A stretch of DNA of 61,633 bases, filler included, from Ionaspis alba (taxonomy: Eukaryota): the NCBI GenBank assembly GCA_964255285.1. It is 3 parts of 3 records of this genome, joined end to end, with 100 filler letters (N's around TTAATTAATTAA, not from the genome) between each part and the next. Parts side by side here need not be neighbours in the genome. Positions count along the whole stretch, not along the records: positions 41,210 to 61,633 come from CAXUUL010000246.1; 2 more parts are not named here. One strand, 5' to 3'. Under the pieces are notes generated by a model. It worked only from the letters and a program-made list of their open reading frames with translations, did no database searches and had not been told where the DNA came from. Positions 1-61,633 of this stretch are shown here, in pieces; the first letter of the stretch is position 1; the number at the start of each line of letters is the position of its first letter. The translations under genes were made by a program, and so were the position numbers.

Positions 1-207
1 CCCCCCCGGGAGCGGGGGCTGGGGACGGGGCACGGGAAGCCGTACTTGAGTAGGGAGGAGTTTGTGGTGGGGATTTGGCTTGTGGATCAGTGTTTGAAGG
101 GGAGGAAGTTACCAGCGGTCGTGGGGGAGAGTGTTTGGGAGAGTGTGAGGTTGTTGGGGGGTGTCAGGGTTTGGGATGGGAAGGAAAGGGGGAGGAGGGG
201 ACGGTGA
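1..207 (+). CDS. IRS4: 3' end of an EH-domain protein, IRS4/TAX4-like (5' truncated by window edge)
   Basis: Frame 1 translates to ...[37 protein letters not shown]...* (TGA 205-207), matching the C-terminal EH-domain motif of fungal Irs4 proteins. Not in the ORF track. Confidence 0.7.
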
Positions 208-765
208 GAGCGTGGATAGTAGGCTGGCTAGGATAAAAGGCTTCGAATTGGCGATCTGGGTGGTAGGTTCTGGAGTTGGGTGTACATAGTGACTTGGGGA
301 GTGACAGACAGATACCCCAGATGGAGATTTAATTCGATGCTTAGACAGCGAAGTTTTGCACAGCTAGTTCAAGATAATGCTTATTGTTTGATACCGTATG
401 TAAAGTTTTCGTATTTGCAGTTTCTGCTTGCTTTTCAATACATGAACTGCGTCCAGAGCGGCTAGTAATCAAGAAAGAGCAGCCAGCGTCACAGACATCC
501 ACCGTAGTTACACACCAAACGCCTCTTTGCAGCATTTCTTGCTCATTCACTCCTTCGCTTGCAAAAATCTCCCCGCCAATGTTCTTGGGCAAAATTTCTC
601 TCAGTCCAATAAAACATCATCATACGAACAAATCCACAACAGTCAAAGTATCTAGCCGGAAAAAGGTACAAGTCCAGAAGGTAACGTACAGCCGATCACT
701 TCACCACGATCAAGGCGTCCTACTTCACATGAGCACCACATTCCTTGGTACCACAATCGCGCTCC

Positions 766-3186
766 TCAGAAAGCATCTTCATCAGTCCACCCGGCGTCAC
801 TCCCGGCCGGCACGAACCTTCCCCGCTCCTCCACCAGCGTCTCCGGCTGCACACCCCTCAACCTCTTCCCCTGCCCCTGTCTCGGCGGCGAATAGCCTCC
901 CTCAGGCGTGAAACGTTTTCCCCTCGCAGCCTTCAGCTTCGCATAATAAGCCTCGGTAGCATCAACCTCGGGCTCACTAGCATCATCATAAGTCTCCCAA
1001 TTCTCGCTTCCCGAAACAGCCTGTGACGTCGAGCTCGTCGTTGAGATCTGCCTGCTGTCCGCATGCGGGATGTAGCGCTCGTAGTTGCCCACGGGTGCAA
1101 GGTCGCGGTAGGATTGTGGTGTTGAGCGGTGGGGAGGTGGGGCGTAGGACATGTGCTCAGCGCGGTCGGAATAGGGATCTTCGGGACTGTGATGTCGGAT
1201 CGGACCTGTACCATTTGAGGAGGCTGCAGATGCACACCGCCAATTTTCGGAGTCAGAGGCGTTGACAGGAGTTGCCTCGGGAGGGATGAAGAGATCGCGC
1301 ATTTTAGGTGGAGGAGCACGAGCGGGCGGACCCATCTTACGCATGGTGTTAGAATCGTAAGAGTATTCGGTAGGAGGGGCGGCGCGGCGTTCAGGGGAGT
1401 TGTTGCCATTTTTCATGCCGGCCAGAGGAACCCGAGAGGGTATCTTGGAGGGCGACGTATGCGTAGGTATCGAGGTGACGGAGCTTGCCAAGGGGTTGCG
1501 GCGAAGAGTAGCTGTTGGTGTGCGGGCTCCTGAGCGAGGTGGAGGGTTGCGCATTACGCTACCAGCACGAGAGCTTGCAGGAGCGGCTTTCGCACCTTTC
1601 ATCATGGGGGCAGGACCCGATGGTGTCTTTGATCGTGGTGGTAGGGCTTTAATTGCCGAGGCGGCCAATTCGTCGAGATACCTCTGTCCGTGTACCAGGA
1701 AAGGTCGGCCGTATTCATCCTCCCAGCGCTCAAGAGTCCTTCTCAATTCCACTTCGACTTTTGGCAAGTCCTTGGTTATTCTCTTTCGCATCTTCTCTTC
1801 CCTAAGCAGTCGCGTTGGATCTCGCTTCTCGCCTTTGGTCCCCCGACCCATCAGCCGAGAAGCATCCTGACTCGAAGCCGCTAGATCTTCTCGATCCTTG
1901 ATGAGTGACCTATGCTTATCAATGAGCTGTAGAGTTGGCAACCGCTGCTCCTTGAGGCTTTCTAGGCGAGCGATTTCACCTTCGTGTGCTGAGAGTAGAG
2001 CATCGCTGTAGACTTCAGAAAAGGCGGGAGTAAAGTCGAGCATCTCCTCCTCCGAGAAGTAGAGTTGATCCCATAGCTCTTGCAGTTTGTACCTAGCATC
2101 CTCGACGAAGAGATGAAGATTTTGCCTCTTGAGCTCGTTCAGCCGATCCAGTTCTGCCTCGAACTCATTGATGACTCTGAGCCCACAGCCTCGAGTTCCT
2201 GCAAGGAACCTCTTACGATCCATGTCTTCAATTCCTAGACGATCCCAAAGACCTTCCATTGTTGTTCTCATTTCCTTGAGCTTGCGCTCACGACCACGTT
2301 TTTCCTCATGCAGTTTGTCTCGCCTTGACTGCAGCCTAGTAATGTCTTTTTGATGCAGACCCAATTGTTCGGGTGATTCACGATAATTTTTGACAATTGA
2401 GCTATCTGTCTGCGCCTGGGGGGTCCCTAATTCTGCCCAGAGATTGACTACTTCCTCCGACGTGGCTTTGACCGTCGCAATACGGCGCGTGTACTCTTCA
2501 TAAACCCGTGTGAACTCATGGTCTAGCGACGTGACGTATGAAGGAGATAGGTCAAACGTCGGAGGTATCGATGCGTTCTTTGAAGTAGGTGGAAGCGTCA
2601 CCTGGATGAAGGTAGGTTCAAGATGGGAGGAATAGGACTCGAGTGCGACGACAAGCTCTGGATCATGTTAGCAAAGCGTTGAGATACGCAGACGTATTGC
2701 TTACTCTTGACTTGCTCGAAGCGTTCGCGATGGATCTTGGCAATCGCGTTGTGCTTCTCCTTCAACCCTTTTATGCAGCGCGAAAGTGGGACGGTAACTT
2801 TGAGATCTTCGTCTTCGGGGGAATAATCATCATTAGGCTTGTGGTCTTCCAGAGACGCTTCCATCTGCCTAATGGTCTTGATTATTCGATATGCCTCCTC
2901 TGTCAACTCATTTTTCTCACTGCGATCAATTAGAGTCCGACTGTTCACATATCAAGAGGAAGCTGACGTACGCGGTGACCAGTCGCAATTGGCTGTGCAG
3001 TGTCTCGGAGAGGGCAGCAAAAAGCTAGAGCCACAATCAGTGTTTTACGAAGAATTGACGGAGATAAGGACACACCTCTGCTTCTCTCGATTCTCTCTCA
3101 TGACTTGGTACTCCAATCTCGTCGTACAAGCCATGCAGTTGACCAATGATGGTTGAGACCTGTGTGTTCAGGTAACTCGTATCCAT
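766..3186 (-). CDS. ASE1: Spindle midzone microtubule-bundling protein, MAP65/Ase1/PRC1 family (4 exons)
   Basis: ATG at 3186 gives MDTSYLNTQVSTIIGQLHGLYDEIGV. Three GT-AG introns join it to ORFs 2598-2948 and 766-2601, which contain LQELWDQLYFSEEE and RLLREEKMRKRI plus a basic disordered tail. Confidence 0.93.
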
Positions 3187-3610
3187 AGCTGAGGCTTTCG
3201 GTTCTTCGAGATTGTGGTAAAGTGATTCAAATGCTAGTTCTGTAGATAGAAGAGGATGCCTCTAGAGAGCTGACGGAGCACGCCTCTCCGGCGAAATCTT
3301 CCGTTGAAGAGCAAAATGATCACAGGACGGTCCTTTCACACAGGTAAGGCTGTAGAAACAGAGAGTTGCCGATGTTATTCTTTGAGAAGTCTCGCGCTTG
3401 TGTAGCTATAGATCTCAAATGCGGAGCTGGTTTTGAAGTTCGCGATGTTTTGCGGCTGTCGCCCTGAGCAACAATCTTATCGTTAGCCGATCAGCCTTAT
3501 ATGACTTTCGGTACGAGAGCGCAACTCTAGTAACTCAACGACTTTTTCAGAACTATGGACACTTCAAGATGAGATATCTTCGAGCTGCACATTAGCGAAG
3601 CTGATCCAAA

Positions 3611-4671
3611 ATGACATCTCTGCAAAAAGCATGGGGTAAGTGCTCCTTGGCGCAGCTTGCTGTATTCTCATAGGCTAATATAGCCTAGAGCTTGAGAATG
3701 CAGTGAAGCTCGTAGACCCCACCCGCGATGCTCTCTATGCCTACGATTCTGCCGAACAGAAGAGCATGCAAGATGAGAAACCATGGAAGAAGGATCCTCA
3801 TCACTTCAAAAATGTTCGCATTTCCGCCGTTGCCCTCCTTAAAATGGTTATGCATGCTCGTTCGGGCGGCTCCTTGGAAGTCATGGGCCTGATGCAGGGT
3901 AAGGTTGTTGGAGATACCTTTGTCGTGACCGATGCTTTTCGCTTGCCTGTCGAAGGCACGGAGACAAGAGTCAACGCTTCAGCAGAAGCCGACGAATATA
4001 TTGTGCAGTATCTTGAATTGTGTCGGGAGAATGGGCAGATGGAGAACGCAGTGGGATGGTATCATAGCCATCCTGGCTACGGATGCTGGCTCTCTGGAAT
4101 TGACGTTGGCACTCAGGCAACACAGCAGTCGTTTCAAGACCCTTTTCTAGCAGTGGTCATAGATCCAGACCGCACAATCTCAGCTGGAAAGGTTGAAATC
4201 GGTGCTTTCAGGACGTTCCCAGAGGACTACAAGCCAGCAGGTGATCAGGTGGACGATGGTTATCAAACGATTCCACTCGCCAAGATCGAAGACTTTGGAG
4301 CTCATGCAAGTCGTTACTACTCACTAGAAATATCGCACTACAAAAGCACACTCGATACCCATCTTCTGGAGTTGCTGTGGAACAAGTATTGGGTATCTAC
4401 GCTGAGCCAAAGCCCGCTCTTTACCAACAGAGAGTACAGCAGCAAGCAAATGATGGACCTTAGCCAAAAGATCCGCAATTTGAACGGCACGGTGGCCAAG
4501 ATGTCGTCTATTGGAGCTCGAACAGCTCACAAAGATTTGCAAATAGAGAAGATGGTGAAGGATAGCAACAAGATTGCCGGGGAGGAAGTGAACGGTCTTC
4601 TGGCTGGAGAAATTAAGGCCAAGCTGTTCAATGGCATTGGTGCTACTGCAAGGGATCAAAGTCAATCGTAG
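3611..4671 (+). CDS. CSN5: COP9 signalosome subunit 5, JAMM/MPN+ deneddylase (2 exons)
   Basis: JAMM motif [17 protein letters not shown] and [17 protein letters not shown]. Exon 1 is 3611-3635 and the intron is 3636-3688. Confidence 0.96.
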
Positions 4672-5001
4672 ATCGATGGGCAGGGTTCGCCAGAATGGGA
4701 ATGGAATTTGTCATGCATCATGGGGCGCTACGAGACATGGAGCATTTCTGAGGGCGAGCACGGAGTCTCTGATAGAAACCTAGACGTGCAATATGAATCG
4801 TTCCTAGTGTTCTACTTACCATCCACGATGTGTGATTGCTCAATACCTATGTGATTCCGGCCAAATAATACACAAGTCTCGCCTCGGAAGTACTTGGTGA
4901 TTATAAATATATCTATTGCTGAATGCTGTATACGAACTTTCCCAGATTATTGCCCAAGCCATCAAGCTGAGACATTTCCAGCGACGACTCTAGGAAGAAA
5001 C

Positions 5002-7111
<2,110 letters not shown>

Positions 7112-7329
7112 TCAAATTTAGGGCGATGATGTCGTCTCTCACAAGCCCCAGCCGCAAGCGTGAAGGAACAATTTCACCGCCAAGGGTCAACCAGGCCTCC
7201 AAATAGTCACGCCTCTAGAATGGAGTATGACTCTACGTGAATCTCTCGATCCGAGATATCTGAGCTCTTTGTTCTCTTTCCAGCTCACCATTCCCACGTC
7301 CTCCATCCACCATTGCATAGATCCTCAAA

Positions 7330-8874
7330 AGTGAGTCGTCAGTCTGCTGGGCTCCTGTGGCTCGAGCTAAAATTTCGTTAGTGAACGGCTCTACCGAAGA
7401 AATAGATCTCTATGGTAAGGTTGCTTGCGTAGTTCAAGGCATCGGGCGTTTCTGACGTTCTATCAGAGATTCTTGGAATACAGCATGGTGCCAGCAAAGC
7501 ACAGATCAAAAAAGCGTACCACAAGGTATTTCCTACAGCTCCTCTCTCATTAGAAAAATACAACCTTCTCACTTATGATCAGGCTGCGCTTGCCAGTCAT
7601 CCGGATAAGGTCGCCGAAGATGACCGAGCCGAAGCAGACAGCAAGTTCAAATCCATAAGTCAAGCATACGAGATCCTCAGCGATGATGAAAAGAGACACC
7701 TTTACGACACTCATGGCATGTCAGCCTTTGACAACGGCCGGGGAGGAATGGGAGGCGCAACTACTATGGACGATATCTTTGCTCAGATGTTCGGGGGCGG
7801 CATGGGCGGCATGGGTGGCATGCCACCGGGATTTGGTGGTGCAGGACCTGGACCTAGAAAGCCTCGGAAAGGGAGAGACGAAGAACAGGCGTATGAAGTG
7901 ACTTTGGAAGAGCTTTACAAGGGAAAGAGCACCAAGTTTGCGAGCACGAAAAATGTTCTTTGCAGTCATTGCAAAGGGAAGGGCGGGAAGGAAGGGGCAA
8001 AGCCAAAGCATTGTGACAGCTGTCAGGGTCGTGGTATGGTTTTCCTAAAATCTTGATCCGATAATAGCGTACTAACACTTATAGGTGTCAGGCTAGCTCT
8101 TAGGCAAATCGGTCCTGGCTTGGTTACACAAGAAACTGTAGCCTGCGACACATGTGCCGGAACTGGAAGTGTTTATAAAGAAAAGGACAAATGCAAGAAA
8201 TGCAAAGGCAAGAAAGTCACATCAGAGCGAAAAATACTTGAGATCTACGTCCCGAGAGGTGCCAAGTAAGTTTTGCCTCTATCGAAAAGCTCGAATGATA
8301 CTAAATGATGAACAGACAAGGAGATCGAATTGTCCTCGAGGGTGAGGCAGACCAGGTCCCAGACCAGCAGCCCGGCGATATTGTCTTTGTGTTGAGAGAG
8401 ACGGAACACCCGGTATTCAAGAGATCAGGTGCAGATCTCACTGCTCGACTTGACATTACACTTGCCGAGGCTCTATGTGGGTTCTCAAGAGTCGTTATCA
8501 AACACTTAGACGGCCGCGGTCTGCATATGGATCACCGACAGCCCAAAGGTCGTATATTGAAGCCCATGCAAATCATTAAGGTTCCAGGCGAAGGTATGCC
8601 ACACAAAAAAAGTGAGCTCAAAGGAGATCTGTATCTTGTTGTGGATATCAAATTCCCCGAGGATGGATGGCTCAAGGACGAGTCTACCATTTCAAAACTG
8701 CAAGAACTGCTCCCTTCCCCGGAAGAACCTATCAATGCCGATACGGTCGACGAAGTCGAATACGACGAGACGGCCACTATGGAAGAATTTGGCGGCGCAG
8801 GAATAGGTCATGGAGATGTATGGGAAGACGAAGATGACGAAGAGGCCGGACAACCTCAATGTGCTCAGCAATGA
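7330..8874 (+). CDS. XDJ1: Type I DnaJ/Hsp40 co-chaperone, Xdj1/Ydj1-like, with C-terminal CaaX (CAQQ)
   Basis: J domain (IDLYEILG...IKKAYHK...HPDK), G/F region, CxxCxGxG zinc-finger repeats and C-terminal CAQQ. The start codon is inferred as A(7330)|TG(7382-7383) across intron 7331-7381. Confidence 0.88.
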
Positions 8875-9347
8875 TATGGTTCCTTACGCTTAGCATTGCA
8901 TGGCGTTGGCGGATCACATCATAGAGTGTTTTAGACGAAAACCTTACAGGTTCATCATGCATTGCATGCAGACCATGGAGCTGGTGCAGAAGATCATGTC
9001 ACATAGACGATACTCATTATGTCGATCAAATTGCATTGGGGTTCGTAGTAGTATGATACAATGCATTACCACTCATGAACCCCAGAAAAAGTTCAAGGCC
9101 TTCATAGCAGTACCGCAAGCTTCCACCTTTAGCATCCTGAACGGAGTGATACTGGAACTTGTTCCATTTGTGAACAAAGGGGTCTGGAGAGCAGAAGAAT
9201 CATGGTTCCTGCCAATAGGAACTAGCGGCAGTGAAAACCCTACCGACTCGCCTAATTTTAGCGCGAAGCTAGCAGCACTTCAGCGACTTCCATGCCATAA
9301 TTCAATATCGACAGTGACGGCAATCGACCATAACCACAACCGCCACG

Positions 9348-9406
9348 GTGGGAATCCCATATCATTGTTACAAAGGACAATTGACTGACATCGATCTCGT
9401 TTTCAG
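9348..9406 (+). other. Probable 5'-UTR intron of RPL32 ending immediately before the ATG
   Basis: GTGGGA donor at 9348, ACTGAC branch point, and TTTTCAG acceptor abutting the ATG at 9407. Confidence 0.6.
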
Positions 9407-10323
9407 ATGGTCGCCGCAAAGAAGCACGTTCCGATCGTGAAAAAGCGTGAGTTTGACAACCTCTCCCAACCTACCTATCGATATCGCAACCCTATCCAAG
9501 AAACTTGAATTCAGTGGCCTTTGGACGCAGTCTCGGTCGAGAAGCTGACTTGTCGTCCGTACAGACCCAAAGCGCTTCAATCGTCACCAGAGCGACACCT
9601 ACAAATGCGTTGACGCAAGCTGGAGGAAACCGAAGGGTATCGACAACAGAGTACGACGGCGATTTAAGGGCCAGGCTGTTATGCCATCGGTACGTGAGAC
9701 CAAGAATAAATTGGCAGAAGTCTGGGTGGGAAGAGAGCCAGGGATCAACACATTTACGAGAATGAAATAAGATTTTTGGACCAACAGCAGCGGGATGAAC
9801 GACAGCAGAAGCACTATCTGGAAGAATCATTATTAGAAACTGCATGGTACAGGCGCTGACGGATCTGCGACTACAGATCGGGTTTGGCTCCAACAAAAAG
9901 ACCCGCCACCTAATGCCCNNNNNNNNNNNNNNNNNNNNNNNNNNNNNNNNNNNNNNNNNNNNNNNNNNNNNNNNNNNNNNNNNNNNNNNNNNNNNNNNNN
10001 NNNNNNNNNNNNNNNNNNTCTGCGACTACAGATCGGGTTTGGCTCCAACAAAAAGACCCGCCACCTAATGCCCTCCGGCCACAAAGCCTTCCTCGTCAAC
10101 AACACTCGTGATGTCGATCTCCTCCTCATGCACAACAAAACCTACGCTGCCGAGTGAGTGGCATCACGCTACCATATCCAAGTCTAAAGCATGATTCGCT
10201 GACGAGCTGGATAGAATTGGACATGCCGTTTCGTCGAGAAAGAGAGTTGAGATCGTTGCTAAGGCGAAGCAGTTGGGCGTCAAGGTCACAAACCCAAGAG
10301 CGAGAGTTACTACGGAATCATAG
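9407..10323 (+). CDS. RPL32: 60S ribosomal protein eL32 (4 coding exons, interrupted by an assembly gap with duplicated flank)
   Basis: Spliced translation [24 protein letters not shown]...[17 protein letters not shown]...[22 protein letters not shown]...[26 protein letters not shown]. Confidence 0.95.
9919..10018. other. N100 assembly gap with about 55 bp duplicated on both flanks (false gap)
   Basis: tctgcgactacag...cctaatgccc occurs both before and after the gap. Confidence 0.9.
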
Positions 10324-10573
10324 GATGGTAACTTCGGTGCTTCGTGTTTGGAGTCCTTCGAGATAGAGCAGTTAGGTCTTCGCTGAAACTAGGTCTCTGC
10401 TCTCCACGACCGGATCTCGAAGATCTTTAACGGTGACAAAACACACGTGTAATATGGCTAACAGTTAATGATCAACCTTAATTCTTGTATCATGTTCCAA
10501 ACGGCCAGTCCAGGTTACGGAGAACTAGGAGCTCCGACATGTCAACGAGATTATCTATGTATACCTGCCAAGT

Positions 10574-12091
10574 CTATCCCGGCATGACCCACAATGGCTT
10601 GCTGGGCTCAATGTGTCTGAGCTTTCCATTTGCCACTACATGAGGTCTCCCTTCGTTGATCTCCAGGCCCTCAAGCTTCTCGACCAGCGCCATTGGGTCG
10701 GTATCCTCAGTGACCTCTGTCGGGCCCGCCATCCCCTCTGGTGGCAACGCCCACTTCGGCAGCTCCGTCTCATAAGCCCACTTCCCATCCGCACAAGCAT
10801 ACCTCTTGGCATGCAAGTAGATACCCAACTCATGCACTCCAGGATCGCTATACAATGGCGTTTGACAAATGTCACAGACCTCACCCGTCATCTTCTCCGC
10901 TTTCTTCTTGTTATACTCTTCCATCATCTCGTCATGGTATGCCATCGCTTCAGCCACCTCCTCCTTCCCCATTTTAGACAGTCGCGAAATGATGTCCTCG
11001 TCTGCGGAAGCAGAGTCGTCGCCAGCAGCGAGAGAGGGCCCGAATACACGTTGGTTGCAGTAGATGGGATCGTTGGCGATGGGATGCCCGAGGTATTGAA
11101 GGTGCACTCGCAATTGATGTGTTCGTCCTGTGAGGGGCAGGCACCGCACGATGGAGTAGCCTTCCTTCGCTTTCCAGACCATTTTCGAGTCGCGAATTTT
11201 CTCCTTTTCCGTACGGGTGTCTTCGAGTGGAGTGGGTCTCTCGGACGTCTTCCTAGGAGGATAGTATGCTAAGCGTCTGAATATCGTTCGCGCCTCCTTG
11301 CCACTTGCGCGGGCTCTGTTGAGGCCGAGCTTGGGACTTATTTGCATAATCGGTTGGTCGCAGATGACATCGCCTTCCGGGAACTCGCCAATGACTCGCG
11401 CGATGTATTCTTTCTTGACGTTACGATCTTTGATCTGAACGCTCAGCTCTTCTGCAGCTTTGGCGTGCTTGCCGATGAACATGACACCGCTTGTCAGGCG
11501 GTCTAGTCTGTTACATGGCAAAGGGTTCCACCCGTAGCCTCTTTCGGCGCGCATGATCTCGACGATGGAATTGTAGTTGTAGCGGCCTGCTGGGTGGACG
11601 GGCACACCTGCAGGTTTATTGATGACGATCATGTTGTTGTCCTCGTGGACGATACCGATGGACTGGGCAGTAACAGGAGGTTCATGCCGGTGCAGAGTGT
11701 GGGATATGACATCGCCATTCTTGACCATTGATTTGACCGGCACGGCCTGGCCATTGACAACAACTTTTCCACGCTCTATGGCGTCTTTCTAAGGCATGTC
11801 AGTACCAGGTCCAGAGTCACATGGTTCGTTTTCACCCACGTAGTACTCCGCTGGTCTATCTCGAAACTCTGTAGCAAATATATTCAGCAGCTCCTTTCCT
11901 CGCCATCTTTCCTTGCAATAAGTATTATAAGTATAATGATATGGATGTACTTTGCGCAATCCGTCCTCCAGATAGTATGGTCGTGGCCAAGGATCAGAAG
12001 GCGTGGTGACTACTGCTGGTGGTGGCTTTAGAATGTCGGGCTCTTCAGCAAAGTCAGTCGGACGAGCTTGTTCTACGACTGTGAGGGCCAT
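10574..12091 (-). CDS. RluA-family tRNA pseudouridine synthase (Pus9/Rib2-like, no deaminase domain), 2 exons
   Basis: [12 protein letters not shown], catalytic [33 protein letters not shown] and N-terminal [11 protein letters not shown]. Confidence 0.9.
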
Positions 12092-12675
12092 ACACGGCGA
12101 CTGCACGCTAGCCCGCCGTGCAAGTAGTGCTAGTATACGTGGTGAAGGCGCCAGCTGGAGCAGCTGTGTTGAGTTGGGTGGTCCAGAAATATTAGGGTTC
12201 AAGACACAAATGGGATCTGCCGAGAATTTCGATGAACAACGATTTGGGGGTGCGTAGCGTGTCTTTTCCGGCTGCTAGCTAACGGGACTTTAGTGACCGA
12301 CCCAGCTAAAGCTGAACCCTTACGATATTTGACAGCTAGATGACTTGGTAGAGGATTAGACCTTCTTCCATCGTCATGAACACGCCTCCAATATTTGATA
12401 TGGGCTGTGCAGCTTCATTATTGTATCAGTTTCGACAAGCTCAGTATATCCGCGCTCTTCTCGTCAATCGTTACTTCAGTTCTACACGCAATTCTGTGTT
12501 GGGCAACAAGTGCCAGGTTAAATGACACGCGTGCTCATGAGGGCTAAAAGTTCTTGATTTGCCCCAGTCGATCGATGCACCAGATATATCCATGCACTAC
12601 AGATAGCTCGAGCACAAAGCAGCTTCGATGGACAGCGCTCTCCTTCTCCATTCATGCGCCAACACGGATACCCAT

Positions 12676-15584
12676 TCAACGCCCCTGCTTGACAACCTCA
12701 TCGAGGAATCCCAACAAGAATTTCTTGTCTACTGGCGACGCCTTAGGCGTCTGCCGTCCACTGCTCAACCTCCCATCCCCAATCGTGGAGTTGAAACTCC
12801 CGATCCCAAACCTTGACGCGTCTAGTGGTGAAGGTAATATGCTCGCCTGGCGCGAAGGCATGACTGACATAGGACTCACCGGAGCTTGTGTCTGGATCGG
12901 ATAAAGTGCTACCGGGCTGGTCTTATTGAATAAAGACAAAAGAGCGTTCTTCTGCTCTTGTGTCTGGCTTGGGCGTCGGTCGACTGCAGAGCCATTGTTG
13001 ATCACAGGTCTAGGAGACTCGTATCTTGGCGGTGTAGCTTGGTATGGTGATTCTTGCTTTACCGGGCGCTGGAGGATCTGAGGATGGAATGGTTTCGGTG
13101 AAGCTTTGGGCTCCGTCTTGATTCGTGGTGATGGTGGGTTTCTCTTTCGCTCCTGAGGTTCTGGTTTTGGAGCTATGTGTTTGCTTGTCTGTGGGGTTTC
13201 CGAAGGGCGATGCGAGCTGGAGGGCCGAGGGAGAATGGTGACAGGAGGTACCGCCGGCTTAGACGAAGCAGTCTCCTTATGCTTCACCCCATTGATCTCG
13301 TTGATCCTCTGTTTAGCCTCCGACGGTCTTTTGAGGATCTTGTCGAATTGAGGCACATTCAACGGCCCAGTGACAGTGGCTGAAACAGAGGCTAGACCGG
13401 CAGGGGGTAAGGGAGCAGAGAAATCAGCGGGCCGCTTCTGTATCGGAACCCGCCCGTTCGACGAAATGTTGGATACCACCTGCTTTGCCGCCTCGGGAAC
13501 CTCAGATGTCACGCGTGAGTGGCTTGGACTTTGCTGTGCGGACAGCTCCACAGGTGCACTTGGTGGTGCTAGTGATGATAGTGGCGTTTGACTGGATTGA
13601 GCTGCTGAAATGGAGGAACTTCGAAACAGGTTGAGCAGTGCTTCCTTTTGAGGGGACTGTGGCTTTGTGACTGCGGGACATCGTATTGTCGATTGTGGCG
13701 GCATCGCCATTGAGGGCATTGCAGGAAAACGCTCCTTCCACCCATGAACACCCTGAGTAGAGCCCGCCATCGTCAACGTTGACACTGCTGATGCAGAAGG
13801 CTCGGTTGCCATAGAATTGAACCTGTCGGGAGTAAATGGCTGCTCCTTCGAAACCGTTGCCAGTGGAGATTTGGCAGCGTTCCCAGATTTGAAGATGTCG
13901 AGTAATGCCGACGAATGGGATGTCAGCTTTGGAGGAGGCAATTTGCTAGCTGGTGGAATCGAGGGCAGCAGATTGCTCGAGGACTTAGAAGCTTGAGCAA
14001 ATTGAGGGTCTCCAGTCCTTTGATAAGGTGCTGGTGCATGAAGATTGTGCTGCGATAGAGGAAATATTTGGAAGGATTTAGGGTGAGAGGGTACATGGGT
14101 GTGCAATTGTGGAGGATGGATTGATGTCGGAACAGCACGTTGAGTTGTCTGAGCCAAATCACGACCTCGGACTTGAGCTGGAGAGAACGGAAACGAAGGA
14201 GGCGGAGAATAAGTCTGCTGCATCGGTGGCAGCCTGGGTGTATGATGTCGAGGTGATGATGGCATTTGAGGCTGACCTATCAACTGATCCATCGGAGTCT
14301 GTGGAGGTTTGGATGAAGAAGGCAATTGATTGGCCTTCTGCGAATTTATGCCACCTCCAGACCGCAAAAGCGAAAGCAATGCATTGCCCTTGACCTGGCG
14401 AGCCTTGGCTGAACTGTCTGTTTGCTCTGTTGCTGGCACTTCAATTAGGGGGTGACTGGGAGAAGTTATACTTGGAACATGGAGCAAGTTTTTGAGCTGA
14501 GTGGAGCGATCTAGATCCCGTTCCAAAGATTGTGAAAGTTCTGGTAGGTCGCTAACGTCTGGTTTTTCTCCCGATTGTCGTAGCTGGGCCATGATTCGAC
14601 TCATGTCGTTAGGTGGTGATGAATCCCCTATCTCACTGTGGCCGGCGTCTTCCTCCACATATGGGGCTGCTGTTTGCGGCATTGGCAATACATGCTTAGG
14701 CTTGTTGGCGCTCATCGCGTCCAGCTTTTTCTGCTGAGAAATCCACTTCTTGAGCGGGACCAGGAACGGTGCGACCATATAGAACTTGTTTGCGTTGACT
14801 GCCAAATCTTCACCTCGACCTCCTTGCTGTTGTTGCTTTATTTTCTTCAAAGTGGGAAGCTCCGAAAGCTTGTACCATTGAATTTTGCTGATCTCTTTCC
14901 TTGTTCGAGGCTCAAAGTAGGTGTCCATCGGTACTCCTCTGAATACATATAACCTCATGTGTTGCTCCCTCATTGTGACTTCGATAAACTTAGCGTCCTC
15001 TTCCGGCCCAACCAAGCCTGCTTCCTGAATATCAAAGCCAGTCTCTTCGTAAACCTCTCTAGCTGCACAGTCAATATCCTTTTCGTCCTTGTTGATTTTG
15101 CCCCGGGGAAAACTCCAATTGGCATTTTTCTTCCATCCCTTAACTAGTACCACCGCATCCATTGCTTCGTTCAACATAATCGCTCCCCGTACTGGTACAC
15201 GTGTCTTGTAGGCTAGAAATTCCGAGAACGCCGTTGAATGATGAGATGCAGAGAAACCGGAAAGTAAAGGACAGTGTTGAAAAATCTTTAGGCAGAATTG
15301 GCGAAGGTTGAGTGAAGGGAGATTAGGGTCCAGAGGGCGGACGAAGTCCTCGTAGAACCATTGTGCTTCTTCGACTTGGAAGCATATTCGCTCAACGGAT
15401 TCTAGTTCTTCCGTTGGTAGATTGACAATAAAGCGCACGCACAAATCATCCAGCCCTTGACTTGATGGTTAGTGCAAGTGTTGGATAGTTCAGTAGATGT
15501 GCTTGAGGCTCTCGCGACCGCACAGCTGCCAATTGTCCGAGAGCAAGACTCACAATCGACTAGCTGCATCTTTGTCTCTGTCAT
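12676..15584 (-). CDS. DCP2: mRNA decapping enzyme catalytic subunit (Box A plus Nudix domain, long disordered tail)
   Basis: MTETKMQLVD|WLDDLCVRFIVNLP...ERICFQVEEAQWFYEDF. Nudix box FPRGKINKDEKDIDCAAREVYEETG. Confidence 0.96.
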
Positions 15585-16363
15585 CTTGGTCTGGCTGCTT
15601 GTGCATCTCTACCCCTTGTCCTGTGATCAGAGGGCGACGTGTACAGTGCAAGCGCGTGTAGCCCTTAGGACTAGACAGGCTAGGGATATGTGGCGTCAAA
15701 ATTGCATGGCTAACAGCGAAGTACAAATGTAGATTGTGGTGAACAGTTAAGGATTGGACTGTTCTAGGTCTTCAGGAGCTGACGAAGCGACAAGAGATCT
15801 TCAGCTTTGCCAGACTGGTGTGTTTGCGTGAATGGTTGAATGAACAAGGATTGTGGTCGTCGGTCGTCTATCTATGCACAGCCTCGTACAGCCACAGGTG
15901 TGGCGTTGGAGCAGGCTAAACGCCAGCATCATTTGAAGATCCCTGCTCGGTGACGTTGCCATGTTTAAGCTCCAGCGACTCAGGATGCGACTTGCACAAT
16001 TCAAGGAATGTTCTGCAACAATCTGTCGGGTAAAGTAAATATAAACTGTTTGACCCATCCCTAACGATTAAAAAGATCGCACTCACGTATGGCCGCCGTC
16101 AGTGAATCCTGAATTGGCTCAGCGACACGCTCACGTCTATGTTTCATCTTCGTTGAAATTCTGAGTCCGCATCCGGCCGTCTCTGAGGAATACATATCTA
16201 CGACTCACGTCACCAAAGAGTTTGTCTTCAAATAAACATCACAACTCAACTGCGACTTTCAACTCTTCTCGAACATCACAAACCCACGCAAAACAAGCTC
16301 TTCCACCCTCTGCGACAGCAACCCTCATCGACTACTCTTTGATATCACTACACCTCCATCATC

Positions 16364-17270
16364 ATGGCAGGTTACCTAGCAAAGACCATCAGCAAGAAGG
16401 TGATGAAAGAGAACATGTCCAACAAGTTTGGCAGAGATGTGAGCCTTATTATCAGCACAACTATGAAGACACTAGACACTAATATGCAATGCAGGATCCA
16501 TATTTCGACTACAAGCCAGGTCTTGATTCGAAAGGCAACCCGACTGGGAAGATGATAAAATCGAAGAAACCAATCCCCGATGGGCTCTCCAAGCACGATG
16601 CGGAAATCCTCAAGAAAGTCACACGGCGAGCGTACCGACTGGACAACTGTTTCAACTTCTGCGGGATCAAAGTTGGCTGGAGCAGCGTCATTGGTCTCGT
16701 TCCAGCGTAAGTCTTTTCAACTCATTCACCATGCGCCCGCTCGAGAAACTAACCCGCATGTACAGATTCGGCGACTTCATCGACATATTCATGGCTCTAA
16801 TGGTCATGAACACAGCCAAGAAAGCCAATCTCGACGCCAAAACCCTATCCCAAATGTCCTTCAACATCGTGCTCGATTTCTTCCTCGGTCTGGTCCCCGT
16901 CCTCGGCGACATCGCAGATGCCTTCTTCCGCGCCAACACTAAGAACGCCGCTCTCCTCCGCAAAGTGCTCGAGGCTCGAGCTGCAGAGAATCTAAAGGCG
17001 GGGAGAATCGCGAGTGGGAGTCGGACCAATACTCCGCCGAGGCCAAGTCGAACGGAGTATGTGCCAGAGGCACGACACGACAATATGGGCCCGCCACCAC
17101 AGTACGAGACTGCCAACAATGTGGCACGACCAGAACCAGCGAAGGTCAACAAGGAGAAGTCTGCAAGTGGAGGATGGCTGGGAAGGTTCGCATCGACTCG
17201 TGCAGATAGAGATCTGGAGCGGGGAGACGTCGCGGCGCCTCCACAACAGCCACCAAGGCCAAAGTACTGA
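16364..17270 (+). CDS. DUF4112-family membrane protein (3 exons)
   Basis: RRAYRLDNCFNFCGIKVGWSSVIGLVP-FGDFID...NIVLDFFLGLVPVLGDIADAFFRANTKNAALL is typical of DUF4112. Confidence 0.85.
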
Positions 17271-17544
17271 TGATCTGGAAGTCGCGTCACTGAGCTGGGT
17301 CTTGGCGCTGTGTGTTTGATGATGGTAAATGGTCTGAGAATGTCGTTACGTTGGGATCATGAAGCGGATCTTTGCATTGTGCTCAATAGTGAGCGATACC
17401 CATGATAGATTCTTGATTTTCTGGCGTTAGGCCCAACTCAACAGCTCTAATACGATTCGGATACCTTCAAGTCCCATGCTTCGTGATCATTCGATTCCTC
17501 CCGCATCTCTAATAACAGTATGACATAGCAAACAAGAACACACC

Positions 17545-18756
17545 TCAAGCCGCCTCCTTAACATACACAAAACTCGCACTATCCCCACACTGAACGCCAC
17601 TAAGCTCCACCCCCTTCGGGACCTCCAACTTCATATCCACCCAGTGCCTCGCGAACTCCGCACCCGGCTGCACCCTCCCCCCATCCTCAGCCTTATCCGT
17701 AATCGCGTGCCTGTTCCCCAATTGCCCGTGATCCCCCTCACCAGTCGAGAACAGCCTGCCATCCTTCGTCAGCACAACCACATGCCCACGTCCCATGTCC
17801 ACATCCGCGATCTGCACTCCGCCGGCAATATTCGTCTTCTGCGCGTTAACAGTGCCAGCCGAGCTGAGGAACTCTGACGGTAAGTCTGCGATGGGCCCAT
17901 CGATGCCTTTCAGACCCCATATGTAGACGTCTCCGCTCGTGGTGAGAGCGGCGCTAATGAAGCCACCGGAGACGATCTTGGTGATGTGTGTGTCGGGAGG
18001 AAGAGCAACGCTATGGATAGAGGTGTCGTAATTAGGGTTGGTCCGCCAGGTGTGAACTTCGTTGGTCTCCGTAAGGACGGTGATGGATTCATCATTGGTA
18101 GCAATTTGGCGGATAGTCGCGTTGAAGGTTTTGGCTTCGGCAGAAGCACTCCGTTGAAGGAATGCCTCGCGGGTGGTGAATTCGGCGACCTTGTTTGGAG
18201 TTCCAGCGGTCATGACCACACGAAGGTCTTTAGACGTAGGTCTCTGGGCGACGGCCAGAGCACGGAATGGTTGATGTGCATCGTCATTTTGAGGAAGCGG
18301 CAGAAGGTGGAGGTTATCGTCGACGACCTTGAGCTCGGCAAGGGCACCGGTAGAGAAGAGAAGGAGATCAGGGAAGTTTTCGGTATTCAGGATGACACCG
18401 ACGACGTGCGAGACCTCCAAATCCGTATGTACGGGGCCATTGGCTTTCAAGATAGTATCTTTGTGTTTTCTCCTTGGATTGTCAGGGTATGGTTCTCCTG
18501 GAACCCGATACTCGAACTCGCCCCAGTAGTGTAATGAGCCGTCGATCAGTATCAGAGTACCGCGATATGCAGACCAGACCACTTTGATTGTGGAAGCACG
18601 CAGCACTTTTTGCAATTCCAGAGGAGCACGGTCACAAAAAGTAGGATTCCATGGTGATGGATGAGCACAAGGGTGTCCGGTTCTGGCACACTCTGGTTCA
18701 AGGTTCAGCTGTTTTGAGTAGTTGAGGCCACAGGCAAAGAGCTCCATGTTGACCAT
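17545..18756 (-). CDS. RCC1/BLIP-II beta-propeller repeat protein (divergent)
   Basis: Intronless 403-aa ORF with MELFACGLNYSKQL, ITKIVSGGFISAALTTSGDVYIWG and IADVDMGRGHVVVLTKDGRLFSTGEGDHGQLG. Confidence 0.82.
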   Translation of the reverse strand: MVNMELFACGLNYSKQLNLEPECARTGHPCAHPSPWNPTFCDRAPLELQKVLRASTIKVVWSAYRGTLILIDGSLHYWGEFEYRVPGEPYPDNPRRKHKDTILKANGPVHTDLEVSHVVGVILNTENFPDLLLFSTGALAELKVVDDNLHLLPLPQNDDAHQPFRALAVAQRPTSKDLRVVMTAGTPNKVAEFTTREAFLQRSASAEAKTFNATIRQIATNDESITVLTETNEVHTWRTNPNYDTSIHSVALPPDTHITKIVSGGFISAALTTSGDVYIWGLKGIDGPIADLPSEFLSSAGTVNAQKTNIAGGVQIADVDMGRGHVVVLTKDGRLFSTGEGDHGQLGNRHAITDKAEDGGRVQPGAEFARHWVDMKLEVPKGVELSGVQCGDSASFVYVKEAA

Positions 18757-19409
18757 TTTTTTCTTTGGTGAGGATATGTTTTATTTCCTGGAATTGGTGT
18801 GATCTTTCTCGCTCTGTAAGACTTGAGGCAAAAGGCTGTAGAATCAAAAGGTGTACATGACAAGGGAAACTTAGCTACGAGTGTGTGATAGCATACTGAT
18901 GAAGGGTGAAGAAGGCTATGTTGCAGGGATTTTTTGTTGGTCCATGGAGGCTGCTGATGTTGTGATCCGCACTTTCTCAAACACAACGTGGTTAGCAGCA
19001 CATGGCTAGGTGAAGCTACCGGCACATTTGTTATTTTTGTGGCACGAAATTGCGAGCCGTATTCTTCTTCATTCAATTGCTTCCATCAAGCAAGGGAAAG
19101 CTTGGATGGCAAAATGTTGGTGTGGTAAGTCCTTAACCGGATGCCGGGTAGAACTATCCGTCGGTAGAGCTTGGGCCACGGGTTTACTCCTACTCCCGGG
19201 ATAGGGCATACTAGCGCAGATCCATGCCAAAAGTTTCGGGTGGGAATGATAGATGACTGATTCCTTGCTTCTATCCTCAAGCTCCAAGGGAAGCAAATGC
19301 TCCCAGCAGGTTGTCTCGTCGAAGCAGGGTATACAACGATCTCAAGAGACAAATCTATGTCTACTCCAACAACGCCTTGAACTAACTCCAGATCGCAAGT
19401 CACTTAGGA

Positions 19410-20506
19410 TCATGCCGGGCACGGTCCTCCATTACCCCTTATAGCAGCCCATCTTTTAGCAAGTGCCCGTACTCCCGTCTTAGTAGCTGCCTCGTCGAAA
19501 CGGGTTTGACCACCTTTCCATGTTCCCTGATTCATGTCCCAGCCAGCTTGATCTGCGTTCTCTTTGAGTTTCTGCATGAATTGCTGCGGGGACCTGACCG
19601 CGGTATTGTAGACTGCAAAGGTCTGGGCACTGCCACCACTGCCACCACTGCCCTTCGGCGTTATCTCGAAATTGATATGAACACCTTTCCATGCACCTTG
19701 GTTGTTAGGATTGTTTTGAGGCTCCCAATCCCAACGCACCTGCGTATCCGTTAGTTGTGAGGTGCTTCTAAGGAGTGCAAAGAATATCATACCTTCCAGT
19801 TGAAGTTGGTATATCTCTGTCCGTTAATTGTTGTCGATGTTCCCCTTGGATTCTCTATATTCCCTTCCAGTCCAGTGAGGTACTTGTTTTTGATTGCATC
19901 GTTTCCGCCAGTGACTCTGTTTGTGATGATCCCGCTTGCTGAGTCGGCGATCTGCTGGCCAGTCCCAATCCTGGAGAGTGCCCATCGCAAAGGGTCTGAT
20001 GCTTGCTGAGATATCTCTCCAACCCGACGGAGAAGTTCATGCGAACTCGAATTGGCTACATCTCTTTCTTCCGGTTCCAGGAGGATCCGTACAATAAGTC
20101 TGCCGTCTGGCTCCTGACGCCGATTCAGCTTCGTCGACTTGACAGAGTTGCCACAGCTATCCGATGGTGTGGGAGTTGCCGTTGACTTATGACTCGTCTT
20201 GGTAGACTTGTGGCTTGTTTTGGTAGACTTGTGACTGGTCTTGCTAGAGGCATGGCTTGTCTTCGTAGGCTTGCTGGTTGTTTTAGTAGACTTATGACTG
20301 GTCTTTGTCGACACATGGCTAGTCTTGCTAGAACGATGGGAGGTTGTACGACTAGCCGATTTGGTATGTGTCGACTTGTGACTCGTCTTGTCGGTCGACT
20401 GGTTTTTCGTTTTGTGATTCTGTGTTTGGCTTGGTTTTGCAGTCTTTCCGTTTCCTCCTCCTCCAGTATTGTCTCCACCACCACCACCACCACCACCGCC
20501 TCCTCC
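19410..20506 (-). CDS. Orphan repeat-rich protein, 5' truncated by the gap: poly-Gly, S/T/K/H heptad repeats, dibasic sites, globular C-terminal domain (possible effector or toxin)
   Basis: The frame is open from the contig edge (GGGGGGGGGGGDNTGGGGNGK...). Intron 19740-19792 (GTATGA...CTAAC...CAG) joins it in frame to VRWDWEP...GPCPA*. Confidence 0.75.
20183..20400 (-). repeat. Degenerate 21-nt tandem coding repeat (consensus KSTKTSH), about 10 units
   Basis: Units such as ttggtagacttgtgactgg and ttggtagacttgtggcttg on the + strand. Translation SSKTSH-VSTKTSH-KSTKTTS-KPTKTSH-ASSKTSH-KSTKTSH-KSTKTSH. Confidence 0.85.
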
Positions 20507-20606
20507 NNNNNNNNNNNNNNNNNNNNNNNNNNNNNNNNNNNNNNNNNNNNTTAATTAATTAANNNNNNNNNNNNNNNNNNNNNNNNNNNNNNNNNNNNNN
20601 NNNNNN
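20507..20606. other. Artificial contig-join spacer N44-TTAATTAATTAA-N44
   Basis: The 12-mer has stop codons in all six frames and is centred in a 100-nt N block. An identical construct lies at 41110-41209. Confidence 0.95.
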
Positions 20607-20757
20607 TCCCTGCAATGGCAGACGACACGACCTTTTCAAGCTCGAGTAAATTTCGTCCAATCCTAATATCAATACCAGTGACCACCACAACGCTACAACA
20701 GCTTCTCGTAAAGTTTGGAGGCTAAAGTGGGAGCAACAACGGTGGAAGCTTCGACTG

Positions 20758-21984
20758 ATGAAAAGATTACCACTTCTACGATGGAGTGGCTCGCTGCTCT
20801 CACCCCGAACGAGACCATGCTGTTGCGCACGCTCTATAATACAAGCATCTTCACGCGCACAATCTACAGCCACAGCCTCTCTGCTCCAAGAATCCGATGA
20901 CACATCCCCCCTACAGCCACCTCCACTATCCCTCTACGACCTCCCTTCACCACCACCGCACCTCGCCTCCAGATCCGCCAAACTTTCTGCCCTGCACGCC
21001 CGACTCTCCCTTCCTCGCCGGTTCCCCCTCGAAACGCTCGCACGATGTCTCATCGACATAACTGCCGACTCCCACCCCTCCTTCAACAATTCCTCCTTGG
21101 CTCTACTCGGTAACGACCTGCTGGGCTACTACACCTCCGAAGAAATCCTCTGCCGGTATCCACGGCTACCCATGACCGTCATATTCGCAACCATGTCAGC
21201 CTACTGCGGGCCCAAAACTCTGACACTCATAACGCGCGAATGGGGTGTCGAGGTTGCCGCAGAGCCCGGCGGGGAGGTCGATCCAGGTCTGTTGCAGTTC
21301 AAGCGCATGATACCCGGGAATGCAGATTTGGATGGAACAGGAGTCATGCAGAAGGAGAAGACAGAGGTCAAAGGTACTTGGAGAGATAAGGTGTGGAATC
21401 GGGGCTTGACGAGCAAGACGGTAGCTGACGACTACTTCGGTGGCGGCACTCCTCGGACTCCGCTGGACTACAAAGAGCGCCCTGAGCTGCAAGCACAGGA
21501 TGCGGCTACGGCGGCGAAGAAAGGGATTACGCTCGAGCAGGCTTGCACAAGCTTTGTGCGCGCTCTGGTCGGGGCTATATACCTGCATGGCGGCAGAGAA
21601 GCGTCGAAGGACTTTTTCAAGGCGCATGTCATGAGTAGGCAATTGGATGTTGGGAAGATGCTTGCATTCCGACAGCCGACGCGGGATCTGTCGCGTCTGT
21701 GTGCTAGAGAGGGCTTTGAGAGCCCGATTGCGAGAATACTGAGCGAGACAGGCCGGATGAGCCGGACGCCGGTGTATGTGGTTGGCGTCTTTAGTGGGAA
21801 GGACAAGTTGGGCGAGGGGCAAGGGGCAAGTCTGGATGAGGCGAGGTTCAGAGCTTCGGTGGAGGCGCTGAAGGGGTGGTACCTGTATAGTCCGATGGAA
21901 GTGAGAGTGCCGAGTGAGGTAGAAGGAGGCTCGAAGAGAGTGTGGGAGCCGGTGCTTATTGATGGTGGGGAGATTATTGTATAA
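20758..21984 (+). CDS. MRPL3: Mitochondrial large-subunit ribosomal protein mL44 (RNase III-like domain plus dsRBD)
   Basis: SAKLSALHARLSLP, NSSLALLGNDLLGYY, FVRALVGAIYLHGG and PTRDLSRLCAREGFESPIARILSETGR. Confidence 0.92.
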   Translation: MKRLPLLRWSGSLLSPRTRPCCCARSIIQASSRAQSTATASLLQESDDTSPLQPPPLSLYDLPSPPPHLASRSAKLSALHARLSLPRRFPLETLARCLIDITADSHPSFNNSSLALLGNDLLGYYTSEEILCRYPRLPMTVIFATMSAYCGPKTLTLITREWGVEVAAEPGGEVDPGLLQFKRMIPGNADLDGTGVMQKEKTEVKGTWRDKVWNRGLTSKTVADDYFGGGTPRTPLDYKERPELQAQDAATAAKKGITLEQACTSFVRALVGAIYLHGGREASKDFFKAHVMSRQLDVGKMLAFRQPTRDLSRLCAREGFESPIARILSETGRMSRTPVYVVGVFSGKDKLGEGQGASLDEARFRASVEALKGWYLYSPMEVRVPSEVEGGSKRVWEPVLIDGGEIIV

Positions 21985-22546
21985 AGTCAGGGCGGATTGT
22001 GCATTTCTTGTGCTATATTTCTATTGGCGAGGAGGGATAAGATAGAGGTTGACAGCGTTGCGCACGGGTCTAAGGGATGATAATATCTCGTTGCATAGCA
22101 CGGGCTGTATGTATTGGGACTGGCGTCTTGACTGTACATTCTACTTTGTATAGAAATGAAAGCAACCCGCCTCTCGACTCAACTCATCTTCCACGAAGTC
22201 TTGTTTGAGTCTTATACCGAGTCTTTGACAAGTTTCAAGTGTCAAGACTAGCTCTTTATTGATAATCTCATGGCAAGTGTAAGTTGCAGACAGACCATCA
22301 CCATAGTCATCAACAATCAATCCATTCATTGATGGTGCCATTCCATTTGGGAGGCTATCTAAAATATACCAGATGCTTTTGGAAGCAAAGCAGTAAGAGT
22401 AAGTCCATGAAAAGCCCCTCTCACCTTTGGAAAAAGTGCCATATGCAGAGTATCATGGACCAGTAAGAGATAGCAAACCACCTCGTCTGTCATAAAAGAA
22501 CATGCTGATGTAGGACTCGAAGGACAACCACATGCCTACAAACACG

Positions 22547-24191
22547 TCAAGACTCGCTTTTCGTATCCAACTTCTTGGCATTCCCCTGCTCCTCCGTGCC
22601 AGTGTCATCATCACGGGCACGCTTTTTAGACATCTCGGGTGGGTCTATCATAGGAGACTCGTTCGACTTGCAGCTGCTATTAATATTGGCATTCCCGGCA
22701 GTCCCTTCCTCCGCGGTTTGAAGAGTCTCAGGGGTAGCTTTGGCGTCAGCGGGGATTTCTTCCGTTGAGACGCCAACCTTTGGAACCTCACTAAAATCTC
22801 GTCAGCTTTGATCAAATTGCGTATGCACGGATTAGGGCTGTATACTGCTCCTTTCGCTGCCTCTCACTCTCATCATTTCTATCTCTGCCTCCGCTACCTC
22901 TGTGGCCCCGCCCACCTCCTCGACCACGTCCTGAGCTTCCAAAGCCTTTGTGGCCTCTACCTCTCCGATCCTTGAAGCCATTCTTCTGGTCTTCCTTTCT
23001 TCGCTCCCTCCAATCTCGGTCGTCACCATTTTCATCTCTATTTCGCTTCGATCGATCATCGCGTTGATGTAGATTTGGTTTGACCTTTCCGGCAGCAATA
23101 TCATCGACCTTCTCATCACAGTACTGCTTCTTACTTTTAATGATCAGGTCTTTGCCATTCCACTTTGGGGCAGGATCCATAGCCAGGAACTTCTTCTGAG
23201 TCTCCTCGGAATCAAATTCCACGAACACGCTGCCCTTGAAAAGCTTTTCGGGACTTCGTCGTAGACGGACTGAGTTTGTGGGACCATATGGAGTGAAGAA
23301 TGCTTCGATATCGAACTGGGTGCTGGGCTGCTCCTCGCCAAATCCCTTGACATAGACACTTCGCGACATAGCTCTGTCCTCGTAGACCTTCTGTACCTCG
23401 TAGTGAGGCTTATTCTGGATTTCTTCCGTTAAAGGAACCTTCCGCTGGATACTGCTATCGTCCTCGACAACATTCAATACGGTGCTCTCCTTGAGAGCAG
23501 AGATAATGGCAGAACGAGGCTGGAAATGACGCATGCGCTTAAATGAGTGGATGACACTGATGGGTACGGCATTGTTCTTGGCACCCTCGACTTTGGAGAA
23601 CAGGAATTTGTCTGAATGAAGATTGGAGTCCGAGAAGTAGAATTCGACCTATAGATAATTAGCTCAAGCGTCAAGTGATAGCTTGGAAGCAAGGTATCTT
23701 ACCTGCTTGCGGATCGCCACTGGATCACTACTCTCTTCTTGGGATGTCAGATCAGATTTTACATTCCCGGAGTAGTCTTTTCTGGGCCTATCATTGTTAC
23801 TTCTGAATTTGTCCCCGCGATTTGACGATCGTCCGTGGTCCCGAGAAGCTCTTCCATCGGCGTGTGACTTCCGCTCTTGCGTATTGGACGACTCTCCTAT
23901 TTCTGAGTCTTTTCCTTGGCTCTCAAAGGCCGTATTATCCTGCTTCGAGACATTGTGACCCGTAGTCGTGGCAGTAACATCTTGACCAGGCTCGTTGACA
24001 GAATCCTCCGGCGCGGCACCGTTAGTACTTTGCTTCAAGTCCTCTGTGGTCGTAGCGGCTGAAGTGCTAGAAGCTTGAGCCTCCGTTGAGAGCACTGTAG
24101 ATTCATCTTTCACAGATACCACAGTGTCATCGTTCGCCAACGAAGACGCCGCTGGGTCTGGCTCGACCGTTTCGAGCTGCTTGTCTGCCAT
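22547..24191 (-). CDS. LHP1: La protein homolog (La motif plus RRM), 3 exons
   Basis: IRKQ|VEFYFSDSNL La motif, RRM with RSVYVKGFG and FKGSVFVEF, and a last exon ending KKLDTKSES* at 22547. Confidence 0.9.
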
Positions 24192-24642
24192 TGTCAGAGC
24201 AGAGAAACCAGATATCGTAGCTCTCTGCAGTTCAAGACGTGAGGCTCTACTGGAAAAAATAAAAGGGAATAGCTTGGCTGATAACGCCAGGGACTCAACG
24301 AAACTTGGTTTGAAGGCTTAAGGGTGGGATGGCGGGGTGAGTCAACGATAAGTAGAAATGGGATGCTGTCAATAAGTTCGGCGAAGAGGACAGTATTCGC
24401 TTTCGATTGAATACAATAGGAAGGATTAAAAGTGGAACAGCTGCAAACAATAATGTGGGTTAAGTTGTATTGGATGGAAGCATTAACGATATTTTTACTG
24501 GCGACTTCTGCAGAGCTCCGCAACCGAGAGCAGCTCTGCGCGACTCGCCGACATCCGAGAAATGGGCTAGCATATCCCTAGAGGATGTTGGAACCTAGAC
24601 AGTAAATGTTTCTTTGCTCTCAATATCATACATTTGTTCGAT

Positions 24643-25983
24643 ATGCGCAAACGGTTCCACGGTCTTAAGAGACCCGTGAGTGGCACTCGACACACCGAGT
24701 ATTCTCTTTCGTGCTCATGTTGCTGACCTTACAAATATAGAAAATCCGGCAATCATGGAACAAATATAATCTCTACAACCTCTCACGGTACAAGGCTCCG
24801 CCAACGAGCACAAGGACTTTCTTTCAACAGAAATGGTCTGCAAAGGCTCACACGAGGGCTTATCATGGTGAAACAATCCGTGAGAAGCACTGGCAACGGA
24901 TGTTCAAGACTACCATTCGCTCCGTCGTACCAATGGACCATCGTTACCTCGCTCACAACGACGGATCCGAGCAAGCTGCAGGAAGGGGCTCTGGATTGGA
25001 CGTCGAGCCTGGTCGAAAGCGGAGTATAACACCCAGAACACCATACATGAACATGGTCTACGCGCCCACAGAAAGAAGACTCGATACTGCCATCTTCAGA
25101 GCGCTCTTTGCTAGCAGTACGCGACAGGCTAGGCAATTCGTGGTGCATGGCTATGTGAAGGTCAATGGCAAAAAGGTCGGTCCCCCGCTCCATGTTGAGC
25201 AGATACAATTGCTTACGGCGATGGTAGATGAAATACCCTGGCTACCAACTGAATCCTGGCGACATGTTCCAGGTCGAGCCCGAACGCGTTCTCTTCGCAA
25301 CCGGTGCACCGAAAGACAAAGCCGACCGCCGGGCTGGCCGGCGACTCAAAGCCAAAGAGAAGTCTTCCGCCGATGAACCCGACGAATCTTCAGAAACACC
25401 AACCCTATCCGAACAAACCGAGCCGGAGCCTGAGACTCCACCAGATAATAAGAAAGCCCTCAACTCCCTCCTCACCCAAGCCAAGTCCATCCTTAACGCA
25501 AATTCGGTTTCAGGGAAGAAGAAACAGGACCTCCGCGCCTTTCAACGCCTGATCAAACGTACTCTTTCCCAATCCACAACCAACACCACCCTGACCGATT
25601 CACTCGACGCCCAGCTCTTGGAATTGACTGCGCGTCTCAATCTCTCTGCCCCGGAAGGAGCAGCCACGGATACGACTGAAGCTTCTGCTGCCGACGTCCC
25701 TGCCACCTTCTCTGCGGATGACCGCCGCGCCCTCCGTGAAGCCATGATCGAAGCACGAGAAAATCCTATTGATCCCTCGAAGCCGTACGCAACGCCTTGG
25801 AGGCCTCGCGATTACCTCTCTGCGTTTGCATTCGTGCCTAGATATCTCGAGGTACATCACAAGATCTGCAGCGCGGTGTATCTTCGGCATCCGGTTGCAC
25901 GGCCCGGTCTTGGGGAGGTACCGACGCCGTTTTCAGAGGAGATGAATGGGCTGGCATTTGGATGGTATTTGAGGCGGCGGTAG
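24643..25983 (+). CDS. NAM9: Mitochondrial small-subunit ribosomal protein uS4m (3 exons)
   Basis: [26 protein letters not shown]4 domain [33 protein letters not shown], and C-terminal [12 protein letters not shown]...WYLRRR. Confidence 0.94.
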
Positions 25984-26166
25984 AAAAGCGCGTAACATTT
26001 AGTGATCCTGGCGTTTATTCAAGCGGTCACAAACAAGGGGTAGTCCGCCAGATTACGAGGTTCTGTGTATATAGATGTGTGAAAACATAGGATTGTATAC
26101 TACAAACACACAAGACATATATGGGACCGCTTCTGCAGCCTTTCATGGCACAGCCTCTTGGCCCCG

Positions 26167-27981
26167 TTACCTTGCCGACTCCCTCAAGTCCTCTTTCTCT
26201 ATCCGACTATTTTCCTTCCAATTCAATCCCACCCACCTCAACACCCCCTGCACCTCCATCCCTCTCTCCTCCATCTCCTCCACCAAGCCCCAAACCCTCT
26301 CATCCCCCCTCTCACAACACCTCTTCACAACCGCGATACAAGTCCCACGTCTCGGCCACCACCCCCTAGCCCTCATCTCCGCCCAATACCTCCACGAATC
26401 CTCAAAATCATCTTTGCCTTTCCCCTCCACACACGTCAAAATCAACCGATCATACGTCAACGTATCCGGCTGCACCTTCAACGCTAGCATTTCCGAGGCC
26501 AGGAACATCGCCACATCTTTGCGACCTGCTTTGGAGCACCCGCGGAATAGCGCGTTGAAGGTTGCGGTTGTAGGACCAGCGGGACAGAAGGTGTGTAATT
26601 TCTTGTAGAAGAAGAGTGCGTCGGTCAGATTGTTGGTGTAAGTTGCGGCTTCGATGAGAGCGTTGAAGGCGACGGTGGGGATGGCATTGCCCTCTCTGTG
26701 TAATGCCCTGAGGAAGGTGAGAGCTAGGTTGGGCAAATGTTGGGCGGAACGTAGATGCTGGTACAAGGGGCGGGTTGTTGCTTCTGTAGGGGGACAGCCG
26801 GAGCTGGCCATGAGGGTAAGGACGGAGAGGGCGTGTTTGATAGCGGAGGCGCGGAGGTAGGACTCGAAGAGTGCTTCGTAGTGGTGGGCTTGGAGCGTGT
26901 TCGTGCGGTTGCCTAGGATGCGGAAGACGTCGGTGGCGAGGCGGAAGTCGCCGTGGCGGGCGGCTGTATTTAGGACGTTGATGCAGATGCCGCTGGAGGG
27001 GTTGAGGTACCCGCGCTCGACTCGCTTGCGCCATGCGTAGTGTGTGGTGGCGTGGTGGAGTGATTGGCTGGATGTGTCGAGGATGTGGTACCAAAGAGTG
27101 TTGGAGATGGAGGAGGAGTGGGCTTGGTCGCGGTGGGTCATGATTTTGAGGACTTCGTCGAAGTCGCCGGTCGAGCAGAGGGCGTAGAGGAAGAGGTCGT
27201 AGAGCCAGGTCTGGATCTTTATACCACTGTCTTGCATTTCGGAGAGCTTGTTTAGAGCTAATTCGATCTGACGGTCTCGGATTAGGCCTGCGACTACGTC
27301 GTGCCACCCTTCATCGGTAAGGGTGAACCAGCGCTGCCGGAGCTCTTCGAGGATTTCAGGTCGGAGAATGTAATCTGGGTGTATGGCGAGCACCTGGGTT
27401 GTAGTCAGTGAGGGACATCGCATAGTACAGCTTAGGTCCTATACCTTTAGCACAGCATGGCAGACGCTGGAGTCGGGCTGTATGCCCTCCTCAACCATCT
27501 CCTGGAGCAGACGCTCCACTCTCCCCAGGGACCCATACTCAGGGCAGATATTGGCCAAAATTAAGCCGGCATAGAGGCGAACATTCGGCCGTTCCCGCCG
27601 CTCAATCACGAGTGTTCGAACAAGCTCTTGCACTTTTATGAATTCCCCTTTGTTGGCAGCCCAGCGCAATTCTCCGTAAACTTCAGCCAGTGGAGGTGCC
27701 TTCCGTACCCCATTACCGCTCACATCGTCATCTTTTCTTTCAGTCAAATGGTGGCGCCAATTATTGGCTTGGACCTCTATTGGCTCGATGTTGCGTGCTG
27801 ATGGAGTACGGTAACACTTTTTGCTGCTCTGGTGTATTGCTCGAGAGGCTGCTGGGTCACGTCGGCTGAGCGATTTGCGAACAATTGGTCGAGCTGTGTG
27901 AGCTATAGCTAGTGTCTTTGTTTGGAAGCGAGGACACAGACAATGCCATAATGCATCAAATATCTGGACCGTCGGTGGCAT
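26167..27981 (-). CDS. Mitochondrial pentatricopeptide repeat (PPR) protein (2 exons)
   Basis: About 35-aa helical repeats such as PTVAFNALIEA, PTTATFNALFRGC and PDTLTYDRLILTC. N-terminus MPPTVQIFDALWHCLCP. Confidence 0.88.
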
Positions 27982-28321
27982 TACACATAGGAGAGGTGGT
28001 GGGGGAGCTCGGATATTTGAGCTTGATACTTGTGCCGAGCACTCTACGCTAGAAGCACGACGATCATGGAGCTTGCAAACCGACAACTGATACGTAAGAG
28101 TGAAGCTCTTTGATCGCATATGGGTATCTTCATTGGCAATTATCAAGACGTGCTATCCTTTCCACGCGTGTGTTGCATGTGGTACTGTTCGCAACCTCTG
28201 GGCACGTGGCTTTCCCACAACCCGCCTCCGAAGCCCAGTTCTGGCATCCACAGTTTCCTAAGGAAGGTCCATCCTTTGACCTTACCATTATTTTCATACA
28301 GTCACCACCTTCCCCTTCTCG

Positions 28322-28828
28322 TTATCCTCCACCTCTACCTCGTCCCCTCCCTCTGCCACCTCCACCTCTAGAACCACCCCGGCCTCTATCCCCGCGATTG
28401 CTGTCTCCCCGATGTGCTCCTCCACCCCTACCCCTGTTCGACGACTGATTTTGTTGCTGATCCTTCACGAGATCAATGATTTCGTCTGGGACTCGGAGAT
28501 ATTTGATCTGGTTCCGCTATTAGCATGAGCTTAAAAAGCAGCAGAGCTCCTACAGTAAACACGTACATTATTTCCCCGAACGTAGACTTCAGGCATCCGA
28601 AAGAATTTGTCACCATCGGGACTTGTCTGAACAACTTCTTTGAGAGTGAGGTTCATCCACGTATCGCAGCTGATCAAGTGTCCATTGAGTGTCTCCCCAT
28701 TTTTTAGCTCGACCAGCATAGGGTGCCCTTGCGCTGCATTTAGCAGGCCAAGAGGAAGCTGGAAGAAACAGTCAGCATCAACACGAGTATCACATCGGGT
28801 ACATGCAGGCCTAAAATCAACTTACCAT
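28322..28828 (-). CDS. LSM4: U6 snRNA-associated Sm-like protein LSm4 (first exon is ATG only)
   Basis: [29 protein letters not shown]...[15 protein letters not shown] with an RGG-rich tail. Confidence 0.95.
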
Positions 28829-29083
28829 GATAGAAGATCTCTATGAATGTGGTTGCTAGAGAATAGAGAATGAGTCGGACGATTCACGATTGAGCCGGCC
28901 TTGGCGTGAAGTTCGGACCGACGTGTCGTGTCTGCCGCTTTTCTCGGCGGCGGCTGTGCCTCACTCAGCCCGTCAGCTCTTCTTTTCAGGCAGCCAGATA
29001 ATGTACCCTTCCTCTTCCTCCACCCACCGTCAATGGGTTGAGGAGCTCTCAGGCTTCAATTCGAAGAAGCCAAGGCCGCCGGA

Positions 29084-31150
29084 ATGCGCGGCTTCAAGAA
29101 GGCAGTAGCTGTGCTGCTGCCGTCAATTGTCTCTTCCCTTGTGCTTCGAGAGACCGAACTTGGATCGGTAGGTTTGACCACACATGACGTGGTCATTCCT
29201 GAGGGGAACAATGGTCGAGGCATAGACTTTCGTATGACTTCATCGATCACTACATTTATCACGTACTCATAATGGTATAGGACCAGGGGATGGCATCATT
29301 AAGTTCTCCGTACCTTGTCCTGACTGCAATGCTGAAGAACGTGAGGCCTTGGAAAGCTCAGTACGGAATCTTTCTCATCTGCTACGCGTACAACGACAAT
29401 ACTGACGGACGTCAAGTCATTCGTCCTTGATATATCACAAATTCCCCAGGGTTGTGCCTCCATTGATGGTGGGAGTGGAATTACTATCAATGGTGAAAGT
29501 CTACCAGGAATTTCACAAACTTTTTCATCTGGTTCACTGCCACTACCCAACATTAGAGGTGCTAGGGAAGCAGCATCATGGGTTACCGGTTGTGGATGTA
29601 CCCACGTCAAGGAGGACCGTACCTGCGAGCTTGGAGACATAGTCAATGCCTTGTTCCTGACATTGCGCGGTTTTGGCCGTGGAGCAACTCCAACTTTCTC
29701 CGTATATTTTAAGAGGGTCAATCAACCGGAAATTATGCAGCTCAGTCTTTTCTCGGACCTCCAACTCGCATACAACCTGGCTCAATTCTCATCTCCTGCC
29801 CTAGCTGTGTCTTCGTCTAATACAGGACCGGAGTTTACTTTTTACCATAGCACCGTCATCGACGAAGCCGTATCCTCTTCTGCCGCATCAGTCTCCGTAT
29901 ACCCTTCTTCGACTTCTACACCTCTCAATGAGATTGATCATGCTACGCCAACCTTTTCTGTGGGCAAGCCTGCACTACAGCCCAGCCCAAGCACGCCGAC
30001 CCATTCAGCGTCTGAGCATTCGTCCATACCAACTCTACCTATTCAAGGCTTCACGGTCCAGAGTAATAATCCACGCCTGAGGTTTGGTACTGCCTTCGGT
30101 AAGTTGAGGACAACAGTCAAAAATCTTGCCAGTCAGGTTGTCGAGAAGGTGAAGGACTCTCGTATAGGCTGTCCCTTCAGTGCCGCCCAGCGAGTCAGCG
30201 TCGGCAGCATCCAAGCTGCTGACGGCCATTTCGAGGTGTCACCATATCATGATGCTGCTCAACCGTCTCCCCTTCCAACCTCGTCCGAGTCTGCGTTGCC
30301 AACTGGCTCCTTTGCTCCAATCCCTGCCGCCCTCACCACTTCATCGGCAGCGGCCGCTCTCTCGACACCGCTTCCAACCTTGGCACCAAGTACTCCTTTC
30401 GCTCCAAATGCTCCGCTAAGTCCAATTCCCCCCTTCATACCACCGACACCCGAATCCCTTGCGGCATCGGAGACCTCGTCCTCAACGCCGTCCAGTTCCC
30501 ACACCCACCATTTCATTCTCCACACTCCTCAGGGCATCCTCGCCTTCAAGATCACCAGCGTTATAGTCATCTTCGTCTGCATCACCACCGCCATCATCGC
30601 CCACATCTGCGCCAACCCCCGCCGGCGTGCAGATCGAGCCTTCCGCCGCGAAGAGCGCCGAAATCGATGTCTCTACCGCAAAGCCGCCCGCCGTCACAAA
30701 TTGCGGAATTTCATCCAGAAGTTCCGACGCTCCCGCGCTCCTCCAACCACCAACTCTCTAATCGCCGAGACCTGGGACGAAAAGCGCGAGCAGGCTCTCG
30801 ATGCACAGTTCCCGACCCGCGGTAACATGCGCAACGAGCTCTACGCTATGCGCAGTGCACACCGCGTTGTTGATGGGATATTGAGAGCCGAGGAGGGTCG
30901 TTGCCCTCCCTCTGCTGTCTGCGAGAAGGTTCGCACGAGACGTGCAGAGAGGAGGGGAAATAGCTTTTCGAGCACCAGGAGTCTGGGGTCGGGGTTGCCT
31001 GCGTACGAGGAGTGTGAGGACGAGGTTAGGGTCGTGGATGGGTTTGTGTATACGCCGCTTGGGACGGATTGTACGCCTGATAGTAGTGTGATTGATACGA
31101 GCCCTAGGACGAGCTTGTATTTGCGGGATAGTGATTCGGAGAAGGAGTAG
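29084..31150 (+). CDS. Uncharacterised type I membrane protein: signal peptide, Cys-containing ectodomain, S/T/P stalk, one TM helix, cytosolic tail with LPxY
   Basis: Two introns (about 29232-29280 and 29361-29416) join MRGFKKAVAVLLPSIVSSL... in frame with ORF 29651-31150. TM segment ITSVIVIFVCITTAIIAHI is followed by a basic stretch and LPAYE. Confidence 0.72.
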
Positions 31151-31619
31151 GAGGATGTTCTCCGCATCTTGGTTTAGCGATTGGTGACGGCGATGAGAGG
31201 ATGGAAAACACATGGCGTGGCGTTCTGGGATGGGGTTCTTGGGGTAATAACCGCTCTTCTGGGTGTGGGAAGGGGATTTTGAGATTTGTACAGTATGTAC
31301 AGTTTGTTAGCGTATCAGGAATCCAGTTGGTCAACTCTCTTACTCAGCCCAATCATTCTAGCCTCGGTTACTTAGTCCATCTGCTTGGTCCAAAATTCAT
31401 GCCACTTGTGAAAAAGCTATTTAGTGCTATGTTTCGAAGTTAGATTTGCGAACAAGTCCAGAGCTGTTTGCCAGAGCCAGTTGAAACACATCAGATAGTT
31501 ACATGTATTGTAAGCAAGTAAGCCACAAGCTTGTCATCACGATCATCACCGTCCACTTCCCTTGCTCCTAGGGCTGTTCCACTATTTTCTCCCTCCAACC
31601 CACACTTCCTGAACCAATT

Positions 31620-34600
31620 TCAATCGTATACATCAGCAACAAACCTCTCAACCCCTACCTTCTCGAACCATTCTCTCGCCTCCTCCTCCCCGCACCCCTT
31701 CACCTCCCTGTAAATCTCCCTCACAGTCTTCCCCACACTCCCAGCCAGCTTTCCCGCACTGCCACACAAAAATACCTTAGCACCCGCATCAAAGAGCTCC
31801 TTCAACTCCTTCCTCTCATCCCATATACGTTCATGCACGTACTTGAATCCCCTACTAGCTTCTGATTTTCTTGAAAAGCAAGGACGCATGTCTACTATAC
31901 CTTGCTGCTCATAGTTAGCAAGTTCGTTGGCGTAGAGATAGTCATGTATTGGGTCGCGGCAGCCGAAGTAGAAGAGTGCTTTCCCTAAGGAAGTCCCTAT
32001 TGGAAGGACAGCGGCAGCACGCTCTTGCAAAAAACCGCGCATCGGCGCTATGCCTGTGCCGGCGGCGATGAGGATGATAGGGGTGGAAATGTTGGCAGGA
32101 AGATGAAAATTAACATTTGTGGAGCGGACAGCACAATGAATTTTCTGGCCTGGGCGGAGGGCTGCGAGGTAATTGGATGCAGGTCCGATGTATGGCACTG
32201 ATGGGTTGAAGTGGGAAGGTCCAGTGATTACGTCGTATGTCAGGGATGCGGTTGCTGTGGAGCTGTGAGGGAGGAACGAGGAGATGGAGTACTGTCGCGG
32301 TTTCAACGGCTGGAGCATGTCGAGGAAGGTGGCGAACGGAAGGGCGCAACTGGGGTGAGATTCGAGTACGTCTATTATGGAAGGACGTGCGGCTAGAGTT
32401 TTGCTGTATGACTCAAAGAGCGACGTCAGACGAGTCACTTCGCTGGGAGCAGAGGTAAAGGTGGCCAGAGTCGACAATTGTTTCCTGGATATCGGAATGT
32501 TAAGTTCGAAAGAGTGAGCTAGGATAGCCCAGATGAAATGTTTTGTGTTTGGCTGTGACAGTAGGAACTTTTCCAAACGAGGTGTTGACGGGTTTGCTAT
32601 GTACGACTCCTTGTTAACTTTCACGCTGATCGAGGCGTCTTCCGGAAGGGAGAATCTCTTCAAAATGCGGCGAATGGTAATGGGGCTATTCGTCGGGAGC
32701 ACGACGAGGTAATCGCCTGGAAATTTGCTTCATCAGAAGATGAGTTTGGAGAAGGGATGTTGCATTGAATTACCAGTTCTGTACTTGACGTGCTCTGGGA
32801 GAGAGATCTCCATGTGCATTTTCGAGTAACCGACTTCAGTCGAAGCGATCTCTCTATTCTCCATCACAGTCCCTATCCCCATGTCTGTCTCGATTTCCAG
32901 ACGATCAGAAGTAAGAATCTCGATTTTCAAATCCTCCGTAGCAATCGCCTTAGAACCTGGGAAGGCCTCCCACACTTGTTCTGACCACTCGTCAAAGCCT
33001 CCAAAGACATCTTCTTTCATGTTAGCTGCTCCGAGAGGCGCAAATCTAGATGCACCCAAAGCCGCCAGTTGCCTGTCGATGAGCTTTGGGATCCGCTGAT
33101 AGGTGTCTGCCCAGTCAGTATTACCGACGCCGAAGACTGTGTAATTCACTCGTGCGAGCGTTTTGTCCTGTTCTGTGGTCTCAAGCCATGCGACGAACTT
33201 CCTACTATCATCGGACGGCTTTCCTTCATACGAAGGGCATATGATAATGACTGGGCGGTCGGTAGGTAGCTTTCCTGTCGCACTATCCAATGTTCTGATG
33301 TCTTCATCCTTGACCACAAAACCGTAACGGGGTGCCATAACTGCAACATCCTCGGCAAAGCTTTTGCAGGTACCTGAGTTGGATCCGTACAGCACTAGCA
33401 GTGACTTCCCACCAGCCGTATTCGACACGCTAGGTTTTGCGTCTTTCTGATATGGAGGAGGAGCTCCGTTCACTGACAGTGAAGGCGGAGGCTGCTTTAC
33501 TCGATGTCCAGCGCCAAGTCCCGTGAACAAGCTCTTCCCAGGTCTCCTCCTTGCTTTCATAAAGAAGCCTACGGGCTTTTGGGTAATGGTTTGCTCTACT
33601 ACCAGCTTATACGACGGGTCAGCCTTCTCGATGTGGAATCGCTGGAGAATGAGTGCAATGGTCATGATCGCTTCTTGCATAGCAAAATCTCGCCCTATGC
33701 AAGCTCGAACGCCATTGCCGAACGGCTTCAAGGAATTGGGCGGTAGCCGCTCGTAGCGTCCATCCAACATTCTTTCTGGACGGAATGCATTTGCATCTGG
33801 ACCCCATACCTTGGGGTCACGATGAAGGTCGATGATGTCGAGGATGAAGATGTCGCTAGCAGAGTATGGGTATTTTCCTGCTAGCAATCCACCAGTTTCC
33901 TTCGGACCTATGCCAATCTGGGCCGCAGGAGGTTGCAGGCGTAGTGATTCCTTCAGCACTGCATCGATATACTTCAGCTTCGGAACATGGTCGACCGTTA
34001 TGTCGGTGTTGCCCAAAATTGTATCCACTTCCGCTGTCGCTTTGGCACACTTGTCGGGATTTTCGAGGAGTAGCCAGCAGGTGAAGGAGAGTAGTCCGGA
34101 TGTCGTCTCATGACCCGCAGCCTTTCCAGGTCAATAGATATAGAGATGGGTGACGCGGCACTTACCAAAAACGTCTCCACTTGGAATCTGATGTTCTCGT
34201 CAGAAAGACGATCTCCAGTCTCCTTATCACTTGAAAGAAGCATGACGTTGAGCAAATCGTCGACGTCCTTGGGATTCTTCTTGCGTTCTGCGACAATAGC
34301 ATCGCAAATGCTGTGCATCTTAGCTGTTTGAGCCTGGAACTCCCGCCATGACCATATCCTAATCCAGTTCTCGAACGCTGAACGTGTGGCCCTTCGACTC
34401 GCCTCCCACAGTACGGACATTAGAGCATCGACGAAAGGATGAACCTTGTCTGTGTAGAAGTTGTTGAACCGATAATCGAAAGCGCAAAGAGCAATAACGT
34501 CTAGAGAGAGCCTTGTAAAATTGTCGGAGACGTCGAATGCATGGTCAGGTCCGAAGTTGTCCCACTTGAGGATCATTTGTGAGGTGATATCTAGCATCTT

Positions 34601-35019
34601 TGGGAACATCTTGCGAATAGCCATGGGACCAAAGGGAGTTCCTAACAGTTTGTGCGCCAGGATCCAGTTCTTTTTCTTCGCGTCAGCACAAGTGCAGCGT
34701 ATCTTTGAGGTGGACGTACTGGATTGCTCGTTTCAGAAGTAATCATGCCATCACCTATCGCACGACTGACTTCCTTGAGTGCTGACATAGTCTTTTTAAA
34801 GCGTCTTTCATCACAGACCTCGTTCACCAGCTCTTGCGAGGCGATGATGATGAGATACTTCGATAGGACGTTCAGCTTGAAGATGGGTCCGTACCTGGCA
34901 ACATGTTTCCCAAGAGACACCGAGATTCTCTTCCTATCAATGTCTGGGATATTTCCAAGCAACCCGAAGAAATGTTCTGGAGGTTGCGGAATCTCTTCTT
35001 GAACGCCGGGAAGAGCCAT
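31620..35019 (-). CDS. CYP505: Self-sufficient cytochrome P450/NADPH-P450 reductase fusion (CYP505/P450foxy family), 4 exons
   Basis: I-helix AGHETT, ExLR, heme motif FGNGVRACIG, FMN motif LYGSNSGTC, FAD motif RQYSISS and NADPH motifs AGTGIAPMRGF and YFGCR. Confidence 0.95.
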
Positions 35020-35701
35020 GTAGTCTATTGAAAAAAGAGGCCCTCAGTCGAGCTTTGAGAAGCGTTGCTGCAATATCTCTCGACAACAGGTGCTCAAATA
35101 TCACTGAGGAAGCACTGGCTGAATCCTCGCGGAGAGACAGTCACCAACTGAGCCGAACAATGACTAGGCATCTGTAGTGAACGCAATTTGAAGCATTACG
35201 AGCCGAGGTGAGGGACAGAAGTTGGAAAAACACACTCAACCCCACTAGCGAGAGTTCACGTGAGATACCTGAAACGGGCATGATTCGTGCTCGAGTTGGT
35301 CTCGCACGTAACCAACCCCATCGAGATAGGCATCATCAATCTCTGCAATTGAGCAGTTCTCAATTAGCTTGACCCAGTGTATGGTAGACACAAAACCCTC
35401 CAGTGAAAGAACGGAGGCTGAGAGGCGTCCCCGACGACCTCGAGCCACTCTTCGTGGGTAGTTCAAATGACTCGATCAGTTCTATCAGAAGATTCAGTAG
35501 ATATGGCATTAGATCACTTTGTTCGAAGGATGATGGATAGCAGTAGAGTGGTCACTACGCCTCAAAAAGAACGGAATCTTCACGTTTATCTCTTTTTGAG
35601 ACTTGACGAGATACCATGTATCTGGAGTCATTTGTAATGAATGTTCATGTTTCAGAGACCGCCATCGAATTCCCCGTGAGATTGCGTGACCAAATGAAGC
35701 C

Positions 35702-36468
35702 CTACCATTTAGCCTCTTTTCGAGCCAAAAACTGCTTCAAGATAGCTACTCGCTCCTCCAAAGCGCTTAGCCATTGCTCTAACTCTGCTTGACCTCGTTT
35801 TGGATCGTTGTCTAATTTTGTGTAGAAGTCCTTTCGATATGGTGTAGCTGACATGGCCGCACTGAAGATCGGCTTCACCAGAAAGCTGTGGTGAGGTTTC
35901 AAGGTTGCTGCGTATGCACTCCGGAACGAGGTCGAGAGCTCCTCTGACGGATTTAAGACATTGTGTCGAAGAGCCTGGGAGGTAAATTCCAATCCACTAT
36001 GATATGTCAGGCATAGCCGAGTAAGGCAAGCATTTGATCTTCTGACCGATTGAGCCAGACCAGCCCCTCCGTCGCAGTGTGCTTTTTGAGCTTCAACTCA
36101 TTTAGTACGAGGGACTGCAGATTCTCGGAATCTGTAGGAGCAGCCAATTGTCTGTCTCGGATTTTCTGGAATCAAACAGGTCAGGAAGAAGCGCTAATTG
36201 ACAAACAGTATCAAAGCTACCTTGACATTGCCCAGCATGTCATTTTTGACCGGTGTGAATGCGACCGATCCAAGGACGTCTGAAGCGCGGTAAGAGAGAT
36301 CCTCTTCCAGGGGAGCTGTTCGTACCCACCAAACAAGGTGCACAAGGACTCGGCAGCCTCAAGGAACTCTGTGGTCGGAATAGCGTTGTCCTTGGCCCTC
36401 TCGACAGGTACATCTGCAAAAGATTTCTTAATCGTGCTGAAAAACGTGAGCCCTTGGTTAGAGGCCAT
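35702..36468 (-). CDS. het-c2: Glycolipid transfer protein, HET-C2 family (4 exons)
   Basis: IPTTEFLEAAESL, FTPVKNDMLGNVKKIR, ATEGLVWLNRGLEFT and AYAATLKPHHSFLVKPIFSAAMSATPYRKDFY. Confidence 0.93.
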
Positions 36469-36770
36469 TTTAAAAAAATCCGAAAGCTGACAATTGAGAA
36501 GATCTCTTGCAGAAGAAGATCGTATGAGCTATGGTCGAGAGGTGCTTTTAGAGCAAGGGGTGTGAGGTCCGGGGAAAGCTCGGGATAATCTTGTCTACAA
36601 TCAATGCAAACACCGACGTCACTTCTCCATGATGTTTGTGGAGACATATGATTTCCACAAAAGGTTCTTTCACAGCTTGCAGCCTCTACGAGTATTTACC
36701 GCAGACCGTCGAGAGCTCAAAATCAGATCTTTAAATTGGCTTCCAGCCCAATCTCACCTAATTAATCCAG

Positions 36771-39700
36771 ATGAGCCTTGGACAAGCTCTGCAGCAAGAG
36801 ACATTGTCCAGTTCAACAGCTTTCGGTGAAGGAAATGGTCTGGATCCGGACTCTTATACAGCACACAGACTGGTAAGCTCACTAGGACCCGGGCACTACT
36901 CATGATCTAATTGGACTCAAGAAACATGCTACTCCACAACATCTTCACATTACCACTCGCCGCTGCTTCATTGGGCCAATCCCAGAGGACTGGCTTAAGA
37001 CTCGCGCCCATCGGCTGAATTTTTCTACCTACTCGTCAAGATCAGCCACTTTTGCTGCAGCGAATAATGTATCAAATCATAGACAGGTAACTGGGTTAGA
37101 CAGCACAGCAGCCGCCGCAACGTACGGTCTCAGCTTCCCGCAACCGGAGAATGTCACCGATGAGGAGGAAGACGACGAACAGACCGCATCTTATGAGGGT
37201 CGATATGCCTCAATTGAATCCAGCTCCAAAAACAACACGACCGGCACAGCAAAACCAGAAACTGCAAAGCTAGAATCTAACACTAATGAACCAGGAAGAT
37301 CTGCAAGGGCCAGGGCCCCACGTCGTCCAAGAAGACGGCACGATCCGGGTCGCGAACTTGAGGATAATCTTTCACCGCAAAGTGAAGGCGGCATATCCTT
37401 TGTCACGGCTTTTGAGCGTCAGGATGACAAAAGGGGCTCTAGCGAGAAGAAAACTCACGATGAAGTCCTTAACAATAATGACGCACAGACTGAGTCCAGC
37501 CGGACGGAACACGACATTGTCCTTACTTCCAATGGGAGCAGCCTGGCTAGAATGAGCTCTTCCATCGCTGACCTCAGCAGACCGGGTGAGGCGACGGGAT
37601 CAACGTCCTCATTGCTACCTCATGCGGGACCACCTACTGAAAGCACTGGAAAAGGTCCAAGCGAGAGGCCCGGAGCGTCAGGTGCTGAGATATCACTCAA
37701 GGAACATGTTTCTGGACCAAAAGAAGCAGCCAAAGGGAGCGACGAAGGGGTGGCCAAACTTCCCGAGCTCCATACGGAAGAGCCCGAAGAGTACATAGAT
37801 NNNNNNNNNNNNNNNNNNNNNNNNNNNNNNNNNNNNNNNNNNNNNNNNNNNNNNNNNNNNNNNNNNNNNNNNNNNNNNNNNNNNNNNNNNNNNNNNNNNN
37901 AGGGGTGGCCAAACTTCCCGAGCTCCATACGGAAGAGCCCGAAGAGTACATAGATTCATCAGAGCCAGAACCTCAACCTTTGAAAAGCGTTGAGCCGGTT
38001 TCTACAGGTTTGGTAAGATTTCACATTCCGGACAAGCTCACCAAGAGTGATGGACGAGCACAAGCCAAAATTGCCAAAATTGAGCGGGAACTGCCACGGC
38101 GGCCAGCATTCCGGAAGAACAAGTTACAGCCAGGAGAAATAATCAAGATGGAAAAGTTTCTCGTCCGGGTGGACTCGACAATGCAAGATTTGCCTGCTGA
38201 TTACGATGAGAATTCTAGCCAGAAGTCTGATTCAAGAGTGCTGGAGAAGTGGAGAGAATACGTTGTCGTATGTCGTAGGAGTGTCGACGAAGAAGCTGAG
38301 TGCTTCATGCAAATGTACAAGTCGCGGATCATTCCGGCAGTGGAGCAAGCTCGTGTTGAGAAACGAGCGACTCACCAGATTGTGCTCAGGCATAAGATCA
38401 CCAGGCTTAATTTATATTCCTCTCTAGACAAGACGATAGTCTTGTGGACTCCCTCGAAACGTGGTACCAGCATCTATATCCTTCAAGCTCGATCCTCGGC
38501 TACCTCTGTAGAGTGGTATACATTCTTACGGAGTGTTCTTGGTTGGAAACGTCCTTCGAGTCTAAATGTGATCATTCCGGATCTCAACGTGACACTCCAG
38601 CTCGAGAGGCCATTTGAGGACTTGGAAGCCTTCAGAGATGCAGTACACAGTACAGATACAGCCCAGAGGGCTACGGACCCAATAAAACCAGCCGGAAAGG
38701 CTGTTGCGAGTGTCGTTATTCAGCGTTGTATGAAGATGCTTGAAAATTCTCCAGAATGGAGTGATGTTATTGACAAGTGGCTAAGCCAGGAAAAGATAGG
38801 TCTAGCTTGGAAGAGATATGACCGCTTAGAGTGGGTCCATGGAGCAAACGAGCAAAGAATGTACGGGACATTGGCAATGCAACAGTCACACGACCTTGAA
38901 CTGCTTCCAAAGCAACACTATCCAACGACTGTATCTGATACCGACAAATCCGAAGTTCTGAAAGAGCCTACTCCTGTAGAAGGATTCTTGGTTCGACTCA
39001 CGTCTCAAAGGGGCAAAGATCAACGAATGGGCAAGAATTTCTTCAAGAGACTCTATTTCTCCACTCATAATCAGTTTTTGTGCTTCTGTCGACCAGCGAA
39101 GGCGACACCTCCACCTCCACCAAAGCTTCGTGAAGCTTATCATGCGCAGCAGTTGCCCAGTGCTAGAGAAATCATGGAGAAGATCCCCCTGATTTATGCT
39201 GTCAATCCGTATCCATTGACGGACAATCGAGTATCGTGGTTGGCATCGAAGAACGCTGAAGCGTTGAAAGAGCACGACCAAAAAGCATATGACGAAGCAG
39301 AAAGGAAAATTAGAACCTTATTGGAAGCGGAAGGATACATCAATCTCAGTCACGTAGTTCATGTGCGGCATTTCAGGCGACGACAGGCACAATCAGAGAA
39401 CGACGCAGCAAATGGAGCTACTGCACAAGCCCAAGATGGAGATGCCACTATTACGAATGAGACTATGCAGCAAACCCACGATGATTATTCCTTCGAACTG
39501 GTACTGAAGAACGGTCTTTCTGTTCGACTTCGAGCTTATGATCAGACTACAAAGGAAGAGTGGATGACCCGTCTTAATCAGATCATAAGATACTGGAAAT
39601 TGCGTATCGTCGATGACACGAATGTTTATAAAATGGTCCGTCAGACCAATTTCCAGAAACTGGAGATCGACGAGGAAATGGAATCATACCTCGGCCAGTA

Positions 39701-40475
39701 TGCCAAGAAGTGGGAAGTCAGTAGAGCGGTGGCCTCACCGCAGCTCTTCAACATGTGTGGCATTTCTTGTTGCCGAGCAATCACGGTATGTGTCAATTCA
39801 TCACTCTTCGTCGCCGGCCACTGAAGAGTTTTTATATCATCATGCTATACTAAAGGGCTTCACTAACACCTGTTATAGATGTCAGGAGTATTATACCATA
39901 AGGCACGCCTTCACGCAACCTTCAAACGGTGCGGCGTCATGCTTTGCCACGGCAAATTGCTTATTTTCCAAGCCACGCTGCGTAAATACACGGGGAAGGA
40001 AATTCCGCATACACATCACGAAAGACAACAAGTGATCGACCTCAAAGACACCTATATCTATAGCGGACTTGTGAGCATTTCAGCAGCAACATTGAAGAAT
40101 CATACTCACATCTTCTAGATAACAGAAGACGACCTGCTCTACCAAAACCGTACATTCGACAGTAATCACCCAGGCCATCACGCCCTCCCTCGAGTCTATC
40201 TCGAGGACAGCTGGACATCTTCGGACGAGGACACCATGACTTGCTTCGTCATCTGGCACGGAAAGAGAAAGTCCTTCTTCAGAGCGAGTGCAGAAGACCA
40301 GGATGGCAAGCTGAAGCAACGGCTGAAATATGTTTCTCGATTGGGGGCTACTGGAAGATCGATGGTCTTCAAGACAAGGAGCCGCGCAGAAAGGGATCAT
40401 TGGGTCATGAGTATTGGAATGGAGATTGAGCGGTTGCAGCAGGCAGAAGAGATTAGGGTTGTTTCTAAGAAGTGA
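36771..40475 (+). CDS. SPO71: Meiotic PH-domain prospore-membrane protein, Spo71/Mug56 family (interrupted by a false N gap)
   Basis: N-terminal YTAHRL|KHATPQHLHITTRRCFIGPIPEDWL, PH domains, GLAWKRYDRLEWV and C-terminal MVFKTRSRAERDHWVMSIGMEIERL. Confidence 0.88.
37801..37900. other. N100 assembly gap with about 54 bp duplicated on both flanks (false gap)
   Basis: aggggtggccaaacttcccgagctcc...gagtacatagat is present at 37747-37800 and again from 37901. Confidence 0.9.
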
Positions 40476-41109
40476 GAGGGTCACATTTCGGTTCGTTGCT
40501 TGGCACGGCGTTGGTGGATGGCCTGTCGACCAATGTGGTCTAAGAAAGACGTATTGTTGGACATTGAGAGTGTTCGTTGTGTATTTTTACTTACATATCG
40601 ATAGTCCATCACTAATCGACTGTACTATCTGACCGTCTTACTGACCAAGTCATCCGTCGAGTTGGGCAGAAGAAACCTGGCCAGCCCAGCCCATGGCTGG
40701 CCTAGATCTCTGGTCTTTCGTCTCCTCAGCTCTGTAACATTCATCTTCCATGCTTTTGCTCTCTGGGTCCAAGCCCGCATTGAGCTTCGTGGTCACGCCC
40801 GAGCGGTGGCGGAAGGTCTTCATCGCGGTGGTTTGTCAGCATTTTGCAGCCTTATCCAGCATCGGTGCGCATGTCGTTGTTTACTACTGAGCCCAAACGT
40901 CACCCTTTGAGATCAAGCTTTTCACTCTTGCTCCTGGTCTTAATCTCGTAGAGAGCGAAAGAGAGTGGCATGCAGGAGACCATCACCTCGGCTCCAAGAT
41001 AGTGGCACCCTCTCTCAACCGCGTCGTGTCATATCTCCTCTCGAATGTACGATTTTATGAAGGATGGAGCTTCTGATCGCAAGAATACTTATCCTTTACT
41101 ACTCTTGGA

Positions 41110-41209
41110 NNNNNNNNNNNNNNNNNNNNNNNNNNNNNNNNNNNNNNNNNNNNTTAATTAATTAANNNNNNNNNNNNNNNNNNNNNNNNNNNNNNNNNNN
41201 NNNNNNNNN
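41110..41209. other. Artificial contig-join spacer N44-TTAATTAATTAA-N44
   Basis: Same construct as 20507-20606. Confidence 0.95.
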
Positions 41210-41655
41210 TCAGAAAAATAGTTGAAAAACAATAAAAAAATTTTATTTTATATAATCGATTTTCGATAATTTAAATACCTTATTTTATTTATTAATAATA
41301 AATTTAGTTTTTTAAAAACATCGTCGTTATTGTTGTATAATATTTAAAAATCTAATTAAAAACGCAACGTTTAAATTATTAATATATTTATACACAATCG
41401 TAATTTAAAATAAATTTTTTAAAATTATTATTATATATAACAATCTCGAAATAAATATCGTTAATATTAATATATAAAATTAATTATTGTTGTAGTTGAA
41501 ATATAATATATCGAAATTAATAATTTGTCGACGCGACGCGAAACAAAAATATTTAAATATAATTATATTAAAATAAAATAAATTCGGTTTAAATTACAAA
41601 AAAACGCTTTTAAATTTTTTTTAAAAAAATTTTCGATTTTTCGATTAATCTCAAA
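41210..41655. mobile_element. Extremely AT-rich, probably RIP-mutated repeat or transposon relic at a contig end
   Basis: Abrupt drop in GC relative to the roughly balanced flanks, TpA-rich, no ORF, and surviving C/G mostly in CpG. The element family is not identifiable. Confidence 0.65.
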
Positions 41656-42241
41656 AGGCAATTAATATCGGAGGCCGGAGGCCGGAGGCAGGGAGGTCTG
41701 AGGTACTGAGGCAATGTCGAAAAACACGACTTCCCGACAACAATGTGGTCCCTCGTACTCGATAAACGATACTACAATCGGTAACAATCTCTACGATAAT
41801 TATCGAAGTCGCAAAGACTAGTGGGCTTCCTACCATCACTGTAACTTCACAAATGCATCTGAGCATGGGTCAGCTGAAGGTGCCGCTGCGAAGGCACTCG
41901 CTACTCTGAGAATGTTGGATGTATGAGAGCCATCGGTATATGGTCTTAAGGCGATGAGAATGCTTCGATCGATTACTCCCACGAGAGTCTGGGCAAAATT
42001 CACACACTGGACTTACATTTATTGCAGACAGCTTACAAGATATGGCAGATTGCAATAAAGGGTTTATCATTCATGAATGATGCTCATTATTTACGGTATA
42101 CATTATTTACAGTATACAAAGACAGGATATCTACCAAAATCAGGACGCAAACGCAGAACCAGAATAATGTCAAGCGCGGCGAAGAACCTTATCCAAGATC
42201 TCCATAATTCTGCCATAACCTTATATGTAGGCAACAGAGCC

Positions 42242-43405
42242 TTACCACATATCCTTTCTGCCGTTCCAAGGATCGATCATATCCTCCCAAGGATCTGTAT
42301 CAACTCTTTCCATCTGCCAGATTCTTGATTCCCCGTCTTGCCACAACCCGGTATACACCCACCGCCCGCACCACCTCGGCACCTGCACTCTCGCCTCGTT
42401 CCACATCAACTGCCCCAAGAAAGTCTTGAACTTCCCTGACCCATCGTCATAGGGACGAGTGCAGACAACGTCTTTCAATAGGGTAGCCTCGCGCGTAAGG
42501 TCCGCCCAGGCAGCCGGAGCAACAGCGCAGAACGGAAGCTCCAGAACGCGGAGCCCGGAGACGTCGAAGACCCAGTCGAAAGCATCCTCCGGGATGCCGA
42601 AATGGCGGAGCCTCAAGACGTCGAGCTCGAAGCGTATCGGACGGCTGTCGGGCAGCTCTGAATCCTTGTCACCCGGGAAGAGGATGTCGAAGTGAAGCTC
42701 GCATGGCTCCCCCACTTCTTCGGGCCTCGGGAAGACATCCCGGCTGTCGTCCCAACGTGCCGGCCGATTCGAGTTCACGAGGCTGACGTCTAGCTCCCTG
42801 AGCGTTGGAGCTAGACCGAGGAGCGCTTCACCGAGCCGGGGCATCACCGCGCGTGGGCTCGTCCACCAGGAGGCAAGGTCCGGGATTGCCTCAAGCTTGA
42901 GGGTGGCGAGGCGAGGGAGGCCGTTGGTCGTGATGCATTGTGCCAGGCGGCACACATCCACCTTGTCGGCGAGCGGAATTTCGAGTCTCGTAAGGCCAAG
43001 CGGGAGGCCGACCGGCAGAGGAGAGGGGCAGGAAAAGATCAGAGTCTGGACCAAGGAGGGAATGACGATGTCCAGCGGCTCGGTGCAGACCAAAACAGGT
43101 TCCTCGGGGGCGAGGGAGAGATGCCACGAGCGCATGAGATGCGCCACGTGGTCCGCCTTGGCTTGGTCCACCTTGGTTCGGCGTGGACGAGTGGAGGCGG
43201 TACCTGCCGCGACTGACTGCGCCTTGGCGGAAGGGAGGACGAGATCACTATGCTGATAGCGATGGTGCATTAGCGCCGCGTAGTGGGCGCGGGAGGTCGA
43301 CGCTAAGGAGAGAAGAGTTGCCTCCCAGAAAGCGGGGATGACGTCCGCAACGAGGAGAGCGAAGAAGGGGGCGGAGACTTGGGAAGGGATGGTTGATTGA
43401 GCCAT
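42242..43405 (-). CDS. Intronless GC-rich orphan with F-box-like N-terminus and degenerate leucine-rich repeats
   Basis: 387-aa ORF. TLLSLASTSRAHYAALMHHRY resembles an F-box helix. LxxLxL units LTRLEI, LATLKL, LRELDV, LDVLRL and LRVLEL. Confidence 0.6.
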   Translation of the reverse strand: MAQSTIPSQVSAPFFALLVADVIPAFWEATLLSLASTSRAHYAALMHHRYQHSDLVLPSAKAQSVAAGTASTRPRRTKVDQAKADHVAHLMRSWHLSLAPEEPVLVCTEPLDIVIPSLVQTLIFSCPSPLPVGLPLGLTRLEIPLADKVDVCRLAQCITTNGLPRLATLKLEAIPDLASWWTSPRAVMPRLGEALLGLAPTLRELDVSLVNSNRPARWDDSRDVFPRPEEVGEPCELHFDILFPGDKDSELPDSRPIRFELDVLRLRHFGIPEDAFDWVFDVSGLRVLELPFCAVAPAAWADLTREATLLKDVVCTRPYDDGSGKFKTFLGQLMWNEARVQVPRWCGRWVYTGLWQDGESRIWQMERVDTDPWEDMIDPWNGRKDMW

Positions 43406-44051
43406 CTTGGTGGACCGTTGGTGAGGAACGGGAATGCTAGGGGAATAAGAGCTTGAAAGAGTATGGAATTATGTGTTACGGGTAAAGGAAAGCTTCAAAG
43501 CTAATGATGTTATGATGAGTCGATGTATATAGATTAACAATATAGTATTCAATGTGTACTAATTGCTATACAGGAGGAGACAAAGTAATGATGGGAAGGG
43601 TCGACTTATATATTGATATCAAGGAAGGCTGTGATTTCGGACGGCAGTGATGTCTGAGTGGAGAGTGGTTTGAATCTAAATGAAGTATGTTCCACAGTTA
43701 GGGTCTCTTGGAAACCTTTGTACCGGTGGTCTTCACGGTACCACGTCCCGGAATAGAATTCCAGTACCTTGAACATCTGCACTAGATACGACATTTCAGC
43801 CACAGGTTCCCCACAGGCTACAGAGATCACAAGCGACATGTATTAGAAATGATTGGACCAAATCAGAGCAGGAAAGCCATCTGGTATTCGAATGCCAATA
43901 ATCATTTTCATATATACAGCACAGCATGCTGCGAACCGCGGAATTCCCTGGATACCAATATACCAATGCTTCCAGAATTCAGTCATCAAAGCACATAGAG
44001 CACTGACTCTTTCCCACCCTCTTTTAACTTTTAACCGCTAGCGCTACCAAT

Positions 44052-45675
44052 CTAGACCAATTCTTCTCCTTCACCTAAACTTTCCCATCGCCTGGTCTTT
44101 CGGGAGCTCTCTAGCCAATTCTTGATCTCACAAGGGTCCCCGTCTCTGCCTTGGCAAAGCTTCTTCCTACCAAGGTTCTTGAACCGTGGGCCGAAAGGTC
44201 CGTTTACATAATGATACTGTCCTGCAAATCGATATTGTCGTGTATCATTGAGCTCATAGAATTTGTCCCCCCAATGTCCAGAAAAGTAAAACCATTGAGT
44301 AGGAGCGTGTGGGGTCTTGGTTGATGATCGCAAGGCGTCAGCTTTGTAATCGTAGGTGTAGGCATGTGTGTTGAGGGCAGGATCCCAAAGAGGCCCACGG
44401 TCGGTTTCGTCGTGTAGAAGGCCAAGGGGAAGGACATATGGGTGGATGCCAGGTGTGGCATACATGGCGTGGGAGCCAGTGGCGGAATATAACACAGGCT
44501 GTGCGGTCATTAGCCTTCGTGGCAATGCGGGATGCAAATGTACTTACACGCTTCCCTATCTTCTCGACGGCCTCGTAGCTGTATGCTCCGCCAAAAGTGT
44601 GCTGACTCAAGAAAAGAGCTTTTGGCTTGCCATGCTGGAATCGAACCATAGAATGCTCCCAGTCCCCAACATGATTCCCAAATCGGATATTCAGCACTCG
44701 ATTCCCTTGATTGAAGCTGTAAAAATAGAACCAGAATGCATCGATGATGCCTTCGCCTTTATCGACGGTAATGAGGAGAGCAGGAGCATTGCTTCGACCA
44801 CCTTTTCCAGATTTCGGTGATGACAATTTCTGGTCTCTGGCGTCGGTGGCCCTTGTGTTGCCCGCGACTTTCGAGACGTCTAAGACAGCTGGATCAAATC
44901 TGCTAATGGATCTCGTGCTCCTTTTGATTGCGGCATGAGAACCGCCCTGACCGGCTTCATACCACCCTTCTCTTTTGGCACTCTCATCAATATACTCTCC
45001 CTCCATTCTGCCATTCCAGGCTATCGTGGATTGAGAATCTATTCCCGCCTCCGGCTTAGCCTCCGAAGGCTCAGGCACATTAGTTGAGGCTTTCAGCCAA
45101 TCCGGGGCCTGCCCCGGATTTTCATTACTAGTGAGAAACACATTGTGGCCTTCCTCCCAAATATTCAAATTGTATAATGGATTTGTAAGATTAGATCTTT
45201 GTGACTGTAATAAGGTGTAGTTCAAGCACGGCGTGACATGTTGCAGGTGCTTTGCAATATCCGCTGGCCAAAACTCTTCTCCTGAGAAGAGATGCACAAG
45301 AGGAGCATATTCGAAAACATAATCAGGGATCTCGCGTAACAATCGCTCGCTTCTGGTCCAATTAGTGGGCTTCACAACCGCATCGCGCCAGTCTGTCCGA
45401 TGAGAATGCGAAGTCTGTATTGTTTTCTGCTCCGGAGGCTTTCCTTTACGGAACCAGCGAGTAGAACTTCGCCAATGATTGCCACCACATATACCGATCC
45501 ACTTGCAGGCAGTTCGATCTGTCAACGATTGCGAGGTAGCGATCCATCGTGCGTCCTCTGAAGCTTCGATAACTGGAAGGTTGGGAGGATTCAAGGCAGT
45601 ATATAAGCCAAAAAACGCAGCATAGCTAAGAAAGAGTGAAAGAACGGTAATGCCCAGGAATTTTGGAAACGACAT
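44052..45675 (-). CDS. VPS62: Vacuolar protein sorting-associated protein 62 (2 exons)
   Basis: IPDYVFEYAPLVHLFSGEEFWP, DAFWFYFYSFNQG, FGNHVGDWEH and PVLYSATGSHAMYATPG. N-terminal TM anchor. Confidence 0.92.
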
Positions 45676-46826
45676 GATCTCGAGGGCGCAGGGCGATTAA
45701 GGAGAGCTTGTATTAGGGAACATCTGCACCGTCGAGAGGATTTGATAATACTGGCCGATAGCACATCGTGGAGGTGCATGCCTGCAGACTCTTACCCATA
45801 TAGCAGGCTGACGGGTCCAAAATGAATGTGTGTAGGACGAAGGAACAGCAGCCTCTTGAAGAAAAGCGGTCTAAGAATCTGGCAGTAAACTTCTTGTGGA
45901 GCAACAATGCATTTCGCTTGTTGGTGAAGAAACAACATGGTGAGCAAAGCCGGGTTTGTGATACAAGCCAATCGAACGAACAGATTGCGTTGTTCGTGAT
46001 AAGGCTTCTAACGAAGTTGTGAAAGATACATGACTTGGAAAGAATTATCTAACCCGCCACCTGGATATCGAAGAAGAACGAGAGGACTCCGATGCCTTGC
46101 AAACACAGAACTAATCAAGGAAGTGGTCCAAAATTGAACGGAAAAAGTATCAGATCTGGAACTAGAACAGATCGAGTACACTTACAATGCACCGACAAGC
46201 AATCGAAGATGAGTAGATAACAAGGATCAGCTCTGAATCCAGGCATAGTGGTGGGTTCTTCGTTGGTTTGCTCACACTCCTGAGAAGGCGCAGCCAAGCT
46301 CCGACCAACAGCCAACATAACAAGGTCGCAAAGCATAGATGAAGCAATATGTGAGATCAGACCGAACATAACATGCATCAAGTGAATATGATAATATAAG
46401 ACTTGCAAAGACTAAAACAAAGATGTGAAGGATGTGATTGCGGCAAGTCAACTGGATAACGAAAGCTTTGCTAGAGCCGGAACACCACATGGGATGTGGC
46501 CAGGGCTTTTCGGATTATAATATGTACAATTTTATGCATAAACTCTCGTTGCGCTCAAAACACTCGCAAGACATATACACCAGAAGCAGATTTTGCTCTA
46601 TATAGCCTCTCACGGCCGTTGTAAATGTCTTGAGCCGTAGAGAAATAAATGCCATCTGAGCAATTTTGCGCCGTGGGAAGTCAGCTATGCGATTCCAAAT
46701 CTTGCTATATGCAACTTGTGGTGATCTAGTGTTTTCTATCCTGCCATAATATTGAATCAATTTACACATTCATACTCTCACCCACATCTCTAAGTCTAGC
46801 AGTATCTGAAGTTCGTTTCTTGAAGA

Positions 46827-48147
46827 ATGCCAGAATCGAGTCTAAAGCGACGAGCAGAGGACTCGGACTCGGAATGGGAGTACGAGTATCATGATACAGA
46901 AACAGAAGTACGAGCAAAGTATTCTTCTTACCATTAGTCACTTCTAACACTCCAAGAGCTTCTACGTCACTATCGACCTTTCTTCGGCTCCTCTGTCGCG
47001 AACTAGGAAACGATCAAGAACAGGAGCCGACAGTCCCACCCTTGAAACACCACTTGAATCCTCTGCAGCAATAGCGGATGCTAATGCCGAATTCTCCTTG
47101 AATAGCCCTAAGGCCTCAGCTGCTACTGGCACCAAAACCGAAGACAGGATTCAAATACTCGACCTGCACACCCGGTCACCAGTCATCTCCTATCGGAACC
47201 AGATCTACACAGCCCAATGGACCGACACTATAGGTACCGACATCCTCCTCACGACTCCAGACTCCTCTTCTCCATTCCCTCCACAACACTCATACCCTGA
47301 GTTCGACATCCAAGCAATAACTAGTATAAAACTTGTGGGACGACCTGTGCAATTGATCCCTCGTGGCCCAAGTAAATCAAGCGAGCTTGACACTACCAAT
47401 GCTCCAAGCAATCCTGCAGTCCCGACCACGTCAAATGAAGCCTCATCGTCGTCTCAGATAGCTAATCCACCTCAGTCTCAACCGCCACTTCCCTACCCAC
47501 GAATCCCCGTGAACATGGGCGATAGTCTCAGCAGGCAAAATCAAGCACGCTTCCTTCAGCGCCTCATAGCCGCCAAAGCCTCCAAAGGTGAAGCAGATAG
47601 CGTGACTGTGTACTCGAAGCGGAGGCACACTGGATCCGGATGGCGGAGCTGGGGTCAGGTGGAGGCTGAGGAAGACGACCAAGATGAAGAAGGTCAAGAC
47701 CTTGGGGAAAGACATGATCAAGATGAGGAGGCTGAAAACGATAACGCTACACCTGTAACACCGAGTTCTGCACGAGCACGCTCCGAAAGTCAACAGACGT
47801 CACAAGTACGATCGCCTGCCGCCTCACAGACACCGAGGCGATTAGGACGTCCGCCGGGAAAGCGGAAAATGGTCAAGCCCAGGAAGCCGGGAGGGCTGTT
47901 TCGTGATTATGTTCCTGAGGTAGGAGACAAGGCCGGGGCTGATATCAGAGGATTTGGACTTGGTGAGAGGGTTGGAGAAGGGCGATTGGCTGTTGGAGAA
48001 GAGACGGCCGGCCGGTCGTTAGGGAGGGAGGAATCTGGAGTTCATGAACGACAGAATGGTGTTGAGAAAGAAAGGAGTGTCGAGGAAGTGGTGGAAACTG
48101 CTGTTGACGATAAAGGGGAAGATGTGAACATGGAAGACCCCTCTTGA
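46827..48147 (+). CDS. TFIIIC triple-barrel-domain subunit-like protein (2 exons)
   Basis: EWEYEYHDTETE|SFYVTIDLS and IQILDLHTRSPVISYRNQIYTAQWTDTIGTDILL are characteristic of fungal TFIIIC triple-barrel proteins. Confidence 0.78.
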
Positions 48148-48402
48148 CATGTCTGGGACCGACTTCGCGCATGGAAGCAACATAATATGAAGCATCAGAG
48201 GATATGCTCTCTGCCTGATGCTATGCCATTTGCTTGTTGAAACGAGTGCTTCTAACGACGAATGTGACAAATAAAACGTTGGGACAAAATCAAAGGAGTG
48301 ATTTTCGCACCATAATCCTGTTCTCATATACCCACGGCGCCTCCCAATGCCCCAAACCAAGATGTGATCTAAGATAACTCAACCGTCAAACCGGGATCAG
48401 CT

Positions 48403-50689
48403 TCAAATAATCAAATATAGACTACACAAGAAACTCGGCCCTGTGAATATTCCCACCCAAAACAACAAATTGCCTGCCCACCAGCCACCTCTCCCGCCCC
48501 ACCATCTACCCAGTATCACAAGCGGTAACTGCAGCATCTGCATCGCCATAAGATATCCTCTCGCCTTCTTGAAGATACACCACATGACCAGCTCATGGAC
48601 ACAAGCAGACAAGAAAAAAGTGATAAATGTAGCAATGGGTCTAGAAACACGAAAAGCGGAGATGGAAGAGTGGTATACGTGACGCAGCAGAAAGTTGTGC
48701 ACAGGTCGGTTCCAATCACGGGCGAATTGATCCCAGGAGGTGCTGTTCCACCAGTCGGCGTAGAAGCCGCGGTCCGCAAAGAGGGTCAATTCGGCTAGCA
48801 CGTTGAGAATGCATTCCCAGATCAAGTACCACGCCAGCAGGTACTCCATCATAAATGGGAAGAGGAGGTCGCTCAGGACCCAGGGGAATTCCTTCAGCCG
48901 TTCTTGAATCGACATGCCTTGCTCTTTCATATGGAGGGTTGTCATTACCGAAGGGTAGATGTAGGCCTGGCTTACAACGATCATCACGCCGATGACGCCA
49001 AACGTCGCAGCGGTCTTCTCGGCAATGTAGAGCCAGTCGATGTGCTCCTGCCTGGGATACTCCAATTCGTAGACAACGGTCGGTAAGGGGATGTATCCTG
49101 CAAAGTCCTTGATGTTGAGATTCTTTGGGTACACGTTGCTCGTGTCTGAGCATTTGCCTTTCAACTCCTCGTCAAGAGTATCAATTTCCCACTGGATTAT
49201 GCGTTCGAAAGCAGATATTTGTTCTAGGTCTAAGGGGAGTCCTGACTCGATAGCTGCAGAGACGCTAGCGATATCGGATTGCTCTTTCCGTACCTGTTGA
49301 GAGGTCAAGGAGTGCTGTGAGCGTCGACGGCGATGGAGGGTGTCAAGATTCTGCGATTCGAAATAGGAGGAGGCGATTGCCGTAGGTGAAGAGGGTGATT
49401 TAGCGAGGCTCGTTGAATCTTCTTCGACCTCCTCAAGCTGCTTCAGTCTTCTTTCTAGCATTTTTTTACGTTTGTAAAGTCCGGATACTGATACTGTCAA
49501 TTCAGTGACTTCAGGGAGAAGGTTTCTGGGAGTAGTAGCTCACAATAGCCATTATAGAAAGCATAGCTATGCTGCTTCATGAGCATGGCAATGCAATGAA
49601 TCACGATGAAGACGGTATGTGTCCATGGCCAGCTTCGATGGATTGTCCAGCTGATGGTGGCTGCAAGATACAGCGTTTGCCAAATCTGTGACGTTTCAAG
49701 TTAGCGGATACATGGTTGAGTGCATCATTGCGTTTTTCAATTCCCCGAAGAGCGCTCGTTGCGGATTGAAGACTAGAAGATGTTGATACAGCTAAAGAAG
49801 ATTTACCTACATGTTGCATGATCCATCCAGCTCCATTCCAGCTCATCCACCCATTCACGATAACCTTCTGCAATATCAAACAAAACACAGTACTAGCACA
49901 TAACACCCCATCTGTGAGTCCCAAAACAATCACATCTCGATGGAACATCATGGCCAGTATCTGATTAGGTCCGAAAACACTACCATATTGCTTCCAATTA
50001 TTCGCCGCGACCTTGACCAAGAGCAGGAAAATGCTAAGCCAAAACAACGTGAAGAACCCATGAAATGGCGCAGACGCACTGTTGGGGTTTTGACGGTCAA
50101 AGGCAGTGAATTGTCTCGTGAAGACTAGATCACTGAACCTTGACCGTTTCTTCTTGGTTTGCCCCTCAATTTCTCGCTGAACGCCTCGACGGAGGATCTC
50201 TCGTATTTCGGGATCGTCTGCACTAAGTAGGTATTTGCCTTTCGTGCCTGTTCGCTGCAGCTTGATAGGTATGCTTTTTCTTCTTGTACGTTTGCGCTCT
50301 GCTATAGGAGGCGGTGTCCTTATACTTTCGTCTGAGGTCTGCAAAGGGCTCAAGGAGTTGGCATGGCTGTGGAATTGGTGAATTCTCTCGAGTGCAGGCT
50401 CTTTTTGCAGTCCACCCCCTGTACCGCCTTGAACGACAGTACTTGGGTCAAACGATAAGACATCATAGTCATCATCGTCACTAAGTTGTCCAGATGTTGA
50501 CGTATTATGTCCGCTGCTATTGTCGACACTGCCTTCATGGTGAGATGCGGACTCCGATGTGGTTAAGCCAAACTGAGAAGCTTTCAGACGCGCGAGATCG
50601 TCTTGACCGAGATTCACTATTAGCTGGGTTGAGTCGTATGGTGCGGCGTCTGCCGGCGCGGACTCGTTCGTGACGATGGATGGTGCCAT
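48403..50689 (-). CDS. ARE2: Sterol O-acyltransferase, MBOAT family (ARE1/ARE2-like), 3 exons
   Basis: FTRQFTAFDRQN, MKQHSYAFYNG, PTVVYELEYPR, FADRGFYADWWN, WNRPVHNFLLRHVY and catalytic SACVHE. Confidence 0.93.
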
Positions 50690-51141
50690 GGGCGGAAGCC
50701 TGCCGAATTCAAGATCTCGCCTGCCCCGAGGTCTCTGACGTCGTTGCCTGGGATTGTGCTTTAAGGCAAAGATTTTTCTGCAACTCCTTGGAAATGTGTG
50801 TAAGCACGAGCTGTAAAGAAAGGCATATGGGTTTTGACGAGAAAGAAGATTTATCTACATTGGCCTGCGTGGCCACATCCATTTAAGAAGCTTACGGCAG
50901 GATCATCTCAGAACAGTTAAACACAATCACTACGGGCTCGAATGACGTCCGAAGGACCGAAACAAGCCTGAGCATAGAGATCACGGTTGCAAACAAATTT
51001 CGAATTCGCTTTCACTAGAATTCTGCTAGCTACCTACATGGATGGGCACTGATACCCTACGAAATCGAGCATGTATCTCGGACTTTTGGAATATTCCCCG
51101 AACACCCGTAGCACAAATCCCTCATTTACGAGGCTTCCATC

Positions 51142-52211
51142 CTACTCTGCGGTATCGAGTTCGTCGTGTGCCGGAATGGGAGAATCCATGGTGACTAAGA
51201 TAACGTCAGCAACTTGACTAACCAGTTGGCAACTTTCTGTCATACCCTTGCGATCATCTCCATTTGTCCCATTCTCCCTATCATCGTCATCCCGTCTATC
51301 ACGGACATCTTTCATTTCCCTATCACGGTCGTCTGGAGATCTCGATCGATCACGGTCGCGCCTATCGTAACCTCGGTCGCGGCGATCATCCTTACGAGGG
51401 GAGTAGTCGCGGCGACCTCCGCGACGGGGTGATAGGGATCGATCTCGACGAGGGGACCGACGTCCTGATCCACGGTCACCTGGACCACGGTCACGACCAG
51501 AGTCAAATCGCCAGGATGCAGATGGAGGAGTACGAGCCCACTATGAGGGTCTAGTTCAGTACATTGTAGACCTACTGTTTCTGGTTTGACATACCTCGAT
51601 CTTCAGAAGATCGTCTCTACCAATGCGTGTGTTGTGCATCTCATGGTAGGCATCGTCTGCATCGCGCCGGCTCTCATATTCCACAAAAGCAAACCTACTT
51701 GAGGTGTTAACGGGCACCGCGTCGACATGACACCGAGGGATGCCTGAGCAGGTACTCACAGCCGACTCGCAGCACTTCTTGGAGCTGGAATGTCACAACG
51801 CACAAGGCGCCCGTAGCTTGATTGAGAAAGACGTTAGATGTGGCGTTGGAACGAAGGTTTTGGAAGGCTGCTAGCGACAAGATGGGAAATATGTGAGGTA
51901 GGTATCGTGACCGCTGGACGTATGCGATATAGGAGGGAGGTAAGGTAAGGAAGGAAGGATGCGTGGTGCTTCGTTCGCGCTTGGAAGGTATTGTTTAAGG
52001 CATTTCGGTTCTATGCCCACCGGCGACGACGAGGAAGCGCAGGGAGGAGAAGGAGGACGAGGACGAGGAGTAGGAGGAAATATTTCGGAGGGAGCTTCGA
52101 TGATTCGATTCATCGATCGACGTACCGTTCGAACTCGTAGGCCAGTTCGCGAGCGCGTGTACCGTGGCCAAAGCCGGTCACGTAAAGGGTTGTGCCACCG
52201 CCGCGAGACAT
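51142..52211 (-). CDS. SRP1: SR-family splicing factor, Srp1-like (RRM plus RS/RD domain), 5 exons
   Basis: MSRGGGTTLYVTGFGHGTRARELAYEFER|YGRLVRCDIPAPR...|FAFVEYESRRDADDAYHEMH...|WARTPPSASWRFD followed by an RS/RD-rich tail. Confidence 0.9.
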
Positions 52212-52948
52212 AACGATATGCTCTGAATCTGGCTCTTATCAGATGTTACGAGTGTCTTGAACGAGTGACAAAAGTTGAGTGAGATGTGTTAGAGAAGGAA
52301 GTTGAAAGGAAAACTAGTTGGAATGGACCGGATAGTCTAAAGGAGAGGTTATAGCCTCACTCAATTACTTGGCATATTATGACTAAGCGGTGCCATCTAC
52401 TCGAAACAGAAATGACTACCACGACGAACCAGAGGTGAGTGATAAATAATGATTGAAAGGAAGAGTCAATAATTAGCTGCTTGTTCAGCTCAATCCGGGG
52501 AGATTCAGGCGGAGCAAAGGAGTGTTGGTGGTTGACTGGTGAGCCATGGGGGTATGAACTGTCCACATGCTGAAAAGCAAACTCAGCCGCCAAGTCTGTG
52601 TAAGGCTGGGAATAAGTCCCTGGACTCTAGACTTCCTTAATTCCCATGCATGCAAAATCATCCTTTGCGCCCATACATTCATATCCATTCCATGGCCCTC
52701 ACAGTCTTTGACCTTGAGCAAGACTCCTCTCCATCTTTTGGCGCGTCTTTCAGCGACGTCTCCTACGCGTGGTCGATACTACTGTCCTTATCCCACTACC
52801 AGCACTGGGTCTGAGACTCACCCATGATAATTCTATTTTAAGCCCAATACACTCAGATTCTCACGGAAAAACTTGCTTGTCAAGTCACCTACAGCAAGGC
52901 TCTCTGTGACGACTCTTTCTCCACTCTCAACGTCAAGTTCTCCACAAG

Positions 52949-54153
52949 ATGAGTTTGGATCCTCAAAGTGCCGCCCAGATGGCAGACACCGACCCTGAAC
53001 CACTTCCTGCGCCATTGTCACGACTACTCCAGATACGACAAACGATTTCACAACCAGTCTTTGCTGCTTTCATAGCCGGAGGCATTGCAGGAGCCGTATC
53101 ACGCACTGTCGTATCTCCTCTCGAGAGATTGAAAATTCTATTCCAAATTCAAAGTGCCGGAAGAGAAGAATACAAAATGTCCGTGGGTAGAGGTCTGATA
53201 AAGATGTGGAAAGATGAAGGATGGAGAGGATTGATGAGAGGGAACGGGACGAACTGTATACGGATCGTGCCCTACTCCGCCGTGCAATTCGGGAGCTACA
53301 ATTTCTACAAGCGAGTGAGCACACCATTCTGAGACACAAGCAACCCTACTGTTATACATGAATCAGGGAGTAGAATAGGGAGCGTGATTGCTAATCAGAC
53401 ATCCTTTATCAGTTTGTGGAGCAGTCACCAGGTCAAGAACTCACTCCTCTCAGACGGCTGGTCTGTGGAGGTGCAGCTGGCATTACTTCAGTAACTTGCA
53501 CATATCCGTTAGACATCGTCAGAACGCGACTTTCAATACAGTCCGCATCATTCGCCGCGCTCGGTGAAGCGTCTCGGAAAAAGCTGCCTGGCATGTGGTC
53601 GACCATGGTGATGATGTATAAGAACGAAGGCGGTTTCCTTGCATTGTACCGAGGAATCATACCAACGGTAGCTGGAGTGGCACCATATGTAAAGCTCACA
53701 TCCAGAGATGAAGGGGAATTTTCTAGCTGACAGGAATATCTAGGTTGGCCTGAACTTCATGACCTACGAATCCGTGCGGAAGTACTTCACCCCCGATGGC
53801 GATAAGAACCCCTCTGTAGTAAGAAAACTGGCGGCTGGAGCCGTCTCTGGAGCGGTCGCTCAAACTTGCACATACCCTTTGTGAGTGGATCATATCCTTG
53901 CTACATGCATCATGCTGATGGCGTTCGCAGTGATGTTTTGAGAAGACGCTTTCAGATCAACACAATGTCCGGCATGGGATATCAGTACAAGTCGATATGG
54001 GATGCCGTGACTATTATTGTCAGTCAAGAAGGTCTTCGCGGATTGTATAAAGGCATTGTCCCCAACCTTTTGAAGGTTGCACCTAGCATGGCTAGCAGCT
54101 GGCTCAGCTTTGAGCTAGCACGGGACTTCTTGATCGACAAGGGCGACAACTAG
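52949..54153 (+). CDS. Mitochondrial carrier family protein (SLC25A42/YPR011C-like), 4 exons
   Basis: Three carrier signatures: PLERLKILFQ, PLDIVRTRL and PFDVLRRRFQ. Confidence 0.92.
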
Positions 54154-54824
54154 ACTTGCTCGTCACTAGACCGATTCTGCATTGGAGATTCTCTGGCGTC
54201 GTTGGCTGCTTCGCATGCATATCTGGCGTTTGCATAAGGCATTGTGGAGAACAGGGTTCACGACATATTGGGTCTGATGGTGTCGATGATGCAATGGCGG
54301 AAGGTCTGTCATAGGATAGAGCCTCGATACGGCTAGATATTGTGGCATAGAGCCCGGAGAATCTAGAAGTGTACAGGAAATGACAGTCCGTGCATTATAA
54401 TTTGCGTAACCCCGTTTGTGGTCCACGTGAATGAGGCTACGTGAAAGAGAACTCTGACACTCAGATCTCGTCTATAGGGTAGGTCTCTCAAGTAGAATCT
54501 GCAATTGTTGCGGCCTTGTATAGGTCTATCGTCCAAAGGATGATATCCATGCCCAGCCACGGTTCACCGAGCGAGATGTTAGTGGATGAGACAGTGACTA
54601 TGACCGTCGTAAATGTTCATCCGGCCGCGCAATTGTAGGAACAACTACTTTTTTGTATACCATTTATTTTGGCCCCTGCAGTGCTGGCTACTTGAGGAAT
54701 AGCGTTGCAGCCCTAGAATTGCATTAGCGAGCCCACGAGAATCCATCCTAACTAAGCGAAAGCACATTTCAACCTCACTGTCGACATCAAATATTATTGA
54801 ACCCACGACAACGAATTCGCGAAG

Positions 54825-55745
54825 ATGGGTAAGTCACCACATCTGTTCATTGAGGAAGGGCGAGATGTAGCATTGCTCAAACAACCCACCTATGGTGTCG
54901 TGCTGCTGGTGCTGCAAGTTCTGCAGTACAGCAGCGACGAAGTCCCCAACCAGCCTTGATTTTCAAGAACGAATACTGCACATAATCGGAAGAGCTGTTC
55001 ACTGACCTGCATCGTAGGTATCGATCTCGATCGCCATCACGTTCGCGACAGCCATCGTCGGGCGCCAAAGAGTGACAATGTTTATCTCAAGCTCCTAGTC
55101 AAGCTGTACCGCTTCCTGGCTCGTAAGCAGATCTTGCACTCTCCTTCCCTACACAAAACCATTCCGTTTCAGGACCAAAATCTAACCATTGAATTACTCC
55201 TCTTCAGGTCGTACCGACTCCTCCTTCAACAAGGTCGTCCTTCGCCGCCTCTTCATGTCGCGCATCAACCGCCCACCCATGTCCCTCTCCCGCCTCGTTA
55301 GCGTCGGCCACAATCCCAAATCCCCCGAGACCCACGCCGACAAGACATTCGTTGTGGTTGGAACCATCACCGATGACAACCGCCTGCTTGAAGTACCCAA
55401 GCTCTCGATCGCTGCGCTACGATTCACGGCTACTGCACGCGCGAGGATTGAGAAGGCTGGTGGGGAGTGTTTGACGCTCGATCAATTGGCGCTGAGAGCT
55501 CCCACTGGGGCGAATACGCTGTTGTTGAGGGGACCGAAGAATGCGAGGGAGGCGGTTAAGCATTTTGGGTTTGGGCCACATAGTCACAAGGTATGTTACA
55601 CAACAGCGCGATTAGGTGGAATGACCAGATATCGTGAGAAGGTGGAGCCTAACATCGCGGATAATAGAAACCATACGTCGAGAGTAAGGGACGGAAGTTC
55701 GAGAAGGCTCGTGGAAGGAGACGGTCGAGAGGTTTCAAGGTCTAG
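54825..55745 (+). CDS. RPL18: 60S ribosomal protein eL18 (4 exons)
   Basis: [11 protein letters not shown]...[44 protein letters not shown]...|[25 protein letters not shown]. Confidence 0.97.
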
Positions 55746-56260
55746 AGGGTGCTTCGTGACAGATGACTGTACGACAGAAACAAGGGCACAAAGGCAGCTA
55801 GTCTATGTGCAAGCACGAATCTGGTTGCTTTGTGGAGCTCGTTCTAGCTTAGTGAATTGGCTGGGCTCAATGAAATCAAGAACTAAAATTCGACAGTCAA
55901 GTTTTTGACAGATGTCAGGTATGCCCTTGATAACTGAATACATGTGATCTGGTATTTGTCAAAAGTCATAATGTCCACCGCGAGATGATCTACTGCATCG
56001 AGGAGCGCTATTGCTAGCTTACCGGATGTTTGAGATCCACAATTTGAAAGCCTCCGCCCTGCACTTCGTCCAGGCATAACATTACTGATGTCTCTCCGAA
56101 GTGCATTCCACTCATGAAGCGGCTTCCGGAGTCTGCAACTTACCTCGTTTCCCTTAAAAACCCCCGTGAGGCAGTCCCCTCAGCATCCCATTGTTGTGTT
56201 ACTCTCCTTCTTCTCGTTGTGCGGTGGGTACCAACCGCTATACTCTCGTTTTATCGTTCC

Positions 56261-57179
56261 TCACAAAAATTTAGGTCCTGGGATTTTCTGCCAATTTGCA
56301 CCTACTATATCTCCCATCTCTTTTTCTTCCTTTCTCACAATTTCACTTTCTCGGTAAACCCATAGTGCGTGTTCCGATGGTTGGTAGACCTCCGTGCCAG
56401 CTCTGATTGAAACGTCAAAGAACTTTGCCTTCACAGCGGCATGCGTCTGCATAATAAACGGGAACAGTTCTTCAGGGAGCCCTTCCGCTGCCTCTCCCGT
56501 GAAAAGTGGGATTAGAAAATACTCCACATCCCAACACAACCGGTAAGCCAGAACCTTCCCACTTGCTTTGGGTAATCAGGATGTGGATAGAACTGTACAT
56601 TAGACCAACTGCCTCCGGGTCCTCGTACCGGACAAGACGTTCGACAATAAGTGGGGCATATTATCCAAGCACTTGAGCCGGTTCTCAGATACGCTTTTTG
56701 AGCTCCTAGTTCAGGTAGGCAAGATCTCGGGCTTGAAGGGGAGGAATGTACGGATTGGAAGGCGCCGTCCATCTCTTTCGGGGTAGAACATCCCGGAACC
56801 AGCGCCAATGCCGGGGAACAGTACATGAGTTGCTGTATTTGAGGCCCCATTCTGCAAGACGGTTAGATTTTAGGTAAAGCTGTGTCTTGAAGTGAAGATA
56901 GTCTTGGGCGGGAAGGAGTTGCAGAAAGGCTCTTAGGTGATCAACACGCTCCTGTTCTCTTAAGTTCAAAGCTGGTAGAACCTTGATATGTTCGATTGGG
57001 TTGCTTGGAAGGATTGCAATGCTTTTTTCTTTTAAAGGGTCGAAATCCTTAGAATCCTCGGTATACTCTTCGCCCGTTGAAAGCTGAGGGTTGCGTTCTG
57101 TAATCTCAGGTCGTATCAAGGTGTCAAAGGCACCTCTCGGCGTCAGAAGAAAAACAATGTGCCGTAAGATCCCAGTCAT
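56261..57179 (-). pseudogene. Possible degenerate orphan gene (three staggered ORF fragments)
   Basis: Protein-like ORF 56706-57179 overlaps ORFs 56512-56850 and 56261-56539 in other frames, with no clear splice sites reconciling them. No family recognised. Confidence 0.3.
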
Positions 57180-57787
57180 CCCAATGATTAGTGAATAGAG
57201 GAAAACACAATGAAGGTAGATAATTGTAGGTATGTCAGTGGTAGATGATTAATATCTTGCATATGCACACCAGCATTACTATATGCTTAGACGCTACACA
57301 CAGATTCTCAGCAGAGGAAGCGTCTCAAGCCGCAATTTATCTATCCTGGGAAGCTTTGAGATGGACCTTTCGTTCTGACTTGCTTTTAGTCAGGCACAAA
57401 TTCATGAGAGGATATGGGGTTAGTACCAAAGAACAGGTAGCCTGCAAGCATGGAACCCACTTGCAATTGGAGGCGAGCTCAAATGCAGCGGACTGGACCA
57501 GGGACTCACTATTAGAATGTGGTAACCCGGGCCTCGGACGGCCTTGGTGGACATCGCGGATATGTAGTCTTGACTACATCCAACAGCACTACCAGTTGCA
57601 TTGGTGATACGAGTCACATCCTGAAGCTCTTGGCAGTAGATCATTTCGCAAAGATTCGTCCATCTACCTCATCAGCAGTCATGGCTATTGGAGCCTACCG
57701 CTTCCTCGTATCCTTTTTGTCTTCCAGAACGCCAAAAGCCATGCGAGCACATCTTACCTCTCCGAATCCTCGAACTCCGCCCAGCAC

Positions 57788-60342
57788 TTACATCTCAACC
57801 CGCTGAAAGAAATACACATACGCGAACTTCTTCATCTCCTCCACATCCACCGCCTTGACGACCTTCTCGTCATTGAACAGCACCCAAGCCTCTTCGTTCT
57901 CGTCCGGGATATGCTTGCGAATGAAAGCGACGTAATGCCTACCACGCATGCCATTAGCGACCATCTTATGATCGTCGGTTGAAGAGGAGTAATACATACC
58001 CAGCATGAATCGAAGCTCCCTTGTGACAGACAATGCTCTTCAATCTAAACCTCGCCGGTAAAGTCGCACTGCCAGGCACTTCCTTCACGGCGTCTTCTTT
58101 CGCTGCCGGTTCATCATCGCCAAAATCCCCTTGATCATCCGGATGACTGAAGACCCAGTCGAGCGCCCTGTTGACATCACCGCCCGTCTCCTTGAGCGCT
58201 TTCCTAGCCTGCGGCGGAGAGATGCCCATAGCCCCAAGGGTGTCAATGCTTTCCTGGCTGACGCTGGGGGTAGCATTTGCGCTACTGCTGGTGCCACCGA
58301 GATCAAGTGGCGCGTCGATATCTGGATCTTCCATATGCGCGAACAGCCAGTTCATCGCTGCCTCCGCGCCCGCGTTACCCGTCGCATGAAGAGCCTTCTC
58401 GCAGCGCACACGTGGGAAACCCATACCCTCCAGCTGGCTCATTGCGCCTTCGTTCGGCGCGAATGACACTTTGGCTTCTGGCACGTCTTCTGGAAGAAGT
58501 GCTTCGCCGTCTTTGAGGCCGGATGACATGTAGCTATCGAGGTCGAAAGGCGCGTCGTCGACTACAACTGGGACGTCTAGTTTCGTGGGTACCCAGTTGA
58601 CGAGCTCGAACCTACGGGCATTCACGGCGAGGGTTGTGGGGAAAGTTTTGAACAGGGAACGCTTTGTGAACCCGGCTTTGCTTGCGCAAGAAGGGCAGGT
58701 GAGCTCGACCATCTCTGGGGAGGTGAAGATGTCGAGGCATTCTTTGAGAGAGACAGGTTCGAATTCGTCCTTGGGCTTGTCTTTTCCGGGTTCTCCGTTG
58801 GTGTGACCAGGTTTTCTGCGGACGGGGACGGGGATCGAGATGTTGTCTTGTTCGTCGGTACGGTAGCGGACTTTCTTACAGGAGAGACACTGTAGACGTT
58901 GCTCCATCACGAAGCGGAAGGATTGCACAGGGTCGGGGTGAGTGTTAGGGTGTGGGGAGCGGCTGATTAGCTTGAAGAGGTGTAGGAGGAGCTCGAAGGC
59001 ATCTTGTTGGCGCATGGTGGAGAATTCTTCGTGGCCGTGACCGACCAGATGCTTGAGCATGGCTGGAGCTAAGCCTTTCTGGTGGGGAATTTCGGGAGAG
59101 TGTTCATTCGTGATGATGTCGGTGTCTGGGATTGAGTAGCGACCAGACAAGAGTCCATCGGCGAGCTTTCTGAGCTGCGTCTCGAGATCCTCTGCTGGAT
59201 TTTCGACCTCAGCTGCGGTGTCTCTGGGTTGGTAATACCGCTGTTGAAAAGCCGGCAAGGAAAATAAGCACTGGAGAGTACTAGCTAGGTAGCAGCTATT
59301 CCCCAGGTTCTTCAGTCCAGTGAATCCTTCGCCAAAGAGTGGCTTGAGCTCCTTCCCATCTTCCGTAGTCATCGAGAACTCCCATCTCAAGTTCTGCTCG
59401 ATCTGCATTTCCGTAAGACTCTTCTCCGTTTTCTGGCGCTCGGCAATATTGATGCCCCAGTGAGCTAGATGTGCCGCAAGATTTGTGTCAATCCGTTCCT
59501 CGTTGCATTGGTAACAGTAAACATCCGCTGTCCCCTCTGGAGTAATGGATCCTAGTTTCACAGCGACGGCGTGCGAAGTCGCGTCTGCGTGTGCTAAACC
59601 ATGACTATTGCCTCCGACACCACCAAACTGAGCTCGACCGCATCCAAGGTTGCCACATTGGAGGCAAAGCCATAGGTTCTCTTTGAGATCGCAGGAAGAG
59701 CAGTGGCCAAGGTCTGAGATACGTAAGTCCCAAAACATGTAATTCATAAATTTTGCTAGAGCGCGGACCTTGTGATTCAATCTGCCTTGCATCCTCTTGC
59801 ATCAATCCCAAGGTATGCTCGCAAGGGGTAAATTCCTGCTCCCAAGCCTTCACTTCCTGCTGTCTTGCGAACGTGTTCGCCTTCAGTACACCCTCAATAA
59901 CACCCGGTAGTTTCCCAGCGGACGGATCCACATCCTGAACCCCGCATTCGAAGCAGTTGACTAGTATTTTGGTGTCGTGACGGTCCTCCTCTGTCTCTGC
60001 AGCTATAGCAAGCTTCGAGATCTTCTGTGGTGGCTCATCACGCTGGATCTTCTTCCTGGTTCGGCGAATGTTGAGCACGAGGGGATGTTTTGATTTTTGG
60101 CTGTGGAGTAGAGCGTGGTGGCGATCGCCTGTGCAGCCGCCATTGAAACAGTAGAGACAGACGTCAAGGCCGGTAGGGTGATCCTGGGGAAATGGTTAGA
60201 GACAGGTATAGAGGTGGAGAAGCAAATGTGGTCAAGGCACACTCACTATGGAATCAAAACATCTGGTGCAGTCTTCTCGGTACACAGACTGTGCTGGGCC
60301 CGGAGGATGAAGCTCAGGAGAGTTGGTATGCTTACATGACAT
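57788..60342 (-). CDS. UBP14: Ubiquitin carboxyl-terminal hydrolase 14 (USP5/isopeptidase T; ZnF-UBP, two UBA), 4 exons
   Basis: [12 protein letters not shown], Zn[18 protein letters not shown], Cys box [10 protein letters not shown], His box [14 protein letters not shown] and two UBA domains. Confidence 0.96.
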
Positions 60343-60929
60343 TGTAAAATATATTGACGCAATGCTTTGTGTGGTATTCGCTGTAAGAAGGTAATAAAGT
60401 TGCAGAGAAAGCCCAGATATGAAGTAGGTTGCTTTGACGAGCGTTACTGACTCCTCTAGGCTGCAATATTTCTTCACACAAGACTTTACGTATTCGAAAG
60501 TAGACGTGATCAACTAATATCAACCTGTCAGACAAGCACTATGACTGTTGATGGAAACACCTCGGGAGTGCACTCTATACGATCTACGTTCGCGAGGACT
60601 ACCTTAGCACCATATATCTCTGGTCAAATAACATCCTGTTAGGTAAAAAGCATGAGATATATGCTATGTACATTGCGTAACTGTTTGATGGTAAGCTACC
60701 TGCTAGCTCGAACATTCGAAACTTCGCCACAGAGAGAGATGAGTTAGTGGAACGAGGAAAGCAGGAATATCGATGAAGTCGCGAAAGAGCATCACGTGAA
60801 AACAGCCTGATAAGATCACAAAAGAAGCTCGTTGAACTAGCGCTTCACCACGTAACGCCGACTATGAGCCTCCCAGGTCTCCATAAAAATATACAAGAAC
60901 CGCTTGAAGGTCGTATCAGACAATTTTGT

Positions 60930-61633
60930 TCAGGCAGTAGCAGTCTGCTGCATCGGGGTATCCATCATCTCGACCTCCACCTTCGGCATCTTCCCACCAG
61001 TCCCTGACAGATCCGTGGACGCAGCCTTGGGATTCTTGGTGTAGTAGTTCGAAATGGCCGATTTGATGGCATCTTCCGCTAACATCGAGCAGTGCACTGT
61101 GAGCCATCAGCATTCATCCACCTCTCTCCTTTGTGCGTCCTAGCAGCTCTATTACGACTCACACTTCACAGGAGGCAGGCACAGTTCCTTCGCAATCTCC
61201 GTGTTCCTGATCTTCCCGGCATCCTCCAAAGTCATGCCCCTCACCAGCTCCGTCAAGTAACTACTGCTAGCAATCGCGCTTCCACAGCCAAAAGTCTTGA
61301 ACTTGACATCACTGATAGTATTTGAGGCAGGGTCGACCCGAATCTGGAGTTTCATGACATCGCCACATGCTGGTGCGCCAACAAGGCCGGTCCCGACATC
61401 GGAGTCGGTTTTCAGCATTGATCCGACATTGCGAGGCTTGCTGTAGTGGTCGAGCAGTGGACCGAGATGTTAGCATGATAGATGAGGATGAGAGAGGCTG
61501 GCTGGACATATCTTTTTCGTGATAATTTCTCCGAGCATTTGATATTGATGGGAATGTCGCTGCAACTCTGGTCGGTCGGGTGGCGGTGGCCAGTAGTCTA
61601 CTCGCGCCGACTGGCGTAGGTATAATTCTTCGT
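60930..61633 (-). CDS. ISU1: Mitochondrial Fe-S cluster scaffold IscU/Isu1 (5' truncated by window edge)
   Basis: YHEK|VLDHYSKPRNVG, GLVGAPACGDVMKLQI, FKTFGCGSAIASSS and LCLPPVK|LHCSMLAEDAIK. Stop TGA at 60930. Confidence 0.96.
61457..61511 (-). other. Non-canonical AT-AC intron (55 nt) in ISU1
   Basis: Minus strand reads GAA AAA G|ATATGTCC...GCTAACATCTCGGTCCAC|TG CTC GAC CAC TAC. Removal restores EKVLDHY. Confidence 0.85.

Follow-up and report, generated by a model that had tools for sequence, protein, structure and literature searches.

A probable U2-type AT-AC intron in the mitochondrial Fe-S scaffold gene ISU1 of Ionaspis alba and related fungi

The ISU1 locus of Ionaspis alba raises the question of whether an intron that starts with AT and ends with AC is removed from a housekeeping gene in a fungal lineage that, according to the literature (which concerns the lineage and not the genome of this organism), has no U11, U12, U4atac or U6atac. 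The locus was analysed in a stretch of DNA of 61,633 nucleotides, filler included (hereafter, the window). In ISU1, which encodes the mitochondrial Fe-S scaffold, the interval 61457-61511 (minus strand) is very probably a genuine spliceosomal AT-AC intron and would otherwise be a normal Pezizomycotina intron of U2 type.

Structure of the ISU1 gene and signals of intron 1

Of a fungal ISU1/IscU gene, the 3' three quarters lie on the minus strand at 60930-61633, and the edge of the window cuts exon 1. The features were as follows.

61512-61633, minus strand: exon 1, presequence-like, continuing past the end of the window; its last codons are ...RRNYHEK, followed by G, the first base of a Val codon.
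61457-61511, minus strand: intron 1, 55 nt, phase 1, with AT-AC termini.
61506-61511, minus strand: 5' splice site ATATGT, which is GTATGT of fungi with +1 changed to A; before it, exon 1 ends in AAG.
61469-61474, minus strand: branch-site motif GCTAAC; its branch A (61470) precedes the intron's 3' end by 13 nt.
61457-61459, minus strand: 3' splice site CAC where YAG would be usual, with no AG between the branch site and AC.
61441-61507, minus strand: cryptic GT-AG pair, from GTCCAG at 61507 to CTACAG ending at 61441, 67 nt, in frame; not conserved and probably unused.
61163-61456, minus strand: exon 2, TG of the Val codon followed by LDHYSKPRNVGS...LPPVK and T.
61097-61162, minus strand: intron 2, 66 nt, canonical GTGAGT...GCTGAT...CACAG, with GT-AG at the same site in two related loci (L001 and L002, see below).
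60930-61096, minus strand: coding part of exon 3, LHCSMLAEDA... to the TGA at 60932-60930.

The translation of exon 2 (LDHYSKPRNVGS...) matched Pfam NifU_N (PF01592) with an E value of 5.7e-38 and a score of 130 bits (cut-off, 22), and exon 2 was 93-97% identical to its relatives and otherwise intact. The three cluster-binding cysteines were located in PACGD and GCGS of exon 2 and in LHCS across intron 2. The exon 1 peptide was rich in Arg, Ser, Thr and Ala, and its first acidic residue appeared only at HEK (start codon outside the window); the start codon probably lies a few bases beyond 61633, and the relatives begin with ML/MF-RR.... Among the matches listed, the proteins closest to that of the window were from lichen-forming Lecanoromycetes, and the C-terminal tail was almost that of a Xylographa entry. 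The downstream neighbour of ISU1, an open frame at 59605-60195 on the minus strand, was Cys/His-rich and by eye resembled a zinc-finger, ubiquitin-hydrolase-type domain.

Around intron 1 the minus strand reads ...TAT CAC GAA AAA G, then ATATGTCCAG...CATGCTAACATCTCGGTCCAC, then TG CTC GAC CAC TAC. Joining at the AT...AC ends yielded HEK-V-LDHY within a 193-codon open frame (counted from the window edge), and this conserved junction was given by the AT...AC ends only. A sliding junction was rejected, and its position is fixed: exon 1 closes with G but the intron with C, and the intron opens with A but exon 2 with T. Retention of the intron in the window shifted the frame, a stop being reached at codon 107 (counted from the window edge). 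A preliminary description of this DNA had proposed an intron at 61457-61511 whose AT-AC ends restore YHEKVLDHY, with GCTAAC at 61469-61474 and no later AG, and with a frame shift upon retention of the 55 nt, and all of these points were reproduced. Its identification of ATATGT as a U2-type site with a G1A change was likewise supported, the relatives having ATAAGT or ATACGT at this place and ATATCC being found at none of the four loci compared.

Intron 1 in related genomic loci and protein models

Metagenome contigs were scanned with exon 2, and 80 loci were kept. Seventy-four of them were uninterrupted and showed 63-74% identity; the other six were fungal-like (88-93% identity or intron-interrupted) and were compared in detail. 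All three interrupted fungal genomic loci (L001, L002 and L006) contained an AT-AC intron at the same phase-1 site of the Val codon, as listed here.

L001, intron 1, 105 nt: 5' site ATAAGT; branch site GCTAAC with its A 12 nt from the end; 3' site CAC / TG.
L002, intron 1, 128 nt: 5' site ATAAGT; branch site ACTAAC with its A 11 nt from the end; 3' site AAC / TC.
L006, intron 1, 90 nt: 5' site ATACGT; branch site GCTAAC with its A 21 nt from the end; 3' site CAC / TT.

Together with the window, the AT start, the AC end and AAAG as the end of exon 1 were thus seen at four of four genomic loci. The interiors of the introns could not be aligned and differed in length (55-128 nt) and composition, only the splice signals being conserved. 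Since the same rare termini occupied the same site in every one of the three readable relatives, their occurrence is more than chance, and the check suggested earlier, namely whether the AT-AC ends are conserved in ISU1 genes of other Pezizomycotina, came out positive for these fungal loci. In L006 an AG precedes the AC by 6 nt, and the absence of AG after the branch site is therefore not a general rule. Excision by a non-spliceosomal route was rejected in view of the conserved 5' site and branch site. The window, L001 and L002 had a canonical GT-AG intron 2, for which the pattern search gave no match in L006. The remaining three fungal-like loci (L003, L004 and L005) were contigs of about 1 kb with complete open frames of 190-204 codons, in which both intron sites were empty and HEK-V-LDHY was continuous; they look like cDNA or transcripts, although no poly(A) tail was found.

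Two further observations were made on the genomic sequences. L006, a more distant relative whose comparison with a protein atlas yielded generic NifU clusters only, had an extra canonical intron (L006:1262-1363, GTAAGG...TGCAG) inside the Cys codon of PAC-GD, which was missing from the window, L001 and L002. Record 11 of run X2 (151 letters, depth 2.3; another organism of the same study) aligned to 61416-61459 and covered the start of exon 2 and only the last three intron bases, CAC; upstream it showed a branch-like motif, GCTGAC, and an AG directly before CAC, with the 5' end of the intron lying outside the contig. The record could add a fifth locus with AT-AC ends or represent a variant with GT-AG ends and one more residue. 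When runs X2 and X3 (same study, other organisms) were compared at 80% likeness, intron 1 was not covered beyond this record.

The same site was followed in annotated proteins. Searches with exon 2 provided 240 proteins, consisting of the best 120 of 4492 (at least 175 residues) and the best 120 of 8000 (54-174 residues); 232 carried the fungal-type motif, and eight were set aside as not fungal-type. Among the 232 fungal-type ISU1 models, 169 were continuous across the intron 1 site and 63 were not, two of the latter being uninformative (P0006, with a bacterial-type N-terminus, and P0158, which starts at the motif). The other 61 entered intron 1 from the 3' side, and all of them showed Leu (C+TN) instead of the expected Val (G+TN), which gives C as the final intron base; the residue before this Leu was Ala in 16, Pro in 13, Ser in 11, Leu in 18, Thr in 1 and Val in 2 models, all of which are possible as NNA codons. 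At the other end, in-frame read-throughs from exon 1 gave HEK-D (G+AT) in 15 of 15 models and HEK-G (G+GT) in none, which gives A as the initial base, and their next residues fitted sites of the ATAAGT, ATATGT, ATACNT and ATGAGT types. In models starting in the +1 frame with M-[RK]-K-x, x was Ile or Met (ATN, implying AT) in 21 of 22; the exception, P0193 (M-R-K-S-W), had Ser, which does not fit an AT start. The counts of 61, 15 and 22 are not independent observations, there being 54 distinct upstream 10-mers among the 63 models and many close relatives. In P0054, P0020 and P0100, intron 2 was also mis-modelled, with inserted or frameshifted residues after LPPVK, which shows that ISU1 annotation errors occur beyond the AT-AC site as well.

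Named carriers of the AT-AC state were Geoglossum umbratile, Trichoglossum hirsutum, Xylographa carneopallida, Sarcosagium campestre, Pycnora praestabilis, Piccolia ochrophora, Candelina mexicana, Saccharata proteae and Periconia macrospinosa. By taxonomy look-up, five of these nine fell into four classes of Pezizomycotina (Geoglossomycetes, Lecanoromycetes, Candelariomycetes and Dothideomycetes), and the remaining four are assigned to the same classes. To judge from these sequences, the AT-AC state appears to date back at least to the ancestor shared by Dothideomycetes, Lecanoromycetes, Geoglossomycetes and Candelariomycetes. By these data it need not be universal, as the 169 continuous models may include lineages in which the intron is absent or canonical; this caveat concerns many Leotiomycetes and Sordariomycetes and some Lecanoromycetes, and it holds where predictors allow only GT-AG. 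Same-species pairs of an intron-bearing model or locus and a cDNA-like model were sought and none was found, the best exon-1 identities being 0.38-0.62 and 0.39-0.54 and the mature-protein identities at most 0.95; in an exon 1 search among the longer proteins, none of 36 candidates scored, and thus no transcript from a close relative came to light.

Alternative readings of the interval

The accuracy of the letters was examined in run X1, the one public run in which 60700-61633 was detected (98% of its sampled words); no RNA run was listed for this interval. Its Logan contig record 8 (430 letters, depth 120.5) was equal to 61204-61633 with 0 differences and 0 gaps; run X1 is possibly the source of the assembly, and the contig excludes a slip of the consensus and is no independent confirmation. 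The preliminary description had pointed out that GT and AG in the raw reads at these positions would indicate an assembly error; the X1 contig (not an independent source) agreed exactly with the AT-AC letters. An error of assembly or sequencing, or a decaying pseudogene, is thus extremely unlikely: the locus does lie at the very end of the window and is present in a single public run, possibly the source of the assembly, but the contig of depth 120 is identical over 61204-61633, the same termini recur in three unrelated contigs, and exon 2 keeps the identity to relatives given above and is otherwise intact. Within 60731-61203, which takes in the 3' UTR, exon 3, intron 2 and the end of exon 2, run X1 also contained a second version (depth about 34, against about 120 for the main one). 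The two differ by 13 substitutions and by 3 insertions of one base each, most of which fall in the 3' UTR and intron 2 and none within 61234-61633; two strains or haplotypes in one sample could account for them. Granted that the letters are correct, splicing might still use GTCCAG...CTACAG, a pair which had been described beforehand as replacing VLDHYS and which indeed exists in frame, exchanging six conserved residues for two. That the spliceosome here uses this pair and makes a protein without the six residues is very unlikely, even though both sites are present, removal of the 67 nt keeps the frame and the branch site would be 28 nt upstream. The donor GTCCAG is weak, having no purine at +3 and no G at +5, and the residues that would be deleted are present in all 169 contiguous models. 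The acceptor AG belongs to a Ser codon (AGC) situated 15 nt from the start of exon 2, where L001, L002 and L006 have TCC or TCT and no AG, and the analogous GT donor and internal AG of L006 would be out of frame; the in-frame alternative exists in the window only, and not in L001, L002 or L006, because of an accident of the Ser codon.

AT-AC termini are also found in U12-type introns, the branch sites of which are TCCTTAAC-like. Neither the 5' motif ATATCC nor the branch motif CCTTRAY occurred in any of the four introns (window, L001, L002 and L006); the U12-type 5' site /ATATCCTT was found in none of the four, the U2-type consensus apart from +1 in all four, and a U2-type branch site ([AG]CTAAC) was situated at the usual distance, 13, 12, 11 and 21 nt from the 3' end, respectively. 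An excerpt of PMC5029451 gives /ATATCCTT as the U12-type consensus, and according to an excerpt of PMC4324775 the ordinary introns of Trichoderma longibrachiatum most often have 11-14 nt between the branch A and the 3' site. A U12-type intron, removed by the minor spliceosome, is scarcely credible here, since the two features that would recommend it, the AT-AC termini and a branch-to-3' distance of only 11-13 nt in three of the four loci, are offset by 5' sites of the form ATATGT, ATAAGT or ATACGT with ATATCC at none of four, by the lack of CCTTRAY at all four, and by the fact that a short branch distance is equally the norm for ordinary introns of the group (PMC4324775, in part). The reading of intron 1 as a major-spliceosome AT-AC intron is, at the level of sequence, well supported, because the U12-type motifs are absent, and the earlier suggestion that the major spliceosome acts through an A...C pair gains support from the splice signals and their conservation in the relatives. 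An Rfam search of the 61.6-kb window gave 0 matches, a result that says little on minor snRNAs.

Splicing route, persistence and known AT-AC systems

For removal of the intron by the major spliceosome, the 5' site would be read first by U1 and then by U6, over positions -2 to +6 without +1, and GCTAAC would pair with U2. During the second step, A and C would take the place of the first G and the last G in their non-Watson-Crick contact, so that the 3' site selected would be AC and not AG. Such a contact would explain the skipping of the AG located 6 nt upstream of the AC in L006, which at present is a prediction only. Removal of intron 1 is most likely constitutive. The AT-AC state probably persists because either single change, to GT-AC or to AT-AG, would cripple the splicing of an essential single-copy gene; such a double-mutation barrier between AT-AC and GT-AG would account for the conservation, and no regulatory role is needed. 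In an excerpt of the work of Frey and Pucker, AT-AC was aligned to AT-AC in 967 sequences and to GT-AG in 157 (PMC7072748), and this high conservation agrees with a two-mutation barrier.

Two further proposals concern the meaning of the termini rather than their reality. G1A 5' splice sites slow both catalytic steps, and the preliminary description had supposed that inefficient splicing could serve as a switch for Fe-S biogenesis, e.g., during iron or oxidative stress. In this form, which adds to the AT-AC explanation and does not exclude it, the intron would be real and its slow splicing would also act as a valve on ISU1 output under iron limitation or oxidative stress. Besides the slow catalysis, conservation of the rare termini across four classes and the frame shift upon retention in the window would be in keeping with such a valve; nevertheless it is unlikely. 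Intron length modulo 3 is 1, 0, 2 and 0 in the window, L001, L002 and L006, so that retention shifts the frame in the window and L002, and in L001 and L006 the length is in frame and stops are present; in 15 of the 232 models the intron is open and read through in frame. From the mixed lengths and the 15 open models it follows that there is no common retention product, and the supposed switch found no support. Inside the intron only the splice signals are conserved while the length varies from 55 to 128 nt, and the two-hit barrier explains the conservation equally well. Also improbable is a fossil origin, by which an ancestral U12-type AT-AC intron would have been taken over by the major spliceosome after Dikarya lost the minor one, its 5' site and branch site changing and its AT-AC ends being kept. 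The short branch-to-3' distance and the deep conservation speak for this origin, but such a distance is also normal for fungal U2 introns (PMC4324775, in part), and ISCU is absent from the supplementary tables of a catalogue of human and mouse minor introns (PMC6717393, in part), which is weak evidence against it. If the fossil origin were true, the locus would provide a datable conversion from U12 to U2 type without subtype switching.

U2-type AT-AC introns are a known rarity, and the ISU1 case is new and unusually deeply conserved; a literature search for an AT-AC intron in ISU1/IscU found none, the sole match combining AT-AC and IscU being unrelated human pseudoexons. Read as a major-spliceosome AT-AC intron, intron 1 would offer a natural, conserved test case in an essential gene for the rule that pairs the first and last bases as G...G or A...C, the minor spliceosome not being involved, and the upstream AG of L006 should be skipped if this rule holds. 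It would further indicate that a doubly non-canonical state can stay frozen across at least four fungal classes. For annotation the site is a trap, as 61 of the 232 ISU1 models, named NCBI and JGI entries included, have a wrong N-terminus or an intron-encoded insert, which could be repaired by predictors that allow AT-AC here or by a curated ISU1 rule. The AT-AC intron alone reveals no new control of Fe-S biogenesis.

Among known systems, U12-type AT-AC introns share with the ISU1 intron the terminal dinucleotides and the short branch-to-3' distance; they differ from it in the 5' site and the branch site, and the lineage of the host lacks their machinery. Yeast lacks a minor spliceosome and yet removes an engineered AT-AC intron (Parker and Siliciano 1993, as cited in an excerpt of PMC5029451). 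This intron of the S. cerevisiae actin gene (G1A plus a 3' G-to-C change) has A and C as first and last bases and is removed by the major spliceosome, as that of ISU1 would be, and it supplies the mechanism assumed above; it is artificial and its splicing was measured, whereas the ISU1 intron is natural and was identified from sequence.

Natural AT-AC junctions have been recorded in RNA-seq of ascomycetes. The nested RPL30 intron of yeast is a side product of 1-2% with a 5' site unlike the U2 consensus (PMC5029451, in part), and AT-AC accounts for 69 of 14305 junctions in Trichoderma longibrachiatum (PMC4324775, in part). In Fusarium graminearum, two genes with RNA-seq-supported AT-AC introns are listed in supplementary file 4 of PMC3577648, as far as parts of that source go, namely FGSG_08743 (347 nt) and FGSG_10073 (52 nt; confirmation primers in supplementary file 8). 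FGSG_10073 was considered as a possible ISU1 gene, but its length (786) and the position of its intron do not suggest so. The two Fusarium introns would be helpful for comparison if U2-type AT-AC introns of Pezizomycotina were surveyed. The RPL30, Fusarium and Trichoderma junctions are like the ISU1 intron in that AT-AC occurs in fungi without a minor spliceosome; however, they are survey counts or a side product, and none of them is reported as ISU1 or as shared between classes.

Metazoan U2-type ('type II') AT-AC introns, e.g., those of sodium-channel genes, were reportedly described by Wu and Krainer in 1997 and by Dietrich et al. in 1997. According to an excerpt of PMC5029451, which cites Sheth et al. 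2006 for such introns as well, a few dozen are known in metazoans with /ATAAGT as their strong consensus. These introns and that of ISU1 have in common the AT-AC termini, a 5' site that is otherwise of U2 type, the lack of U12 motifs and conservation between species; the metazoan consensus /ATAAGT is exactly the site of L001 and L002, and ATATGT of the window is one base off. In contrast to the metazoan introns, the ISU1 intron resides in a housekeeping Fe-S gene of a fungal lineage without the minor spliceosome, is very short (55-128 nt), carries a strong CTAAC branch site and extends over four classes.
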